Source: a virus (taxonomy: Duplodnaviria; Caudoviricetes). Taken from it: DNA of 64,000 nt. Under the pieces are notes generated by a model that saw only the letters and a list, made by a program, of their open reading frames with translations, had not been told where the DNA came from and ran no database searches. Below are positions 1 through 64,000 of this stretch, in pieces (the first letter of the stretch is position 1; each line of letters opens with the position of its first letter). Position numbers and translations under genes: made by a program. The stretch is taken from IMG/VR virus record IMGVR_UViG_3300021254_000021, positions 188,373 through 252,372 of that record, one strand, 5' to 3'.

Positions 1-4
1 ATCT

Positions 5-1345
5 TTGAGAAAACCCGTAGCCCGCATTGAGGATGAAATAACAGAGATTACACATACCACACACGCATTCTATGATTTGGAAATGAGTATTTTTACTAAG
101 GACAAAACCAAAGTATTTACTTGTCTTAATGAAGTAGAAATATCGCTTAGTGGTGATGATTACAAAGTACAGGTAACTAATAAAAATAAGAAACGTTTAA
201 ATCAGGATAAATTAGATCGTTATTCCTCTTTGGATATGAGGGACGAACCACCTATCCAAAGAGATAAACACCTTCCAGACGATAAACGTTTTGACGATTT
301 AGACATTCCACAGAGAAAGAAAAGAGTGCCTAAACCTAAAGATGGTTATATGATGAATCCTGCTGATCTTAAAGGTAATGACCCAACCATAGCCAATAGA
401 ATTAGAAATTTGGATATGAATAGGTATTCCCGAAAGAATGAAGAAGAATTAAAACTTATTCAACAGCAAGACATTTCAACAGATACCGTTTTAGGACAGA
501 ACCTTGCAAAGACGGCTACGCAGAAATTAGGGAAACAGAATATTGCTACACAACAGCAAGTCTCCCCTTCTATTCAAAAGCAAGCCGATAAAATGTCCTA
601 TGCACAGGCTTATGAATATGTCAATGATGTAAATAAGGCTTGGGAAGATGCAGATCCATATAATCAATTTGCCGATACCATAAAACTTGTAGATCAATGG
701 TATAAACAGGATTCAGCAACACTTATAAATGATTCTCTAATGGGTGCTTTTAAGTATATAGATGATCTTTATAAAGCCTCTGAATTAGCCCGTAAAATAA
801 GTAAATTAGAGGATGATATATCCAAGACAAAATCACGCTCTGAATTAACTAAGTTAAAAAAAGAGCTTGTACAAGTTAGAAAAGAGTTTGATGATACAAT
901 GAGTCTTATTACTGCGGGCAGAGGTAAAATTTCACAAGGTAAAGAAACATTGGATGCCTCTGCTTCTAAACTTGAAGCGAGTTTAGAAGAATACCTAGAT
1001 GATTATATGAGCAATAATGCCTTGTGGAAAACAGTTAAAGGTAAAATGGAAAAGATGGCTAAACAGGTAGAGATGATGGAAGCATTAAAGAATAAGTATG
1101 CTTCTAACTTAGATCTACCGCCTCTTTTGTACAGGTACAAGGATTTAATGGCTACACCTACGCCGTCGATTATAGACATAGAGAGCTTAAAGATAAATGA
1201 TGTCGATGTGCTTTATAAGGCTTGGTATGCTGATATGATGCAGTATCGTAAAACACTTGAGAGTTTTAATGATTCATTCCAAGCTAATTATGATGCTTTA
1301 GCCAGAATACTAGGTGTTAAAGCAAAGACACGTTCCCTATTCTAA
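5..1345 (+). CDS. hypothetical coiled-coil protein (probably 5'-truncated by the window edge)
   Basis: 446-aa ORF, helical/coiled-coil C-terminal half, followed by a hairpin + T-tract. Confidence 0.7.
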   Translation: MRKPVARIEDEITEITHTTHAFYDLEMSIFTKDKTKVFTCLNEVEISLSGDDYKVQVTNKNKKRLNQDKLDRYSSLDMRDEPPIQRDKHLPDDKRFDDLDIPQRKKRVPKPKDGYMMNPADLKGNDPTIANRIRNLDMNRYSRKNEEELKLIQQQDISTDTVLGQNLAKTATQKLGKQNIATQQQVSPSIQKQADKMSYAQAYEYVNDVNKAWEDADPYNQFADTIKLVDQWYKQDSATLINDSLMGAFKYIDDLYKASELARKISKLEDDISKTKSRSELTKLKKELVQVRKEFDDTMSLITAGRGKISQGKETLDASASKLEASLEEYLDDYMSNNALWKTVKGKMEKMAKQVEMMEALKNKYASNLDLPPLLYRYKDLMATPTPSIIDIESLKINDVDVLYKAWYADMMQYRKTLESFNDSFQANYDALARILGVKAKTRSLF

Positions 1346-1435
1346 AAATTTAATTCCTTTCGGTATATAAAGAGAGGCTTACATAAGTCTCTCTTTTTGT
1401 TTTAGAGAGCGCCGTCACATATAATAAAGGAGACT

Positions 1436-2281
1436 ATGATGGACGAGGAAATTAAAGACACTGTTATTGAAGCAGAAACAGAAATTAAAGAGGATCAAAA
1501 AGAAGCACCAAAGGGTGAGGATATTTATGTAGAGAATGATCCCCGTGATTTAGAAAGAATGCTAGGTATTGCACCATCTGATATGGATGAGGATGATACA
1601 GATGAATCCGAAAATGAAGAATCGAATGATGTAAAAGAAAGTGATGGTGATGAAGAAAGTGATGAAGAAAAAGAGGAGATAGAAGATGTAGAGGAAATGG
1701 TTGAGGAAACAAAGCCTATCCTACTTTCCGATTTCATGTATGAGGATAAAGACGCTTTTACTTATCTTAGCCATGATGCAGGATCATACCAAGTACTATC
1801 CATTCCAATGGATGATAAGAAAGGTATTAGACAGGCCGTGAAAAGCTCCGCCTACATTTTCCGTTATCCGAAATTCTTATTAAAAGACAAAGTTTTAGGA
1901 TTTACACAGACGGCAGAGACTACGGATATTCTATACAAAGTCTTTTTCCCAGAATATTCTCTTTCCTTCAAAGTAGATGATAATTACATGAAGTCGTCAT
2001 ACTCTGAATCTTTTAAGGAATATTTTGAGGATTTAGTTACCCGAACACGTCCAAAAGATATAGTTATTGAGAAATACAAATCCTCAATAACCATTAACTC
2101 TTTGAAGGTAATTGAAACAGGTATCTTAGAGGTTTCTACGGATAAGGGTACAAAGCACCTTCTTTTAAAGAATGCTAACGTATCTTTCCACTGTATATTA
2201 GATTATATTAGGGAATTATCAGACCAAGGAGAGGAAACCTTAACATTGAAGCTCCTACCTGAGTTTTTTGTAGAGATATAA
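1436..2281 (+). CDS. hypothetical protein with highly acidic N-terminal region
   Basis: RBS AAGGAG upstream; D/E-rich first ~90 aa. Confidence 0.75.
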   Translation: MMDEEIKDTVIEAETEIKEDQKEAPKGEDIYVENDPRDLERMLGIAPSDMDEDDTDESENEESNDVKESDGDEESDEEKEEIEDVEEMVEETKPILLSDFMYEDKDAFTYLSHDAGSYQVLSIPMDDKKGIRQAVKSSAYIFRYPKFLLKDKVLGFTQTAETTDILYKVFFPEYSLSFKVDDNYMKSSYSESFKEYFEDLVTRTRPKDIVIEKYKSSITINSLKVIETGILEVSTDKGTKHLLLKNANVSFHCILDYIRELSDQGEETLTLKLLPEFFVEI

Positions 2282-2367
2282 TCTACTTAGTAGCTAGATT
2301 CTTATGTGAAGGGTGTTATAAAATACACCCTTTTTCTTTATATTCTCAACAGGAAGGGGAGAGTTTT

Positions 2368-3036
2368 ATGTTAATTGCGGTAGAAGGATTGATAGGTGCA
2401 TCTAAAAGTACAAACAGTCAGGCTTTAGTAGAAGCGGGGGTGTGTGATAAATATATACCAGAGCCAGTGCAGGATAACCCGTATCTTGAGGAGTATTACG
2501 CCTTCCCAAAAGAAACGTCGTTTAAAATGCAAGTTTTTCTTTTAAATGCTCGTTATAAATCCTTTCAAAAAGCACAGTGGGAATCTTTAGGAAATCCAGA
2601 TATTAAAATAGTTGCGGACAGATCTTTTTATGGGGACTTTGCTTTTGCTCGTGTGCAAAAAGAGGAAGGTTTAATGTCTGCTTTGGATTTTCAAACATAC
2701 CAAGACCTTCACCTTACTTATCAAATGTCCCTTTTATTCCCAGAGTTGATTATTTACCTTAAATTATCACCAGAACAGGCTTTAGAGAGAATAAATAATC
2801 GCGGGCGTGGTTGTGAGTCTGGAATATCTTTATCGTATTTAAAAGACTTAAATGAAGCGTATGAGGATTTAATGAATGAGCTATCCCAAAAGACTAATGT
2901 CCTTACAGTGGATGCTTCCCGTTCCAAGTCGGATGTTTTGCAAGACTGCATACAGACTGTAAACAAGGTATATGCTAAGATTCAGGACAATCGAATGAAT
3001 GGGAGATTCGCAGGTTACATGGGCTCTTTTGTGTGA
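2368..3036 (+). CDS. deoxynucleoside kinase (dNK/dAK/dGK family)
   Basis: IAVEGLIGASKST P-loop, DRSFYGD motif, RGR lid. Confidence 0.9.
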   Translation: MLIAVEGLIGASKSTNSQALVEAGVCDKYIPEPVQDNPYLEEYYAFPKETSFKMQVFLLNARYKSFQKAQWESLGNPDIKIVADRSFYGDFAFARVQKEEGLMSALDFQTYQDLHLTYQMSLLFPELIIYLKLSPEQALERINNRGRGCESGISLSYLKDLNEAYEDLMNELSQKTNVLTVDASRSKSDVLQDCIQTVNKVYAKIQDNRMNGRFAGYMGSFV

Positions 3037-3134
3037 TTGCTTTTTTAAGTAGAAATAATAACACTTTTATGGTATATAGGGTTATAGGGAGTGTGGTATT
3101 CCCTATAACCCTTTTCTTTTTGTGCAGGAGTGTT

Positions 3135-3428
3135 ATGATGTCTAAGGCGGATGATTTAAACAGAGGTATTACGCAATGCCTACGAAACATTGAATGGATG
3201 GAAGCTCAACTTTCCTTACTTAGGGTTATGAAGTTCACACAAGCTCAACCTTTTCTGGATCAAATAGGATATAATTGGGCACGAGTCAGAGAGATGCTTT
3301 CTGAGTTAAATTCTTTGGGTATTCGGTATAAGAAGGATAGGACATACTATATATCTAAGCCCGATATAATATCGAAAGTTTGGAATTACACAGAGATGAT
3401 TCAGAAGTCAACTACCCACGGGCTTTAG
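3135..3428 (+). CDS. hypothetical protein
   Basis: RBS AGGAG before ATG 3135; stop codon lies inside the IS-type palindrome at 3407-3441. Confidence 0.6.
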   Translation: MMSKADDLNRGITQCLRNIEWMEAQLSLLRVMKFTQAQPFLDQIGYNWARVREMLSELNSLGIRYKKDRTYYISKPDIISKVWNYTEMIQKSTTHGL

Positions 3429-3441
3429 CCCGTGGGTTTCC
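3407..3441. mobile_element. IS200/IS605-type terminal palindrome remnant
   Basis: GTCAACTACCCACGGGCTTTAGCCCGTGGGTTTCC; same family as the tnpB right end at 52515-52548. Confidence 0.7.
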
Positions 3442-3457
3442 TGCTCACAATTTAGAA

Positions 3458-4975
3458 ATGAAAGTCAGACTTTTAAAAGCAAGTAATCTTTCCATAGCTT
3501 ATAATAAACAACCCATTCTCGCCAACATTTCTTTTGAGATAGAGGAAGGGGAATGGGTTTTGATACAGGGTTTTAATGGAGAGGGCAAGACTACACTAAT
3601 TAAAACCCTGTTAAATCTACATCCTTATGATGGTAGCATTAAGTTAAAAGGAAAAGAGATAAGAGAATACACTATAAACGAATTACACAGGTTATTCTCT
3701 TACTTGCCGCAACGTCTTTCTCATATACCAAATATTACCGTTTCCGATTTCTTATCCTTGTATAATGGTGATAAGGATAGAATTGTACGTAGGTTAAACC
3801 TAGCACATCTACTGGATTCCTCTTTAACGTCGTTATCTTTAGGACAGGTACAGCTTGTTTTGTTTGCACAGGCAGTCTTAGAGGACGCGGAAATTATTAT
3901 TCTGGATGAGCCTTTTTCATCCATAGACAGTGAGAATAAAGAGATTATTTACTCAACCATTAAGGATATGTCTTTAATGGGTAAAACGATTATTCTGGTA
4001 TCGCATGAGGTGGAACGGAATTATCTACCAGACCGTATTATTACGCTTTCAAATAGCAAGTCTTATGACTCCCCCGTTCTGGTAAAACAAAGAGTAAATA
4101 AAGAAATTGAGTGTTTACCTAAGTTGAATACTAAGCCTATTTTAATAGGTTCATTTATCCTAGTTATAATCTCATGTTTCATTCCATCTAATACACCCAT
4201 CTTACTAAGAGTTGTATGGTGTACCATTTCAGGTGGTGTCTTTGCTTTTATTGGGGCAGTTTTACAGCAACTTTATAAAAGAGAGACAGCAACGCCGAAC
4301 ACGTTAGGTATTACATCTTTTAGTATATTAGGTGCAGTTTTACCCTCTTTATTAGGCATAGCTTCATTCTTAATAGATTCACTATTCGCTGTAATATGCG
4401 GGTTAATCAATGGATTATTTTTAGTCAAAAGAAATACAGTAACTTATGGTGTGATAGGCGGGCTAGGTATAGTATTATCCTTATTATTCTACGCTACTAA
4501 TAACCCGTCTTATTTCCATTGGATTATAGGATCTTTTGACATAGACACCTACTTTTCTCTTTTCCTTTTACCATTCATTCTTTTACCATTACTTGTTATT
4601 TATCATTATTCTAATATGATAAATGCTTTAGGAATAGATGCTGATATTGCCAGAGTGCATGGTATTCATCCTAATAGGATACGTTTACTCGCACTAGGTT
4701 TATCCATTATCCCGATAGCGTTGACGGTATCACAAACAGGGTTACTCTTTTTTGTAAGCATGGTTATACCTTTAGCTATAACAAACAGGTATGGTATTTC
4801 TCTACGTAAGACATTACCCTCTATCTTTTTATTAGGGTCTTGTTTTACGTTACTCTCAGACATAGTAACACGTATAATAAACCACTTTACAATCTTAGAG
4901 ACTATAACGTGTGTAACTATGTTTGTTTTAAGCATTCCTTTACTTATTACATTTTCTTTTCTTAGGGGTAAGTGA
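3458..4975 (+). CDS. ABC transporter ATPase fused to FecCD/BtuC-type permease
   Basis: Walker A GFNGEGKTT, signature LSLGQ, Walker B ILDEP, H-loop VSHE; then multi-TM domain with FecCD-like LQQLYKRETATPNTLGI and ALGIDADIARVHGI; start uncertain. Confidence 0.85.
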   Translation: MKVRLLKASNLSIAYNKQPILANISFEIEEGEWVLIQGFNGEGKTTLIKTLLNLHPYDGSIKLKGKEIREYTINELHRLFSYLPQRLSHIPNITVSDFLSLYNGDKDRIVRRLNLAHLLDSSLTSLSLGQVQLVLFAQAVLEDAEIIILDEPFSSIDSENKEIIYSTIKDMSLMGKTIILVSHEVERNYLPDRIITLSNSKSYDSPVLVKQRVNKEIECLPKLNTKPILIGSFILVIISCFIPSNTPILLRVVWCTISGGVFAFIGAVLQQLYKRETATPNTLGITSFSILGAVLPSLLGIASFLIDSLFAVICGLINGLFLVKRNTVTYGVIGGLGIVLSLLFYATNNPSYFHWIIGSFDIDTYFSLFLLPFILLPLLVIYHYSNMINALGIDADIARVHGIHPNRIRLLALGLSIIPIALTVSQTGLLFFVSMVIPLAITNRYGISLRKTLPSIFLLGSCFTLLSDIVTRIINHFTILETITCVTMFVLSIPLLITFSFLRGK

Positions 4976-5244
4976 TGGCGGGTACAAGGTGTATCTATTG
5001 TGGTAGTCCTTCTTTTGGTGTAGGGTGTACAAATTCCCCAAATAAGGTACATAAGCATTCTACGGATGCAACACAGTGTATGTATTGTGGTCAATCTGCG
5101 TATGGTAGTAGTTGCCGATTTTCCCCTAATGGAAAACACGTACACGGACATTGCAAACCAAATGAAATAGGGCGTTGTCGATATTGTGGATCTCCCGCGT
5201 ATGGTAGTTGTGGAATATCTCCAACGCATTACCATGAACACTAA
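4972..5244 (+). CDS. small Cys/His-rich repeat protein (putative metal binding)
   Basis: three repeats of CxYCGxxx(Y/F)GxxCxxSPxxxHxH. Confidence 0.75.
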   Translation: MMAGTRCIYCGSPSFGVGCTNSPNKVHKHSTDATQCMYCGQSAYGSSCRFSPNGKHVHGHCKPNEIGRCRYCGSPAYGSCGISPTHYHEH

Positions 5245-5256
5245 TGAGGAAAGAGA

Positions 5257-5559
5257 ATGATTATCGTAAAAACAATTAGAGAGTTTACAGCCGCTATATC
5301 CCAATTCTTAAAGGATAATAATGAGGAATTTAAAGCCATATTTGACAGGCGCTATGGAATGATGTTTACTTTCCCCGATAAGGTGAATCATGCTGTTATT
5401 CAAATACAGATAGTGGGAGGTAAAAATAAACCGTTTGCTTGTAATCTGTTAGAGAATGGTGAAGTAATAAAGGGGTTTGAGTCAGACTGTTATGGTGACA
5501 TAGAACATGAATTAAAATCCCTTTATGATTTTTTGAAAGATTTTCGTGGAAAAAATTAA
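5257..5559 (+). CDS. hypothetical protein
   Basis: 100-aa ORF with RBS-like GAGG. Confidence 0.65.
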   Translation: MIIVKTIREFTAAISQFLKDNNEEFKAIFDRRYGMMFTFPDKVNHAVIQIQIVGGKNKPFACNLLENGEVIKGFESDCYGDIEHELKSLYDFLKDFRGKN

Positions 5560-5717
5560 AGCTATCAAGTATAAGGAATTGAAACCTCCAATGTGTTTCA
5601 GATACATTGTTTCAGATGGTCTTTGATAATTGAATAATCCTTTTTCTGATCTCATAAATCATCTCCTGTGTGAATGGCAAGGGGTGAATAATCGTGATGA
5701 TTATGATCATCCCGTTT

Positions 5718-5800
5718 GGGTAGGTAGCGAAGTGGCTAAACGCGGCGGGCTGTAAACCCGCTCCCCTACGGGTTCGGTGGTTCAAATCCATCCCTACCCA
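5718..5800 (+). tRNA. tRNA-Tyr(GTA)
   Basis: acceptor GGGTAGG/CCTACCC, anticodon arm GCGGG-CTGTAAA-CCCGC, long variable arm, T-loop TTCAAAT. Confidence 0.95.
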
Positions 5801-5946
5801 TTACCACAATTATGAACGTCGTATCGGGCTAATAGGTTTCCCCTGTGATGCTATCTTGATCTATCGTATCTAATTGTGGTTTAGCCAGATTTCGTGAAGG
5901 AGTAATACTGACAATTAATTGTTATGTACCTAGGAATTTGGCTTTT

Positions 5947-6019
5947 GCACCATTAATTCAGTTGGAAGAATAACTGCCTTCTAAGCAGTAAGTCGCAAGT
6001 TCGAGTCTTGCATGGTGTA
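5947..6019 (+). tRNA. tRNA-Arg(TCT)
   Basis: GCACCAT/ATGGTGT acceptor, ACTGC-CTTCTAA-GCAGT, TTCGAGT T-loop. Confidence 0.93.
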
Positions 6020-6170
6020 TTTTAATCCTTTTTACTTTAAATTATATGCTTTGAGTGCCTTAGTAGGAACAACTAAAGTATCATAGTCTCTATAATTTAG
6101 ATTAATCTAACACTTACTATAAAAGTAAGAAAGGATATTAGGCAGGAAATTGTTAGTGACCTCCACATTT

Positions 6171-6244
6171 TCTGGTTTAGTTCAGTGGTAGAACGCCCAC
6201 TAGACTTGTAGTGAGAGACATCGGTTCGATTCCGATATCCGGAG
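6171..6244 (+). ncRNA. tRNA-like RNA with non-canonical anticodon arm
   Basis: canonical D arm GTTC-AGTGGTA-GAAC and T arm ATCGG-TTCGATT-CCGAT; anticodon arm CACTA-GACTTG-TAGTG lacks a 7-nt loop. Confidence 0.7.
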
Positions 6245-6358
6245 TTACCAATCTTCACCTAATTAATTTAGGTCTGTAAAGCACGCGAATAATTAACTAG
6301 TTAATTATTCTATAAAGTGCAAAAAGAAGGGAAGTAGGAATGCAGTGACCTACTATTT

Positions 6359-6435
6359 AGCGGTGTAGCAGAATAGGTTCATGCGGTGGCCTTATAAGCC
6401 ATGTCATTATGTGGGTTCAACCCCCACCACCGCTA
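6359..6435 (+). tRNA. tRNA-Ile(TAT)
   Basis: AGCGGTG/CACCGCT acceptor, GTGGC-CTTATAA-GCCAT anticodon arm, GTGGG-TTCAACC-CCCAC T arm. Confidence 0.88.
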
Positions 6436-6513
6436 TTGCCGTTGGGATACGACATGTCCGATTTTTGAGGACTAAATAACCCCGATAGCCTGTGTCGTTA
6501 AACAGGCATTTAT

Positions 6514-6600
6514 GGGCGTGTAGTTTAATATGGTAAAACAACTCTCGCGAGGAATATAGAAATATATTCGTAGAAATAGGTTCGAGTCCTGTCACGTCCC
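6514..6600 (+). ncRNA. tRNA-like RNA; anticodon arm replaced by a GAAA-capped hairpin region
   Basis: GGGCGTG/CACGTCC acceptor, D arm, ATAGG-TTCGAGT-CCTGT T arm; middle contains GAATATA-GAAA-TATATTC. Confidence 0.7.
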
Positions 6601-6610
6601 AAGCATCTTA

Positions 6611-6711
6611 TGGGCTGTAGTTTAAAATATGGTAACAGAACACTGATGAGATAGTCACTTTAGATTAATCTAAGGGATCAGAGGTCTTGGGTTCAAATCC
6701 CGGCAGTCAGA
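6611..6711 (+). ncRNA. tRNA-like RNA with ~29-nt expanded anticodon loop
   Basis: D arm, CTGAT/ATCAG anticodon stem enclosing the palindrome TTAGATTAATCTAA, AGGTC variable loop, TTGGG-TTCAAAT-CCCGG T arm. Confidence 0.65.
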
Positions 6712-6860
6712 TTTTTCTATGTATGGTAGAAAAACGTAGAGTGGAAGAGGGGCTTCGTTAATTCCCCTTTCAAGCAATCGAATTATTTATAGATTGAGAT
6801 CTCCTATAAGTAATTGCGGATTGTAATAAGTAACTAAGACCATACAACTTAGTTACTTTT

Positions 6861-7173
6861 GCCAGTGTGGCGAAATTGGTAGTACGCAGCGGACTTGGTT
6901 ATTTGAGCCGTATATCGGGAAACTATATACGGGATGTGGGCTAATTCGGTGAAAGTCTTAGCAAGTAAAGTTGAAGATAACGCCGAGCTAAATCAGGATT
7001 TAATATTCTGTAAATGTGTAGAGAACATATACCCACAACCTAAACACTTAATAGTGCATGGTTAAGACATGTTCCAGACTACAACCCTTATAATAAGGGG
7101 CTATGGAAACATAGAGTAGTAAGAAAATCCGCTTCCCTTTACGGGAGTGTGAGTTCGAGTCTCACCACTGGTA
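6861..7173 (+). tRNA. trnL: tRNA-Leu(TAA) interrupted by a group I intron
   Basis: exon 1 6861-6896 ends GCGGA-CTT, exon 2 7124-7173 starts AAAA-TCCGC, giving loop CTTAAAA; acceptor GCCAGTG/CACTGGT. Confidence 0.92.
6897..7123 (+). ncRNA. group I intron (IC3-like, 227 nt, no ORF)
   Basis: inserted at U^AA of the anticodon, ends in G; TTGAGCC guide region, P3 GTGGG/CCCAC, P7 GAACA/TGTTC, layout parallels the cyanobacterial trnL intron. Confidence 0.88.
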
Positions 7174-7259
7174 TTAGAGAAGAAATAAATAGTGTAAAAA
7201 CTATTTATAAAACCCAGAGTATGATTGGCTTGCCGAACACAGCTCTGGTCTTCTCTTTT

Positions 7260-7347
7260 AGAAGGTTGGCCGAGTGGTCTAAGGCGCACGACTGGAAATC
7301 GTGTAAACCCCTAAAGGGTTTCGTGGGTTCAAATCCCACACCTTCTG
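7260..7347 (+). tRNA. tRNA-Ser(GGA)
   Basis: AGAAGGT/ACCTTCT, CACGA-CTGGAAA-TCGTG, long variable arm, G discriminator. Confidence 0.95.
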
Positions 7348-7681
7348 TTTAGCTTTGTTTAGCACTTTGGGTGCAATATTCCTTAGAGGAATGACAAAGC
7401 TATTTTTGTTTTATGTCCTGTTGTTCTTTTTCGTTAGATCATGGTCTTGCATGATCATAGGCAGACACACCTCATAACTTGTAATGAGGTTTTAGAAATA
7501 CATTTTAATGTATGTGTAGTAAGGGCGTATATGCCTTCCTATTCCGTATGTGATGTCTTTGTAGCACTCATCACAGCTCCTAATACAAGTGGAAAGCCCC
7601 AAGTAATACCGTTATTATTTGGGGCTTTTTCGTATATCTATTAAGGTGTTATTTATTCCTTTTAGCATAAGGATATTTATT

Positions 7682-8182
7682 ATGTTTTTACCTGCAAGAA
7701 AGGCTTGTGCTTTTTATGGTATTTGTATTAGAACTTTGCATAGATGGAGAGATAGTGGTAAGATTAATATAGTTTCGTCACCCTCTGGGAGAGCGCTTTA
7801 TGAATGTGTTATATTAGACGATAATGCCAGAAAGGATTATTGTTACTGCTGTGTAAAGGAAGATTCAGATAAAGCGAATCTTTTAAAACAAGAGGAAGTG
7901 TTGTCAGAACTATATCCTAAATGTACCATACTTAAAGATATAGGGGTTGGGTATGACAGAGAGAAATTTACCTTCCTTGTAGATGAAGTGATAAAGCGTC
8001 ATGTAAGTAAAATCATTGTTATATCTAAAGATATTCTCTTTGATAAAGAGTCCGACTTTGATTTTTTCCAATTCATTCTTAGCAGATGCCAGACTGATAT
8101 TATTATACCGCAAACAAAATTTGGTACGGAAATGGAGAATAAAAAGAAGATTCTATCTATCTTATCGAAACTTGGGAAATAG
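7682..8182 (+). CDS. IS607-type MerR-HTH/serine recombinase homolog, catalytic motif degenerate
   Basis: KACAFYGICIRTLHRWRDSGKI HTH; YCCVK where YxRVS is expected; DIG, KIIVISKD resolvase-like segments. Confidence 0.7.
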   Translation: MFLPARKACAFYGICIRTLHRWRDSGKINIVSSPSGRALYECVILDDNARKDYCYCCVKEDSDKANLLKQEEVLSELYPKCTILKDIGVGYDREKFTFLVDEVIKRHVSKIIVISKDILFDKESDFDFFQFILSRCQTDIIIPQTKFGTEMENKKKILSILSKLGK

Positions 8183-8230
8183 GAATTTCCCAAAGACTAT
8201 AAAAAATAAACACCTCTAAGTATAAAAAGT

Positions 8231-8505
8231 TGTTCTGTGATAAGCAAGCGTGCTTTTCCCCCTAAGAGGGGGTAACAGAATAGTCCGTCATACTTGACAC
8301 ACAATCATGTTTCGCACATGATAGAGCAGATGCACCCTATTACTTGTGGTAGGGCTTTAGAATGAATAATAGGATTGTTATTCAGCATGGTAAGGCCGTA
8401 TAGGGCTTCTCGAAACAACGACAAAGAGAATCTATTCCAGATGGTCATGGATTCTCACTCCTGCACAAGTCGCACCTGTATTGAACAATACAGGTGCTTT
8501 TCTTT
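8231..8505 (+). ncRNA. putative structured ncRNA of unknown class with intrinsic terminator
   Basis: ORF-free run of helices ending in 12-bp terminator GCACCTGTATTG/CAATACAGGTGC + T tract. Confidence 0.5.
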
Positions 8506-8522
8506 TACCAAAAGCGAGCCGA

Positions 8523-8555
8523 AAGCCCACCTGCTTTAGCGGGTGGGTAGTTCAC
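8523..8555 (+). mobile_element. IS200/IS605 right-end palindrome remnant
   Basis: AAGCCCACCTGCTTTAGCGGGTGGGTAGTTCAC, near-identical to the tnpB end at 52515-52548. Confidence 0.75.
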
Positions 8556-8575
8556 CAAATTATTAGAGGTGTATT

Positions 8576-9064
8576 ATGAATGGTTATCCAAGACTGTATA
8601 TTGGCAAGGCGGCACAAGAATTAAAAAAGAGATGCACCTTCCCTGTGTATCAAGTAACAAAGGAAACATTGTCGGAATTTATAGCTTATTATTCCACAAT
8701 ACCAAGTATGAAAAATCCATTGGTTATTGAGGATATAGCCTATCTGCCTTTTGACGCACAATCCAATTTACTTAAATTTATTGAGGATAGTAAATTAAAG
8801 ATTATTCTATTGTCGTCAGAGGATCAGATCATCTCTACCATCCTTTCCAGAATGTCTTTAGTATATAAGATTAAAGAGAATGTATCATCCCAATTCCTAA
8901 CTGTCAAACAGGCGCAAGAAGAATTGGATGATATAGACCAAGATACGTATTATTTAACGTATATAAAGAAAGAGATGCAACTTTCCCCCATCTCATACTA
9001 TTATGACCAATACTTAAAGAATAAGTCGAATAAACAAAAGCTACTGCAACTTATAAGTGACTAA
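8576..9064 (+). CDS. clamp-loader-like (DNA pol III delta'/gamma AAA+ fragment) protein
   Basis: IEDIAYL..AQSNLLKFIE..IILLSS..TILSR pattern; no Walker A seen. Confidence 0.65.
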   Translation: MNGYPRLYIGKAAQELKKRCTFPVYQVTKETLSEFIAYYSTIPSMKNPLVIEDIAYLPFDAQSNLLKFIEDSKLKIILLSSEDQIISTILSRMSLVYKIKENVSSQFLTVKQAQEELDDIDQDTYYLTYIKKEMQLSPISYYYDQYLKNKSNKQKLLQLISD

Positions 9065-9734
9065 GGCTATGGTAGATCTATTAAAGAAAAAAGTGAGTAT
9101 ATCACACCCACAATTCCTTCAATTCCTTTACCCACACTTCCAATTTATTACAGACTTTAAACAGGTAATAGATTACTCACAAGGGGTAATATACAAAGGG
9201 TTAATATCCGAAACCATCTTGAATAAACTGGAATGCCTAACAGATGGGAAATACATCCTTCTAACAGACATAGGGGAAGTGGTACTATACACACCTAGTG
9301 ATTATGTAAAAATACTGTTTCCTGTCATAGCTGATAAAGCAGAACAATATAACAACTATGACTTGGAACAATTTATCCCTATACTAAAACAATATTACAT
9401 CCTACAAAAGAAACCTCCACTGTTAAAAGAAGATGAAACAGGAATATTTGGATTGTATAAGGCTTTGGTTTCATCCAAAGAGGCTTTGCATAAAGAATAT
9501 TTCTCACTATTGAACACTCTTTCCATTAAGGTGGTGGCATCATCCATACTAACCTTTTTACTAAAGGTTAAAGAGCAAAATTTCAATAATTGCTCATCCT
9601 CTTATAAAAAGTTAATCAATACGGCGTACCTTAAATTTGGTACACGGATAAAACCTGCAATACAAACGTATATTGAATCAGACCAAAAGCCAGAGATAGC
9701 TCTATGGCTTTTATTAGACACCCTTAATGGGTAA
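9057..9734 (+). CDS. hypothetical protein
   Basis: 225-aa ORF overlapping the upstream gene. Confidence 0.65.
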   Translation: MTKAMVDLLKKKVSISHPQFLQFLYPHFQFITDFKQVIDYSQGVIYKGLISETILNKLECLTDGKYILLTDIGEVVLYTPSDYVKILFPVIADKAEQYNNYDLEQFIPILKQYYILQKKPPLLKEDETGIFGLYKALVSSKEALHKEYFSLLNTLSIKVVASSILTFLLKVKEQNFNNCSSSYKKLINTAYLKFGTRIKPAIQTYIESDQKPEIALWLLLDTLNG

Positions 9735-9762
9735 TAACCTTTAAACACAGGAGACATTCATC

Positions 9763-10161
9763 ATGGAAAAAATTATTATGGAACTTAAAAAGAAGGTGGA
9801 GAGTTATACATTGCCAGAAGGCATGGAGTCTATCCCACCTTACTCCTCAATCAAAACCTCAAAAGAAGAACTGTATAAGAAATACTCAAGCACGATTATG
9901 TACTATAACAATGTGTGTGAAACACTGTCAAAACTACAATATACCTCTATTACAGTTGATCGCCTCTTAAAAGAGCTGTCCAATTCACAAGAAGTATTCT
10001 CAAAACAAAAACTATATTCTACGGAATTAAAAGCATTAAAAGAAGAAACAAAAGGGCTGATAGATGCTTATAAATTCCTTAAAGATGGACTGGAAGCCAC
10101 TGTACGCTTCTATAATAGTACACAGTATTTGTTGACCAGTTATCGCCTAGAAGATTGCTAA
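9763..10161 (+). CDS. hypothetical helical protein
   Basis: RBS AGGAG; coiled-coil character. Confidence 0.65.
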   Translation: MEKIIMELKKKVESYTLPEGMESIPPYSSIKTSKEELYKKYSSTIMYYNNVCETLSKLQYTSITVDRLLKELSNSQEVFSKQKLYSTELKALKEETKGLIDAYKFLKDGLEATVRFYNSTQYLLTSYRLEDC

Positions 10162-10619
10162 ATATAAAGGAAAAGAGAATGACTCTACTATCACTATTCA
10201 AACCTGTTTTAAAAATACTCACATCCTTTGTACTGCCAGAATATAAAACCTGCGGGTCTGCCTGTTTCGACATCCCTATTACAGCAAATAAGGTATTAAA
10301 GCCTAATGAGCTGTACAATTTTGGCACAGGTTATAGAATGGAAATACCAAAAGGATGGTGCTTACTTATCTTCCCTAGATCTTCTCTTGGACAAAAGAAA
10401 TGTATTATACCAAATTCAGTTGGCGTCATAGACTCCGATTATAGAGGCGAGGTAAAAGTGCCTATACTGAATCTCTCTAATGAGGAAATACAATTTGAAT
10501 CAGGACAGCGTGTGGCACAAGGTCTTTTAGTTAAAGCAAAACAATGTAAAATATTTAAAGTGCCTACACTGTCAGATACACTAAGAGGACAAGGCGGATT
10601 CGGATCAACAGGATTATAA
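10155..10619 (+). CDS. dut: trimeric dUTPase
   Basis: GSACFD, PRSS, GVIDSDYRGE, RVAQG, RGQGGFGSTG motifs. Confidence 0.95.
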   Translation: MLNIKEKRMTLLSLFKPVLKILTSFVLPEYKTCGSACFDIPITANKVLKPNELYNFGTGYRMEIPKGWCLLIFPRSSLGQKKCIIPNSVGVIDSDYRGEVKVPILNLSNEEIQFESGQRVAQGLLVKAKQCKIFKVPTLSDTLRGQGGFGSTGL

Positions 10620-10664
10620 TAAAAAAGGGGTAGTAAGATAAATCACTTACTACCCCTTTTTATT

Positions 10665-11015
10665 TTACCCAACCTCTATATAACCATCCTCTTTAATCAA
10701 ATTTATCACAGCACTCGCCACACGAGAAGGGTGGGAATTAAGCTCAATAAATGTCTCATTGAGCCAGTCATGATCTTCCTCACTCCTAATCAGAATGTCC
10801 CTATGATCCGTATTATAACTAATACTAATCCCATAGACATCCGACATCTTAAACTCTACCCATAAACCATATACCGTATAACAGACATAAAAATCCTTTT
10901 CATCTATGTCCAAGTCTTTCATAATACGGGCATTGATCGCTTCCGCCATACTGTGTATAGCACTCACCGCATTATTATTTCTATCCCCTTCAATAGATTC
11001 TTTTATCGCTCTCAT
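10665..11015 (-). CDS. hypothetical protein (possible virion internal protein)
   Basis: RBS GGAGAGG before ATG at 11015; shares a bidirectional terminator with dut. Confidence 0.7.
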   Translation of the reverse strand: MRAIKESIEGDRNNNAVSAIHSMAEAINARIMKDLDIDEKDFYVCYTVYGLWVEFKMSDVYGISISYNTDHRDILIRSEEDHDWLNETFIELNSHPSRVASAVINLIKEDGYIEVG

Positions 11016-11367
11016 ATTTCCTCTCCATCTATTCATAAAGAAAAGAAAACGTCTAAATACATAGATAAATTTAAAACCATATTATCTACATAAACAGAGA
11101 AAGAGAGTTGATTATCAAAACTCATTCTTTGATAATAGAAGGCTAATAAAACAATCTTAATCACGGCTCTAAGTTAAGCCTAGGAAGATTCATTACTGAT
11201 TGTCCGATTATGTCCTTAAATGTCTCTCTCTCTTTCAAAAATACTTTACACCGTTACTGTTATCCTTTTTCGTTAATTACAGTATCGGTGTTTAACTGTA
11301 TCTACGCCAAGCTAAAATTCCATACTCTTTAGGTATTCTATTACATTGATTCTTAATCATAAAGGAG

Positions 11368-11784
11368 ATGGAAGGAATGCAAGCATTAGTAAATACAGTA
11401 AGCAATATAGCCTATATGCTACAAAAAACGGCATTATATATTAACGGTAGTAAATCATCCTTAACCAAAGAGGAAATAAGAGAGTATATAATATCCTCTT
11501 TTCCTAACTTAACCAAAGAGTGTAATAGGTTGGATGAGTTGATTGAGAAGGAGAGGTATACGCTGAATAAGGATAGATTCATAAGTAAGATAAAGGATGG
11601 ATTTACAAATGGTAAAGCAGGGTTTGATAAAGCAGGATTCTTTATAGGCTATTATGACTTAAAGAGTAAGATTCTAAACCCTAAAGAAAAGATGGTTATT
11701 TATGACGGCGTATTCTTTGAATTAAACATAAATAACTATATGGGAAATGAACAAATCATTCTGGGTACATCCACTTTCCCTTAA
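11368..11784 (+). CDS. hypothetical protein
   Basis: 138-aa ORF, AAGGAG upstream. Confidence 0.65.
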   Translation: MEGMQALVNTVSNIAYMLQKTALYINGSKSSLTKEEIREYIISSFPNLTKECNRLDELIEKERYTLNKDRFISKIKDGFTNGKAGFDKAGFFIGYYDLKSKILNPKEKMVIYDGVFFELNINNYMGNEQIILGTSTFP

Positions 11785-11855
11785 ATAACACTTATTATCT
11801 AATAAGGTAGTGTGCTATTCCTTAACCACAATACAGTAATACAAAGGAGAAAATT

Positions 11856-12374
11856 ATGGTTAAGTTAAGAAGATGCAATGAGGCACAATTAAGCCTTTTT
11901 GATAAACCCCTACCCTTAGATTTACATCATAATAATACCGAGGTAGAACCCGAGGTAACACAGGTAGAAGAACCAGAGACAAATAATAAGGTGTATTCAA
12001 GAGAATATGCTAACAGAGCTAAACAGTTAAGAACATTAAAAGGACAGGAATTATTAGATGCTGTCGAAGAAGGGGATATATTCTGGGGCAGATGGGGTTA
12101 TAACCGCACTATAACAAACTGGTTTATCGTTAAACGTAAAACAGCAAAAAGAATCATTTTACATGAGATAGATTATACTTATGGTAATCAGCCGGGAGAT
12201 AGTATAGGTGGTTGGACAACGTGCCCACTTTTACCCCCTAAAGAGATAAGTGGTAAAAGAGATATGCAGGGTATTCCCCTACCAGAAAACAGGTATGCAC
12301 AAATTCAAATACCCGACTATCCTAAATCATTAACAGTCTGGGATGGTACATACGGTTGGGAAAACATGGATTAA
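11856..12374 (+). CDS. hypothetical protein (MVKLRRCNE leader)
   Basis: strong RBS; shared N-terminal motif. Confidence 0.7.
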   Translation: MVKLRRCNEAQLSLFDKPLPLDLHHNNTEVEPEVTQVEEPETNNKVYSREYANRAKQLRTLKGQELLDAVEEGDIFWGRWGYNRTITNWFIVKRKTAKRIILHEIDYTYGNQPGDSIGGWTTCPLLPPKEISGKRDMQGIPLPENRYAQIQIPDYPKSLTVWDGTYGWENMD

Positions 12375-12386
12375 AAGGAGCGTATT

Positions 12387-12707
12387 ATGAGAGTCTTAAA
12401 AAGAGTAAAAGAATCCAATAAAGATTCTGAAACACTGTCTCTAATGAAAGAAATAGAGAAGTATAAAGGATTGGTAAAAGACTGGGAATATACAGCTCTT
12501 AATGGCCGTACATGGGGGAGACTATCATATAGATATTCCGATTTAGAACAGGCTTATTCTGATTTACACCGTATTCTAAGGAAAGCAGAGGATTTAAACA
12601 TAGATTATTCTCTTAGAGACGAAATAGGGGATATGATAAATTCGGTTGAGGATCTGATAGGGGAGAATGATCCCCACAGGTTCGACGATGATTACGAATA
12701 TGATTAG
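12387..12707 (+). CDS. hypothetical protein (MRVLKRVKES leader)
   Basis: strong RBS. Confidence 0.7.
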   Translation: MRVLKRVKESNKDSETLSLMKEIEKYKGLVKDWEYTALNGRTWGRLSYRYSDLEQAYSDLHRILRKAEDLNIDYSLRDEIGDMINSVEDLIGENDPHRFDDDYEYD

Positions 12708-12887
12708 ATGTCCCTTTTTAAAATTTACCTCCTCTTAATTTAAAGACTTTCACAGTTACGGGCATAGTGGTTTAATCCTCTATGCCCTTTTTTATTCACC
12801 CAATCCTTCACACAGTCCATTAAGGGGATAAGGAATTAAGTAAAATTCCCCTGATAGTAATTTTACAAAAATATTTAAGGAGACTGT

Positions 12888-13160
12888 GTGATGTCAGATT
12901 ATTTAAAAGAGTGTGCGGACAAGGCGGTGATGGTATTCAAGGCAAACGGTATTAAATCAGAACATTACCCTTCTTTACTTGAATCCTTATTTAAGGATAT
13001 GGAGCTTATTTATCATGGGATAAGTAAAGAGCAGGTAGATGAATTAAAGGGGTTTGGTTTTGACTTATATAAAATGAATATGGATGAGCGTAGAAGCATT
13101 CTTTTCCAGATGTCCCTTTGCAGGGTACTTTGTCACCTGAATGAAAAGATAAAAGGTTAA
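12888..13160 (+). CDS. hypothetical protein
   Basis: behind repeat element + RBS. Confidence 0.7.
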   Translation: MMSDYLKECADKAVMVFKANGIKSEHYPSLLESLFKDMELIYHGISKEQVDELKGFGFDLYKMNMDERRSILFQMSLCRVLCHLNEKIKG

Positions 13161-13247
13161 AGTTTTGCTTAAATAAGGCTTACAGAGATTTGGGAATTAT
13201 TCCTTTATCTCTTATTTAACAGACCAACTTTAAAAAAGGAGAGAGCG

Positions 13248-13622
13248 ATGAGTAAAACAAGACAGGCAGTAGTAATCCCCGTTTCATTAAAAGACAAACC
13301 TTATGTCACTACCATAAAGGATCATTATACAGCCTATTATCCGATTATTGGTTGTCGTTGTTTCGACATGGTAGAGTTGTGGGAGAAGGGTCATAAATCA
13401 GTGGATTGTTATGTGGATGATGAGGGTATGATTAACGGTTCACCAGTCAATGAGTATTGGCTTAGGGCGTACCAATTGGGTATTGTAAACAATCCTTTGT
13501 TTGGTATCTGTGTCATTACCATGACGGACACAAATACGGGAGATTCCACAGAGACGGATTTAAACCTTGTTAAAGAGGTGTTAAGAAGATACGGGTTTAC
13601 CCGAGACGAACTTTCCTTTTAG
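13248..13622 (+). CDS. hypothetical protein (DUF3846-like)
   Basis: IIGC..FDMV, YVDDEG..NGSPVN, LFG pattern. Confidence 0.55.
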   Translation: MSKTRQAVVIPVSLKDKPYVTTIKDHYTAYYPIIGCRCFDMVELWEKGHKSVDCYVDDEGMINGSPVNEYWLRAYQLGIVNNPLFGICVITMTDTNTGDSTETDLNLVKEVLRRYGFTRDELSF

Positions 13623-13749
13623 AAGGAATGTCACATTAAGTCCCAAAATGTCCACTCTGACAGAAAAGGGGATGAGGAAATTTTCCAAAGTCCCCTGAGA
13701 GCAACTTTACAAAAATATTTGGCCAATCTTTCTTTAAGGGAGACATATT

Positions 13750-14010
13750 ATGGAAGGTATCACTGTTAATGGTAAAGAATACAGCTCTTATGAAGTGTCA
13801 ACCATGTGGAAACTTACTCATTTAAGTGCGGAGCTTAGTGAGTTGGCGAAACATTCCAAGAATGAATCTGTTTTGAGACAGTGCGAAAAAGTACTTATGG
13901 AACTGAATCGTTTACACTTTTGTGACTTTGAAGAAGAATCAAAACCTGAGTATGAACCATTTAGAGCAGAATACCTTAAATGTTGTGAGGCAATAAATAG
14001 TTGGAAGTAG
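13750..14010 (+). CDS. hypothetical protein
   Basis: behind repeat element + RBS. Confidence 0.7.
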   Translation: MEGITVNGKEYSSYEVSTMWKLTHLSAELSELAKHSKNESVLRQCEKVLMELNRLHFCDFEEESKPEYEPFRAEYLKCCEAINSWK

Positions 14011-14098
14011 TAACCTTATTAGGGATAAGGAATAATTCCTTATCCCCCACACATCAATTTTACAAAAATATTTGACCAACTTTAAAGGAGACTGTGTT

Positions 14099-14656
14099 AT
14101 GGCGAAAGACATCAATAATAAAGAAATCGTGTCTGGTTATGTTGTAGAGATTAAAGGTGCTTACAGCAAATTAGATAATGGTTTGTGGTATGTTGACCAT
14201 TCTTCTGACAGAGGGGTCTGGTTACACAAGTTAAATAAGGATATGAGCAAGAGCAAAGGTAAAAATACCTGTACAGGTTGGCCCCTCCGTTCATACAGCA
14301 ATAACCGTTACAAACGTTGTGAGATTAACGAGTATAATGAGGCCAATGCCACAATAGAGATGCTTTGTCCTTATGTAGAACCTACTCCGAAACCAGTGAG
14401 CAATGAAATTAAGATTTTAAAGAAAGGGATTCGGAAAGGTGATAAATACTATCCATGCTATTACTGGAAAAACAGTGATGGCACTGTGACTGTCTATGCA
14501 AAAGACTATGGCTATGACGGCCTTCCCAGTGGTTTGGGTAATGTCATCAATGAATCAAACGGACAAATCGACTACTTTGAGAAAAGCCACTGTTATTTAA
14601 AGGAAGGGGATAGATACTATAATGAAGTGATGGCTGTTGTTACCAAACACTCTTAA
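14099..14656 (+). CDS. hypothetical protein, paralog of 15487-16032
   Basis: shared DNGLW, HKLNKDM, LCPYVEP.PKPVSN.IKI, CYYWK, DYFE. Confidence 0.75.
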   Translation: MAKDINNKEIVSGYVVEIKGAYSKLDNGLWYVDHSSDRGVWLHKLNKDMSKSKGKNTCTGWPLRSYSNNRYKRCEINEYNEANATIEMLCPYVEPTPKPVSNEIKILKKGIRKGDKYYPCYYWKNSDGTVTVYAKDYGYDGLPSGLGNVINESNGQIDYFEKSHCYLKEGDRYYNEVMAVVTKHS

Positions 14657-14761
14657 ATAAGGCTAACATTAAATAAGGAACATTTTTTGTTCCTTATTTA
14701 ATTCTTTCTTTTTCCTTTTATGTCCCTTATTGACCGACTCTTAAATAAAGGAGACTGAATT

Positions 14762-15019
14762 ATGTTGAGCAATCCCCATCAGGTAATGGAAAGACTGAAT
14801 GCTTTAGCACCTAATATCGGCCTTAGTCACTGTGACAAAAAGAGTATGATTGATCCAGAGCTGTTTATGATAGGAATGTTTGTTATAGACATAACAGCAT
14901 TGGGTGAATGGATGGAAAAGAATTACCCCGAGTATCTGGAAAAATCATTGCACGATTTCCTTATGGATAAAGACCCAGATCATATAGAGGAATGGAAGGA
15001 GTTACTGGGTGTTATGTAA
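14762..15019 (+). CDS. hypothetical protein
   Basis: strong RBS. Confidence 0.65.
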   Translation: MLSNPHQVMERLNALAPNIGLSHCDKKSMIDPELFMIGMFVIDITALGEWMEKNYPEYLEKSLHDFLMDKDPDHIEEWKELLGVM

Positions 15020-15103
15020 CCAATAAGGGGATAGAAAAGTTAAGTTAAATCCCCACAGACCAACTTTATAAAAATCTTTAACCAATCTTTAAAGGAGAAT
15101 GTT

Positions 15104-15400
15104 ATGTCGTCATTTAATCGTACTTTAATTATTGGCCGTGTAGACTGTAAACCCAAGTTAAAGAGAGATGGTAACATGGAGTATGCAGATTTTAACATCA
15201 TAACCACTGTAACTTCAGGTGATAAAACGGAAAGCATGGCACATCCAGTTCGTTGTTATAGCAGACAAGCTGTTTTGTGTAATGAGAATTTGGATAAAGG
15301 TGACTTATGCTGTGTTGAGGGTAGGCTGACTGATGAAAACTATGAGGACAAACTAAAACAGGTTATTGCTGAGAAAGTTGTATTCATAAGGAAGAAATAG
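15104..15400 (+). CDS. ssb: single-stranded DNA-binding protein (OB fold, no acidic tail)
   Basis: FNRTLIIGR...L.KGDL..VEGRL...VIAEKV.F. Confidence 0.8.
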   Translation: MSSFNRTLIIGRVDCKPKLKRDGNMEYADFNIITTVTSGDKTESMAHPVRCYSRQAVLCNENLDKGDLCCVEGRLTDENYEDKLKQVIAEKVVFIRKK

Positions 15401-15486
15401 AGTCTTAAAGGGGATGGAGTTAATCACTTAAATCCCCTAACGCCAATTTTACAAAAATATCTAACCAATCTTTAAAGGAGACAGCT

Positions 15487-16032
15487 ATGAACGACAGCTT
15501 TGGTAATGAAATTCAGGTGGGTATGGTTGTTGAGATTTCTGATTCCTGCATTAAGGGAGATAATGGTCTTTGGGTAGTTACCAGTGTGTACACCAGTGAG
15601 GCATACTGCCATAAACTGAATAAGGATATGCGTAAAGCTAAAGACGGCCCTCACACCACCGTCAGTTGGCCTCTGCATACTTATCTCAATGACCCATACA
15701 AAAGACATGAGGCTAACCGTTATAATGAAGAACATGCACGTATCCGTGTCCTATGCCCTTATGTTGAGCCTGCACCGAAACCTGTAAGTAATGATATTAA
15801 GATTCAGAAAAGAGGGATTAAGAAAGGCAACTCTTTCTGCTCCTGTTATTACTGGAAAGGCCGTGACGGTAGCATTTACATTTCAGCAAAACACTATAAC
15901 GAACATATCCCTAGAGAACTTGGCAATGTCAAAAATGATTCCGATGCCATGACCGATTACTTTGAGACGGACAGCTTAGTCCTTACCACGGAAAGTCCAT
16001 ACTATCAGGCGGCATTAAGATGCTGTAAATGA
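15487..16032 (+). CDS. hypothetical protein, paralog of 14099-14656
   Basis: see paralog. Confidence 0.75.
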   Translation: MNDSFGNEIQVGMVVEISDSCIKGDNGLWVVTSVYTSEAYCHKLNKDMRKAKDGPHTTVSWPLHTYLNDPYKRHEANRYNEEHARIRVLCPYVEPAPKPVSNDIKIQKRGIKKGNSFCSCYYWKGRDGSIYISAKHYNEHIPRELGNVKNDSDAMTDYFETDSLVLTTESPYYQAALRCCK

Positions 16033-16444
16033 ACAAAATTAAATTAGTCACTTCCCCTAAGACTGAGGGAAATTTAATTCATTGATTGCCCTAAGATACT
16101 GATTAATTAACCAGTATCTTAGCTTTTCTTTGAATATTCCTTATTTACTGTCTTTTAAATAAGGACATAAAAGTTTAGTATTACTAAAACTGAATTAAAT
16201 TTTTCTTGATCTTAGGGCAATATGTTAATTTGGTTTGGTCTAATATAAGATTGTGCTTAATTAAAGTCATCTATTTTGTCTAAAGGCTGTATTTAATTTA
16301 ACTCATCTGAGTGTGTTACCTAAATGAAAAGATAGGGATTTAGAATTGGGTTAAGTGTGAGATGTAAAGGGGATGGAGATGGTTGTTTAAGTCCCCTCGA
16401 ACCAACTTTACAAAAATCTTTGACAATTTTATAGGAGACTGAAT

Positions 16445-17341
16445 ATGAGTAAAGCACAGGATAAGGCCAAATCGTTCATTAAGAAATATTGTCGTGTTTA
16501 TGGCAATGGTGTTTCCTTTAACAAAGAGGATGGTTGTTTCTGTAGTTGGTTGGAGATAGAGTCGAAACAGGATAATTATTCCAAGTTAGACTGGTGGGAG
16601 AGAAATGAATCTTTCTCTATTCGTCTGCATGTGCAAGATGCTATCTTAGTTGTGGATGGTAAGATTGAGAATACATTGAATGCTGACTCTTTAAAAGACC
16701 TCATTATAGATGGGATAAAAGAGATGCGTGATACATTCTCTTTTAAGTCTGAGTGCTTCGACACTATGCTTTCCCATATAGGTATAACAGAGAATGAATG
16801 CGTATCTGTTATGGCAGAGTTATTCTTGGATAAATGTGTATCTGTGATGAACAAATCTTTTCCTGTTACCCAGAGGGCTTATGACAGATGGGTTGAGAAG
16901 GGATGTAAGCAGGAAGCTAAAAAAGAGCGTATAGCGTCCGTCTTTGGTAAAGATTTCGAGGAAGCTCTTACGAACGGCATTGCCTCTTTCCATGATGCCT
17001 ATATAGAGAGTAAAATAAAGATGCTCTTTGCATTCTTTAAACAGCAGTATGGTGGGTTTACCCGATACACAGATGATGAGTTAAAAGAGAAGGCCAGTAG
17101 AGAGGCCGAGGAAACATGGGGGTTTTGGTTAAAGTTTGAGGTGATTGGGATTACTGACATCCTCTTACGGTATGATGTTGGTAAATGCACCCACTACGAT
17201 TTACAGTTCGATAATACCTGTATGAAGGTGGAAGGTGACATCTTTGGTGATACAGGAAAACGTCTTCATTTCCACACCATATTTGCGGGCGGCTATAACA
17301 TTCAGTGCTTGCACACTAGAACGATAGCTCACGTGTTCTAA
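16445..17341 (+). CDS. hypothetical phage protein
   Basis: C-terminal TIFAGGYNIQCLHTR motif of a type common in phage proteins. Confidence 0.7.
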   Translation: MSKAQDKAKSFIKKYCRVYGNGVSFNKEDGCFCSWLEIESKQDNYSKLDWWERNESFSIRLHVQDAILVVDGKIENTLNADSLKDLIIDGIKEMRDTFSFKSECFDTMLSHIGITENECVSVMAELFLDKCVSVMNKSFPVTQRAYDRWVEKGCKQEAKKERIASVFGKDFEEALTNGIASFHDAYIESKIKMLFAFFKQQYGGFTRYTDDELKEKASREAEETWGFWLKFEVIGITDILLRYDVGKCTHYDLQFDNTCMKVEGDIFGDTGKRLHFHTIFAGGYNIQCLHTRTIAHVF

Positions 17342-17405
17342 TCCGTATATTCCCCTACTTATGGGGAATATATTTTGACCAGCTTTTACAAAAGGAGACT
17401 GAACA

Positions 17406-17723
17406 ATGTTCTGTATGGAAAATGCGACTGAAGCAGAGTGCCAAGAGTTTATTAACTGGGTAAAAGAGAATTATGCTACGGATGATCCTGAGAAAAAAGA
17501 GGCTGTGGAGATTCTTAGCAGATACTATGTTACAAGAGCTTTACCCTTATGCGGGATGAAGTCATGGTTTAAGAGGGATTATGCTAGATTCTGTAACGGC
17601 GATAAGTATGCAGTAGAGAGGCACAAACGAAAGGAGTATGTCCCTGTTTACCATGATTCTACGAATGGTAAAATCAACGATCCTTCTTGGAGAGGCCCAA
17701 ACGGTAATTGGTCTTTAGACTAA
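17406..17723 (+). CDS. hypothetical protein
   Basis: strong RBS. Confidence 0.65.
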   Translation: MFCMENATEAECQEFINWVKENYATDDPEKKEAVEILSRYYVTRALPLCGMKSWFKRDYARFCNGDKYAVERHKRKEYVPVYHDSTNGKINDPSWRGPNGNWSLD

Positions 17724-17771
17724 CTTAAAACCTACTCTAAAGAGTGGGTTGTTTTATATAAGGGGAAAGCA

Positions 17772-18305
17772 ATGAGTAAAGACACAGAGATATTAGGGTT
17801 CTGCCCAGGCTTTTGTTTTGGTACAATCTTAATGCGTAGTTCCCATGAGGGATTCTATTATAATTCTATTAAAGAGATTCTTAAAAAAAGAAGGTTTTAT
17901 CTGGTTACTGTGGGGGATGAGGAAGATGAGGAAACATTCTTTATTAAAGGCAGGGAGTTATTTACCCTTTACTTTGTACCTCAAGGCTATCAGATACTTA
18001 GAGGATCTGATTTGGAGCGAGAGATACAGGAACAGATGAGCGAGGAGGATTCATCCAATTTTCATCACGTGTTTGGCTGTTCCAACTTCTACAGCACACA
18101 CTTTCGGGATTTAACTATTGGTGTGCCCTACAGGTATATCAACGAGATACCCAATACATTTACGTCTTTGCAGGAATGTGTGGAATCTATCAAACCCCTA
18201 GGAAAAGAGATAAGGATTTATTGTTTACATACATCCAATAAGCCTTATAGCCTAGAGGAGATAATCCATTATGGTCACACTGCGACGAATAACAGAGAAG
18301 AATGA
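17772..18305 (+). CDS. hypothetical protein, paralog of 31043-31573
   Basis: shared GDEEDEETF.IKGREL.TLY and KPL...HTS..PY.LEE. Confidence 0.75.
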   Translation: MSKDTEILGFCPGFCFGTILMRSSHEGFYYNSIKEILKKRRFYLVTVGDEEDEETFFIKGRELFTLYFVPQGYQILRGSDLEREIQEQMSEEDSSNFHHVFGCSNFYSTHFRDLTIGVPYRYINEIPNTFTSLQECVESIKPLGKEIRIYCLHTSNKPYSLEEIIHYGHTATNNREE

Positions 18306-19119
18306 TTCTTTACTGACAATGCAATCAGCCGATCCTTATACCTTATGGCAACAGTCAAAGAATAAATTATCCCAGACCAAACTTATTCCTCTATCCTCTT
18401 TAGGGTTAAGGGATGTCCGAGTAAGAGATCCACATTCTTTAGACACTCTTTATATAAATGAAGGGGATGCTACTAAGATAAAAGATACCATAGAGGAAGT
18501 GAGAGAGAAGCAGAATGATGCTTTAACTTTATTAACCATAGCTAGGGAGATAGATCATTCCATTGAAGAACCGAGTGCATATAAGGTGGATGCTTCTGGT
18601 CTTTTTACTAAGTCTCAAAATGATCTTATGATCTTTATCCCTAGCTATATTGCACAAGGTCTAAAAGATTTAAAGAAGCAATTACAAGATAAAGGAATAA
18701 GATTAAACATAAATATTGTTTCCCATAACAATCAGTCTTTAAATAAGCTCTATCATATAGAGGCTTCGACAAAGGTTTCCATTCTTAAACTATCCCTTAA
18801 GTATAATAAAAAGAATTATACCAATAAGGATGTCACCTCAATCCAAGACCTAAAGACTTTCTTAATAGATGCTGTATCGAACAATCCCGAGGCTGTACAG
18901 ATCATTAAGAACTTTGACTTCACCAAACCTATGCCAAAAGCACAACAGGCCAGAACGGTGGATGGTATTCTTTATTATTCCTTAGCGCCTATGGCTAACA
19001 GGGCTCATAAGATAGGACAGTTAGATTTCTCTTACTCTAATGGGAAGGTGAATATTGTACCAACTGCAACCGTCCAATACAGATACAGATTTAATGATGG
19101 AGAGCTGATAGAAGGATAA
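18271..19119 (+). CDS. hypothetical protein (MVTLRRITE leader)
   Basis: RBS GAGGAG. Confidence 0.7.
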   Translation: MVTLRRITEKNDSLLTMQSADPYTLWQQSKNKLSQTKLIPLSSLGLRDVRVRDPHSLDTLYINEGDATKIKDTIEEVREKQNDALTLLTIAREIDHSIEEPSAYKVDASGLFTKSQNDLMIFIPSYIAQGLKDLKKQLQDKGIRLNINIVSHNNQSLNKLYHIEASTKVSILKLSLKYNKKNYTNKDVTSIQDLKTFLIDAVSNNPEAVQIIKNFDFTKPMPKAQQARTVDGILYYSLAPMANRAHKIGQLDFSYSNGKVNIVPTATVQYRYRFNDGELIEG

Positions 19120-19226
19120 GCTATTCCCTTTAAACGAGGAATATTTCGGATACATAGTATTATGGGGTATGCTTAGATTAAGCATACCCCATTTGTTTTT
19201 ACTGGGATTTAACAGAGGCGAACGGT

Positions 19227-19262
19227 AAATCCCACGAGGCTTTAGCCTCGTGAATAGTTCAC
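19227..19262 (+). mobile_element. IS200/IS605 right-end palindrome remnant
   Basis: CCCACGAGGCTTTAGCCTCGTGAATAGTTCAC directly before the ligase RBS. Confidence 0.7.
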
Positions 19263-19277
19263 AAAGGAGAATGAATA

Positions 19278-21656
19278 ATGGCATTAGAGACACAGCGTAC
19301 TTTACCACAACTGAAAGCTGAATGTTTGCAGAAGGGAATAAATGTTGTTATAGAAGGGAAAAAGGAACATAAAGAGGATTATGTAAAAGCTCTTAGAAAT
19401 TACTGGTTAAACAAGTATTATGACTCACCAGAGAATGCACCTTGGGCACTTAAATTTATGCTGAATGAAATAGATTGTCCTATGCTCTGTAAGAGGTTTA
19501 AACAGTGCAAACCAGAGGTGCAGAAAAGAATGTTTGAATCGGATGAGTATATAGCTGAGGAGAAAATAGATGGTTGTTTCTCTTATAATACAGGAGTTCT
19601 TCTATCTGATGGTACTACAAGATCTATAGGAGAGATTGTAGAAAAGCGTTTACCTGTAGAGGTAATGTCTTTTGATGAAATAACTGGTAAACTTGTTCCT
19701 AGACAAGTAGTTAATTGGTTTAATCATGGTCAAAAAAAAGTATCTCAATGGGTGAAAATGAGTAGTACTGGAGGTAATTCCGTCCCTTTAAGGAATTTAT
19801 CTCAACAAGAAAATTTTATTACAAAAAACCATATTATTTATTCCGATGGTGCTTGGAAAAGTGTAATAGAATCTGACCATATAACTAGAGTTTTGCCTTC
19901 AATGAATCTTACTCAATTACAAGTTATGTATGGTTCCGTTCTAGGTGATGGAACATGTGCATTTTCTACTGATAAAGATGTTAATGCTTATTATGAGTTT
20001 TGTAATTCAGAGAAGCAAAAAGATTACTTTGATAAAAAAGTACAACTTTTTATAAAAATGCCGAATAAATTACAGACAAGGGTGAGTGGTTATGGTTCAA
20101 CTATGTATTCTTGTCGTTTAAATGCTTGTAAAGAAGCCACGGAGCTTCATCATTTAGGTTATGTTAATAAAACTAGGAGAGTTACTAAAGAATACCTAGA
20201 TAGAATGGATCTTTTAGGTCTTACTATATGGTATTTGGATGATGGCTCTCGAAATAAAAGTAGGGATGAGCATACTTGTAAAATAACAAATAAATACTCA
20301 AGAGTTACTTTTTCAGCATACCGATATAATGAAGATGATGTGAAAATAATTGTTTCATGGTTGAATGCTAGAAATTATGGTGCTTCTTTCCACATGACTA
20401 CTAGGAAAGGAAATAAATTAGGATATATTATTAACTTATCTTCTATGGGTAGTCAGAAGTTTTTTAAAGATATAGCTCAGTATGTACCAGAATCAATGGC
20501 TTATAAGATTCCACCAGAGTTACAGAAAGAGTGTGGGAAAGTGGAATGGTGGAGAGATTCTAAATTAGAATATATTTATGATTCTGTTCCTGTAAAATGG
20601 AAAAGTCATAAATCAGAGAATAGAATATGTTCCTCTACGAATGCTTATGATATTGAAGTGGATGGAAACCATAGTTATGTTGCTAATGGTATTATTGTTC
20701 ATAATTCTCGTAGTTTGATTATTTGGGATGCTTCAACACAATCCTTCGACTTCTATTCCCGTAACAACTCTGTCAAAGACTTTTTACCTCAGTCATATAA
20801 AGATACTGTTTTAGTAACTTCTAAAGGTTTTACTTATCCAGAGAACTTTGTATTAGACTGCGAGGTTATTTCTACTAATCCAAACATCTCTACTGTAATG
20901 GGGAAAAGAGGGGTCGTATGTGCAACACAGCTTCAAGCAACCACAGCTTTATTAGCCCTTAATCCAGAGGACTCCAAAGCATTGCAAAGAAAAGATCCAT
21001 TAAAGTTTATTATCTTTGACTGTCTTTATGATGGAGAATCTTTAATTAATAAACCTTGGAAAGAAAGACATCCTCATGCAGAAAAGTTAGCCTCTTTGCT
21101 TAAACAGTCTGGATTTACCTGTGATATAAACCCAGTAGTAAGAGAGAATAAATTAGAGTTTTATTCCGACTTAATTGAACAAGGAAAAGAAGGTTGTGTG
21201 TTTAAAAGAATTGATGCACCTTATCATGGATGTACAAGCAGGACGGATGATCAGGTTAAGTTAAAAAGAACGGTGGCAGAAGGGCTGAATAAAGACTTGG
21301 ATGCTTGGGTTACAGGTTTTATTCCTTCTACACAGGATAAAGGATGGTCTAATTATATTGGAGCTTTAGTCTTTTCCTGTAAGGTGCAGATGAAGGATGG
21401 GACAATAAAGGATCATGTTATTGGTGTTTGCTCTGGTATTCCTTTTGAGTTAAGAAAGGCAGCAACCATTTATATTGATGATAAGCCCAGTCTAAACCCC
21501 GACTTCTTAGGAAGGGTTGCAACATTAAGTGGACAGAATATCAGTGCAAGAAAACTAGCTTTGACTCATGCTGTAATACAGTGTTGGCGTCCAGATAAAG
21601 ATCCAGATGGATGTGAGATTTTAACAGAAGAAGAATTATTATCGTTGGTATTTTAA
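19278..21656 (+). CDS. ATP-dependent DNA ligase with intein
   Basis: motif I EEKIDG|SR after intein removal, III VLDCE, IIIa FIIFD, IV EGCVFK, V VKLK, VI WRPDK. Confidence 0.9.
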   Translation: MALETQRTLPQLKAECLQKGINVVIEGKKEHKEDYVKALRNYWLNKYYDSPENAPWALKFMLNEIDCPMLCKRFKQCKPEVQKRMFESDEYIAEEKIDGCFSYNTGVLLSDGTTRSIGEIVEKRLPVEVMSFDEITGKLVPRQVVNWFNHGQKKVSQWVKMSSTGGNSVPLRNLSQQENFITKNHIIYSDGAWKSVIESDHITRVLPSMNLTQLQVMYGSVLGDGTCAFSTDKDVNAYYEFCNSEKQKDYFDKKVQLFIKMPNKLQTRVSGYGSTMYSCRLNACKEATELHHLGYVNKTRRVTKEYLDRMDLLGLTIWYLDDGSRNKSRDEHTCKITNKYSRVTFSAYRYNEDDVKIIVSWLNARNYGASFHMTTRKGNKLGYIINLSSMGSQKFFKDIAQYVPESMAYKIPPELQKECGKVEWWRDSKLEYIYDSVPVKWKSHKSENRICSSTNAYDIEVDGNHSYVANGIIVHNSRSLIIWDASTQSFDFYSRNNSVKDFLPQSYKDTVLVTSKGFTYPENFVLDCEVISTNPNISTVMGKRGVVCATQLQATTALLALNPEDSKALQRKDPLKFIIFDCLYDGESLINKPWKERHPHAEKLASLLKQSGFTCDINPVVRENKLEFYSDLIEQGKEGCVFKRIDAPYHGCTSRTDDQVKLKRTVAEGLNKDLDAWVTGFIPSTQDKGWSNYIGALVFSCKVQMKDGTIKDHVIGVCSGIPFELRKAATIYIDDKPSLNPDFLGRVATLSGQNISARKLALTHAVIQCWRPDKDPDGCEILTEEELLSLVF
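19575..20705 (+). mobile_element. intein (377 aa) with LAGLIDADG homing endonuclease
   Basis: starts CFSYNTGVLLSDG, ends YDIEVDGNHSYVANGIIVHN followed by Ser; GSVLGDG and WYLDDGS blocks. Confidence 0.93.
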
Positions 21657-21672
21657 CATGATATGAACTAAG

Positions 21673-21705
21673 AAAAAGCCCTCTATAAAAGAGGGCTTTT
21701 TCTTT
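21673..21705 (+). terminator. intrinsic terminator
   Basis: AAAAAGCCCTCT...AGAGGGCTTTTT. Confidence 0.8.
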
Positions 21706-21761
21706 TCCCAAATCCCCCTCAGATCAACTTTACAAAAATCTTTTACCAAGGAGACTGTCTT

Positions 21762-22259
21762 ATGTCCTATTACAACAGAGAATTAGATTGTGCTTTACGT
21801 CGTTACAAACAGAGCAAGGCAAATATTAAAGACCTTTATTATAGAGAGCTATTAACCTTTAAGAAGGATTACACCCAACAAAATAAAGTGGAGAGATGGG
21901 AAAGTCTGTATGATATAATTCTACTAAGCTATGAGGAAACAAGGAATAAGAAATCAGATGTTTTCTTATTCCTTGTCTCACGTTTTCCAGATGGTGCAGA
22001 TGGTTATTCCTTTGTAATGACACACCAAGACCAGATTGTAGGTAGCCTGTCTTTATTTGGCATTAAAGATTTTCAGTTTGTCTATGCTGATTGTAGTTCC
22101 GTGTTTGCAGACTATGGAGTCAGCCTTTCTTTTCTGCATACAGAATTTGTATCTAATTATGGGGTGCTAGGTAAAGGAAAGGTAACTTTGGAAGATGGAG
22201 TGATACAGATTCATGGTGAAGTTAATACGGAAAACATACTTGGAGGCCAAAAAGCCTGA
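21762..22259 (+). CDS. hypothetical protein
   Basis: behind repeat element + RBS. Confidence 0.7.
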   Translation: MSYYNRELDCALRRYKQSKANIKDLYYRELLTFKKDYTQQNKVERWESLYDIILLSYEETRNKKSDVFLFLVSRFPDGADGYSFVMTHQDQIVGSLSLFGIKDFQFVYADCSSVFADYGVSLSFLHTEFVSNYGVLGKGKVTLEDGVIQIHGEVNTENILGGQKA

Positions 22260-23229
22260 TAAACAGACAGCTCCAACTACTAAGCAGATAAAGAGTAAGA
22301 TTCAGTCTATAATGGAGACAGAATGCGACTCTTTATCTGATCTCTTAGAGGAAAAGATAAAGGATAAAATAACACTGTCCAGTGGTGTTAAGTTAGAAGA
22401 CTTATATACCACAATGGATGATGCAGATACCTTAGAGACAATGATTAAGGGAGATAAGGAAAACTCGCCCATGAGTCCTGCATACACTATATCCCATCTG
22501 TCTGAATTAGAACCTGTGGATGATGGTATATGTGTGAAGTATAAGGGGAGTGAAGTAATTAACCCGAGACTCTTTTATCTCTTAAATAAGCAATTCAATG
22601 CCATAAATAAAAAGAGTAAAGACTTCCATGTTTCCTTATCTTTCAATAAGCCAACACATACACAGGCTTATTCTCTTTATTATGAATCAGCAGAATATCC
22701 TGCTATCCTTAAAGTAGAATATCCAAGTATGAGTCCTAAAGAATTTATTATTAAAGATAGTTTTACAGATGTTATAGAAGAATTATCTGCACCTAGTCGA
22801 ACAATAGAGAATATGAAAAAGAAGATTAAAGAGGTTGAATCTTTCTTGGATTTGTTTGGCAAAGAGAATACAGCCCTTGTAGATAAGAGAAAGGTGGAGT
22901 TAGATCAGTTAAAGAGAGAATTGACTATAGTCGAGTATAACAATACTGTGGCTGAAACTATCACTAAAACCCTAAAGGTAATAAAACAATATCCCACATC
23001 CTCTACTGGTAAATTAAAGGATGGTATAGACTCTTACCGAAATGAGGAGACTGCCATACTTGCAATAAATAAAGATAACTTGCCACACAATGACAGCTTA
23101 CAGGCACACATTATTGTTTCCCTTCATGTTCAGAGAAAAGGAAAAGGGTATGTTATAACGTGCTTCGGTAATCCTCTAGATACAGCCGCAAATATTCATA
23201 TTGACAGTAAAGGGCATTTAGCTCTATAA
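22213..23229 (+). CDS. hypothetical protein (MVKLIRKTYLE leader)
   Basis: 338-aa ORF. Confidence 0.7.
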   Translation: MVKLIRKTYLEAKKPDKQTAPTTKQIKSKIQSIMETECDSLSDLLEEKIKDKITLSSGVKLEDLYTTMDDADTLETMIKGDKENSPMSPAYTISHLSELEPVDDGICVKYKGSEVINPRLFYLLNKQFNAINKKSKDFHVSLSFNKPTHTQAYSLYYESAEYPAILKVEYPSMSPKEFIIKDSFTDVIEELSAPSRTIENMKKKIKEVESFLDLFGKENTALVDKRKVELDQLKRELTIVEYNNTVAETITKTLKVIKQYPTSSTGKLKDGIDSYRNEETAILAINKDNLPHNDSLQAHIIVSLHVQRKGKGYVITCFGNPLDTAANIHIDSKGHLAL

Positions 23230-23322
23230 CGAATGAGCCATGACCAAGTATAAGGGGATAGAGATCCTTACTCAATCCCCCGCACACCAATTTTACAAAA
23301 CTTTTTGGACCAAGGAGTAAAA

Positions 23323-24090
23323 ATGAAAGGGGCAATTATTGGTGACATTATCGGTTCTGTTTACGAGTTTGATAACACCTTTGACTACAACTTTCCTCTT
23401 TTAACAGAGTATTCCACCTTTACAGATGATACCATTTGTACCGTTGCAATAGCAGATGCATTGTTAAATAAAAAGCCGTATGCACAGACCTTAAAGGAAT
23501 GGTGCAGACAGTACCCGAATCCTAAAGGTGCTTATGGTACAATGTTTCAAGACTGGATTTGGTCTGATAACCCAAACTACCATACCAACAGTTTTGGCAA
23601 CGGGGCTTTAATGAGAATATCCTCATTAGGATTAATCAATGTTTCCCCACAGCAGGCTTTCTTAAATACACAACAGGCCACCACCTGTTCTCATGATCAC
23701 CCAATAGCTCTGTCTTATGCCATCACTTATATAAGGATTCTACGTCGTCTCAGACTGTATAAAAATAAAAAGATTGCGGTAGAGACCATGATAGATTCTA
23801 TTGGAAAGAGATGGGATAAGGAGATACCAACTAAAGGGACATTTACAGATACTTGTCAGAACACCCTTCCTCTGGCTGTCTCTTTATTCCTAGAATCACA
23901 GAACTTTGAAGATGCAATAAGACTGGCTGTTTCCTATGGTGGAGACTCTGATACATTGGCGGCGATTGTCGGCGGTATGGCAGAGGCATATTATGGTGTA
24001 CCTGACAGTCTTTGGGATAAAGTAAAAGACTTGTTACCTGAATCAATGCTTACAATCATTGATCAATTTTATAATACTTATTCCATTTAA
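23323..24090 (+). CDS. ADP-ribosylglycohydrolase (DraG/ARH family)
   Basis: GAIIGDIIGS, FTDDT, SFGNGALMR, SH, GGDSDT. Confidence 0.92.
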   Translation: MKGAIIGDIIGSVYEFDNTFDYNFPLLTEYSTFTDDTICTVAIADALLNKKPYAQTLKEWCRQYPNPKGAYGTMFQDWIWSDNPNYHTNSFGNGALMRISSLGLINVSPQQAFLNTQQATTCSHDHPIALSYAITYIRILRRLRLYKNKKIAVETMIDSIGKRWDKEIPTKGTFTDTCQNTLPLAVSLFLESQNFEDAIRLAVSYGGDSDTLAAIVGGMAEAYYGVPDSLWDKVKDLLPESMLTIIDQFYNTYSI

Positions 24091-24107
24091 CCAAAAGGAG
24101 AAAAGAA

Positions 24108-24614
24108 ATGGATCAAACCAATTTTGTGGACTCAATTTTTAACAGTAATACTAACAATTACCCAGATACATCCATACCTTTAGGGGGAGAGGATGTAACA
24201 CCAAAGAGGGTCTTCTTTCACCAATATATTGCTTTCCAGATTTCTAAAAACCCTCATTTAATCTCTTTTGCCAAACAGAATCTTATTGCCACTCATCCAA
24301 GAGCTATCAGCAGAGTAGAGTTTGGAGAGGTTGGAGAATGGTTCATCACCTACTCTAAGGATGAAGAACCTGTGAGATATGAAACAATCTTAACCAGAGA
24401 TTTAACCATTTCAGATGTGTCTTGGTCATCTAAGTATGGTTGTTACTTCGATTACCTAAAGGGATGTCCCTTTGTGGTGGATGCCGATACAATCACCCTT
24501 CTTTACCTAGCTTCACTTGAAGGTGATATGACACCTGAGACAATAGGTGAATGGATGCGTTCAGCTACTAAGGGGAGATACACAGGATTTAATCCTGTCC
24601 ATCTTACACGTTAA
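24108..24614 (+). CDS. hypothetical protein
   Basis: strong RBS. Confidence 0.65.
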   Translation: MDQTNFVDSIFNSNTNNYPDTSIPLGGEDVTPKRVFFHQYIAFQISKNPHLISFAKQNLIATHPRAISRVEFGEVGEWFITYSKDEEPVRYETILTRDLTISDVSWSSKYGCYFDYLKGCPFVVDADTITLLYLASLEGDMTPETIGEWMRSATKGRYTGFNPVHLTR

Positions 24615-24740
24615 TTTAAAAACCACCTTAATTAAGGTGGTTTTTAGTGTACAATTCCTCTTGTTCTAAAGTATAATAAAGTTGTGGAATAATTTACGTA
24701 TTCCATCATGTCCCAACTATGAAAAACTAAGGAGACTTTT

Positions 24741-25061
24741 ATGAATCAGTATCTTAGGATTGTCCATCGTGGCCGTGGTTTTAACATTCGTGTGGAGTTA
24801 CCAGATCATACCACACAGCTTGTTCCTGTAGCTGAGTTAGAGCAATGGGAATGTATCGGACAGGATAAAGAGGCAGTCAAAGAAATTAAAGTAAAAGAAC
24901 CAAAAGAGAAGGTTGTAAAAGAGGTAAAAGCTAAAGCAGATTATAAAGCGGGTACATTCCACAAGAATACGAATGGTCTTGGTATGGATCATCCTTATGA
25001 GAGTATTAGTATGGTTGTAGAGTCTGTGGAATACTGCGAGGGGATAGAAGCTCCATTTTAA
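24741..25061 (+). CDS. hypothetical protein with the N-terminal repeat also found in the amidoligase
   Basis: YLRIVHRGRGFNIRVELPD vs YVRIVHRGRGFNVRVELPD at 34346. Confidence 0.75.
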   Translation: MNQYLRIVHRGRGFNIRVELPDHTTQLVPVAELEQWECIGQDKEAVKEIKVKEPKEKVVKEVKAKADYKAGTFHKNTNGLGMDHPYESISMVVESVEYCEGIEAPF

Positions 25062-25112
25062 ACTTATGGTGGGTATTCCCACCATTCTTAGCTAAACAAG
25101 GAAGGGAAGGTT

Positions 25113-25697
25113 ATGGCTACTGTACGAGTTAATTTAATGTCTCTGGATTATCCTGATGTTGCACAAAACAGTATTCTTGTTTTACAGTCTTTACGTGCGG
25201 CAGGGTATAAACTCATTATGCGTAATGTCTATTATAAGAATAAGGAAAGGGTAATAGACTATTTTGAGGATCGTAATTTAAAAATCTCTTTTATTCATGT
25301 GAGAAATCCAGAGATAGACATTGTTGCGGGCAGAGCAGTTATAAATGGAGATGTTATAAGAGGAGACAATAACTCGTTATGGGAGAGAATAGATCAGTAT
25401 TGTTTGGAACACCATATTTATGAGCGTGAACAAACACCAGATGTCTTTATTCCCTCTTATAAGGAAGGATTCTTTGTTGTGACGGATTATGGATTAAGTA
25501 CACAGGCCATAGATTCCAAACCCATCTCATTGAAGGCGTGCCACACAAAAGGTGCAAAGATGTTTAAAGCCAACCCTTCTATCAATACGATTGATTTGGT
25601 TAATTCCACGACACTAGAAGTTGTGGAACACTTTGACAAAAAGCAGAAATGCTTTGTAGCGGCTACGGAAAAAGTCTATTTTAGTATAATGGTATGA
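25113..25697 (+). CDS. hypothetical protein
   Basis: 194-aa ORF. Confidence 0.65.
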   Translation: MATVRVNLMSLDYPDVAQNSILVLQSLRAAGYKLIMRNVYYKNKERVIDYFEDRNLKISFIHVRNPEIDIVAGRAVINGDVIRGDNNSLWERIDQYCLEHHIYEREQTPDVFIPSYKEGFFVVTDYGLSTQAIDSKPISLKACHTKGAKMFKANPSINTIDLVNSTTLEVVEHFDKKQKCFVAATEKVYFSIMV

Positions 25698-26290
25698 CGA
25701 AAACTAAAGCTCTTTCCAAAGCCCCTTTTATGGGGCTTTTACTTTTTATTCTCATTCTTATTTTAACTCCATCCTTTGCTCATGCTCAAAGCTCTTTTTA
25801 CACCTATATGGAACGATGTGAAGAATTACGCCCAGAGATAGAGCAAATATTAAAAGAGGAGGGTTTACCCGACTACTTCTTTTATTTGGCACTGGCTGAA
25901 TCGGGCTGTGACCCAAATAATAAATCTAACAAGAATGCACTAGGTTTATTCCAACTTGTACCATACACATTTAAGGTTTACTCAAAAGGCGTTTGTACTT
26001 CTGACTCTTTTGAGGCGTGCCCAACATCCTCTGCATACGATCCTTTAATCTCTACAAGAGTTGCGGCCAAGTATCTTAAATCTCTGTATGATAGGTTTGA
26101 CAAATCCTTAGACTGGACAGTTGCGGCCTTTAATGCGGGAGGTACTAACTTAATGAGAAAGACCTCATACTATAAAGGTATGGACATTAAGGTTGTTAAA
26201 AAGTATTTCCCACAGGCTTATGATTTAGTGATGAAGGTTCGCCGCTTTTCTGCTTTAGGAGAGGCATTAGAGGAAAAAGAAGAATCATAA
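25694..26290 (+). CDS. lytic transglycosylase (SLT/MltD-like) with N-terminal signal/TM
   Basis: LALAESG catalytic Glu, ALGLFQL, AAFNAG. Confidence 0.88.
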   Translation: MTKTKALSKAPFMGLLLFILILILTPSFAHAQSSFYTYMERCEELRPEIEQILKEEGLPDYFFYLALAESGCDPNNKSNKNALGLFQLVPYTFKVYSKGVCTSDSFEACPTSSAYDPLISTRVAAKYLKSLYDRFDKSLDWTVAAFNAGGTNLMRKTSYYKGMDIKVVKKYFPQAYDLVMKVRRFSALGEALEEKEES

Positions 26291-26418
26291 ATATTTTCCT
26301 TGCAATTCTATATCACTTGTGCGTATATATACATGTCTGCGGACAAAAAAGATTGGCCAATCTTTTTCTTTTACACTTAAACTTACACTTAAACTTAGAC
26401 TTAGAAAGGAACTTAAAC

Positions 26419-27150
26419 ATGGACGAGAAAAACTCTTTAGCACCTGTATCTTCTACCTCATCTGCTGTTACCGTAGCGAGCCAAGCCACTTTTAGCTTGT
26501 CCTCTTTGAACTTAGCGGAAAATAACCCCTACATTATCGTTGCTAAGACAGGAACTACAGTAACACCCTACCCATTTGAAAGACTTAAGTTTGAACAGGG
26601 TAGGCAGTCAAGATTTGCTATTCTTACATCTGAGGTTGTGATAGTGAAGCGGCATTATCACCCAGATTTAGGATATGTAATCTCTGATGGTGTGAATGAT
26701 AAGTATTTCGATAAACCACCTTCGGTTTGTTATTTATACCCAGTCGTTCATTATACGGATTGTAGTGATAAGGGTAAACCTTTATCCGATGCAATTCAGG
26801 TAAAGATGCTTATTGCTAATAAAGAAATGTACACGTCTATCTGTTCTGTGAATGACGTAAAAGGCGACATAACACAATTCGATTTTCTTGGTACACAACT
26901 CCCGGGTAATGATCGTTTCCCCAAAACCCAGTTAATTGAATGTGGTATGGCCTTATGGAGAAACAGTGATAAAGCGGCGGAATATATAGATTCCTATATG
27001 AAGCAGAATGGAGATCGTTTCCTAGCTTCTGTTGGTAAAACCTATCCTATTGAGAAACTGGAAGAACTGTTAGGTGGCGGAAGTGATCCTTCCTCATCTA
27101 TAAAGGAAACAGTGGATCAGGATTTAGAGGATATATTCAAGCCCGTCTAA
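26419..27150 (+). CDS. putative phage ssDNA-binding protein (gp32-like)
   Basis: acidic C-tail DQDLEDIF, position among replication genes, repetitive unstructured 5' UTR; no diagnostic motif. Confidence 0.45.
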   Translation: MDEKNSLAPVSSTSSAVTVASQATFSLSSLNLAENNPYIIVAKTGTTVTPYPFERLKFEQGRQSRFAILTSEVVIVKRHYHPDLGYVISDGVNDKYFDKPPSVCYLYPVVHYTDCSDKGKPLSDAIQVKMLIANKEMYTSICSVNDVKGDITQFDFLGTQLPGNDRFPKTQLIECGMALWRNSDKAAEYIDSYMKQNGDRFLASVGKTYPIEKLEELLGGGSDPSSSIKETVDQDLEDIFKPV

Positions 27151-27211
27151 AATAATCAGTCTGCTCCGTATATAACCCCAATGAATCTAATTCATTGGGG
27201 TTTTCTTTTAT

Positions 27212-27757
27212 ATGGAGTTACGAATGACTGAGTTAAGTAAAACAGTAGTAGGAATAGATCCTTCGTTTACTCGTACAGGAATAGCTATTTTAACTACTGA
27301 TAAAAAGATTGTCTTTCATACGCTGTCAGAGCAAATAGGTAAAAAGGACTTTAGTCATACCTATAATTCTGCTTACTCTTTAGCCATCCAGTTAAGGGAT
27401 TATTTAGAACCTTTTAAACCCTTTGATGTAGTGATGGAATATGCTCCACCTATATCGTCGATGTCACCTGCCTTGTATTGTTTAGACTCCCTATATCACT
27501 TTGTTCTACACCCATATATAGCACAGCTATATCATCCGATGACATTGGCTACTATAATAGGAAAAGGGAAGGCGAGAACGAAAGCGGACTCTGTTTTGAA
27601 AGGGTTATCTATTATAAAGGAACTTCAAAAAGATGGTTGGGAAATGACCCAGAAAAGAAAACCCTGCCATGATTGTTTTGAAGCTCTTATATACGTAGAT
27701 TACTTTATTCATAATGGAGTGAAGCCATGTCAGAAGAAAAAAGTTGGGAACAAATAA
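27212..27757 (+). CDS. RuvC-like Holliday junction resolvase
   Basis: VVGIDPSFTRTG, VVME, HD..EA acidic residues. Confidence 0.8.
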   Translation: MELRMTELSKTVVGIDPSFTRTGIAILTTDKKIVFHTLSEQIGKKDFSHTYNSAYSLAIQLRDYLEPFKPFDVVMEYAPPISSMSPALYCLDSLYHFVLHPYIAQLYHPMTLATIIGKGKARTKADSVLKGLSIIKELQKDGWEMTQKRKPCHDCFEALIYVDYFIHNGVKPCQKKKVGNK

Positions 27758-28056
27758 AGGAAGTTGTTAAAGACTGGAATGCGGATAAAAAAGAGGAAGT
27801 CTCTAAGGATGAGGAAGTAAAAGAGGAAGTAAAAGAGGAAGTAAAAGAGGAAGTTAAGGATGATGTAAGGAAAGATAAAGAAGAAGTAAAGAGTGAGGAG
27901 ACAGAGGATAAAGAGAGTGATCCCATTAAAGATTTACTTTCTCTAAAGATTAAAGACCGCCCAATTCTCCATTGGATTCCAGTCTTTAATATGGTCTTAC
28001 TCTTATTCATCATTCTTCTTTTACTTGTTATTTTAGGCTATCTACCCCGCATATAG
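27727..28056 (+). CDS. membrane protein with EEVK repeats (holin/antiholin candidate)
   Basis: 12-bp tandem repeat GAGGAAGTAAAA, C-terminal TM, directly upstream of spanins. Confidence 0.5.
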   Translation: MSEEKSWEQIKEVVKDWNADKKEEVSKDEEVKEEVKEEVKEEVKDDVRKDKEEVKSEETEDKESDPIKDLLSLKIKDRPILHWIPVFNMVLLLFIILLLLVILGYLPRI

Positions 28057-28066
28057 GAGGTAGAAC

Positions 28067-28462
28067 ATGACTGCAATACTTTCTAAGTTACTTTCCTCTA
28101 AAGCCCTTTCTATTACAGCTTTAATTCTTATTATTATCCTTCTTGTTACCATCGGTGTTATTCAAGTACAGAAAAAGGGATTGAACCAAAAAATAGATGA
28201 TTTGAATAAAACTATTGACAATAAAGAGGAGACCATAATAGAATTGAATCAACAAATAAAGGTAAAGGATTTTGAAATCCAATATCTTCAAAAAGGTATA
28301 AGTATTGCCAATAGTTACGAGAAGGAAAAAGAAAAGGTTTTAGAGGATGAAACAACAACTAAGGTGCAAATACTTGAAAAAGTTATGTCCACAGAGGAAA
28401 ACAAGGATTGGTGGAATACCCCTATACCTGCTGATATTCTTGACCTCATTACTTGCCGCTAG
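28067..28462 (+). CDS. i-spanin (Rz-like)
   Basis: N-terminal TM, coiled coil, C-terminal W.NTPIP..I. Confidence 0.8.
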   Translation: MTAILSKLLSSKALSITALILIIILLVTIGVIQVQKKGLNQKIDDLNKTIDNKEETIIELNQQIKVKDFEIQYLQKGISIANSYEKEKEKVLEDETTTKVQILEKVMSTEENKDWWNTPIPADILDLITCR

Positions 28463-28679
28463 TTGCTGTAAGCCAACTGTAAAAACCGTAACGGAATACA
28501 AAGTTATAAAACCACCTGAAACACTACTGGTACCATGTCCAGACGTGCCATTGGAAATGAAAACCAATGGCGACATGGTAATGGCATTGATTGAGCTGAA
28601 CACCCAATACTTCTTATGTTCTATGAAGGTTCAGTCAATCATATTGTTTTACAGTGAACAGGATGTAACCACAGAATAA
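28347..28679 (+). CDS. o-spanin (Rz1-like lipoprotein)
   Basis: lipobox LAAS-C, PPETLLVPC...TNGD; overlaps the i-spanin in another frame. Confidence 0.8.
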   Translation: MKQQLRCKYLKKLCPQRKTRIGGIPLYLLIFLTSLLAASCCKPTVKTVTEYKVIKPPETLLVPCPDVPLEMKTNGDMVMALIELNTQYFLCSMKVQSIILFYSEQDVTTE

Positions 28680-28769
28680 ATAAAGGTGAGGTGGGATTAA
28701 GCTCCGATCTCACTTTCACTATTTATATATAACCAAGGTAGGGAGCAGTATTTTTGTAGGGGTAGAACA

Positions 28770-29378
28770 ATGTTAGACGTAATGCAGGAAGCAGACTTAA
28801 TTCGTCGTGTTGCTAGAAAAGTATATTGGAACTCTAGGTATGCACGGTTGCGTACCCAGATTGATGAGGAAGATTTAATACAAATGGTTTTCCTCAAACT
28901 CTTACACCGTGACAATTATAAAAAGTATTCAGACAAATATCCTAAAGTTGGTTTTATTTATCGTGTAGCAAACGGTTGTGCTATATCTTTTGCAAATAAA
29001 TGTTCTAATATTCGTGAGTGGACTGTTTTGGATCAGCCTAGAGATAGTGATGATGATTCCAGAACAATCTTAGAGATATTATCCACAGAGACAGATGTAC
29101 AACATCTCGACTTGGATATGCAGTATCGTATAAACAGGTTATCCGCGAGCATGGACCCCGAGGTTAATCAGCAGATTGTTATACGTCATAATGATGTAGA
29201 CACTCCATTTTCCATAGAAGCTCTTTTCGATTTCTTTATTAAAACACACTATTCGAGAAAAGAGATTATGCCGTGTATAATAAACTTAAAGACGAATGCA
29301 CCAGTTACACAATCCACCTTTGATAAGTGGTGGAAAATATTAGAGAATACAGCCAAGCAGGAATTAAGCAGAATGTAA
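28770..29378 (+). CDS. sigma-70/ECF-like RNA polymerase sigma factor
   Basis: region-2-like DEEDLIQMVFLKL...FIYRVA.N. Confidence 0.6.
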   Translation: MLDVMQEADLIRRVARKVYWNSRYARLRTQIDEEDLIQMVFLKLLHRDNYKKYSDKYPKVGFIYRVANGCAISFANKCSNIREWTVLDQPRDSDDDSRTILEILSTETDVQHLDLDMQYRINRLSASMDPEVNQQIVIRHNDVDTPFSIEALFDFFIKTHYSRKEIMPCIINLKTNAPVTQSTFDKWWKILENTAKQELSRM

Positions 29379-29427
29379 ACAGACTAATCCCCTTATATTA
29401 GGGGATTACTTTTCTTAGGAGTATCTT

Positions 29428-30219
29428 ATGATTAAAGAATCTATTATCCTTCCTTCACAGGGTTATCCTTACAATGGGAGACTGAATGGGACATCGGTAA
29501 CAGTCAGACCATTAACCACAAGAGTTTACAAAGACTTCTTAGTTAATCCTAATGAGGAAGGTGTTATACATCTTGTAGATTCCTGTCTTGTGGATTGTCC
29601 TATATCAGCAGAGGAATTAGTCTATCAGGATGAACTAGCCGTGTACCTTAAAATAAGGTCTATCTCTATGGGTAGTATGCTTCCTATATTCTCTGTATGT
29701 CCTAAGTGTAAAGAAAAGAATACAGATGATTGGGACATAATGAAACTGGAATGTTCCTACCTGTCTTTGGATGAATATCCTCTTACAGTAACTTTGCCTG
29801 ATGCTAAGAAAAAGATTAGGCTGAGTATGCCTACAAGTAAATCAGAAAAATTGGCTAAAGAGGAAGCACAAAAGCGAGCTACACGTTTTGAAAAGAAAGC
29901 GACTGAGTTTCTACCATCTTTTAAAATAGCTACCATTATGTCAGTAGATGGTATGAATGATTTAGTAGAGCGTGCAGAATGGTACAATTCTTTGTCATTA
30001 AAAGATGCCATCTATATTGACAAAGTATTGGATGCTATGCAGGACTTTGGTATCCATACCGACCGACTTACTACCTGTTCCTCTTGTGGGCATGAATACT
30101 CTGTACCGCTTCAAATAAACTCCGACTTTTTTCGCCCAGATGTGGGGAATATCACAGGAATTAAAACAGCGAAGGGAACTTTGGAAGAAGGTCCTTCAGA
30201 CACAACTGAGACTAAGTAA
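29428..30219 (+). CDS. baseplate hub assembly protein (T4 gp26-like)
   Basis: ILPSQG.PY, D..YL.IR..S.G, two CxxC, DFFRP. Confidence 0.65.
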   Translation: MIKESIILPSQGYPYNGRLNGTSVTVRPLTTRVYKDFLVNPNEEGVIHLVDSCLVDCPISAEELVYQDELAVYLKIRSISMGSMLPIFSVCPKCKEKNTDDWDIMKLECSYLSLDEYPLTVTLPDAKKKIRLSMPTSKSEKLAKEEAQKRATRFEKKATEFLPSFKIATIMSVDGMNDLVERAEWYNSLSLKDAIYIDKVLDAMQDFGIHTDRLTTCSSCGHEYSVPLQINSDFFRPDVGNITGIKTAKGTLEEGPSDTTETK

Positions 30220-30388
30220 AATAGCACATATATCTATTACAGAGACAGATGCTATGGATTTATTAGAGGAACGTGAACTCGTTTTACTCTTAGTAAAAGA
30301 CTTAAATAATGAAAATGATAATGTGAATTTAGACACATTGGAGATGCAGGATGAACATAAAAAAGAAGATACAGGAGTTCATGGATAG
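30140..30388 (+). CDS. small protein (baseplate/tail assembly chaperone-like)
   Basis: overlaps the gp26-like gene; M...ER..L pattern. Confidence 0.45.
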   Translation: MWGISQELKQRRELWKKVLQTQLRLSKIAHISITETDAMDLLEERELVLLLVKDLNNENDNVNLDTLEMQDEHKKEDTGVHG

Positions 30389-30986
30389 CACACAGCCTTT
30401 ATCCCAGTTAGAGGAAATCATAAAGGCGGGTGATTTTCCTAAGATGAAGTTCTCTGATTTAGAGACATTCTGTAATACCCTTTTTTCTACGAACAAATAC
30501 CAGTTATTGAAGTTACTAAACTCTTATTATTCAAAACTGGTAGGTTCGACATCCATGCAGTTTTTTCATTTAAAGGTTCTTACTAATAACCCTTCTGGAT
30601 CATGTCGAGACATGATCCAGAATTACAAGTGTATCTTTAGTTATAATAGGTATATTGATTGTTCTGGTTTATTGTCAGAATGGTCGCCAACAGAATCCTA
30701 TTTTCCTCTATTGGTTTATATCCATCAGTCAAACCCAGATATACCAATAGATTACACTTACTGGCTAAAGAGGTTTTCTGAGTTACCTACAGCTTTAAAG
30801 TTCCTAAAGGATAATTCAATACCCATAGAGTTTACTGAGAAGGATGATTTAAAGGAGCTGTATAAAACAATTCCAGAGCAGTACATAAAAGACTTTTTAG
30901 ACCTATTAGGTACAAAGTCATGGTACATAGATGTAATTAAAGACACAGACCATTTCTTAGAAGAAATAGAGGAATGGGAAAGTTAG
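30351..30986 (+). CDS. hypothetical protein
   Basis: 211-aa ORF. Confidence 0.65.
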   Translation: MNIKKKIQEFMDSTQPLSQLEEIIKAGDFPKMKFSDLETFCNTLFSTNKYQLLKLLNSYYSKLVGSTSMQFFHLKVLTNNPSGSCRDMIQNYKCIFSYNRYIDCSGLLSEWSPTESYFPLLVYIHQSNPDIPIDYTYWLKRFSELPTALKFLKDNSIPIEFTEKDDLKELYKTIPEQYIKDFLDLLGTKSWYIDVIKDTDHFLEEIEEWES

Positions 30987-31042
30987 AGCCCCGCCCTATT
31001 GGGGCTTTTCTTTTATTTAGAATTAAGTCAAGGAGACTGATA

Positions 31043-31573
31043 ATGATTTGGAGAGAATCAGTACAGGTTGGTTTAGTGTTTGGTACATTGTTAATGCGGG
31101 CAAACAATGATAAGGTTTATCCTAAATCTATCTCAAACACCCTTTTAAAAAACCGTCTTTATTTACTTTCTATCGGGGATGAGGAAGATGAAGAAACGTT
31201 TTGGATTAAAGGTAGGGAATTGGCAACTCTGTATGCAGACCAAAAAGGTTTTAGAGTTTTGGCTGATTCACCTTTAGGTAGTTTAATCTCGAATGTGATT
31301 AAAGAGGAAGATGCAGAAGCGCTAAACAAATACAGCTCGGATCCTTATCGTAATGTGGATGATCTTTCCTTCCATCACCCTAAGATGTCAGACAGACTGT
31401 TTTTAAACACCTTAAAAGAAACGGTGTTTCCGACAATGGATGCATTATTTGATTTTGTTAAGCCTTTATGTAAAGCAATAACCATGTATCGTATTCACAC
31501 TTCCCCGATCCCATACTACCTAGAGGAAGTAAAAAGTTATTGCACGTCTAGTACCAATAATGTATCGTTTTAG
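31043..31573 (+). CDS. hypothetical protein, paralog of 17772-18305
   Basis: RBS AGGAG; paralogy. Confidence 0.75.
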   Translation: MIWRESVQVGLVFGTLLMRANNDKVYPKSISNTLLKNRLYLLSIGDEEDEETFWIKGRELATLYADQKGFRVLADSPLGSLISNVIKEEDAEALNKYSSDPYRNVDDLSFHHPKMSDRLFLNTLKETVFPTMDALFDFVKPLCKAITMYRIHTSPIPYYLEEVKSYCTSSTNNVSF

Positions 31574-31651
31574 GGGATTGAATTAATCCTTCAATCCCCC
31601 TGAGATCAATTTTACAGAAATTTTTAACCAACTTTTAAAAAGGAGTTGACC

Positions 31652-32476
31652 ATGTGCGGACTTACAGGAATCATTTTTGGTAAACATTCACGTTCATTTG
31701 ATGACTATGAGGAATTGAAGGAAATCTTTACTTCAATGTTTATCCTCTCTGAGCAAAGAGGCCGTCATGCCTCTGGTTTGGCTACACTGGATACCACAGG
31801 TAAAACACACCTTTACAAACTTCCTGTCCCACCAACTAGAATGGTTAATTTAGCAGGGTTTAATAAAATCCTTAATACGGTAAACAATAAAACAACTCTC
31901 TTAATTGGCCATTCCAGATGGAAAACGGTTGGGTCTGAGTATAACAATAATAACAATCAGCCAATTATTTCTGGATCAATCTTGGGTACACACAATGGGA
32001 CAATCTCTAATGCCACAGCTCTTTTTGCTCGTTATCAGCTAAAGAGATTGGCCGAGGTTGACTCCGAAGTTCTTTTCCGTATGGCAGATGCTTCTTTACA
32101 GGAAGGAACATTAAACACTGTGACCTACAAGAATTACTTGGCAGAGTGTCAAGGTGATCTTTCATGTGTCTTTGCCTCTAAGGCAGACCCAAAGTGTGTG
32201 TACTTATTTAAAGGATCTAAACCACTATTCCTCTATTACAATCCTCGTTTGCAGGTAATTATTTATTCATCTAATGATGCTTACATTGATGCTTCAATCG
32301 TGGATTCAGATGGTTGGTTTCCTTTAAAGATGCCCGAAAACAGAATGTATCAGACTTGCTTTGACGACTTTAAAAATGTTGTCTCTGACTCATTTACCTT
32401 TATGCGTAATCAGCCTATAAGCAATTACGTCAAAAAGAAAAGTAAACCACAGCGTTCCCTCTTTGTTGAATATTAG
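31652..32476 (+). CDS. class II (Ntn) glutamine amidotransferase
   Basis: N-terminal MCG, RG..ASG, GHSR..T.G, N.QP, HNGTI.N, DSE. Confidence 0.9.
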   Translation: MCGLTGIIFGKHSRSFDDYEELKEIFTSMFILSEQRGRHASGLATLDTTGKTHLYKLPVPPTRMVNLAGFNKILNTVNNKTTLLIGHSRWKTVGSEYNNNNNQPIISGSILGTHNGTISNATALFARYQLKRLAEVDSEVLFRMADASLQEGTLNTVTYKNYLAECQGDLSCVFASKADPKCVYLFKGSKPLFLYYNPRLQVIIYSSNDAYIDASIVDSDGWFPLKMPENRMYQTCFDDFKNVVSDSFTFMRNQPISNYVKKKSKPQRSLFVEY

Positions 32477-32545
32477 GGGATAGAGAATTTAACTTAATTC
32501 CCCTCGAACCAATTTTACAAAAATCTTTCACAAAAGGAGTTGAAG

Positions 32546-33127
32546 ATGAGGACATTAAACGTGTTTGTTTATGGTACATTGATGAGCGGTTTTAGAGCTA
32601 ACTCTTTTATCCCAGAAGGATCAAAGATGCTTAAAGGAAGGATAGCAGGTAATCTTTACCACTATGCGGCAGGATTCCCCATTGTTGAAATTCTTAAACA
32701 TTCCCAGTCCGTCAGAGGCACACGAAATTACTCACTTGACATTGATGTGCAGGACAGCTTAAATCGTAATGAACCTGAATGCTTGCCGTTTGATTTAAAC
32801 TATGGCCGTGTGCATGGTGAACTTTATATGATTCCTTGTGAAGATGAGGAAACAGTATTGGACACTTTAGATAGCTATGAGGGATTTACCCCAGAGTCCG
32901 ACTATAATCTTTATAACCGTACTTTAGTCCCAGTAGAGACAGAGGAAGGAATTATTTGGGCTTGGATTTACAATATGGAAACAATCCCAAATGCCACCGT
33001 TCAAATTCTCTCTGGTAATTGGCGTGACTGCTTCTACTCTAATCGTGGTGGTTTACGTCCAGAGGTAAACAGAGCTATCCAAAAGAAAACCTTGTTTACA
33101 GAGGATAGTGATGAATATGACTTTTAA
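32546..33127 (+). CDS. gamma-glutamylcyclotransferase (GGCT/AIG2-like)
   Basis: VFVYGTLM.G, V.GELY, LD.YEG, Y.R, AW.Y. Confidence 0.9.
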   Translation: MRTLNVFVYGTLMSGFRANSFIPEGSKMLKGRIAGNLYHYAAGFPIVEILKHSQSVRGTRNYSLDIDVQDSLNRNEPECLPFDLNYGRVHGELYMIPCEDEETVLDTLDSYEGFTPESDYNLYNRTLVPVETEEGIIWAWIYNMETIPNATVQILSGNWRDCFYSNRGGLRPEVNRAIQKKTLFTEDSDEYDF

Positions 33128-33281
33128 GTGTGTCACCTAAATGAAAAGATCAAAAAGTTAAATTAAGGTATAGAGGCTCTGCTAAGATTTAGCAGAGCCT
33201 CTTCTTTTAAGGGGATGAAAAAGTTAAATTAAATCCCCTCGAACCAACTTTACAAAAATCTTTGACCAAAAGGAGTTAGCT

Positions 33282-33731
33282 ATGACTATGAATGAAACAT
33301 TGAAACAGGCGATTGCAGGATTTGTTGCTCTTAATGGTGCTTCCTTAAATTCAGAGGAAGGTGAACAATGGGCAAGTGAGTATGGCTTAGATGTTTCTGA
33401 CTATAGCAATAAAGAAGAAATCTCATCCTTCTTTAAGGCTATTACATCCTTTGACAAGGATGATAAGTACATCTCACAAGATTTCCTTATCCGTAATTGT
33501 CCCGTAGTTACTCCAGATTCCTATTATGTTTCCCTATTTAAGAAGTTTGAGATTAAGCGAGTGGTTATGACAACGGAAACAAAATCTTGCTTAATTTCAT
33601 CCCTTATGGTTAATGGCTATAAGGCAGAGTCCGTTAAGATTGAACTCACAAAGTCTTGGGGAGAGGATAATTATTGGGCTGATCGAAATAAAGCTCAATA
33701 CGGACATGGTATTCTGCTGACAATCGACTAA
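33282..33731 (+). CDS. hypothetical protein
   Basis: behind repeat element + RBS. Confidence 0.7.
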   Translation: MTMNETLKQAIAGFVALNGASLNSEEGEQWASEYGLDVSDYSNKEEISSFFKAITSFDKDDKYISQDFLIRNCPVVTPDSYYVSLFKKFEIKRVVMTTETKSCLISSLMVNGYKAESVKIELTKSWGEDNYWADRNKAQYGHGILLTID

Positions 33732-33811
33732 CCCATTAAGGGGATGGGGAATTAAGTTAAATTCCCCTGACACTAAATTTACAAAAATCTTTGACCAAAA
33801 GGAGTTTAGTT

Positions 33812-34153
33812 ATGGCACAGTTCAAAACACAGGCTCAGTTAGTTTCTGCTCTCCGTGAACAGCTCTCCACCAATACTTCACAAGCTCTGAAAGCTCTGGT
33901 TTTCCTGTTTAATCGTCAAACAGAAGATGAGAAATTACATGAGCATACCAAGTACTTTAACACTGTTGGCTTCAATCACAATGATGCCAAGCGGCTTACA
34001 GCAATGGCCAAACAGTATTTGGCCACGGGACATCTCACCTCTTATCAGATGGTTGTTTTAATGAGGCTCGTTCCTAAGTATGCCCGTCAACTTATCCTTC
34101 ATTCCTTAGCCACAGGGAAAATCCGAAAGGAAAATGGGTATTATGTGTGGTAG
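33812..34153 (+). CDS. hypothetical phage protein
   Basis: RQT.DE...T...N.VGF...DA..L...KYARQL pattern. Confidence 0.7.
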   Translation: MAQFKTQAQLVSALREQLSTNTSQALKALVFLFNRQTEDEKLHEHTKYFNTVGFNHNDAKRLTAMAKQYLATGHLTSYQMVVLMRLVPKYARQLILHSLATGKIRKENGYYVW

Positions 34154-34345
34154 TTAGAGGGAAGGAAATTCCTTCCCTTTTCCCCTCACACCAAATTTAC
34201 AAAAATTTCTCTTAAAAAGTTTCAACTTTTACCCTAGCGGTTATTCGTTGGGGTGATGGTTAAAGCCTTTTAAGGGGATAGAGTTAATTCCTTAAATCCC
34301 CTCGAACCAATTTTACAAAAATTTCTTTTCCAAAAGGAGATAGTT

Positions 34346-35680
34346 ATGCCTAGTTATGTTCGTATCGTTCATCGTGGTCGTGGTTTTAACGTTCGTGTAG
34401 AGCTTCCTGATGGTAGCACTCGTTTGGTCAATGTGAATGATCTTCAAAACTGGACACAGGTTGAGCGTAATGCGGATGCTACTCCCTTTGTTCGTACACG
34501 TCACACAGCTTCTTCTGCCCATGAAGCTGTAGAATCGGCCCCGGCAGAACGTAACTACATTCGTATCCTTCATAGAGGCCGTGGCCATCATGTCCGTTTG
34601 CTTCTGCCTGATGGTACAACTTACTTAGCTAGAACGGAAGATTTGCCCAACTGGACTTATGTGGGTGATACCAATGCTGAAATTCCCACATTGGAAAGAG
34701 CTAATATAAGTCACGGTTTTGTCAATCCGACAAACCAAGCGGATCGTATCTATGACAGCATTACCCGTCATGGTTCTCGTAACACTACCGTTCAATTGCA
34801 GAATGGTGAACGGGTACACGTTCCCAATGAGCTTATGAGTACATGGCTTCGTCGTGGCTCAAGTGCTTATGTGGATTGGGATGAATCAAATAATTATCCC
34901 AATGGCCGTGAAATGAGACACCTCACTTTTGGTGTTGAGTTGGAATTTGTTGCTAATCCTGACAAATTCGATCAATTCTGTGATGCTATGATTCAAGCTG
35001 TTGGTAGCACTAAATTCTCCCGTCCTAATCCTAACAGCCTCACTTATGGTCAATCCTCTACAACCAAATGGGTATTGGGTTATGATGGCTCTGTCCGTTC
35101 TACTCGTCCCCGTGAATACAAACGTGGTTATGAGCTGACTAGCCCAATTCTGAAATTTGATGAAGCGTCAAAACAGGAATTGGCAACGGTATTACACCTA
35201 ATTACCACAATCTTTGAAGGTATTGTCAATAAGACTTGCGGTACTCATGTTCATGTTGGCAATTTCACTCGTATTCAAAACACCTATGAGTTCCGTAATA
35301 AGGTTTTGAATTTCCAAAAGAATTACGGTGCTTTTGAGGAAAAGGTGTTTGATCGTCTGGTTTCCCCGTCCCGTAAAGGCAATAACAACCATTACTGCAA
35401 ATCGTGCAATACCAATTACATTGATGGTCGTTATTACAAAATGAATGCTCAAAACATCTTTGGTTTTGGCACTCTGGAAAATAGACAGCACCAAGGCACG
35501 TTGGAAGTCAAAAAGATTTGGTCATGGATGGAGCTTAATGGCAAATACATGATTAAATATTTCAAAAATCCTTCCAACTTCTGCGATACTTACCTGTCAA
35601 TGGAAGAGTTCTTTGAAAAGATTGAACTTTCCAATGAGGCACAGCAGTTCTTCTTTAGCCGTGATGCCGAGCTGAACTAA
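34346..35680 (+). CDS. putative amidoligase (COOH-NH2 ligase) with N-terminal repeats
   Basis: TFGVELEF, DGSV, ELTSP, CGTHVH, RY, TLENRQH.GT. Confidence 0.85.
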   Translation: MPSYVRIVHRGRGFNVRVELPDGSTRLVNVNDLQNWTQVERNADATPFVRTRHTASSAHEAVESAPAERNYIRILHRGRGHHVRLLLPDGTTYLARTEDLPNWTYVGDTNAEIPTLERANISHGFVNPTNQADRIYDSITRHGSRNTTVQLQNGERVHVPNELMSTWLRRGSSAYVDWDESNNYPNGREMRHLTFGVELEFVANPDKFDQFCDAMIQAVGSTKFSRPNPNSLTYGQSSTTKWVLGYDGSVRSTRPREYKRGYELTSPILKFDEASKQELATVLHLITTIFEGIVNKTCGTHVHVGNFTRIQNTYEFRNKVLNFQKNYGAFEEKVFDRLVSPSRKGNNNHYCKSCNTNYIDGRYYKMNAQNIFGFGTLENRQHQGTLEVKKIWSWMELNGKYMIKYFKNPSNFCDTYLSMEEFFEKIELSNEAQQFFFSRDAELN

Positions 35681-35741
35681 GCGTGTGAGGGGTTACAAAC
35701 CCCTCTTTAAATAACTTACTTTAAATCATAAGGAGAGAGTT

Positions 35742-36107
35742 ATGAAGATTCCACAGAGAGAAGCAGAGATTATTAAACATGCCTACTGTCACCTACATGA
35801 TGCCTACCATAACATTCAATGCCTTTATTCATTCCTAAAAAAGGAATATCCCAAAGAGGCAACTATTGAATACACTGTGCTATTAAATGGTCTTTTGCGG
35901 ATGCAGGAAATAGAGGCTATTATGAATGTAACGTTAAATTATCCTGTCTTTGGTAAAGAGATAGAAATGACGGATAAAGACCGTTTAAGAGATTTACTGC
36001 ATAATACTTTGGGTGTAAATGCTTATGGTTACTTAGATCCAAATGCAGGAGATGATGTCCCTGATTGTGTTTCCTTAGACTTACACCTGTACGAAATGCA
36101 CTTTTAA
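35742..36107 (+). CDS. hypothetical protein
   Basis: strong RBS. Confidence 0.65.
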   Translation: MKIPQREAEIIKHAYCHLHDAYHNIQCLYSFLKKEYPKEATIEYTVLLNGLLRMQEIEAIMNVTLNYPVFGKEIEMTDKDRLRDLLHNTLGVNAYGYLDPNAGDDVPDCVSLDLHLYEMHF

Positions 36108-36154
36108 TTTAATTCCCCCCATGTATGGGGGGACACTACATACATGGAGCAAGT

Positions 36155-36476
36155 GTCAACTACCAACCCGCTAAAGCGGGTTGGCTTGTAACTGACCTGT
36201 AGCTCTTGATCGAGTTTTTGAGACTCTACTACGTTTTTTACCAATCTTCTTTTCAGTAGATTGGCTGTCGTTACATCGTGGGGTGATTGACTGCACCCCG
36301 TAGGCTTAAAACATGTTTAAGACCCACTTAAACTTGAATCTTGGTGTTTAAGTTTAGAGAGTGCCTTCAGTCCAAGTACCAAACGGTTTTCTCCCTAAAT
36401 AAATTTTTTACTTGACTTAAAGATTTAAGTCAAGTTTTTACATTCCTCTCACGTGGCTAAAGTCATGTGGGTTTTC
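36155..36476 (-). mobile_element. non-autonomous IS200/IS605 derivative (no ORF), probably retaining a TnpB omega/reRNA scaffold
   Basis: GTCAACTACC-AACCCGCTAAAGCGGGTT end and CATTCC-TCTCACGTGGCTAAAGTCATGTGGG end; internal hairpins. Confidence 0.65.
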
Positions 36477-36489
36477 AACGAGGGTTCTT

Positions 36490-37377
36490 ATGAAGCAGAA
36501 CGTTGAGTATACACTGGTCAATGAAGAAAACTTTTCCACTGTAATAAGCCATCTTAAATCAGTAGATGGCATAATGGGCTTTGACACAGAGACAAACAAA
36601 GATGGGTCAATCCACTTCATTCAACTCTATTCCCCAGTATCTAATCAAACCTTTATCTTTAATGGGGATGATCCTCAAATAAAACTCTTACTGGATATAT
36701 GGGAAAGTATTAACGTTGTTGGGCACAATGTTCAATTCGACTTAGCCAACTGTTTAAAGCAATATGGAAGTTATCCAAACCCTGTTGCCGACACCTTTTT
36801 ATTAGCCTGTTCCTTACAGGAAGATCAAAAAGGATTAAAGCCACTGTGTAACCAATTCTTTGGTTTCCCTATAACCACTTGGGAAAGTCTTTTTAATGAC
36901 TATGACTATTCTGATATGACTGGCGAAAAATGGCACTATGTAGCAAATGATCCTTATTACACTTACTTATTATTTGAACATTACAAGCAGTTAGGTGCTT
37001 ACCGTTTTGTTAAAAAGGTACATGAGATAGACATAAAGGCGATGATTCAATACATGGAAGCCTCTGTACTAGGTTTGCAGATTGATCAAGAGAAATTTGC
37101 ACAATATCTTGAGCAATATACCAACCAAGTGAATGACTTACAGACCAAGTTAAATGAGTATGCAGGATGGGAAGTGCGAACAACATCCACCAAAGATCTA
37201 AAGAAATTATTGTTTGAACAACTAGAGCTACCCACACCACCCATTACCACAGAAAAGGGGGAAGTGAGTGTTTCCAAAGAAGCTCTTAGCTATGTACCTG
37301 ATAAGGATGGTGTTATCACACTTATCACCCAGATTAAAGAATCCCGTTCGGTCTTAGCCTCCATGAAGAATCTTTAG
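36490..37377 (+). CDS. polA: family A DNA polymerase, N-terminal part (3'-5' exonuclease + thumb)
   Basis: ExoI GFDTET, ExoII GHNVQFD, ExoIII YVAND, thumb S.KDLKKLLFEQL.LP...T.KG..S. Confidence 0.9.
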   Translation: MKQNVEYTLVNEENFSTVISHLKSVDGIMGFDTETNKDGSIHFIQLYSPVSNQTFIFNGDDPQIKLLLDIWESINVVGHNVQFDLANCLKQYGSYPNPVADTFLLACSLQEDQKGLKPLCNQFFGFPITTWESLFNDYDYSDMTGEKWHYVANDPYYTYLLFEHYKQLGAYRFVKKVHEIDIKAMIQYMEASVLGLQIDQEKFAQYLEQYTNQVNDLQTKLNEYAGWEVRTTSTKDLKKLLFEQLELPTPPITTEKGEVSVSKEALSYVPDKDGVITLITQIKESRSVLASMKNL

Positions 37378-37468
37378 GGGATAAAGTTAAATCCTTAAAT
37401 CCCCTGACACCAACTTTATAAAAATTTTCCCCCTAAATGGGGATGTCTCCCTTTAAAGGAATTGAAAC

Positions 37469-37729
37469 ATGACAAAAAGCCTAAACGTTGAAATCTTTAA
37501 TAACAACACTTTCCTTCAGTGGTTTCCTGCTACATCCATTAAAGATGTACTGAGCTTTATTGCTAGGTATGAAAAGATAGAGCGTATGTCTGACATTAAA
37601 CTTTCTTATCTGGTTTTTCAGCAATCGAACAATGGTAGGTATAAAGGTCTTTCTGGCCGTTACACAAAAGTGTGTAGCATTCATGCTACGGGTAACGAGA
37701 AACCCAAATTCTTTGATTTGATTCAGTAG
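37469..37729 (+). CDS. hypothetical protein
   Basis: RBS AAGGA; behind repeat element. Confidence 0.6.
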   Translation: MTKSLNVEIFNNNTFLQWFPATSIKDVLSFIARYEKIERMSDIKLSYLVFQQSNNGRYKGLSGRYTKVCSIHATGNEKPKFFDLIQ

Positions 37730-37816
37730 AGACCATTAAGGGGATAAAGTTAATTCCTTAAATCCCCTGAGACCAATTTTACAAAAATCTTTAACCAACT
37801 TTAAAGGAGAAAAAAC

Positions 37817-37975
37817 ATGACAGTAAAAGAGTTGATTGAAATCTTAAAAACATTTAACGAAGATTATGAAGTTGTTGGGCCATGTAAAGATGGTTCTGAA
37901 TGGATTCAATGTGAAATGTGTGAATCTGATTTTACACAGGATGACAACGAAAAGGTAATGTACATTTCAAAATAG
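37817..37975 (+). CDS. small hypothetical protein (52 aa, MTVKELIEILK...)
   Basis: read from sequence; strong RBS AAGGAG; below ORF-track cutoff. Confidence 0.7.
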   Translation: MTVKELIEILKTFNEDYEVVGPCKDGSEWIQCEMCESDFTQDDNEKVMYISK

Positions 37976-38036
37976 TCAACTGTAAACTATTTATTGGATG
38001 GAAACATTCCATCCAATAAATCAAAAGGAGAAAAAC

Positions 38037-39032
38037 ATGAGTAACAACAGTAATTCCAACATCTACCTCAACCTTGACATCCTTCGTTTTATGCCACCTT
38101 GCAGGACTAATCGGGATGAAAATAACCGTCCAAAAACTATTATAATAAATGGCGGAGAACGTCTTTTCATTTCATCACAATGTATTAAATCCTGTCTTAG
38201 AAGTCAATTCGGCCTTCAGATGGATGTAGATAAAGACAAACTTATTGAAGATATAAAGGAATGTAATAAAGAGTATAAAGAGGAAGACTTACAAAAGAGT
38301 TTTTACCTCTCAGAAAGTTTTGTGAAAGATCTTATTAAAAGTAAAGATAAGGGTGGAGATAATGTTGTATTATTTATGTCCTTTAAGGAATTAGTCGAAA
38401 CATATAAAGCTAAAAAATTAATTTGGTGTAAGAAATTTCCTGCCATAGACATTTTTGGAAGAATGTATGCTTCTGATGAAGATGCTAAAACGGAGGCTGT
38501 TTCTCAAATAGCTCCTGCATACTCTGTCCAAGATGTTACTGTATTAGTTGATTTATGGGTTTGCCGTAACTCTTTGACAGATAAGAAAGGGTGTACAACT
38601 ATGGGTAATAATGAATTGTTATCTTCATTAGTTTACTTTAATGCGAATCTAAATCTATCCGAACTTCTTAATCGAGGATATTCTAAAGAGACAGTAATTT
38701 ACCTAGCTAAAACGTTTACAATGGGTATGTACACTTTGCGTCTTAATTCTGGTGTTTCTGGTACTTCTCATAACACCCTTCCATCTTATTGCCATATAAC
38801 AATAGGTAATGTCCTTCCATTAAATCATTCTTCTTTATTCTACACTTCCCCAGATAAGGATCATGTGATAGAGGAAAGTATTAGTAAGCTAAAGGAGAAA
38901 ATTGAGAAGGATAATAATGCGTTAAAGGCAATCAACTCATTCTATGGAAATCCAACGAGGATTGATTCCTTTGAGTTTAATCCAGATAACTTTACCTATT
39001 TACAAAACTCATTAAATTCAATGCTTGAATAA
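38037..39032 (+). CDS. cas7: type I-E Cascade backbone Cas7 (Cse4/CasC)
   Basis: PPCRTNRDENNRPKT...ISSQCIKS.LR, DIFGRMYA, EA..QIA.A.S. Confidence 0.92.
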   Translation: MSNNSNSNIYLNLDILRFMPPCRTNRDENNRPKTIIINGGERLFISSQCIKSCLRSQFGLQMDVDKDKLIEDIKECNKEYKEEDLQKSFYLSESFVKDLIKSKDKGGDNVVLFMSFKELVETYKAKKLIWCKKFPAIDIFGRMYASDEDAKTEAVSQIAPAYSVQDVTVLVDLWVCRNSLTDKKGCTTMGNNELLSSLVYFNANLNLSELLNRGYSKETVIYLAKTFTMGMYTLRLNSGVSGTSHNTLPSYCHITIGNVLPLNHSSLFYTSPDKDHVIEESISKLKEKIEKDNNALKAINSFYGNPTRIDSFEFNPDNFTYLQNSLNSMLE

Positions 39033-39067
39033 ATAGGAAACGTAGATTCTACCTAAGAAATTTTAGT
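39004..39067 (+). promoter_or_regulatory. CRISPR leader 1 (identical 64 bp to leader 3 at 41918-41981)
   Basis: AAAACTCATTAAATT...AGATTCTACCTAAGAAATTTTAGT abutting the first repeat. Confidence 0.85.
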
Positions 39068-39392
39068 GTAATTCCCCCATATAGGGGGATGTTCCTTTGG
39101 ATTCTCACTGAGTTTCCTTATGAAATCCGTAATTCCCCCATATAGGGGGATGTTCCCCTGCGGACAAACGCTTTGTGGTGCGTGTGCATTAGTAATTCCC
39201 CCATATAGGGGGGATGTTCCTATTATGGCTAGGACGGAAGCAATGTCCTTATAGTAATTCCCCCATATAGGGGGATGTTCCCAAGTTAGGTATGTGCTGT
39301 TTTCGTGGTAACAAGTAATTCCCCCATATAGGGGGATGTTCCTAGATTCTACCTAGATATTTTTAGTGTAATTCCCCCACACATAGGGGATC
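39068..39392 (+). CRISPR. CRISPR array 1 (type I-E), repeat GTAATTCCCCCATATAGGGGGATGTTCC
   Basis: repeats at 39068, 39129, 39192, 39254, 39315, degenerate 39368; spacers 33, 35, 33, 33, 25 nt. Confidence 0.97.
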
Positions 39393-39408
39393 TTTATTTG
39401 GAGGTTAT

Positions 39409-40179
39409 ATGCTTTCTGTTTTAACCTTAACTTTTGATTCTTATATTCAGTCTTTTGGAGAGAACTCTATTATAGCAAAACATAGAGACTCTGGTGACTT
39501 GCCTACTAAGAGTATGGTAATAGGAATGATTCTTAATGCTTTAGGGCATGATAAATACTCTGATGATCCAGACTCTAAGTGTTTACCAGAGGTATGGTCA
39601 AATAAACTTAGATTTGCTACTAAGAAGTTATACAAAAGAGATGCTTATAAAAAGACGGATTACTGTATAGCTAGGCGGAATGATAAAATTAAAGAGAATG
39701 ATGTGATAAAAAAAGATTACATTATCAATGGCAAATACCATGTTTACTTAGAGGGAGATAATGCTGATATAGTATATATTGCTAAAGCTCTTTTAAATCC
39801 TAAAAGACAGCTATATCTTGGACGTAAATGCTGTGTTTTACAAGACAGTTTGTGTTGGGATAAAAGAGAGACTAAGCCTACTATTACAGAGAATGTCCGT
39901 ATTGAGGATGTCATATTTAAAGATGTGAATCTAACGAAACCATTTCCTACTCATCTTATAGAAGGCGGAGATATAGCTCTATATAAGAAAAAGACTCTTA
40001 GTGAGGAAGGGAAACATTGTTTAGACACTGTGTTAGGCGGTAAAATGTGGAAGCCCACATTCTTCATAAAGAAGAAAACGACTCCATTGCAATTCGATAA
40101 ACAGTTATGGGGTGATATGCTTTGTTACTCTATAACCTATATGAAGTACAATGACTTAGAGGAGATTGAAGATGAATAA
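39409..40179 (+). CDS. cas5: type I-E Cas5 (CasD)
   Basis: IQSFG...R.S...PTKS.VIG.I.NALG; LYLGRKCC. Confidence 0.92.
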   Translation: MLSVLTLTFDSYIQSFGENSIIAKHRDSGDLPTKSMVIGMILNALGHDKYSDDPDSKCLPEVWSNKLRFATKKLYKRDAYKKTDYCIARRNDKIKENDVIKKDYIINGKYHVYLEGDNADIVYIAKALLNPKRQLYLGRKCCVLQDSLCWDKRETKPTITENVRIEDVIFKDVNLTKPFPTHLIEGGDIALYKKKTLSEEGKHCLDTVLGGKMWKPTFFIKKKTTPLQFDKQLWGDMLCYSITYMKYNDLEEIEDE

Positions 40180-40771
40180 TGAAACATTGCTTACTGTAAT
40201 AGATGTATCTCATTCTTCACGATATGCAGAGATAAAAGAAAATATGGATATTCTGCATGGTATTATATACTCAGCATTTTATCCCCATAAGGATGAAAAG
40301 AAATTATACCAGTGTGATGCAGAACAAAAAGAGATTAGGATTTTGTCTAATAAAGCACCTAGTAAAAGTCACTTAGTAGGCGAGTTCGATATTAGCTTTG
40401 ATGATATTCATATTTACGATTACTCTACTAGACTTAATAACATGACAGAGAAGAAGGTGTGTGATTTTATGTTGATTGGAAACCCTGTTTATAAACAGGA
40501 TGGACGGAGACTCCCTATTAAGGATAAAGAAGGGTGTGTGAAATGGCTGTTTGATAAGTCTAAGAATTTGGGGTTCATTATAAAAGACATAGACACTTCC
40601 TACATAGCTCCATATATAGGTAAAAATAACATTAAATTAAATACCGTACAGTTTAATGGTGTTTTAGAGATAACAGACTCCACCTTATTCAAGAATACAA
40701 TCTTAACAGGTATAGGGCATGAAAAAGGATTCGGGTTTGGTCTGCTATGGGTAGAAAATAAAACTCATTAA
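40172..40771 (+). CDS. cas6e: type I-E Cas6e (Cse3/CasE)
   Basis: LH..I..AF, F.L.GNP, V.F.G.L.ITD, GIGHEKGFGFGLL. Confidence 0.93.
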   Translation: MNNETLLTVIDVSHSSRYAEIKENMDILHGIIYSAFYPHKDEKKLYQCDAEQKEIRILSNKAPSKSHLVGEFDISFDDIHIYDYSTRLNNMTEKKVCDFMLIGNPVYKQDGRRLPIKDKEGCVKWLFDKSKNLGFIIKDIDTSYIAPYIGKNNIKLNTVQFNGVLEITDSTLFKNTILTGIGHEKGFGFGLLWVENKTH

Positions 40772-40822
40772 ATTGGAGTATTGGGTAAATAGAAACCGAG
40801 ATTCTACCTAAGAATTTTTAGT
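40760..40822 (+). promoter_or_regulatory. CRISPR leader 2
   Basis: homologous to leaders 1, 3, 4. Confidence 0.85.
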
Positions 40823-41073
40823 GTATTTCCCCCGTACAGGGGGATGTTCCTTAGTGGGCACTGAAAAAATATCTTTTTAATAAGTATTTCCCCCGTACAG
40901 GGGGATGTTCCTGTTCGCACCGTTTATAAATAAAGCTGTAATCGGTATTTCCCCCGTACAGGGGGATGTTCCTTTAAGGGTCGAAATGCCTTTAGTGCAA
41001 GGTGCGTAATTCCCCCTATATGAGGGATGTTCCTTTTCGACATTAATAATTCCCCCATATAGGGGGATGTTCC
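40823..41073 (+). CRISPR. CRISPR array 2, repeat GTATTTCCCCCGTACAGGGGGATGTTCC
   Basis: repeats at 40823, 40884, 40945, variants 41006, 41046; spacers 33, 33, 33, 12 nt. Confidence 0.97.
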
Positions 41074-41104
41074 GGGAGAGTTTCCATTTTAAAGGAGTTT
41101 AAAC

Positions 41105-41914
41105 ATGAGCGAAACACAGTTTAAAACAATACATCCAGAATATAAGATTGTTGGGTTTGATGGTACATCCCGTGTTTATTCTGGCAATCCCTCTTTATCC
41201 CAGATACCCAAAATTCTGCGTCATGCTGTTATTCCACATGAGGGTAACAAGTTTATGTATGTAGATTTGAAAGCGGCAGAAGTTTACATTCTTTGCAAAT
41301 GGGCTAAGTGTCAGGTGCTTATAGAGGCTTATGAGAATGGACAAGACCTCTACACCTTTATAGCCCAGACAGTCTTACATAAACAGACGATTGATAAGAA
41401 TGAGCGAGATACAATGAAGGTGGTGGTGCTTTCCATTCTCTATGGATCAGAGGGAAGTAGTGCGGCGAGGGCTCTACACATTACAGAGGAAGAAGCTAAA
41501 GCACTGGTAGATAAATTCATGTTTGCTTTTCCAGAGATTGCACAGTTTCAAGCTAATGCCTATGCTTACACTGTAGCTCACGGATACACTCAATCCTTTT
41601 ATTTTCGTCCTCGTATTCTTAAAGAGGATCAGTCTAATGGAGATGCTTCACGTAAAAGACAGTGTGTGAATAATGCTGTGCAGAATACGTGTGCAGACTG
41701 TCTTAAAATCTGTATTGGACAGCATGATAGAAAATCACCCATAAAGTTTATTACCACAGTCTTTGACTCTGTACTGTTTGAAGTACCACAGGACTTCACC
41801 ATAACTCAAGCTAAAGACTTCCTTTCCACCTTCTTTAAACCATGTGCCCCATTTAACTTTAGGTATGAGTATGCATTAGGGCAGACTTGGGGCGAGGCTC
41901 AAGATCAGCTTTAA
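41105..41914 (+). CDS. polA: family A DNA polymerase, C-terminal part (palm/fingers)
   Basis: TSRVYSGNPSLSQIP, motif A YVDLKAAE, motif B R...K...SILYG, N..VQ.T.AD..K, motif C TVFDS; own RBS AAGGAG. Confidence 0.92.
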   Translation: MSETQFKTIHPEYKIVGFDGTSRVYSGNPSLSQIPKILRHAVIPHEGNKFMYVDLKAAEVYILCKWAKCQVLIEAYENGQDLYTFIAQTVLHKQTIDKNERDTMKVVVLSILYGSEGSSAARALHITEEEAKALVDKFMFAFPEIAQFQANAYAYTVAHGYTQSFYFRPRILKEDQSNGDASRKRQCVNNAVQNTCADCLKICIGQHDRKSPIKFITTVFDSVLFEVPQDFTITQAKDFLSTFFKPCAPFNFRYEYALGQTWGEAQDQL

Positions 41915-41917
41915 AAT

Positions 41918-41981
41918 AAAACTCATTAAATTCAATGCTTGAATAAATAGGAAACGTAGATTCTACCTAAGAAATTTTAGT
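41918..41981 (+). promoter_or_regulatory. CRISPR leader 3
   Basis: identical to leader 1. Confidence 0.85.
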
Positions 41982-42129
41982 GTATTTCCCCCCCCCATAT
42001 AGGGGGGGATGTTCCTGATGCGTCCAGTGCATCATTATCTCATTTTTAGTGTATTCCCCCTATACAGGGGGATGTTCCTAGCGTTGCGGTAGACCTGATT
42101 AGTGATTTCCCCTATATGGGGGATGTTTT
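41982..42129 (+). CRISPR. CRISPR mini-array 3
   Basis: repeats at 41982 (expanded C9/G7 runs), 42051, degenerate 42102; spacers 35 and 23 nt. Confidence 0.9.
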
Positions 42130-42179
42130 GCTGTAATTAAATCCCCACAGACCAACTTTACAAAAATTTGGAGAGACTT

Positions 42180-44417
42180 ATGCCAACTACAGACCTTATA
42201 GAGGAAAGGACATATTCCTTTAATCTTTCAGACAAACCGTGGGTATTGGTAACAACAGAGAAAGGAAGTACAAAGAGACTTTCTTTAAGAGAGGTGTTTA
42301 GTCAAGCTGAGAACATTATTTGTCTTTCCAATGAGAATGTGTATGTAGATGCTTCTATAACCCTTTTGCTTTTTGCCATTCTCTATACAGCATATAGTAG
42401 AAATGCAGATACAAAAGATATGGATCAGGATGAGTTTACCTATCGTAAAGATGTTATTTTGGATTATTTAGATTCTGTGCATGACAAGTTTGATTTGTAT
42501 GATGCACAATATCCTTTCATGCAGATTCGAGAGGATTTTAAAGTAGAAAATGCCCCTTGTACTAAAGAAATTAAAGAAAGATCTAAACATGTTGGGTACG
42601 AGAAGGTTTCTAAGTCAAACTCTCTTAGAGCTAAAGGTAAAGAAATAAAGTGTTTGAATCCGTTTTCATCCTCATCCCATAAATCCTCTCAATGGTCTTT
42701 AAAAGAGGATTATACGGATGATTGGATAGCCCGTCACCTTGTTACATACAGACTCTTTCATTTGTCAGCGTCTGCGGCAAGAGGAGATTCTATTACGATA
42801 AAGGCGGGTGTTTTAACAAAAAATATTTCTCTAATGTTTATTACTGGTGAGACTCTGGCTGATCTATTCCATCTTAACTTTAAAGAAAAAAATCTTGGAA
42901 AGGAGATGCACCCTATATGGGAGCAGGATCAGGAAGCAGAAGATGCTTATATAAATAGTAAGGTATTTTTTGATAAAAAAGAAGGTGTTTATTATGATGC
43001 TTATTCTGATCATGCAGATATAGCTAGGATATTAACTTACAGTAATGTTTATATCAATATAGACCCATATAAAAAAGAAAAAGAATTTAGACAGTGCTAT
43101 CGTCTGCCAATAAAGTTGTTTAGTATTAGATCTAATTCCGATGGTAAAGACTCCTCAATGTATGATTGGTCATATCTTAGTGAAAGATTAAATATCTTTT
43201 GTGGCAATCTGGACAGAAACTCATACTCAATACAAAAAGAGATTCTATGGGATTCTGATAATGAGTCTTTAATTAAAGCAAAGTACATTTCTTTAGTGCG
43301 TACACCAGAATTAAATGATCAAAATTCCACTTACACACAACTATTCACAAAACCAATAAATCTTATTGGAAATGGTTTACTTAAAGTTGATACACAGGAT
43401 GATGACCATAAAGAGTACATACGAGATCTCTTTACTAAGTTATGTGGTACACTTGAGGCGTCAGAAAATAAATTTAAAAATAGGTGTGATATTGCTTTAA
43501 AACAACTCTTTAACAAAGATGACCCAAAGAAGAATAAAGGAAACAAGAAAAAGGAAACGATTTCAAAGATATATGAAAGTATTCATGTATCAGATTCCTC
43601 TTATGCAGAAACCCAATTCTTTGATTTCATTACATCAATAGCAGAGAAGCTATCGGATGCAAACTTACTAGAAAAAGAGGAGAATGCACTAAGTAAAAGG
43701 GTATATGCTCATTACCTAACTTCGTATAAAAACTTTATTAAAGACTACTGTCCCAAGCTGTACTTCTTACTAAGCGACAAACTAACACTAGGAGTAAATA
43801 CAATGAGTAAACTCGAAACTATAAAAGCTATATCCACAAATACTTATGCCTGTATGAAAGCTAACTTTAAAGACTTAGTACAGCTAAGAAGTATGCGGCA
43901 ATGTAAATATGTCCCAGACTTAAATTTAGAGGGCTTTCGTTTATTCTCGAATGGTGGAAGGAGAGATCACTATATGAAGGAAGGTATTAAATATGCTTTA
44001 TATTTGTGGTCAAACCACCAACATAAAATGGGTGATGGTTATGCAGGAGTTATTATAAAAGAAGACTTTATAAAGGAAACCACAAGCTACAAGAATACCT
44101 TTGGGTATGTGATGTATAAGTTAAGACCATTCTACACTGAAGATGAATGGAAAAGCAAACTACATAAATATGAATTAGCCTCACATAACATAGATAGGCT
44201 TGCCAAATTCATCCTACTTACTACTAAAGAGGCTTTAGACCATAATATAGATGTTCAGTTAGACTATGGCCGTCTTGCCTATTTCTTTACTCGAATCTTA
44301 GAGAATACAGGTAATACACATGAGTTTCTTGAAGATGTTATGGTAGGGTTTTACTTAGCTAAAGAGGAAGTAATTTCTCGTACAGGGGAATGTTCTGAGG
44401 AAAGTGAAACTCATTAA
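42180..44417 (+). CDS. cas8e: type I-E Cas8e (Cse1) fused in frame to Cas11 (Cse2)
   Basis: FNLSDKPWVLV, FDLYDAQYPFMQ (Cse1); C-terminal YALYLWSNHQ, TFG, LDYGRLA (Cse2-like). Confidence 0.88.
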   Translation: MPTTDLIEERTYSFNLSDKPWVLVTTEKGSTKRLSLREVFSQAENIICLSNENVYVDASITLLLFAILYTAYSRNADTKDMDQDEFTYRKDVILDYLDSVHDKFDLYDAQYPFMQIREDFKVENAPCTKEIKERSKHVGYEKVSKSNSLRAKGKEIKCLNPFSSSSHKSSQWSLKEDYTDDWIARHLVTYRLFHLSASAARGDSITIKAGVLTKNISLMFITGETLADLFHLNFKEKNLGKEMHPIWEQDQEAEDAYINSKVFFDKKEGVYYDAYSDHADIARILTYSNVYINIDPYKKEKEFRQCYRLPIKLFSIRSNSDGKDSSMYDWSYLSERLNIFCGNLDRNSYSIQKEILWDSDNESLIKAKYISLVRTPELNDQNSTYTQLFTKPINLIGNGLLKVDTQDDDHKEYIRDLFTKLCGTLEASENKFKNRCDIALKQLFNKDDPKKNKGNKKKETISKIYESIHVSDSSYAETQFFDFITSIAEKLSDANLLEKEENALSKRVYAHYLTSYKNFIKDYCPKLYFLLSDKLTLGVNTMSKLETIKAISTNTYACMKANFKDLVQLRSMRQCKYVPDLNLEGFRLFSNGGRRDHYMKEGIKYALYLWSNHQHKMGDGYAGVIIKEDFIKETTSYKNTFGYVMYKLRPFYTEDEWKSKLHKYELASHNIDRLAKFILLTTKEALDHNIDVQLDYGRLAYFFTRILENTGNTHEFLEDVMVGFYLAKEEVISRTGECSEESETH
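43803..44417 (+). CDS. cas11: Cas11/Cse2 from putative internal in-frame start (204 aa)
   Basis: AGGAG at 43790-43794, 8 nt before in-frame ATG (MSKLETIK...). Confidence 0.7.
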   Translation: MSKLETIKAISTNTYACMKANFKDLVQLRSMRQCKYVPDLNLEGFRLFSNGGRRDHYMKEGIKYALYLWSNHQHKMGDGYAGVIIKEDFIKETTSYKNTFGYVMYKLRPFYTEDEWKSKLHKYELASHNIDRLAKFILLTTKEALDHNIDVQLDYGRLAYFFTRILENTGNTHEFLEDVMVGFYLAKEEVISRTGECSEESETH

Positions 44418-44468
44418 ATTTGAGGATTGTGTAAATAGAAACCGAGATTCTACCTAAGAATTTTTAGG
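44407..44468 (+). promoter_or_regulatory. CRISPR leader 4
   Basis: closest to leader 2. Confidence 0.85.
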
Positions 44469-44741
44469 GTATTCTCCCTATACAGGGGGATGTTCCTAAC
44501 CCGTAAGTGTTGGGATCGGTTCGTTACACGTATTCCCCCTATACAGGGGGATTTTCCTCTTAGTGAGGTATGAGAATGAATGAATTTGACGTATTCCCCC
44601 TATACAGGGGGATGTTCCGGTGATGCCAAAGCTGAAATAAAACTAAAGAATAGTATTCCCCCTATACAGGGGGATGTTCCTAGACTTCCCAGTCTTTCGC
44701 GTTTCACACCTTTGTACTTTCCACTGTACGGGGGATGATAA
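44469..44741 (+). CRISPR. CRISPR array 4, repeat GTATTCCCCCTATACAGGGGGATGTTCC
   Basis: repeats at 44469, 44530, 44591, 44653, degenerate 44714; spacers 33, 33, 34, 33 nt. Confidence 0.97.
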
Positions 44742-44774
44742 AAGTATTTAACCAACTTTAAAAGGAGACAAGCA

Positions 44775-47456
44775 GTGTTGAGTATTTCAAGAGAAATTCT
44801 TGGTAAAAAAGAAGGGGATGCTTCTTTATCTTTACAATACCACCTTAATGATGTGGCAACCGTAGCGGAGTTTCTTTGGGATAAATGGTTATGTTCAGAG
44901 ACAAAGAAAGAGATAGAAGCTGTTTTCCCTCAAGCGAGATCCTTTCTTTTACTTTCCTGTTACCTACATGACTTAGGCAAAGCCTCTACGGATTTCCAAG
45001 ACCGACTTCTCTCTGGTAGTAGAAATGGTATAGATCATGTTACTTTAACTAACTTTATGTTGTCTGATTATGTGGAATCCTTTATTGGAAAGAGTAAAGG
45101 AAGGAAATTATTGGAAGATAGTTTCCTTCGTGAGGTGCTTTCATATCATCATGGAATACTAGCCCTTATCCATTTAACACAAACTCTATCTACGTCAGAA
45201 GGTGTAAAAGAGGAAACGTTTAAAAATCAAAGGTATATTCAGTTTAGCCAGACTTGCTTATATATAGAGTCTCTTTTAGAAGAATTGAATTTATCAAAAG
45301 ATATTCTTACACTACCACGTAAAAGTATTCCTTTTTATGTACGAGACACTTTATCAGGATTGTTAATTATGTCAGACTGGTTAGGTAGTACCGTACAGTT
45401 GTTTCCTTACAATGATTTACCTTATGAGGATAGAAAAAAGAGGGCGTTAGATCAGCTTAATAATCTCCTAGTCAATACTTCGATAAAGAAATTTGAATCA
45501 CAGGAAACCTTCTTTTCAGAAGTATTTGGTTTTGAACCTAATGCTTTACAAAAGTCTGTATTTTCTGTGGATGTTTCCTCTAAAAGATTAGTATTTATGG
45601 AGGCCCCAACAGGACATGGTAAAACAGAGGCGGCTATAACTTTAGCTTATCGTTATTGTGATCTTACTGATAGAGGTATTTATATAGCAATGCCCACCAG
45701 AGCTACCAGTAATGCCTTATATAACAGAATCAGCGGCTTTATAAAGAAGGTGTATAATAACCCAGAGATGTGTAAGTTGTATCATTCTAAAGCAGACCTC
45801 TTCTTTTATTCTAAAGGTGATGATGAATGTAAAGAAGATATGGATATGCCTAGTTGGGTATTAGACCATTTTTTCAAATATAAGCTAACTAATGCGAGAA
45901 AGTTTATTCTTGGTACAACAGACCATGTATTAAAGATGTGTATGAATGTTAAACACTTTACTATGCACCATGCTTGCTTAGTAAATCATGTTATTGTGTT
46001 TGATGAGGTACACTCTTATGATGATTGTATGTTTTCATGTCTCTGTGCTTCATTAGCCCTTTTAGCAAAGTATAAAGTCCCCGTTATTATTCTGTCAGCA
46101 ACCATGCCCGATGAAAAGAGACAACAGCTTATAGAGGCGTATGGCAGAGATATGTCTTTGTGTCTTAATGCTTATCCCAAAAGTGAATCTATTATAGACG
46201 ATGATATAGTAGTGAGAGTTAAAGAGAAGGAAAAGAATAAAGTAGTATCTTTTGACCTTTCCTTACAACCAGAGTATTGTCCACCAACAGAACATGAAAA
46301 AGATGCAAGGGCTATAATAAATAAAATAAAGTCTTTAGGTAGCACTGGTTATTATGGCGTTGTTGTAAATACAGTGGACAGATCACAGGATTTTTATGAC
46401 TTCTTTACAGAGGAATTTGGTAAAGATAATGTCATTCTTTTGCATTCTCGAATGGTTGCCGAGCATAGAGAGGCAATAGAAAAGAACCTTATTTCCTCTT
46501 TAGGTAAAAAAGGGTTTAGTAAAAGAAAAGAGGGGAACTATTTTAAGGTAGTTATTTCTACTCAAATTGTTGAGCAGAGTATAGACATAGACTTCGACTG
46601 TTTGTTTACAGACTTGTGTCCAATGGATGCTTTAGTTCAAAGAGTGGGGCGACTGCATAGGCACAGTCAGAATGATTCTTATAGACCTAGAACATTAAAG
46701 CAACCATTCTTTTATGTAATGCAAGCCTATTCTAAAGTACAGAAGGAGGATGGTCTAGTTTCTTATATAACCGACTTTTCTAATTGTACAGACAATTATG
46801 CTAATCTTATTTATTCCCCGTACTTGATGCTTGCTACTTATGCAGAACTGATCTCTCTTAATGGTAAGTTAGATACCGTTACAGAAACAGAGAAGGTAAT
46901 AAAAGGAGTATTTAATTTTAACGCTGATAAGAGCTTATTTGGAAAGTCTTTAATGCAGATTCATTCTGAGTATGCTTTAGATAAGAGTGCTACGGAACAT
47001 GATACATACAAGGATATGTTTATAAAGTCGGAAGATCTTAAAGACTTTAAAAAGTATTTAAATAAGAATAAGAGTTTCTTGTTAGAAACAGGTTTAAATG
47101 AAGTCAAGGACGGAGAAGTCCGAGATACATTACCATCATTAGAAGTAATTATGCTTAATAAACAAATAGATGAGTATGGTAATACCACATATACCTCATG
47201 CTTTGATGGTTCTGTACTGCATACTTTTAGTAAAGAGGAAACAGATTTCCATACAATAAACCTACCCACTAAGATTGTTCGTAAAAGTGGTGGGATAAAA
47301 GCATTAAGGGAGAAGTTAAAAAGTATGAAACCTGAGAGAGTAAAGTTAAACAGATCTCCGTATTTAGTGTTTGAAGATGCGGAATTACTACCTTTACAAG
47401 ATACTGGAATAACTCTTTGGTATGATAGGGATAAAGGCTTAATGATTTGTGGCTAA
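44775..47456 (+). CDS. cas3: Cas3 HD nuclease-helicase
   Basis: HL.DV, LHDLGKA, HHG, SDW.GS; APTGHGKTEAA, DEVH, SAT, QRVGRLHRH. Confidence 0.96.
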   Translation: MLSISREILGKKEGDASLSLQYHLNDVATVAEFLWDKWLCSETKKEIEAVFPQARSFLLLSCYLHDLGKASTDFQDRLLSGSRNGIDHVTLTNFMLSDYVESFIGKSKGRKLLEDSFLREVLSYHHGILALIHLTQTLSTSEGVKEETFKNQRYIQFSQTCLYIESLLEELNLSKDILTLPRKSIPFYVRDTLSGLLIMSDWLGSTVQLFPYNDLPYEDRKKRALDQLNNLLVNTSIKKFESQETFFSEVFGFEPNALQKSVFSVDVSSKRLVFMEAPTGHGKTEAAITLAYRYCDLTDRGIYIAMPTRATSNALYNRISGFIKKVYNNPEMCKLYHSKADLFFYSKGDDECKEDMDMPSWVLDHFFKYKLTNARKFILGTTDHVLKMCMNVKHFTMHHACLVNHVIVFDEVHSYDDCMFSCLCASLALLAKYKVPVIILSATMPDEKRQQLIEAYGRDMSLCLNAYPKSESIIDDDIVVRVKEKEKNKVVSFDLSLQPEYCPPTEHEKDARAIINKIKSLGSTGYYGVVVNTVDRSQDFYDFFTEEFGKDNVILLHSRMVAEHREAIEKNLISSLGKKGFSKRKEGNYFKVVISTQIVEQSIDIDFDCLFTDLCPMDALVQRVGRLHRHSQNDSYRPRTLKQPFFYVMQAYSKVQKEDGLVSYITDFSNCTDNYANLIYSPYLMLATYAELISLNGKLDTVTETEKVIKGVFNFNADKSLFGKSLMQIHSEYALDKSATEHDTYKDMFIKSEDLKDFKKYLNKNKSFLLETGLNEVKDGEVRDTLPSLEVIMLNKQIDEYGNTTYTSCFDGSVLHTFSKEETDFHTINLPTKIVRKSGGIKALREKLKSMKPERVKLNRSPYLVFEDAELLPLQDTGITLWYDRDKGLMICG

Positions 47457-47527
47457 TTGAGGGATGAAAAATCCGTTTCATTTCCCATGACACCAACTTT
47501 ACAAAAATTTTCCAAAAGGAGACAACC

Positions 47528-48103
47528 ATGAAAGGGACAAAACAGAATTTCATTAGAGTAAATCATAGAAAAGACATCACTCCATTGCAGGAAATGATGA
47601 TTGACCAATTCCTAGAGAGTACACATTCCAACCTAAAGGAAAGATCAAAGCAGACTTACAAGGTGGATCTTAGAAGCTATCTTCTTGGCGACAACAGAAA
47701 TGCAAGGTTAATTAAACGTTTTACAAATTGGCTTAGTCAAAACAGAATAACCTTGGTTGAAAGGAAGGTGACACCACAGGAAATTGAAGAGTTGACAAAC
47801 CTCTTAAACCGTATCTCTGATGTTTCCTCAAACAACACTATTGTTACTAAAGATGGAGACAAGGTTATGGGTAATTGGGTAAATGGAATACTGGGGATAA
47901 ACAAAGAGGAGATAGGGGAATACAAAGCCTTTACCTTCTGGGTTGATTATGGCGAGGAAGCAATACCCGAGAATTTCAGCATAGTGATTACCAAAGATAG
48001 TCTTTACAATGCCTTTATGGCAGAGATAACCTTACAGGAGATAAAAGATTTCATTAAAGACTTTAACGTAGTTGAGACAAACCCATTGTCCGATTACCTC
48101 TAA
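47528..48103 (+). CDS. hypothetical protein (N-terminus weakly like an integrase core-binding domain)
   Basis: F.....LKERSKQTY..DLR.YL; no catalytic domain seen. Confidence 0.6.
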   Translation: MKGTKQNFIRVNHRKDITPLQEMMIDQFLESTHSNLKERSKQTYKVDLRSYLLGDNRNARLIKRFTNWLSQNRITLVERKVTPQEIEELTNLLNRISDVSSNNTIVTKDGDKVMGNWVNGILGINKEEIGEYKAFTFWVDYGEEAIPENFSIVITKDSLYNAFMAEITLQEIKDFIKDFNVVETNPLSDYL

Positions 48104-48215
48104 CCTAAAGCCCCACTTTGTTGGGGCTTTTTTAGTTTAATGGGATGGAAAAAAGAATCATTCTCCCCTCGCGCCAATTTTACAAAAATATTTAACCAAC
48201 TTTAGAGGAGACACC

Positions 48216-48356
48216 ATGATTAAGAATACAGTTTTTGCTCTTTTCCTTATTGCTTGCCTCTTTGTCCTGTTCACCAATGTTGGTTTTGAGACAGCTCTGG
48301 CTATAGTAGGTAGGGGTCTGGATATGATGATTGCTTATGTCAGCCATATTCCCTAA
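48216..48356 (+). CDS. small membrane protein (46 aa)
   Basis: RBS GAGGAG; hydrophobic MIKNTVFALFLIACLFVLF. Confidence 0.6.
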   Translation: MIKNTVFALFLIACLFVLFTNVGFETALAIVGRGLDMMIAYVSHIP

Positions 48357-48433
48357 ATTGGGTATGTTCCTTTATGTGGGAGTTTCCTTTTTCCTGATTC
48401 CCCTTCGTACCAACTTTAAACTTTTTAAGGAGA

Positions 48434-48766
48434 GTGATTATGAAACACGAAAAATACTGCCCTTCAATAGGCCCTAAATTTGAGACGTATGATTGGCCTT
48501 CTTATATTAACTGCATTGTTAATTACCTTGAACCTGATACGAAATGCCACTATCTTTTACACTGTACTTTTTACCATATAGACAATGAATGGTATTCTTT
48601 GGCTAAAGACTATGATGATGTGGTAAAAAGATTGGAAAGTTTCTACAACTCTGGCTGTACTTATGAAGATGTGGACTTTTCTGTTCGTACTCTTAAAAAA
48701 GGTGTTGAGAAATTTCCTAAAACGGTGATTCTTAATATTCTGTCTGGTGTTAAGTACAGCAAATAA
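48434..48766 (+). CDS. hypothetical protein
   Basis: RBS AAGGAG. Confidence 0.65.
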   Translation: MIMKHEKYCPSIGPKFETYDWPSYINCIVNYLEPDTKCHYLLHCTFYHIDNEWYSLAKDYDDVVKRLESFYNSGCTYEDVDFSVRTLKKGVEKFPKTVILNILSGVKYSK

Positions 48767-48783
48767 TTAAATGGAGGTAAGGT

Positions 48784-49389
48784 ATGATTCTGACTAAACG
48801 TTTTGATGAGGCTTTTTGTTTGGCTAGTGAACTGCACAGAAACCAAAAACGAAAGAATAGTGATGTACCTTATATGACTCATTTAATGGCTGTTTCCTCG
48901 ATGGTCTGTGAGAACATTGAAACCCTCTGTAAAGATCAGAATCTTGCAGAGGATTATGTGATTACAGCAATGCTACATGATGCAATAGAAGATCAAGGTG
49001 GTTTTAGCTCTTATGAAAAAATAAAGGAGATGTTTGGACAGTTTATAGCGGACAGTATTATGCTTCTTTCAGACTGTGTACCCGAGGGTGGTATTAAACC
49101 AGACAAACCAACTCGAAACAAAGTTTATCGTGAAAAGTTAAGTATAGCACCAAAAGAGATTGTCTTGATCTCATGCTGTGACAAGATCCATAATCTTCGT
49201 ACAATGGTTTCGGACTATGACCTTATAGGGGAGAAGTTTTGGGGTAAATTCTCACAGTCACCAGAGAATACCATAAAGAATTATGAAAGTCTGGGAGAGG
49301 TCTATGTTAAAAGATTGGGTAATCACAGAGTGATTAAGATGTACAGAGAGGCTTTAGATGCTTTAAAAGAGTTGATCCCAACTACCTAA
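48784..49389 (+). CDS. HD-domain small alarmone hydrolase (Mesh1/SpoT-HD-like)
   Basis: A.ELH..QKRK...PY..H, LHDAIED, DKIHN. Confidence 0.85.
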   Translation: MILTKRFDEAFCLASELHRNQKRKNSDVPYMTHLMAVSSMVCENIETLCKDQNLAEDYVITAMLHDAIEDQGGFSSYEKIKEMFGQFIADSIMLLSDCVPEGGIKPDKPTRNKVYREKLSIAPKEIVLISCCDKIHNLRTMVSDYDLIGEKFWGKFSQSPENTIKNYESLGEVYVKRLGNHRVIKMYREALDALKELIPTT

Positions 49390-49458
49390 TACTCTATCTA
49401 TCTTAGTTAGCTATTATATAGAACTCTTTAGGGGTTCTTAGGTTAGAAGGAGTAGAGT

Positions 49459-51468
49459 ATGAGACTTACTAAAGAAAAATTAATTGGGATTGGCGGCGAA
49501 AACTTCCCAAAGTTTAATCAGATTGTTTTCCTTGCGGGTGGTGCAGGAAGTGGAAAGGGGTATATCTTACATAATCTTTTAGGGATAGAGGGTAAGATAC
49601 TAGATGTTGATGAAATATCTGGCAAGATTTCCAAGATTCTTAGTAAACAAATTGACCCTAAGAAATATCATGGTGGGGAGTTTGCCACCTTTTTAGATCG
49701 TTTCCGTAAGTGGCTTAGAGATCCAAAAACGAAAGCTAAATTAGCAGAAGATCAGGAAGACTTTGATCCAGATATTGTGGGTAAAGTTGAATTAAAGGAT
49801 TATTATGCCTCAATAGAAAAGCGAATTTCGGATATTGAGGATGGCAACACTTTCATGTCTACCGAGTATGATCCAAGAAAGACTGGTGATTTCTTTAATC
49901 CAAAAAATCCACGTGATGTCTCATTAAGATATTGGTTTCAAAAGAGCATTAAAAAACCATTGATAATGCCTAATTCTGGATCTAAGGTTGTAGATAAAGA
50001 TTTACCTATTGATGACCATACATTAGCAAATATGGTTATAAATTCTCAAGAAGGGAGAAGGCCAAATATTATTATAGATACAACCTTATCTTCCCCAAAG
50101 AAAATAAAAGATACCATAGACTTATTAAATGAAGTTTTAGAAAAGGTGGGTAAGAGTAAAGTTGACCCGAAAGATGTTTCTTTAGTCTGGGCTTTAACAC
50201 CACTAACCATAGCTACTCAGCAGAATGCTTCTCGTGAAAGAAGTGTGGGTATGAATCAGATGATTAGCACACATAGAAATTCCACACAGACAATGAAAAG
50301 TTTGTTAGGTGGGGAAGCAGAAAGTTTATACCAGATAAGCTCTTACTTGGATGGAGATGTTATTGTTGTCTGCAATAATGGAAAGAAACTTAAAATAACA
50401 AAAGATGCCCCGTTTGAATATCGGGATGATGACACTTCCGTTCTTTATTACGGACCAAAGAAAAGAAAGAGCAATGATAAAGAGGACGATGATTATCATG
50501 TTTGGAAAGCTAAACCTAATATTGGGTATATAGATGAGTATTGTGCTTTTTATGCCAAGCACCGTGGCACACCTTTTATCCCATTAAAAGAGTTACCAGA
50601 ACAACCTCTCTTTGGTGGCAAGTTAGATAATGGTGAAGTAATAAAGGTGGGGAATCTTTTAGATGCCTATACGATGCCCGCTTTATTATCCATAGATCCT
50701 AATGAGCCTGATGCCGACATAGACCTCACTTCAGTAAAACCTTTCACACAGGAGAATAGAAAGATGAACATTTTAGAAGCAAAAGCTAGGACATACCAAA
50801 AAGTTAAACAGGCTTTGTCTGGAAAGAATGATTTAATTAAGACATGGGGTATCATTACTGCTGAAAACCCAATGGCTCATTCTTTTAGTGATGAGGAAAA
50901 TGCTAAGAGAGATAAAGCTCTTAGACAGCACCTAGCCAAATCAAATCTTGAATATCTCAAGGTTAAAGGGCAATATGGTAATCCAGAGAACTCGTTATTC
51001 CTGATTAACCCATCTTTAAGAGATATGACAGAGATTGCCACCAAGTTTGGCCAAGAGTCTTTTATCTTTGCCACCAACTCTAATGATGGAGACTTTAGCT
51101 TTGATGCAGGTTACTATGAGACAGAAGCACCTGCGGCAGAGAAAAAGAAGTTTGCTGATCCAGAGTATGTTGGGGATCAGAATCATTCCTATAAGTATAA
51201 TAAATCCATTACTAAGAATAATATTATTGACCAGAAGGATGCCGACGACTTCTTCACCTCAATTAAAGCACAGGGTAGAAAGTTCAAATTCCAGATTCCA
51301 TTCTTTGAATCTACTATCCGTAGAGCGTATGAGAGAATGACTCTATGTACAGAGGGTAAAGATCCTGACAATGTTCAGTATGACCTTATGCGTACAACTT
51401 TAGAGGCTGATAATTATTCTGCTAGTGGACGTTGGCGTATAAGAGGATTACTGTATCACCAAGATTAA
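49459..51468 (+). CDS. P-loop kinase (zeta-toxin/AAA_33-like) fused to a DUF3293-like domain
   Basis: FLAGGAGSGKG, IIIDTT, QNASRER; C-terminal WGIITAENP..G.YG.PE.S..FGQES. Confidence 0.7.
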   Translation: MRLTKEKLIGIGGENFPKFNQIVFLAGGAGSGKGYILHNLLGIEGKILDVDEISGKISKILSKQIDPKKYHGGEFATFLDRFRKWLRDPKTKAKLAEDQEDFDPDIVGKVELKDYYASIEKRISDIEDGNTFMSTEYDPRKTGDFFNPKNPRDVSLRYWFQKSIKKPLIMPNSGSKVVDKDLPIDDHTLANMVINSQEGRRPNIIIDTTLSSPKKIKDTIDLLNEVLEKVGKSKVDPKDVSLVWALTPLTIATQQNASRERSVGMNQMISTHRNSTQTMKSLLGGEAESLYQISSYLDGDVIVVCNNGKKLKITKDAPFEYRDDDTSVLYYGPKKRKSNDKEDDDYHVWKAKPNIGYIDEYCAFYAKHRGTPFIPLKELPEQPLFGGKLDNGEVIKVGNLLDAYTMPALLSIDPNEPDADIDLTSVKPFTQENRKMNILEAKARTYQKVKQALSGKNDLIKTWGIITAENPMAHSFSDEENAKRDKALRQHLAKSNLEYLKVKGQYGNPENSLFLINPSLRDMTEIATKFGQESFIFATNSNDGDFSFDAGYYETEAPAAEKKKFADPEYVGDQNHSYKYNKSITKNNIIDQKDADDFFTSIKAQGRKFKFQIPFFESTIRRAYERMTLCTEGKDPDNVQYDLMRTTLEADNYSASGRWRIRGLLYHQD

Positions 51469-51681
51469 TCCATTTCTTATTATTTAGCGTATAAAGGGAG
51501 TAGGAGCAATTCTACTCCTTTTTTGTTTTAGGGCGATCTAACTTAATTGATACAAATACTTGAAATAAGCATCATGTTATGCTATCTATATATTTGGTGG
51601 CTAGTTCGACGGGACGAAAGATGATTTGACCGATCATTTGCCACCATTTATCTAGGTCAGTAACACAGGTCAGTTACCATT

Positions 51682-52548
51682 ATGGAAATTAAGCGTTGCC
51701 TTAAAATTAGATTGTACCCAACACCAGAACAACTTCAAGTGTTCGTCAAAACTGGTGGATGCCGTCGTTTTGTTTACAACAAATACGTCGAAGCAAGGGA
51801 ACAGTTCTACACTGATAACATCAAAGGTCGTAACCTGAATAAAGACGAAAAGAATAAGATTTACAAGTGTTTTAAATACACGACAGAAAAATACCTTTGT
51901 GAGATGTTTCCTTTTCTGAAAGAAGTTTCATCCGTTGCTCTACAACAAGCACGGCGTGATGCCCATAAAGCATACTCTGATTTCTTTAAGGGCAATAAAG
52001 GGAAACCACACTTCAAAAAGAAAAAAGATGGGTGTTCATTCCGCGAAGTCATGTTCGTAACTATGAAGTGATTGGTGTTGAGACGTTGAACTTAAAAGGA
52101 ATGATGCGTTTCAGTCGTAATGCAAAGAACTATAACGATGTGTCATGGAATAGATTTGTGGAGATGCTTGAATGGAAAAGTACATTCCACAACTGTTCCA
52201 TTGTCAAATCAGATAAGTGGTTTGCGTCATCACAGATTTGCAGTCGTTGTGGCTTCAAGAATGAAGCTGTGAAAAAGTGGAGTGTTCGTAAATGGGTATG
52301 TCCGTCTTGTGGAGTGGAAAATAACAGGGATCACAACGCGGCGATCAATTTGCGTAATGACGCTATAGGTAAGATTAAAAGTACGGTAGGAACTATCGGA
52401 ACTTATGCCTGTGGAGGACAGGGAAGCAAAACCAAGATTTTTGGTGATGTGGACTGTTCGTTGAAACAGGAAGTCCAATTCGTGAGAATGGATAAATCAA
52501 ATTCCTTAGAATTTGAAGCCCACCCGCTAAAGCGGGTGGGTAGTTCAC
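51682..52548 (+). pseudogene. tnpB: tnpB (IS200/IS605) with internal deletion/frameshift and intact right end
   Basis: KIRLYPTPEQ N-terminus; second frame IGVETL, SSQICSRCG, CPSCG, RDHNAAINL; RuvC-I region missing; end CCCACCCGCTAAAGCGGGTGGGTAGTTCAC. Confidence 0.88.
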
Positions 52549-52869
52549 ATACCTAGGGTATGATAGAGAATATGAATATAAATTAGAACAGGAAGACCAT
52601 AACCGTCTCCATGCCGACATAGAGTACCTTTACATTATTAAAGACACTACTCTTTATGGTTGTTCTGCTTGGGATATGTATGAAAAAGTTAATACAAATA
52701 AAGACTTGTTAGACCTTGTTTGCGTAGAGAAGAATATTTTATTTTTAGATAAATATTTTAATGATGATTAACCTATCTAAGGTTTAGTGGAATATAGAGT
52801 CTTTACTTTATTACTGGTAATAAAATAAAGACTCTAACTTACTTATATAAGTTAGAGGAGTTTATTGTT

Positions 52870-53556
52870 ATGAGACTTAGTAAAAACGAAACAAATAGAA
52901 AAAATGAAGCAGAACTAGATCTTACCTCAGATTATGGTCGTTTATATGATGAGGTAGGAGATCCAGAAGATGTAGCGGAAAGTATTGGAAATAAAGTTGT
53001 AAATGTTTTAAAGCGAATATCATCCAATATTGATGAAGCTGTTAATAATTCCGATACTGTAGAAGAATTTTTAACTAATCTTCAGTTTATTTTGGATGGT
53101 ATTCGTGGTGATTACTCTAAAAAGTATCCTCTAGGACGCTTATATAATTTATCCGGTGGGGCAGCACATTGGCAAACAGATAATCCTTGGACTAGGGATT
53201 ATACTAAGAAATTTACAGATGTTGTTTTTAAGGGTGCAGGTCATTTATTTGATTCCTTTGAGATAAAAGAGGATCAGGGTAGTACTTACGGGGATAGACA
53301 AGCAGATTCATGGGTGTGGCTTATAGCAACAGAAAACTTTAGTATTCTTAGAGGTCATAATAAAGAAGATATGGATAATTATGATCTTATAGATGTTGCT
53401 AAATTAATAGGAGATCGAGTAAATGGTAAAGGTTGGGTAACGGATAAGGCGTACCATGAATTTGTAATAAAGTCTCAAGGATGGAATTTGGGAAATATGG
53501 TACTTCATTTTCGTGAGGATGAGCCAAAACTAATTATCACAATTAGTGCTATTTAG
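52870..53556 (+). CDS. hypothetical protein
   Basis: RBS GAGGAG. Confidence 0.7.
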   Translation: MRLSKNETNRKNEAELDLTSDYGRLYDEVGDPEDVAESIGNKVVNVLKRISSNIDEAVNNSDTVEEFLTNLQFILDGIRGDYSKKYPLGRLYNLSGGAAHWQTDNPWTRDYTKKFTDVVFKGAGHLFDSFEIKEDQGSTYGDRQADSWVWLIATENFSILRGHNKEDMDNYDLIDVAKLIGDRVNGKGWVTDKAYHEFVIKSQGWNLGNMVLHFREDEPKLIITISAI

Positions 53557-53715
53557 GTATAATGAACATCTGATGATGAGATGGAAGCATTTGCCAGAGA
53601 GAATCATTTAGAAATTATTTTAAAGCTCTATTCTGTAAAGGAATGGGGCTTTTCTTTTCTATCTATAACTTAGCCATTTTGTTAATGCACATAACCATGA
53701 TTAAAGGGAGTTTGA

Positions 53716-54282
53716 ATGGCTAAGTTATACTTTAGGTATGGTGTTGTTTCGAGTGCAAAGACTTTAAATCTTTTAGCAACCTTGCACAATTATGAGCAAC
53801 AGGGCAAGAAAGCGGTGCTGATTAAGCCCGCAACAGATACCCGCTCCGTTAATGTAGAATCCAGAGCGGGGTTATCCCATAAGCCTGATATTGTTTTAGC
53901 TAACTCAGACAATCTACCTATTCTACTTTATCCTTATAAACAGTCTGGTGTATCTGCAATTTTAGTGGATGAGGTTCAGTTTATCTCGTCCGAGCAGATA
54001 GAGTATCTTAGACAGATTTCCGCTTTAAATGACATACCTGTAATTTGTTATGGGTTACGCACAAAGTCAGATGCTTCTTTATGGCCGTCTATTATTACCT
54101 TAATGGCCTTAGCAGATTCTATAGAAGAAATTAAGACGACTTGTGCGTATTGTGATCATAAAGCCGTCTTTTCAAAGTTATTGAATACGGACGGATTAAA
54201 CAGTAACGGAATAAAGTTGTCTTGGAATGAGTATGTCCCTGTCTGTGCAAAACACTATTATACCGATCCCGATGCAGAATAA
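53716..54282 (+). CDS. tdk: thymidine kinase
   Basis: LYFRYG..SAKT, SRAG, VDEVQF, YGLR, C..C, Y.PVC..H. Confidence 0.95.
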   Translation: MAKLYFRYGVVSSAKTLNLLATLHNYEQQGKKAVLIKPATDTRSVNVESRAGLSHKPDIVLANSDNLPILLYPYKQSGVSAILVDEVQFISSEQIEYLRQISALNDIPVICYGLRTKSDASLWPSIITLMALADSIEEIKTTCAYCDHKAVFSKLLNTDGLNSNGIKLSWNEYVPVCAKHYYTDPDAE

Positions 54283-54492
54283 GTTAGACTATAAAAAGAC
54301 TTATTTTGAAAAAAGGCTGAATGACAGTAAGGTATCGAAAAATTCTCTGTATAGAATAATGAAACAATTTGGCTACCATTACGAATGTGAAAATGGGCAT
54401 TACTACGTATATAGTTCTTATGAGTGGAAGGTGAAGCAGGAGTTTGCTCATACTGTAAAGCCACTCTTTAACACCTTTTTTGGAGACAAGTA

Positions 54493-54843
54493 ATGGCCAT
54501 CTTATTTGAGCTGTCCGAGGGTATTATTAAACAGGCCGCTTTAATTGCGGCCAAGTACCCTGATAGAACAATGCTGTCTGTTATAGAAGAATGTTTTAAT
54601 TATGGTGCTAAGTCTCTTTATACGGATGCACCCAAACCTGTACCGCCACCAAAGAGACTTATACAGGAATGTTTTACTACCCCTGTACATGAAGATACAT
54701 TATATGGTATACAGAATACCATAGATAATGTAGTAGGACAGGCCAAGCAGGAAGCAGAAGAAATCGAGGGTATATGTTACGATGATGTACCTGATGATTA
54801 TGGTAAACCAAGTATAAACTCTAATGGGGAGTTTGAATTATAA
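54493..54843 (+). CDS. hypothetical protein
   Basis: RBS GGAG. Confidence 0.6.
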   Translation: MAILFELSEGIIKQAALIAAKYPDRTMLSVIEECFNYGAKSLYTDAPKPVPPPKRLIQECFTTPVHEDTLYGIQNTIDNVVGQAKQEAEEIEGICYDDVPDDYGKPSINSNGEFEL

Positions 54844-54895
54844 CCTTATACCGCATTCCCACGGTACACTTTAAGCAGGAAGGTCTTTTGCTGTT

Positions 54896-55513
54896 ATGGA
54901 AATGAAGAAGTACAAGATTCGTGATGTCCTTATTGTCGCCTCTTATTTTACCCAATCAGAGGGGTATCACCCAGTGTCCGCAGGTGGAGTCTCTACTAAA
55001 GAAAAGGTATTGGAATATCTTAATACCCATGATGATGTAGAGGATTTATCTGAATATCAGCCTAGAGCAGAGTCCGCCGTTCAGTGGATTAAGAATGAAA
55101 AATCGTCTGATTGGATAGACAATATCCGTTCTTATCTGACTAAGAGAGAGGTTGAGGAAAAGGCTGTGGGTTTAGTTGCTTCCATGTTCTCTGGTTATGA
55201 TTCTTATTTAAAGAGAATGGATGCAAAGAGACAGTTACAGAAATCCGAGTTTCAAGGACAGCCGAAACAGTCTATCTCATTCCCAATGAAATCCTTTAAG
55301 ATTTTAACTAAAGGAAAATCTAAGTTTAATGAGAATAAAGAGTTTCATCTTACTCAGATTATAGATCAAAAAGGTAATGTGTATATTTGGTTTGCGGATG
55401 AGGACTTTTCAAAAGACCTAGAGGCTTGCCAGATTATACATGCTGTTGTTAAATCCCATAATGAAAGAGATGGAGTAAAGCAAACCATTATTGATGTGCA
55501 AGAAATAGCCTAA
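54896..55513 (+). CDS. hypothetical protein with OB-fold-like C-terminus
   Basis: D..GNVYIWF...VK.H.E.DG.KQT pattern. Confidence 0.65.
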   Translation: MEMKKYKIRDVLIVASYFTQSEGYHPVSAGGVSTKEKVLEYLNTHDDVEDLSEYQPRAESAVQWIKNEKSSDWIDNIRSYLTKREVEEKAVGLVASMFSGYDSYLKRMDAKRQLQKSEFQGQPKQSISFPMKSFKILTKGKSKFNENKEFHLTQIIDQKGNVYIWFADEDFSKDLEACQIIHAVVKSHNERDGVKQTIIDVQEIA

Positions 55514-55613
55514 CTCAATCTATCTTAAATATATTAAAGTGAAGCGGTGAGCAAGACCCATAGGTTATCTAACTTATGGGTCTTTTTTATTTGGTGGTTA
55601 AGGAGAGACAGTT

Positions 55614-56033
55614 ATGGTTAAATTAAAGAGATGTTTTGAAGATGAGGGTGTTACATCCATTCCTGCTTCCGCTTTCCCCCAGACAGCAGTCATGTATTAT
55701 GGGTTAAAGCCAGAGGCAAATCTTAGAGAATACCACTTTTACTTTGCAGTCTATGATAAAGATCGTTCTATTTCCTCTATAATAAAGAATGAGGAACGGC
55801 CAGATAAAGTGTTTAAATCTACTTCAAGACATACCTTAGATACGGATATGCAAAATTCCAGTTTCCTAACGGATAAGGATTTTGGGGCTATCAATAAATA
55901 CAGGAACGATGATACCCGTGCTTTTATAGGCTATATAGTAGAGCCTAATTACAGCGTGGATAAAGACACTTGGGATTACGCCAACGTTTATTTAGACGTT
56001 AATAATAACATAATTATAGATTGGAGACACTGA
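55614..56033 (+). CDS. hypothetical protein (MVKLKRCFE leader)
   Basis: strong RBS. Confidence 0.7.
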   Translation: MVKLKRCFEDEGVTSIPASAFPQTAVMYYGLKPEANLREYHFYFAVYDKDRSISSIIKNEERPDKVFKSTSRHTLDTDMQNSSFLTDKDFGAINKYRNDDTRAFIGYIVEPNYSVDKDTWDYANVYLDVNNNIIIDWRH

Positions 56034-56034
56034 T

Positions 56035-57000
56035 ATGCGCGAGTTAAAAAGAGGAATAAAGAAAGAATCCAAATCATTCTTAAAGAAAGAGGATAATAAC
56101 TACAGCCCAAATATGGGTGTGGATGATATTGAGGATATTATGGCCGCAGGGTTGGACTGGACACAGGCTGACTTTAAAGCCCCTTCTGATGAGCCCAAAG
56201 ATTACGATGATGCCTCTAAGCTCATTACAATTGCTCAAGCAGAAAAGATTATTGGTGAGCGCCCAGATGCTTCCAAACCAAAACCACCCACCTCTAAGAA
56301 TCCCCGTCCAGACACCCTTCGTAAATATCAGGATGCTTTAAAGACATATAAGGATCGTGTTAAAGAATTAGCTGAATGGGAAAAGAAGTTTGATCGTCTT
56401 GTTGCTCTTGTTCAGCTTTTAAAGAATACACATGATCGTTTAGACGATTTAAGAGAGGATTTAGCTAATTGGGCGGCTGTCAATCATGGTACATACCTTG
56501 TCCGTCAGGGTCGTGATAGTTATAGTTGGGTGAATGACCCAGTGAATATTGTCGATGGTTTGATTGAGAAATTGCATATTCCTGATGAAATTACCTCTCT
56601 GGATGATAAGGTAGACTGGAACTTTGACAATATGGACTTTGATGAGGATGAGGATGTTTTCCCAACTGTCCTCATTACTTTAGGTAAAAATATGCTTCGT
56701 TTGGTCGCTATCCCAGATGATTTAAATCAGATTAGTGGTCTGATTGAAGATTATGTGGACACCGTTCAGCCAAAAGATTTGCTTTCCATAACTAATGCTA
56801 AGATGGATCAGAAATCGAACTTGGTTTTACAGAATTGGAAAAACAATGATGTAACCAATGCCCAGTTGGATAAGGATAAGAAAGAGCTTAAACTTTTCCT
56901 AGCCGCTTCTGCATTCCTCAAAGAGATTCAGCAGTTGAATAAATACCCCAATGCTTCAAAGGTGGGTAACTTAGTCAACCATTTCTTACAGCAAATATAA
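56035..57000 (+). CDS. hypothetical protein (MRELKRGIKKE leader)
   Basis: 321-aa ORF. Confidence 0.7.
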   Translation: MRELKRGIKKESKSFLKKEDNNYSPNMGVDDIEDIMAAGLDWTQADFKAPSDEPKDYDDASKLITIAQAEKIIGERPDASKPKPPTSKNPRPDTLRKYQDALKTYKDRVKELAEWEKKFDRLVALVQLLKNTHDRLDDLREDLANWAAVNHGTYLVRQGRDSYSWVNDPVNIVDGLIEKLHIPDEITSLDDKVDWNFDNMDFDEDEDVFPTVLITLGKNMLRLVAIPDDLNQISGLIEDYVDTVQPKDLLSITNAKMDQKSNLVLQNWKNNDVTNAQLDKDKKELKLFLAASAFLKEIQQLNKYPNASKVGNLVNHFLQQI

Positions 57001-57083
57001 TGCTTTTTTGATTTGAATGAAGTATAATAAGGGTGACGGGACAATCTCGTCACCCTTTTCTTTTACTTTTGCAGGTTTGAAAG

Positions 57084-58226
57084 ATGGAACTGGAACTTAG
57101 AAATGTAGGGATAATTAAATCAGCACACCTAGAGTTTATACAAGGGTTAAACTTAATCGTAGGATCTTCGTCCTCTGGTAAAAGTACATTGCTTCGAGCT
57201 ATACGATCCATGATAGACAATTCTTTTTCTGACTCCAACATTTCTTATGGAGAGAAAAAGATGGCTATTAAGATGGTGTATAATGGACATACAGCAACTT
57301 ATATCAGAGACTTGGATAACCCTCAAAGAAAAGCGGCGTATAAGATTGATGATACCGTGTACACCAAGCTAGGTCGATCTTCCTTAGATGAAATGGAGAC
57401 TGTATTTAAACTATCCCCAATAGAGATTGATGGGGAGAAAGTTAATTTTAATTTTTCCTCTCAGTTTGCTGGTCCATTCCTTCTCTTAGGCACATCTTCA
57501 TTCCTTTACTCTATTCTCACATACCGATCTTCCTTCGACATCACCAAGATCAATGACCTTTACTTTACCGATATTAAGAAGGTGAAGCAGGACATTCGTG
57601 TATTAACTAAAACAAAAGAGACATTGGAAAAGGAGAAAGAGGTTAAGGAGAAAGAATTGCAACCTTTGGATTCTTTCCCAGAGATCTTTGTCAATGTGCA
57701 GAAGTTAAAACAGCAGTATGAAACTTTTCAAAGACAGTCTACTTTATTTAACTCTTATAAGAGTACCCTTCGTCAGATAGTGTATAGAAAAAATAAGATT
57801 GAGAGTATAAGTAATGCTCTGGACGCCTTCCATCTTTTCCCAGAGCGTGTACATAACTTTGCTTTATTGCAGTCTTATATTCATTGTTATAACCAAGTAC
57901 AGAGGTCTAAGGAATCTTTAAAGAATCTTACCTGTGTCTTAGACCGTATTACAGATATACAGCCGAACATTAAGGTATGTACAACATTAAGTGCTTACTT
58001 AAAGGCGCACACAAGATTTACAAAGAATAAAGAACTTTTAAATAATGTGACTATTCCCGATACGAAAACCATTCTGCTCTTACAGCAGTATCTCAAAGTT
58101 TTAGTAAGTAGGAACAAGTCTAAGGAGATTATTACCAAGACAGAACAACAGATAAAGGATGTACATGAACGTATTTGTACAGTAGATGTCTGTCCGTTAT
58201 GCAATCAACCCATCTGCAACCATTAG
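57084..58226 (+). CDS. Rad50/SbcC (gp46-like) N-terminal part: Walker A, coiled coil, zinc hook
   Basis: GLNLIVGSSSSGKSTLLRAI; terminal CPLCNQ. Confidence 0.85.
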   Translation: MELELRNVGIIKSAHLEFIQGLNLIVGSSSSGKSTLLRAIRSMIDNSFSDSNISYGEKKMAIKMVYNGHTATYIRDLDNPQRKAAYKIDDTVYTKLGRSSLDEMETVFKLSPIEIDGEKVNFNFSSQFAGPFLLLGTSSFLYSILTYRSSFDITKINDLYFTDIKKVKQDIRVLTKTKETLEKEKEVKEKELQPLDSFPEIFVNVQKLKQQYETFQRQSTLFNSYKSTLRQIVYRKNKIESISNALDAFHLFPERVHNFALLQSYIHCYNQVQRSKESLKNLTCVLDRITDIQPNIKVCTTLSAYLKAHTRFTKNKELLNNVTIPDTKTILLLQQYLKVLVSRNKSKEIITKTEQQIKDVHERICTVDVCPLCNQPICNH

Positions 58227-58236
58227 GAGAACAAAC

Positions 58237-58473
58237 ATGGAAATTAAAGAATTTGAAGCCCTTAAAAAGAAACAGGATGAACTTACTCTACTTAAAGCTA
58301 AAGAGGAAGCTAAGTTGGAATCCTTAGAAAAGGAATTGGAGAATTATAAACAACAGCTAAAAGAGTTGGGTATTGAGGACTTAGATAATGCAGAAACCAT
58401 CCTAGCGGAGAGGGAAAAGGAACTGGAAGCACAATACACAGAAATATCCTCTCTACTAGCCAAGTTTGAGTAA
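58237..58473 (+). CDS. coiled-coil protein, probable middle piece of split Rad50/SbcC
   Basis: own RBS AGGAG; pure heptad pattern between the two ATPase halves. Confidence 0.6.
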   Translation: MEIKEFEALKKKQDELTLLKAKEEAKLESLEKELENYKQQLKELGIEDLDNAETILAEREKELEAQYTEISSLLAKFE

Positions 58474-59131
58474 AAACATTATGGACATTCAATCATTAGA
58501 AAAGAGGGCGACGAATATATACATTAAGTATAATGCTTTAAAGTCGTCTTACTTAGCCACCACACAGTCATTAGAAGAATTAGGTAAAGAGTACACGGCG
58601 TTAAATGACAACCAAACTCTACTGGAAAGATCCAAACCTTTTATAGATGATTTAATCAATAAATTCTCAGAAACCTCTTTAAAGAAGCTAGAGGATTTAT
58701 TAACTCTTGGTGTACAGCGCATTTTTCAAGACCGTGATTATCGTGTAGAGATAAAGGTGTCAGAAAAGAGGTCTGCCAAGTGTGCGGAACTGTATCTTAT
58801 TGACTCAGGTCATTCATTCCTTATGAGGGATTCCTGTGTCGCAGGTGGAATCCTTGTTGTCGTAGGGTTTCTAATCCAAGTCTTTTATGTGGCCAACTTG
58901 GATGTAGCTAAAATCTTATTCTTAGATGAGGCTTTATCCAACATATCCACACAATACCTAGACAACTTCTTTGCTTTTGTAAAAGAGCTGTCAACACAGA
59001 TAGGTCTTACCGTTGTTTTAATCACACATGATACTCGCTTTTTAGAATATGCAGATCGTCTTTATAAAGTGAGTAATGGTGTTTATTCTCTGGAAGATCT
59101 ACCCACCAAAGCAGGTAAAAATAATGTCTAA
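58466..59131 (+). CDS. Rad50/SbcC C-terminal part
   Basis: degenerate signature AGG, Walker B LFLDEA, H-loop ITHD. Confidence 0.85.
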   Translation: MSKNIMDIQSLEKRATNIYIKYNALKSSYLATTQSLEELGKEYTALNDNQTLLERSKPFIDDLINKFSETSLKKLEDLLTLGVQRIFQDRDYRVEIKVSEKRSAKCAELYLIDSGHSFLMRDSCVAGGILVVVGFLIQVFYVANLDVAKILFLDEALSNISTQYLDNFFAFVKELSTQIGLTVVLITHDTRFLEYADRLYKVSNGVYSLEDLPTKAGKNNV

Positions 59132-60023
59132 GATAATCTTTGTAGGTGATGTCCATCTCAAAGGGTCAACACCCATATCCCGTAAAGACAATTACTCGGA
59201 AACAATCCTTAATAAGCTCCAATATATCTGGAATTATGCCAATACCATAGACTGTACAACGATTATATTCCTAGGGGATATATTCGATACTGTAAATACA
59301 TCCTTACAGTATTTCTCTCACTGTTTAACACTCTTTAAAAAGATTACGGACAGTGGAATAGACCTCTATACCATAGTAGGTAATCATGATCTCCGATATG
59401 ATTCAATGGAGACTCTGCCTATAACTCCTTTAGGCATACTGATTAAATCGGATGCCATGAAGCTGTTAGACTCTCTTATTGTAGATGATGTGTTTATTAA
59501 AGGATGTCACTTCCCAGAATCCCCAGAACCAAATACACAAAAAGACCTTTATTCCATCCTTCTCTTACACCGCTTTTATGAGTCTGGATTTAACGAGATT
59601 CCTATCACTAAAGAGGAAGCACAGACATTAGATTATGATGTCTGTATATTAGGGCATGATCATAAACCCTATTCTACAATAATGGTAGAGGGTAGGGATA
59701 AGTTAATTAAAATTATCCGGCCGGGATCATTAGCCCGTAATTCGTCGGATCAGTATAACCGTTTAAGAAAACCACGTATTCTGGTGATGGAAACCTCTGA
59801 TAAATCTTTCCATTATGAGGAAGTACCCGCAGAATCAGGAATGAACATATTCTTTGAGAAAGAGGAAGAAAAAGAGGTAATCAGTATGAAGGAGTTGGTA
59901 GATTACCTTAAATCCTCTTATCATACTGCCGACCTTTCCATAAGAGACTATTTAAACAATACCGAAATACCAGAGGATGTTAAAACCCTAATAGGAACAT
60001 ACTTAGACCTCTTAGGTGCATGA
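59124..60023 (+). CDS. Mre11/SbcD (gp47-like) nuclease
   Basis: GDVH, GDIFD, GNHD, LGHDH, PGSL. Confidence 0.9.
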   Translation: MSKIIFVGDVHLKGSTPISRKDNYSETILNKLQYIWNYANTIDCTTIIFLGDIFDTVNTSLQYFSHCLTLFKKITDSGIDLYTIVGNHDLRYDSMETLPITPLGILIKSDAMKLLDSLIVDDVFIKGCHFPESPEPNTQKDLYSILLLHRFYESGFNEIPITKEEAQTLDYDVCILGHDHKPYSTIMVEGRDKLIKIIRPGSLARNSSDQYNRLRKPRILVMETSDKSFHYEEVPAESGMNIFFEKEEEKEVISMKELVDYLKSSYHTADLSIRDYLNNTEIPEDVKTLIGTYLDLLGA

Positions 60024-60060
60024 GAAAAGCCCGTAAGAAAATCTTACGGGCTTTTCTTTT
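60023..60060 (+). terminator. intrinsic terminator
   Basis: AAAAGCCCGTAAGA...TCTTACGGGCTTTT + T tract. Confidence 0.85.
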
Positions 60061-60137
60061 TTAGTTGCAATTAAAATAAGTTATGTTATCTATATCCCTG
60101 TTAGAACGATTATTCGTTCTTATTTTGAGAAAAGAAT

Positions 60138-60349
60138 AAGAGTTATTTAATTGTCTCACCCGACCACTCACGATCTCTACCGACACGAAAAGCAGAGTAT
60201 CCAGTCGTACTGCCCAGAGATCAAAACAGGCCGTTAATTTAGGAATGGGATAGACGAACGGGACGGTCTCCATTAATTGGTCTAAGAAGCACCTTATAAA
60301 GAGAATAAGCTATCCGAGCCTAGCCGTGAGAAAAGATTAAATGACTCTT
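60138..60349 (+). ncRNA. putative multibranched structured RNA
   Basis: nested helices 60138-60151/60336-60349, 60154-59/60326-31, 60172-78/60216-22. Confidence 0.5.
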
Positions 60350-60854
60350 AAATAATTCCAAATAAGAGTGAATAATCATCTAACAAATACTATTTGCTGT
60401 ACATTCTTTAAATGCTCTGTGGTGAAACCCCACTGATAAAGCTATATTCTTTTTAAACTAATTCTGAATATGGCTGTTTTGTTGTACCCAGAGAAAGCTA
60501 AAAATGTTCATATAAGATCTCTCAAATCTAGTATTTACCTAGTATAAAAAAATATTTTAATGAGATATAGTGAACACTACTATAAAAAAGAGGGGTAATT
60601 AGAGTATAGTTTCAGAAAACACTGAAACGAGGGATGGGAGTGCAACTACCTTCCATCCCTCGAATTTTAACCAAAAAACGCCAAAATCCCTAGTATTGAT
60701 GCGGGTTTGAGAGGTGTAATTTGTTATGATTAAAAAGTTCCAAATTTTTGAATGATCTGTGCAAGAGGTTGATTTATAAGAAGAATTTAACTTTAGGGGA
60801 TTGTGTAGAGTCTTAAGAGCTTCTATTAAAGACAGGATCATTTAAAGTAGGGTT

Positions 60855-61346
60855 ATGAATATGGATTCATGTTTTATTCAAGGTGATTGTTTGGAAGTGA
60901 TGCCAACACTTAAAGCAGAGTCTTTTGATTTAGTGATAGCAGATCAACCTTATTGGAAGGTGGTTGGGGAGAGCGTAAGTATGCTAGACATACTCTCCAC
61001 CCTTCCAGAAAGTATAACATTAAATCACGCATTCTTAAAGCTATGCTTTGACAAAGGTTCAGATGTTTATTCTTTTATAGATGATATACGTTATATGTCC
61101 GACAAGTCGGAAGGGATGAAACTGTTAAAGGCGGCTGTGGAAAGCAAGGCGGTTGATCTTAATGGTATTTATGATGAGGATGATAATGAGACTGTATTCA
61201 TGGAGATATTGTCCAACCTCAAACCAAGTGTAGAGGATGTCAAATGGATGCTCACACATGGAGCTAATCCAGATACTAAGGATGAGGATGGAGATACCGC
61301 AATAGCATATACGGATGATCCAAAAATCCAAGAACTGCTTAGATAG
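60855..61346 (+). CDS. ankyrin-repeat protein preceded in frame by a DNA methyltransferase N-terminal stub
   Basis: IQGDCLEVM..L..ESFDLVIADQPY then ankyrin-like VKWMLTHGANPDTKDEDGDTA. Confidence 0.65.
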   Translation: MNMDSCFIQGDCLEVMPTLKAESFDLVIADQPYWKVVGESVSMLDILSTLPESITLNHAFLKLCFDKGSDVYSFIDDIRYMSDKSEGMKLLKAAVESKAVDLNGIYDEDDNETVFMEILSNLKPSVEDVKWMLTHGANPDTKDEDGDTAIAYTDDPKIQELLR

Positions 61347-61459
61347 TATAACTCTTGCAAAAATAATCCTCTATATGTGAGTATAATAGAGGGATTCTTG
61401 TTTATGGGCACGAATCACACATACTGCGGTTCGTGCCTTTCTTTTTAAGGAGTTTGTTT

Positions 61460-62587
61460 ATGGACGATCTTTTTAACTTAGATCAGGTGAATACGGAATC
61501 TTTAGATGATTCCCCCTTGGATGTACCTGTATCAACAGATGATCCTTGTTGGCAGGTAGAGACATCCCGCCTCTCTTTATTCCTTTCTTTAAGCTCTTTA
61601 TTTGGTTGGCGCTCTGGTACAGATTTAACTTCAAAGTCTGTCTGTTTAAGTGTTAATGAGAGTGGTGACTCTTTAATTTGTCGATCCACCGACTTTGACA
61701 CTTATCTGGAATTTACCATTCCACAGACATCCACCAATCCTATAAGAGAAACTTTGATCTTTCCAACAGCAACATTTATTAAGTTGGTTAAGTTATCCTC
61801 AAAGACACTGACAATTAAATATACGGGATCACCCAGTGTTTTAATTATGGGTCAATGGATTCCTATTGAGTCCATTACTGTTAATGCCTCTTTTGTCAAC
61901 TCTGATCCCACACGACTTGTAGGGTCTTACACTGTACCACCCATCTCGGATATTATCCCCATCCTTTCCTCGGCTGTTATTCCTAAAGATCGTAACCTCT
62001 TATTTTGTGACAGCATTGTTCAGTCAACTCAGTTATGGTCTGTCCTTCAACGAAAGACCGTACCTCTCTCTGTACCATTTATTTTAACTTCGAGAGAAGC
62101 CTCTTTATTGAAGGCTATTTCTTCGGAGACACAGGAAGTAAAGCTGTATTTGACAGAATCCGATATTCCAAGACTGGTGATAGAATCAGATATAGCTAAG
62201 TTGTGGTTAATTTACCGTAAGCCAGAATCCACTCCAGACACTCTACCACCACAGCTCTTTTCACTAAAGGTGGAAGCACAGATTTTAACCCGTCTAACGA
62301 ATCTTTCAGAGTCTTTACCCAATTCTAATGGTAATTTAGAGTTTAACTATACACAGGAGAATGGATTAAACATTACATATTGCAGTAAGATTGGTAATAC
62401 GGTATTCCCGATAGAAGCTGTTATAGAAGGACACCCAGAGGATCTTTCCTCATCCTTTATTCAGACTAAATTACTTAAACCTTTATTGAAGGCATTGGGT
62501 AATGGGGTATTGAGTCTTAGTTGGGACACCACCAGAATTTATATCTACTCCGATACCTCACAGGTCTCTATCCCATTTGAGACTTAA
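61460..62587 (+). CDS. putative sliding clamp (DnaN/beta-like)
   Basis: L.CRSTDFD..L...I......LIFP..TF.KLVK resembles beta-clamp domain 1; size fits. Confidence 0.5.
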   Translation: MDDLFNLDQVNTESLDDSPLDVPVSTDDPCWQVETSRLSLFLSLSSLFGWRSGTDLTSKSVCLSVNESGDSLICRSTDFDTYLEFTIPQTSTNPIRETLIFPTATFIKLVKLSSKTLTIKYTGSPSVLIMGQWIPIESITVNASFVNSDPTRLVGSYTVPPISDIIPILSSAVIPKDRNLLFCDSIVQSTQLWSVLQRKTVPLSVPFILTSREASLLKAISSETQEVKLYLTESDIPRLVIESDIAKLWLIYRKPESTPDTLPPQLFSLKVEAQILTRLTNLSESLPNSNGNLEFNYTQENGLNITYCSKIGNTVFPIEAVIEGHPEDLSSSFIQTKLLKPLLKALGNGVLSLSWDTTRIYIYSDTSQVSIPFET

Positions 62588-62642
62588 ATTAGAATTAAGA
62601 CACGTTGTTTACAACGTGTCTTTCTTTTAGGAGATTTTCTTT

Positions 62643-63044
62643 ATGATTACCTTTAATTATTCTGAAACAACTTCTACCTTTAAATTTTCTGCAAAGAATA
62701 CTGTTATTATCCTTCCCGCCGCAATACAGAAAATGGCCCCAGAGGATATGGAGATTATAAAACAGTTTTGTGTGACTGTAAGAGAGCTTTACATTCAGAA
62801 GGTTGTTCAATTTACGACAGAGTTTATTGGAAAAAAGATGTGCCCGATACAGCTTAGACATTCAAGTATAAGTGAGGCTGTTTCCTTATATCAGAATAAG
62901 CTGACACCAGAGGTTTTTAATCCTCTTTATGCTCAATTCCAATCTTTATCACAGTTACCAAAACCAAGAAGAAATATGGTGATGGGGAAACCCCGTACAC
63001 GGACATCGACAGCACTAGACCATATAGAGGACATTCAGTTCTAA
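62643..63044 (+). CDS. hypothetical protein
   Basis: RBS AGGAG. Confidence 0.65.
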   Translation: MITFNYSETTSTFKFSAKNTVIILPAAIQKMAPEDMEIIKQFCVTVRELYIQKVVQFTTEFIGKKMCPIQLRHSSISEAVSLYQNKLTPEVFNPLYAQFQSLSQLPKPRRNMVMGKPRTRTSTALDHIEDIQF

Positions 63045-63109
63045 AATAAGTCTCTATCTAATCCTAGAGAGTTTTGCCTCAATTAAGGTTTACGTAAAGG
63101 AGTTTAGAT

Positions 63110-63586
63110 ATGAGAATTACAGTAGAACGCATTTCTAACGGGTTAGCCCCTAATATCAATAAGTCTCGTTCCATTACTGCTGATGCAGATAAATTAGCTA
63201 AAGATATTCTCTCTGAATTAAAAGAAAAGGGAGAAGCTGTTAAGTCTTTAGCCCGTATGGGTGGAGATAATCGTAAGGGTGTTATTATTGTTGGCCTTCC
63301 TGAATCTGTCCGTAATGAGGTAAGAAGGAATTTTGACTTATCTCAAGAACCATCGGAATTTGTTATTCAATGTAAATCTGGTAAGAATACAGAGGGAGAG
63401 GATGTTATTCTTGTTACCGTAGGGTTTACAACAGGTTCACAGGTAACAGATGCTTTAGAGAATTGGCTGATTGAAGCCCCTATTGATGGGACAGAGGCTA
63501 GGACGGTTGCTAGTTCCCGTAAATTGGATTACATCTTGAAACAGTTAGCAGATATACTGAAAGACCTTAGAGGACGACAGCGTTAA
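63110..63586 (+). CDS. hypothetical protein
   Basis: RBS AAGGAG. Confidence 0.7.
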   Translation: MRITVERISNGLAPNINKSRSITADADKLAKDILSELKEKGEAVKSLARMGGDNRKGVIIVGLPESVRNEVRRNFDLSQEPSEFVIQCKSGKNTEGEDVILVTVGFTTGSQVTDALENWLIEAPIDGTEARTVASSRKLDYILKQLADILKDLRGRQR

Positions 63587-63660
63587 TTCGTTTAAAATCC
63601 GTCTCTAAAAAGAAACCCCTTTAGGCGTAATACCAAGGGGTTTTTCTTTTAGGTGATCTT

Positions 63661-64000
63661 ATGCAGGACTTATCTTTCTATCACTCTTTACCAGTACCGC
63701 AGTATAGAAACAAGTATGAGGTTTCCTCTCATTACTTTAACTTAGATTATCGTTTGATTACAGGGCAGATAGCATATACACTCCCTTTACCCGCACAGGT
63801 AAAGCAATTCATTATGGAATATGAGGAAGTGGTGACTATGCCTAATCGCTTTCAAGATCAAGTAATTGGGCTTTTACTAAGACCCATCTATACAAAGACT
63901 TTCCGTTATTTTTCTGAGTATAAAACACCTTATGGTGCAGGGATAAACAATAAGCCTTATACATTACCTTGGGTGATTGTAGAGTCTTGTTTCGATGCAG
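63661..64000 (+). CDS. putative primase (TOPRIM), truncated by window end
   Basis: open frame MQDLSFY... ending WVIVESCFDA, like the TOPRIM E..FD motif. Confidence 0.5.
   Translation, partial: MQDLSFYHSLPVPQYRNKYEVSSHYFNLDYRLITGQIAYTLPLPAQVKQFIMEYEEVVTMPNRFQDQVIGLLLRPIYTKTFRYFSEYKTPYGAGINNKPYTLPWVIVESCFDA

Follow-up and report, generated by a model that had tools for sequence, protein, structure and literature searches.

Ahead of the cas8e gene of a rumen phage, the last repeat of a CRISPR array (array 3) lies next to the 3' part of an element that recurs between the genes of the same genome, and the G-run of the repeat falls where the left arm of that element would be. Has the repeat taken over the role of the left arm, are the two sequence families related by descent, or does the arrangement record an old rearrangement?

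The locus and the dispersed element

The record is a 252,372-bp IMG/VR phage genome, estimated to be 94% complete, and the window analyzed here is its final 64 kb, with a GC content of 37% and almost every gene on the + strand. The phage is T4-like and comes from ruminant guts; it carries a T4-type baseplate-hub gene, and gut metagenomes of goat and bovine origin, from 14 studies, contain near-identical DNA. Its type I-E repeat, a palindrome of 28-29 nt with a period of about 61 nt, is found beside cas7, cas5, cas6e, cas8e and cas3 (Table 1). The locus contains four units made of a leader and an array of 3-6 repeats, located after cas7, cas6e, polA-C and cas8e. The leaders share the sequence AAACTCATTAAATT...AGATTCTACCTAAGAA(A)TTTTAGTG, and all four arrays terminate in remnants of the 3' part of the dispersed element. 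No match to the Cas1 or Cas2 families was obtained anywhere in the whole record; for a phage devoid of cas1 and cas2, any spacer acquisition must occur in trans. Repeats, leaders and elements together form a patchwork in which the cas8e junction is one seam.

Table 1. Features of the cas locus and of the repeat-element contacts (positions in the window; gene assignments at 36.5-47.5 kb are from Pfam).
Feature	Position	Strand	Remarks
polA-N	36490-37377	+	Pfam
Canonical element (37377-37425) and solitary repeat-like hairpin (TTTTCCCCCTAAATGGGGATGTCTCC)	37377-37452	+	hairpin score 16; 5' region of an 86-aa ORF
cas7	37998-39032	+	Pfam
cas5	39409-40179	+	Pfam
cas6e	40166-40771	+	Pfam PF08798, E=1e-26
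polA-C	41105-41914	+	Pfam
Leader 3 of array 3	41915-41981	+	starts 4 nt past the polA-C stop codon; homology with each of the remaining three leaders
Two full repeats of array 3	41982-42016 and 42051-42079	+	34-nt spacer between them
Oldest spacer, truncated	42080-42101	+	22 nt; identical in L065, L066 and L069
Terminal repeat, 3'-degenerate (GTGATTTCCCCTATATGGGGGATGTTTT)	42102-42129	+	hairpin CCCC-TATAT-GGGG(G)
GGGGAT of the terminal repeat	42119-42124	+	occupies the left-arm position of other element copies
N16 interval containing the fusion point	42125-42140	+	first 8 nt, repeat handle or unknown origin; last 8 nt, element-like
Retained 3' part of the element	42141-42167	+	right arm ATCCCC, N5 ACAGA, box CCAACTTTACAAAAAT
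Shine-Dalgarno site GGAGAG and cas8e	42171-44417	+	Pfam CRISPR_Cse1; fused Cas11-like C-terminus, as remarked in the first-pass annotation
Degenerate terminal repeat of array 4 and element tail (TATTTAACCAACTTTAAAAGGAG)	44714-44767	+	ahead of cas3
cas3	44775-47456	+	Pfam
Dyad hairpin 1, L060 lineage			GGGGAGTTAAA / TTTAACTCCCC
Dyad hairpin 2, L060 lineage			GGGAGGATTAAA / TTTAATTCCCCC
Dyad hairpin 3, L060 lineage			GGGGGAGTTGA / TCAATTTCCCC

The gene order varies among relatives. Relative L024, whose Cas8e is 47% identical, has the two halves of polA as neighbouring ORFs (295 and 274 aa; L024:2874-4614) uninterrupted by cas genes, compared with 36490-41914 in the window, and a cas8e-cas7-array block is located 5 kb away from them; in L058 the order is array-polA-C-cas8e. 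The polA-C half has thus changed place relative to the cas genes. At the other end of cas8e, the final codons (44373-44417) traverse a degenerate repeat (ATTTCTCGTACAGGGGAATGTTCTG) and then enter leader 4, which supplies the stop codon, as if the ORF had taken in what remained of an old array.

The dispersed element consists of a GGGGAT-N16-ATCCCC stem-loop, 5 nt, a box CCAAYTTTACAAAAAT, often a second CCAAC..TTTAAAGGAG, and the Shine-Dalgarno (SD) site of the next gene; it is placed directly after stop codons and directly before SD sites. A strict pattern (GGG-N22-CCC-N4-8-CCAA..TTTA) gave 16 overlapping hits genome-wide, corresponding to 14 distinct copies that are all on the + strand and include the cas8e junction. 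A looser survey of the whole genome, based on the C-run and the box, detected 28 copies, again all on the + strand, and CCAACTTTA occurs 13 times in the window versus 1.15 expected. All the GGGGA-N16-20-TCCCC dyads of the genome are attached to the box. The stem is 6-7 bp long, the pairs of A-GGGGAT/ATCCCC-T being present in 78-96% of copies (85-96% for GGGGAT/ATCCCC), and pairing in the loop interior is not above that of slid controls in the phage genome. Some copies do not have a left arm (genome 158531, window 21724). In 22 of the 27 copies other than the junction, the end of the G-run is separated by 20 nt from the last four C's and by 29 nt from the box. No indel was found across 23 copies despite interiors that are just 43% identical pairwise, which indicates that the spacing of the element is constrained.

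The same unit, with the box CCAAGTTTTCAAAAAT, is present in a sister lineage (L060, L067 and L068; 41% Cas8e identity). Its dyads form long hairpins of differing sequence (Table 1), with gaps of 18-20 nt (20, 20, 19 and 18 in the canonical elements). The covariation of these stems points to the element being a hairpin.

The element also marks an edge at which gene content changes. Relative to L065, 214 nt of the window (37810-38023) are exchanged for 1210 nt carrying three small ORFs (L065:3182-4391); the swap begins at the 3' edge of an element (37809/37810) between flanks that are 97-98% identical, and run X9 contains contig joints at 37722-37855 that match the swap site. A separate stretch of 334 nt (36155-36488), with flanks about 97% identical, is absent from L065.

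A consensus scan revealed no sigma-70-type -35/-10 promoter at the elements, and the position 17 nt past TTTACA falls on the TTAAAG/GGAG of the SD site. The distance from box to SD ranges from 3 to 25 nt; where it is as short as 3 nt, the box must be transcribed or read by a factor other than sigma-70. The tail AACTTTAAAGGAG of the element appears to resemble the 'epsilon' translational enhancer region of T7 gene 10 (TTAACTTTAAGAAGGAG), which makes it plausible that the box acts at the RNA level. The second box with its SD, for instance at 37789-37806 (TTTAACCAACTTTAAAGGAG), likewise appears to resemble this leader region. Family searches for a T7-type RNA polymerase and for MotA gave no match, but neither did their controls, which makes these searches uninformative. 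A 202-aa ORF (28770-29378) has a weak match to Sigma70 region 2 (19 bits, under the cut-off) and could be a phage sigma-like factor for a non-standard promoter. With its polyG/polyC stem-loop, conserved box and SD, the dispersed element is best read as a unit similar to the PeSLs (promoter-early stem-loops) of T4-type phages, which are composite stem-loop and promoter cassettes (PMC2839356; PMC4122927).

The junction between array 3 and cas8e

The unit that closes array 3 is a true type I-E repeat. Aligned locally to the repeat consensus, it scores 17; control GGG+AT sites have a median score of 6, with about 11.8 at the 99th percentile. The alignment extends across stem and loop, and the hairpin is present in the minimum free energy fold. 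The final two repeats of L065 are recombined in this unit, with the loss of one spacer. The 22-nt oldest spacer is common to close relatives, unlike the leader-proximal spacers, which differ among them. The first repeat of the array has expanded runs (C9...G7 versus C5...G5 elsewhere), which may reflect slippage or a homopolymer assembly effect. In both lineages, terminal repeats have their 3' handle swapped for a T-rich tract (TGTTTTG, TCTTTATTT, GTTTTA, TTCTTCTTTT; window 42123-42130 and 39391-39402; L067:2420-2440, 3480-3495 and 7110-7125), and in sequence such repeats look like weak intrinsic terminators.

The first-pass annotation had placed the G-run of this repeat exactly 24 nt before CCCC-ACAGA and stated that the geometry of the element is thereby kept. 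Both statements proved accurate: the G-run occupies 42118-42122 and CCCC occupies 42143-42146, which is 24 nt start-to-start from 42119, ACAGA follows, and the spacing is that of the 22 conforming copies described above. The box lies at 42152-42167 and is followed by the SD site. The cas8e ORF could start at 42168 or 42180, the ATG at 42180 being probably the start codon, and ends at 44417.

The composition of the N16 interval locates the breakpoint. Its first 8 nt share 15% identity with other copies, versus 44% among those copies, and begin with GTT, resembling the GTTCC of the repeat handle; its last 8 nt are 48% identical to other copies, versus 42% among them. With handle-like sequence on one side and element-like sequence on the other, the fusion point lies within the loop of the element and not at the shared GGGGAT. 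Two simple origins were rejected. Microhomology at GGGGAT does not fit, as the repeat handle extends beyond this motif in both lineages, and neither does insertion of an array into the middle of an element, as no left arm is present upstream of leader 3. The predicted RNA fold contains the repeat hairpin but not the pairing of the GGGGAU/AUCCCC dyad. As the hairpin outcompetes the dyad and a Cas6e cut at G^AU would part both arms, the G-run is unlikely to be the stem partner of the right arm in RNA.

Five relatives with 90-95% Cas8e identity (L023, L065, L066, L069 and L070) have kept the junction with the same spacing and together with the oldest spacer, so that it forms the fixed trailer end of array 3. 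Substitutions among the six junctions of this lineage are few, and none falls within the arms or the box. The locus of the L060 lineage is ordered cas7-array-cas5-array-cas6e-array-cas8e-array-cas3, and the array before cas8e ends ...GTGGGGGTGTTC-AAACATTCAGTT(T)-CCCC-GTCCA-CCAAGTTTTCAAAAAT. The terminal repeat reads GGGGGTG there, not GGGGAT; it retains (G)TGTTC of the handle, followed by 12-13 unrelated nt and then CCCC. L060 has a gap of 18 nt, and L067 and L068 one of 17 nt; this is a 1-nt indel among near-identical relatives, and the spacing of the junction in the sister lineage drifts, at or below the canonical range of that lineage. We read the junctions ahead of cas8e in both lineages as orthologous and old. 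In a third lineage, L058 (48% identity), cas8e is preceded by a degenerate repeat and then by an unrelated 10-bp hairpin. The changes seen between relatives are repeat-repeat and leader-repeat recombinations.

Repeats and elements meet at other places as well. As reported in the first-pass annotation, array 4 runs directly into an element tail, from about 44745. Array 1 joins the element at AT|CTTTA, its end reading GGGGAT|CTTTATTTGGAGG. The L060 lineage has three junctions of the form G-run-(T)TTTA-CCAA box and one array end in which the repeat is followed by a complete element. Array ends thus meet the element in various registers, and the cas8e junction is one of several. A degenerate repeat also precedes the element at 48345.

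Solitary repeat-like hairpins are found right after the box at 37426-37452 in the window, at genome 113774-113800 (L001:1517-1543) and at about 520-545 and 1125-1150 of L067. In relatives their stem is conserved, and the loop and handle are variable. The genes downstream are the 86-aa ORF, a 98-aa ORF and, in the L060 lineage, cas7; these hairpins may be Cas6e processing or binding sites in messages. Within array 1, the last 'spacer' (39344-39395) duplicates 23 nt from the 3' end of a leader and matches leader 4 of L065 exactly (L065:11073-11095). This identity and its absence from array 1 of L065 suggest that it is a recombination scar rather than a conserved guide.

Origin of the junction

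The reading that we prefer, to which we give about an even chance, is that 42102-42167 is the trailer of array 3 fused by an old deletion to the 5'-truncated head of a PeSL-like cassette. The deletion would have removed the left arm of the element and about half of its loop, leaving the last repeat, with most of its 3' handle, beside the right arm, the box and cas8e. Placed next to the right arm in this way, the GGGGAT of the repeat would sit at the former left-arm position. Transcription would proceed rightwards through leader 3 and array 3, and Cas6e would cut at the base of every repeat hairpin, the terminal one included. The cas8e message would then begin around AUGUUUUG, with a 5' region made of right arm, box and SD, and the repeat hairpin would replace the boundary hairpin given elsewhere by the stem-loop of the element itself. 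The likeness of GGGGAT/TCCCC to the repeat would stem from two generic features and not from common descent, type I-E repeat stems typically ending in ...GGGG^AU and PeSL stems being commonly polyG then polyC. The anatomy, conservation, breakpoint position and spacing statistics were computed; what we infer is the cleavage by Cas6e, what the box does and in which direction the ancestral event went. What argues against a deletion is the exact spacing in all six sequences of the lineage, the genome-wide constraint on spacing and a second case of a repeat-like left arm at L065:3456. A deletion with random endpoints would give the exact spacing by chance in roughly 3-10% of cases, a figure that is our estimate and not a computed output.

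The resemblance between the two sequence families is narrow. It had been proposed that the arms match the right and left halves of the CRISPR repeat in swapped order; this is literally true but thin, the shared letters being just GGGGAT(R) and (A/T)TCCCC. As the repeat is palindromic, the two matches are not independent and represent one motif, not two. AT follows about 1/6 of the G4 runs of the phage genome that lie outside both families. The repeats of distant relatives carry GGGGATG (ATCTTCCCCACGCTTGTGGGGATGTCCC) as well: no element was seen in the available DNA of L024-L030 and L061-L064, though their repeats contain GGGGATG, nor in the 12 kb of L024-L026, where arrays are present. The motif therefore belongs to the repeat family, and from these comparisons the likeness is probably just the shared GGGGAT/CCCC stem. 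Beyond GGGGAT, the similarity of the left flank to the repeat is marginal, at 8.19 versus 7.62 for matched GGGGAT controls (p=0.015, with copies that are not independent); CC(C) is found 4-7 nt before the G-run in 9/26 copies versus about 15% of control sites; and at L065:3456 a repeat-like CCCC-ATTAA-GGGGATG (GTACCCATCCCCATTAAGGGGATGG; repeat score 12, above the control 95th percentile) serves as left arm with exact spacing. These three observations hint at a deeper link but do not amount to evidence for it.

Could the repeat be a working part of the element at cas8e? GGGGAT-N16-ATCCCC may be a site that depends on its spacing, such as one bound by a dimeric phage regulator just upstream of the box, with the GGGGAT of the repeat selected as the left half-site; this would tie cas8e to an accessory-cassette regulon and possibly to the occupancy of the terminal repeat by Cas6e. 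Such a role would account for the rigid spacing despite saturated interiors, for interior pairing that does not exceed slid controls, for the attachment of every dyad of the genome to a box, for variable sites falling outside the arms and box, and for the repeat-like left arm in L065, and exact spacing within a spacing-constrained family favours a half-site at the DNA level. We nevertheless hold it to be rather unlikely: the sister lineage has a polymorphic spacing of 17-18 nt and a GGGGGTG terminal repeat, its varied long dyads fit a hairpin better than a bipartite protein site, some copies have no left arm, and a candidate binding protein was not found. The drift in spacing and the absence of the dyad from the predicted fold also leave unsupported the proposal of the first-pass annotation that the repeat doubles as left half. 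A broader version, in which the GGGG^AU of both left arm and terminal repeat is selected and spacing-critical, either as a regulator half-site or as a Cas6e-type processing point that fixes 5' ends 29 nt before the box, would make repeat and cassette signal one regulatory system with the cas8e junction as its clearest specimen; we think this distinctly unlikely.

Common descent and seeding, both put forward in the first-pass annotation, fare less well. The element could derive from a unit of terminal repeat, trailer and box, its left arm being the decayed 3' part of a repeat, and have spread by PeSL-type recombination. The enrichment of a CC(C)-N5-GGGGAT remnant before left arms, the score at L065:3456 and the solitary repeats that adjoin elements in both lineages would fit, but the extra similarity is small and measured on related copies, no likeness extends 3' of GGGGAT (interior consensus RRAG versus handle GTTCC), GGGGATG occurs in repeats of element-free relatives, and polyG/polyC stems exist in PeSLs of phages without CRISPR (PMC2839356). 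This makes the descent improbable in our view. If, instead, the dyad had been used as a pseudo-repeat by host Cas1-Cas2 or by recombination, arrays would have arisen at element sites, as might be expected from the element 3' remnants at all four array ends, from a phage whose acquisition must take place in trans and from leader-proximal spacers that vary between relatives. It is hard to reconcile with leaders that start within the 3' ends of upstream ORFs with no left arm or element remnant before any of them, with a dyad of opposite polarity (G-run then C-run) and a gap of 20 nt versus a loop of 5-7 nt, and with L026, which has arrays between cas genes and no element seen; we consider seeding highly improbable. 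A crossover at the shared arm itself, finally, does not agree with a breakpoint about 8 nt beyond GGGGAT and, in the L060 lineage, past the whole 3' handle. What stands of the recombination claim is that recombination or deletion joined the array trailer to the element and that the product was kept in relatives.

If the fusion is purely historical, it is a clean, dated example of the decay and rearrangement of a phage-borne array at its trailer end, and it also shows PeSL-type cassette heads as breakpoints in a T4-like rumen phage. If the half-site is borrowed and functional, a CRISPR repeat has been exapted into the expression signal of the phage's own cas8e, and, in a phage without cas1 and cas2, the processing of crRNA would be linked to the production of Cascade.

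Comparison with known systems

Pattern scans of IMG/VR for the element, the repeat and the L060-type variants returned 0 other records, and a scan with a Cas7 peptide returned no relative. A metagenome pattern scan gave 27 hits, all unrelated and mostly CCCCAA telomere-like repeats of AT-rich DNA. Scanning GTDB genomes with the repeat core gave 14 single chance matches and no array, so that no host was identified. INPHARED searches of the locus and arrays by megablast and blastn yielded chance hits only (E about 0.5) and no protospacers, and Rfam nothing relevant. No RNA run was found among the sequencing runs that contain the phage; the host is uncultured. Partial spacer matches that contain the seed were at chance level for the region upstream of cas8e, the cas locus and the element, the conserved short spacer included, and the sole spacer match within the phage genome was that of a1s5, which relative L065 lacks, to the leaders.

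The arrangement ahead of cas8e recalls the regulatory mini-arrays found upstream of cas8 (Shmakov et al. 2023, PMC10120712), with a conserved repeat, a short spacer and a degenerate repeat directly before cas8e, and with solitary repeat-like units in the locus. In contrast to these mini-arrays, it is the tail of a normal leader-driven array. The lone repeat-like hairpins are comparable to the solitary repeat units and RNA anti-CRISPRs of phage genomes (Camara-Wilpert et al. 2023, PMC10651486), but here the phage encodes the cognate Cas proteins and the lone units lie in the 5' regions of genes right after the box. At the scale of the locus, a phage of 252 kb that has interference genes and compact arrays but neither cas1 nor cas2 resembles the CRISPR-Cas systems of huge phages (Al-Shayeb et al. 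2020, PMC7162821); it differs from them in being of type I-E, in having a leader and array after nearly every cas block and in the presence of a split polA half within the locus.

Two comparisons bear directly on the junction. As in the degenerate repeats at the trailer end of CRISPR arrays, the last repeat of array 3 has diverged at its 3' side, the oldest spacer is conserved and the leader end is variable. Unlike ordinary trailer ends, and owing to the interleaving of arrays and cas genes, this trailer continues into signals for the expression of a cas gene. The element, for its part, shares with PeSLs (Arbiol et al. 2010, PMC2839356; Comeau et al. 2014, PMC4122927) a dispersed, intergenic and composite character in a T4-like phage, a stem-loop of polyG then polyC as described for their stems, a position before small accessory genes and cassette differences at its edge. 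It departs from them in having no fitting sigma-70-like -35/-10, which is a defining trait of PeSLs, in a box that lies 3-25 nt from the SD site and may act in RNA, in its unusually rigid spacing and in the fusion of one copy to the trailer of a CRISPR array.
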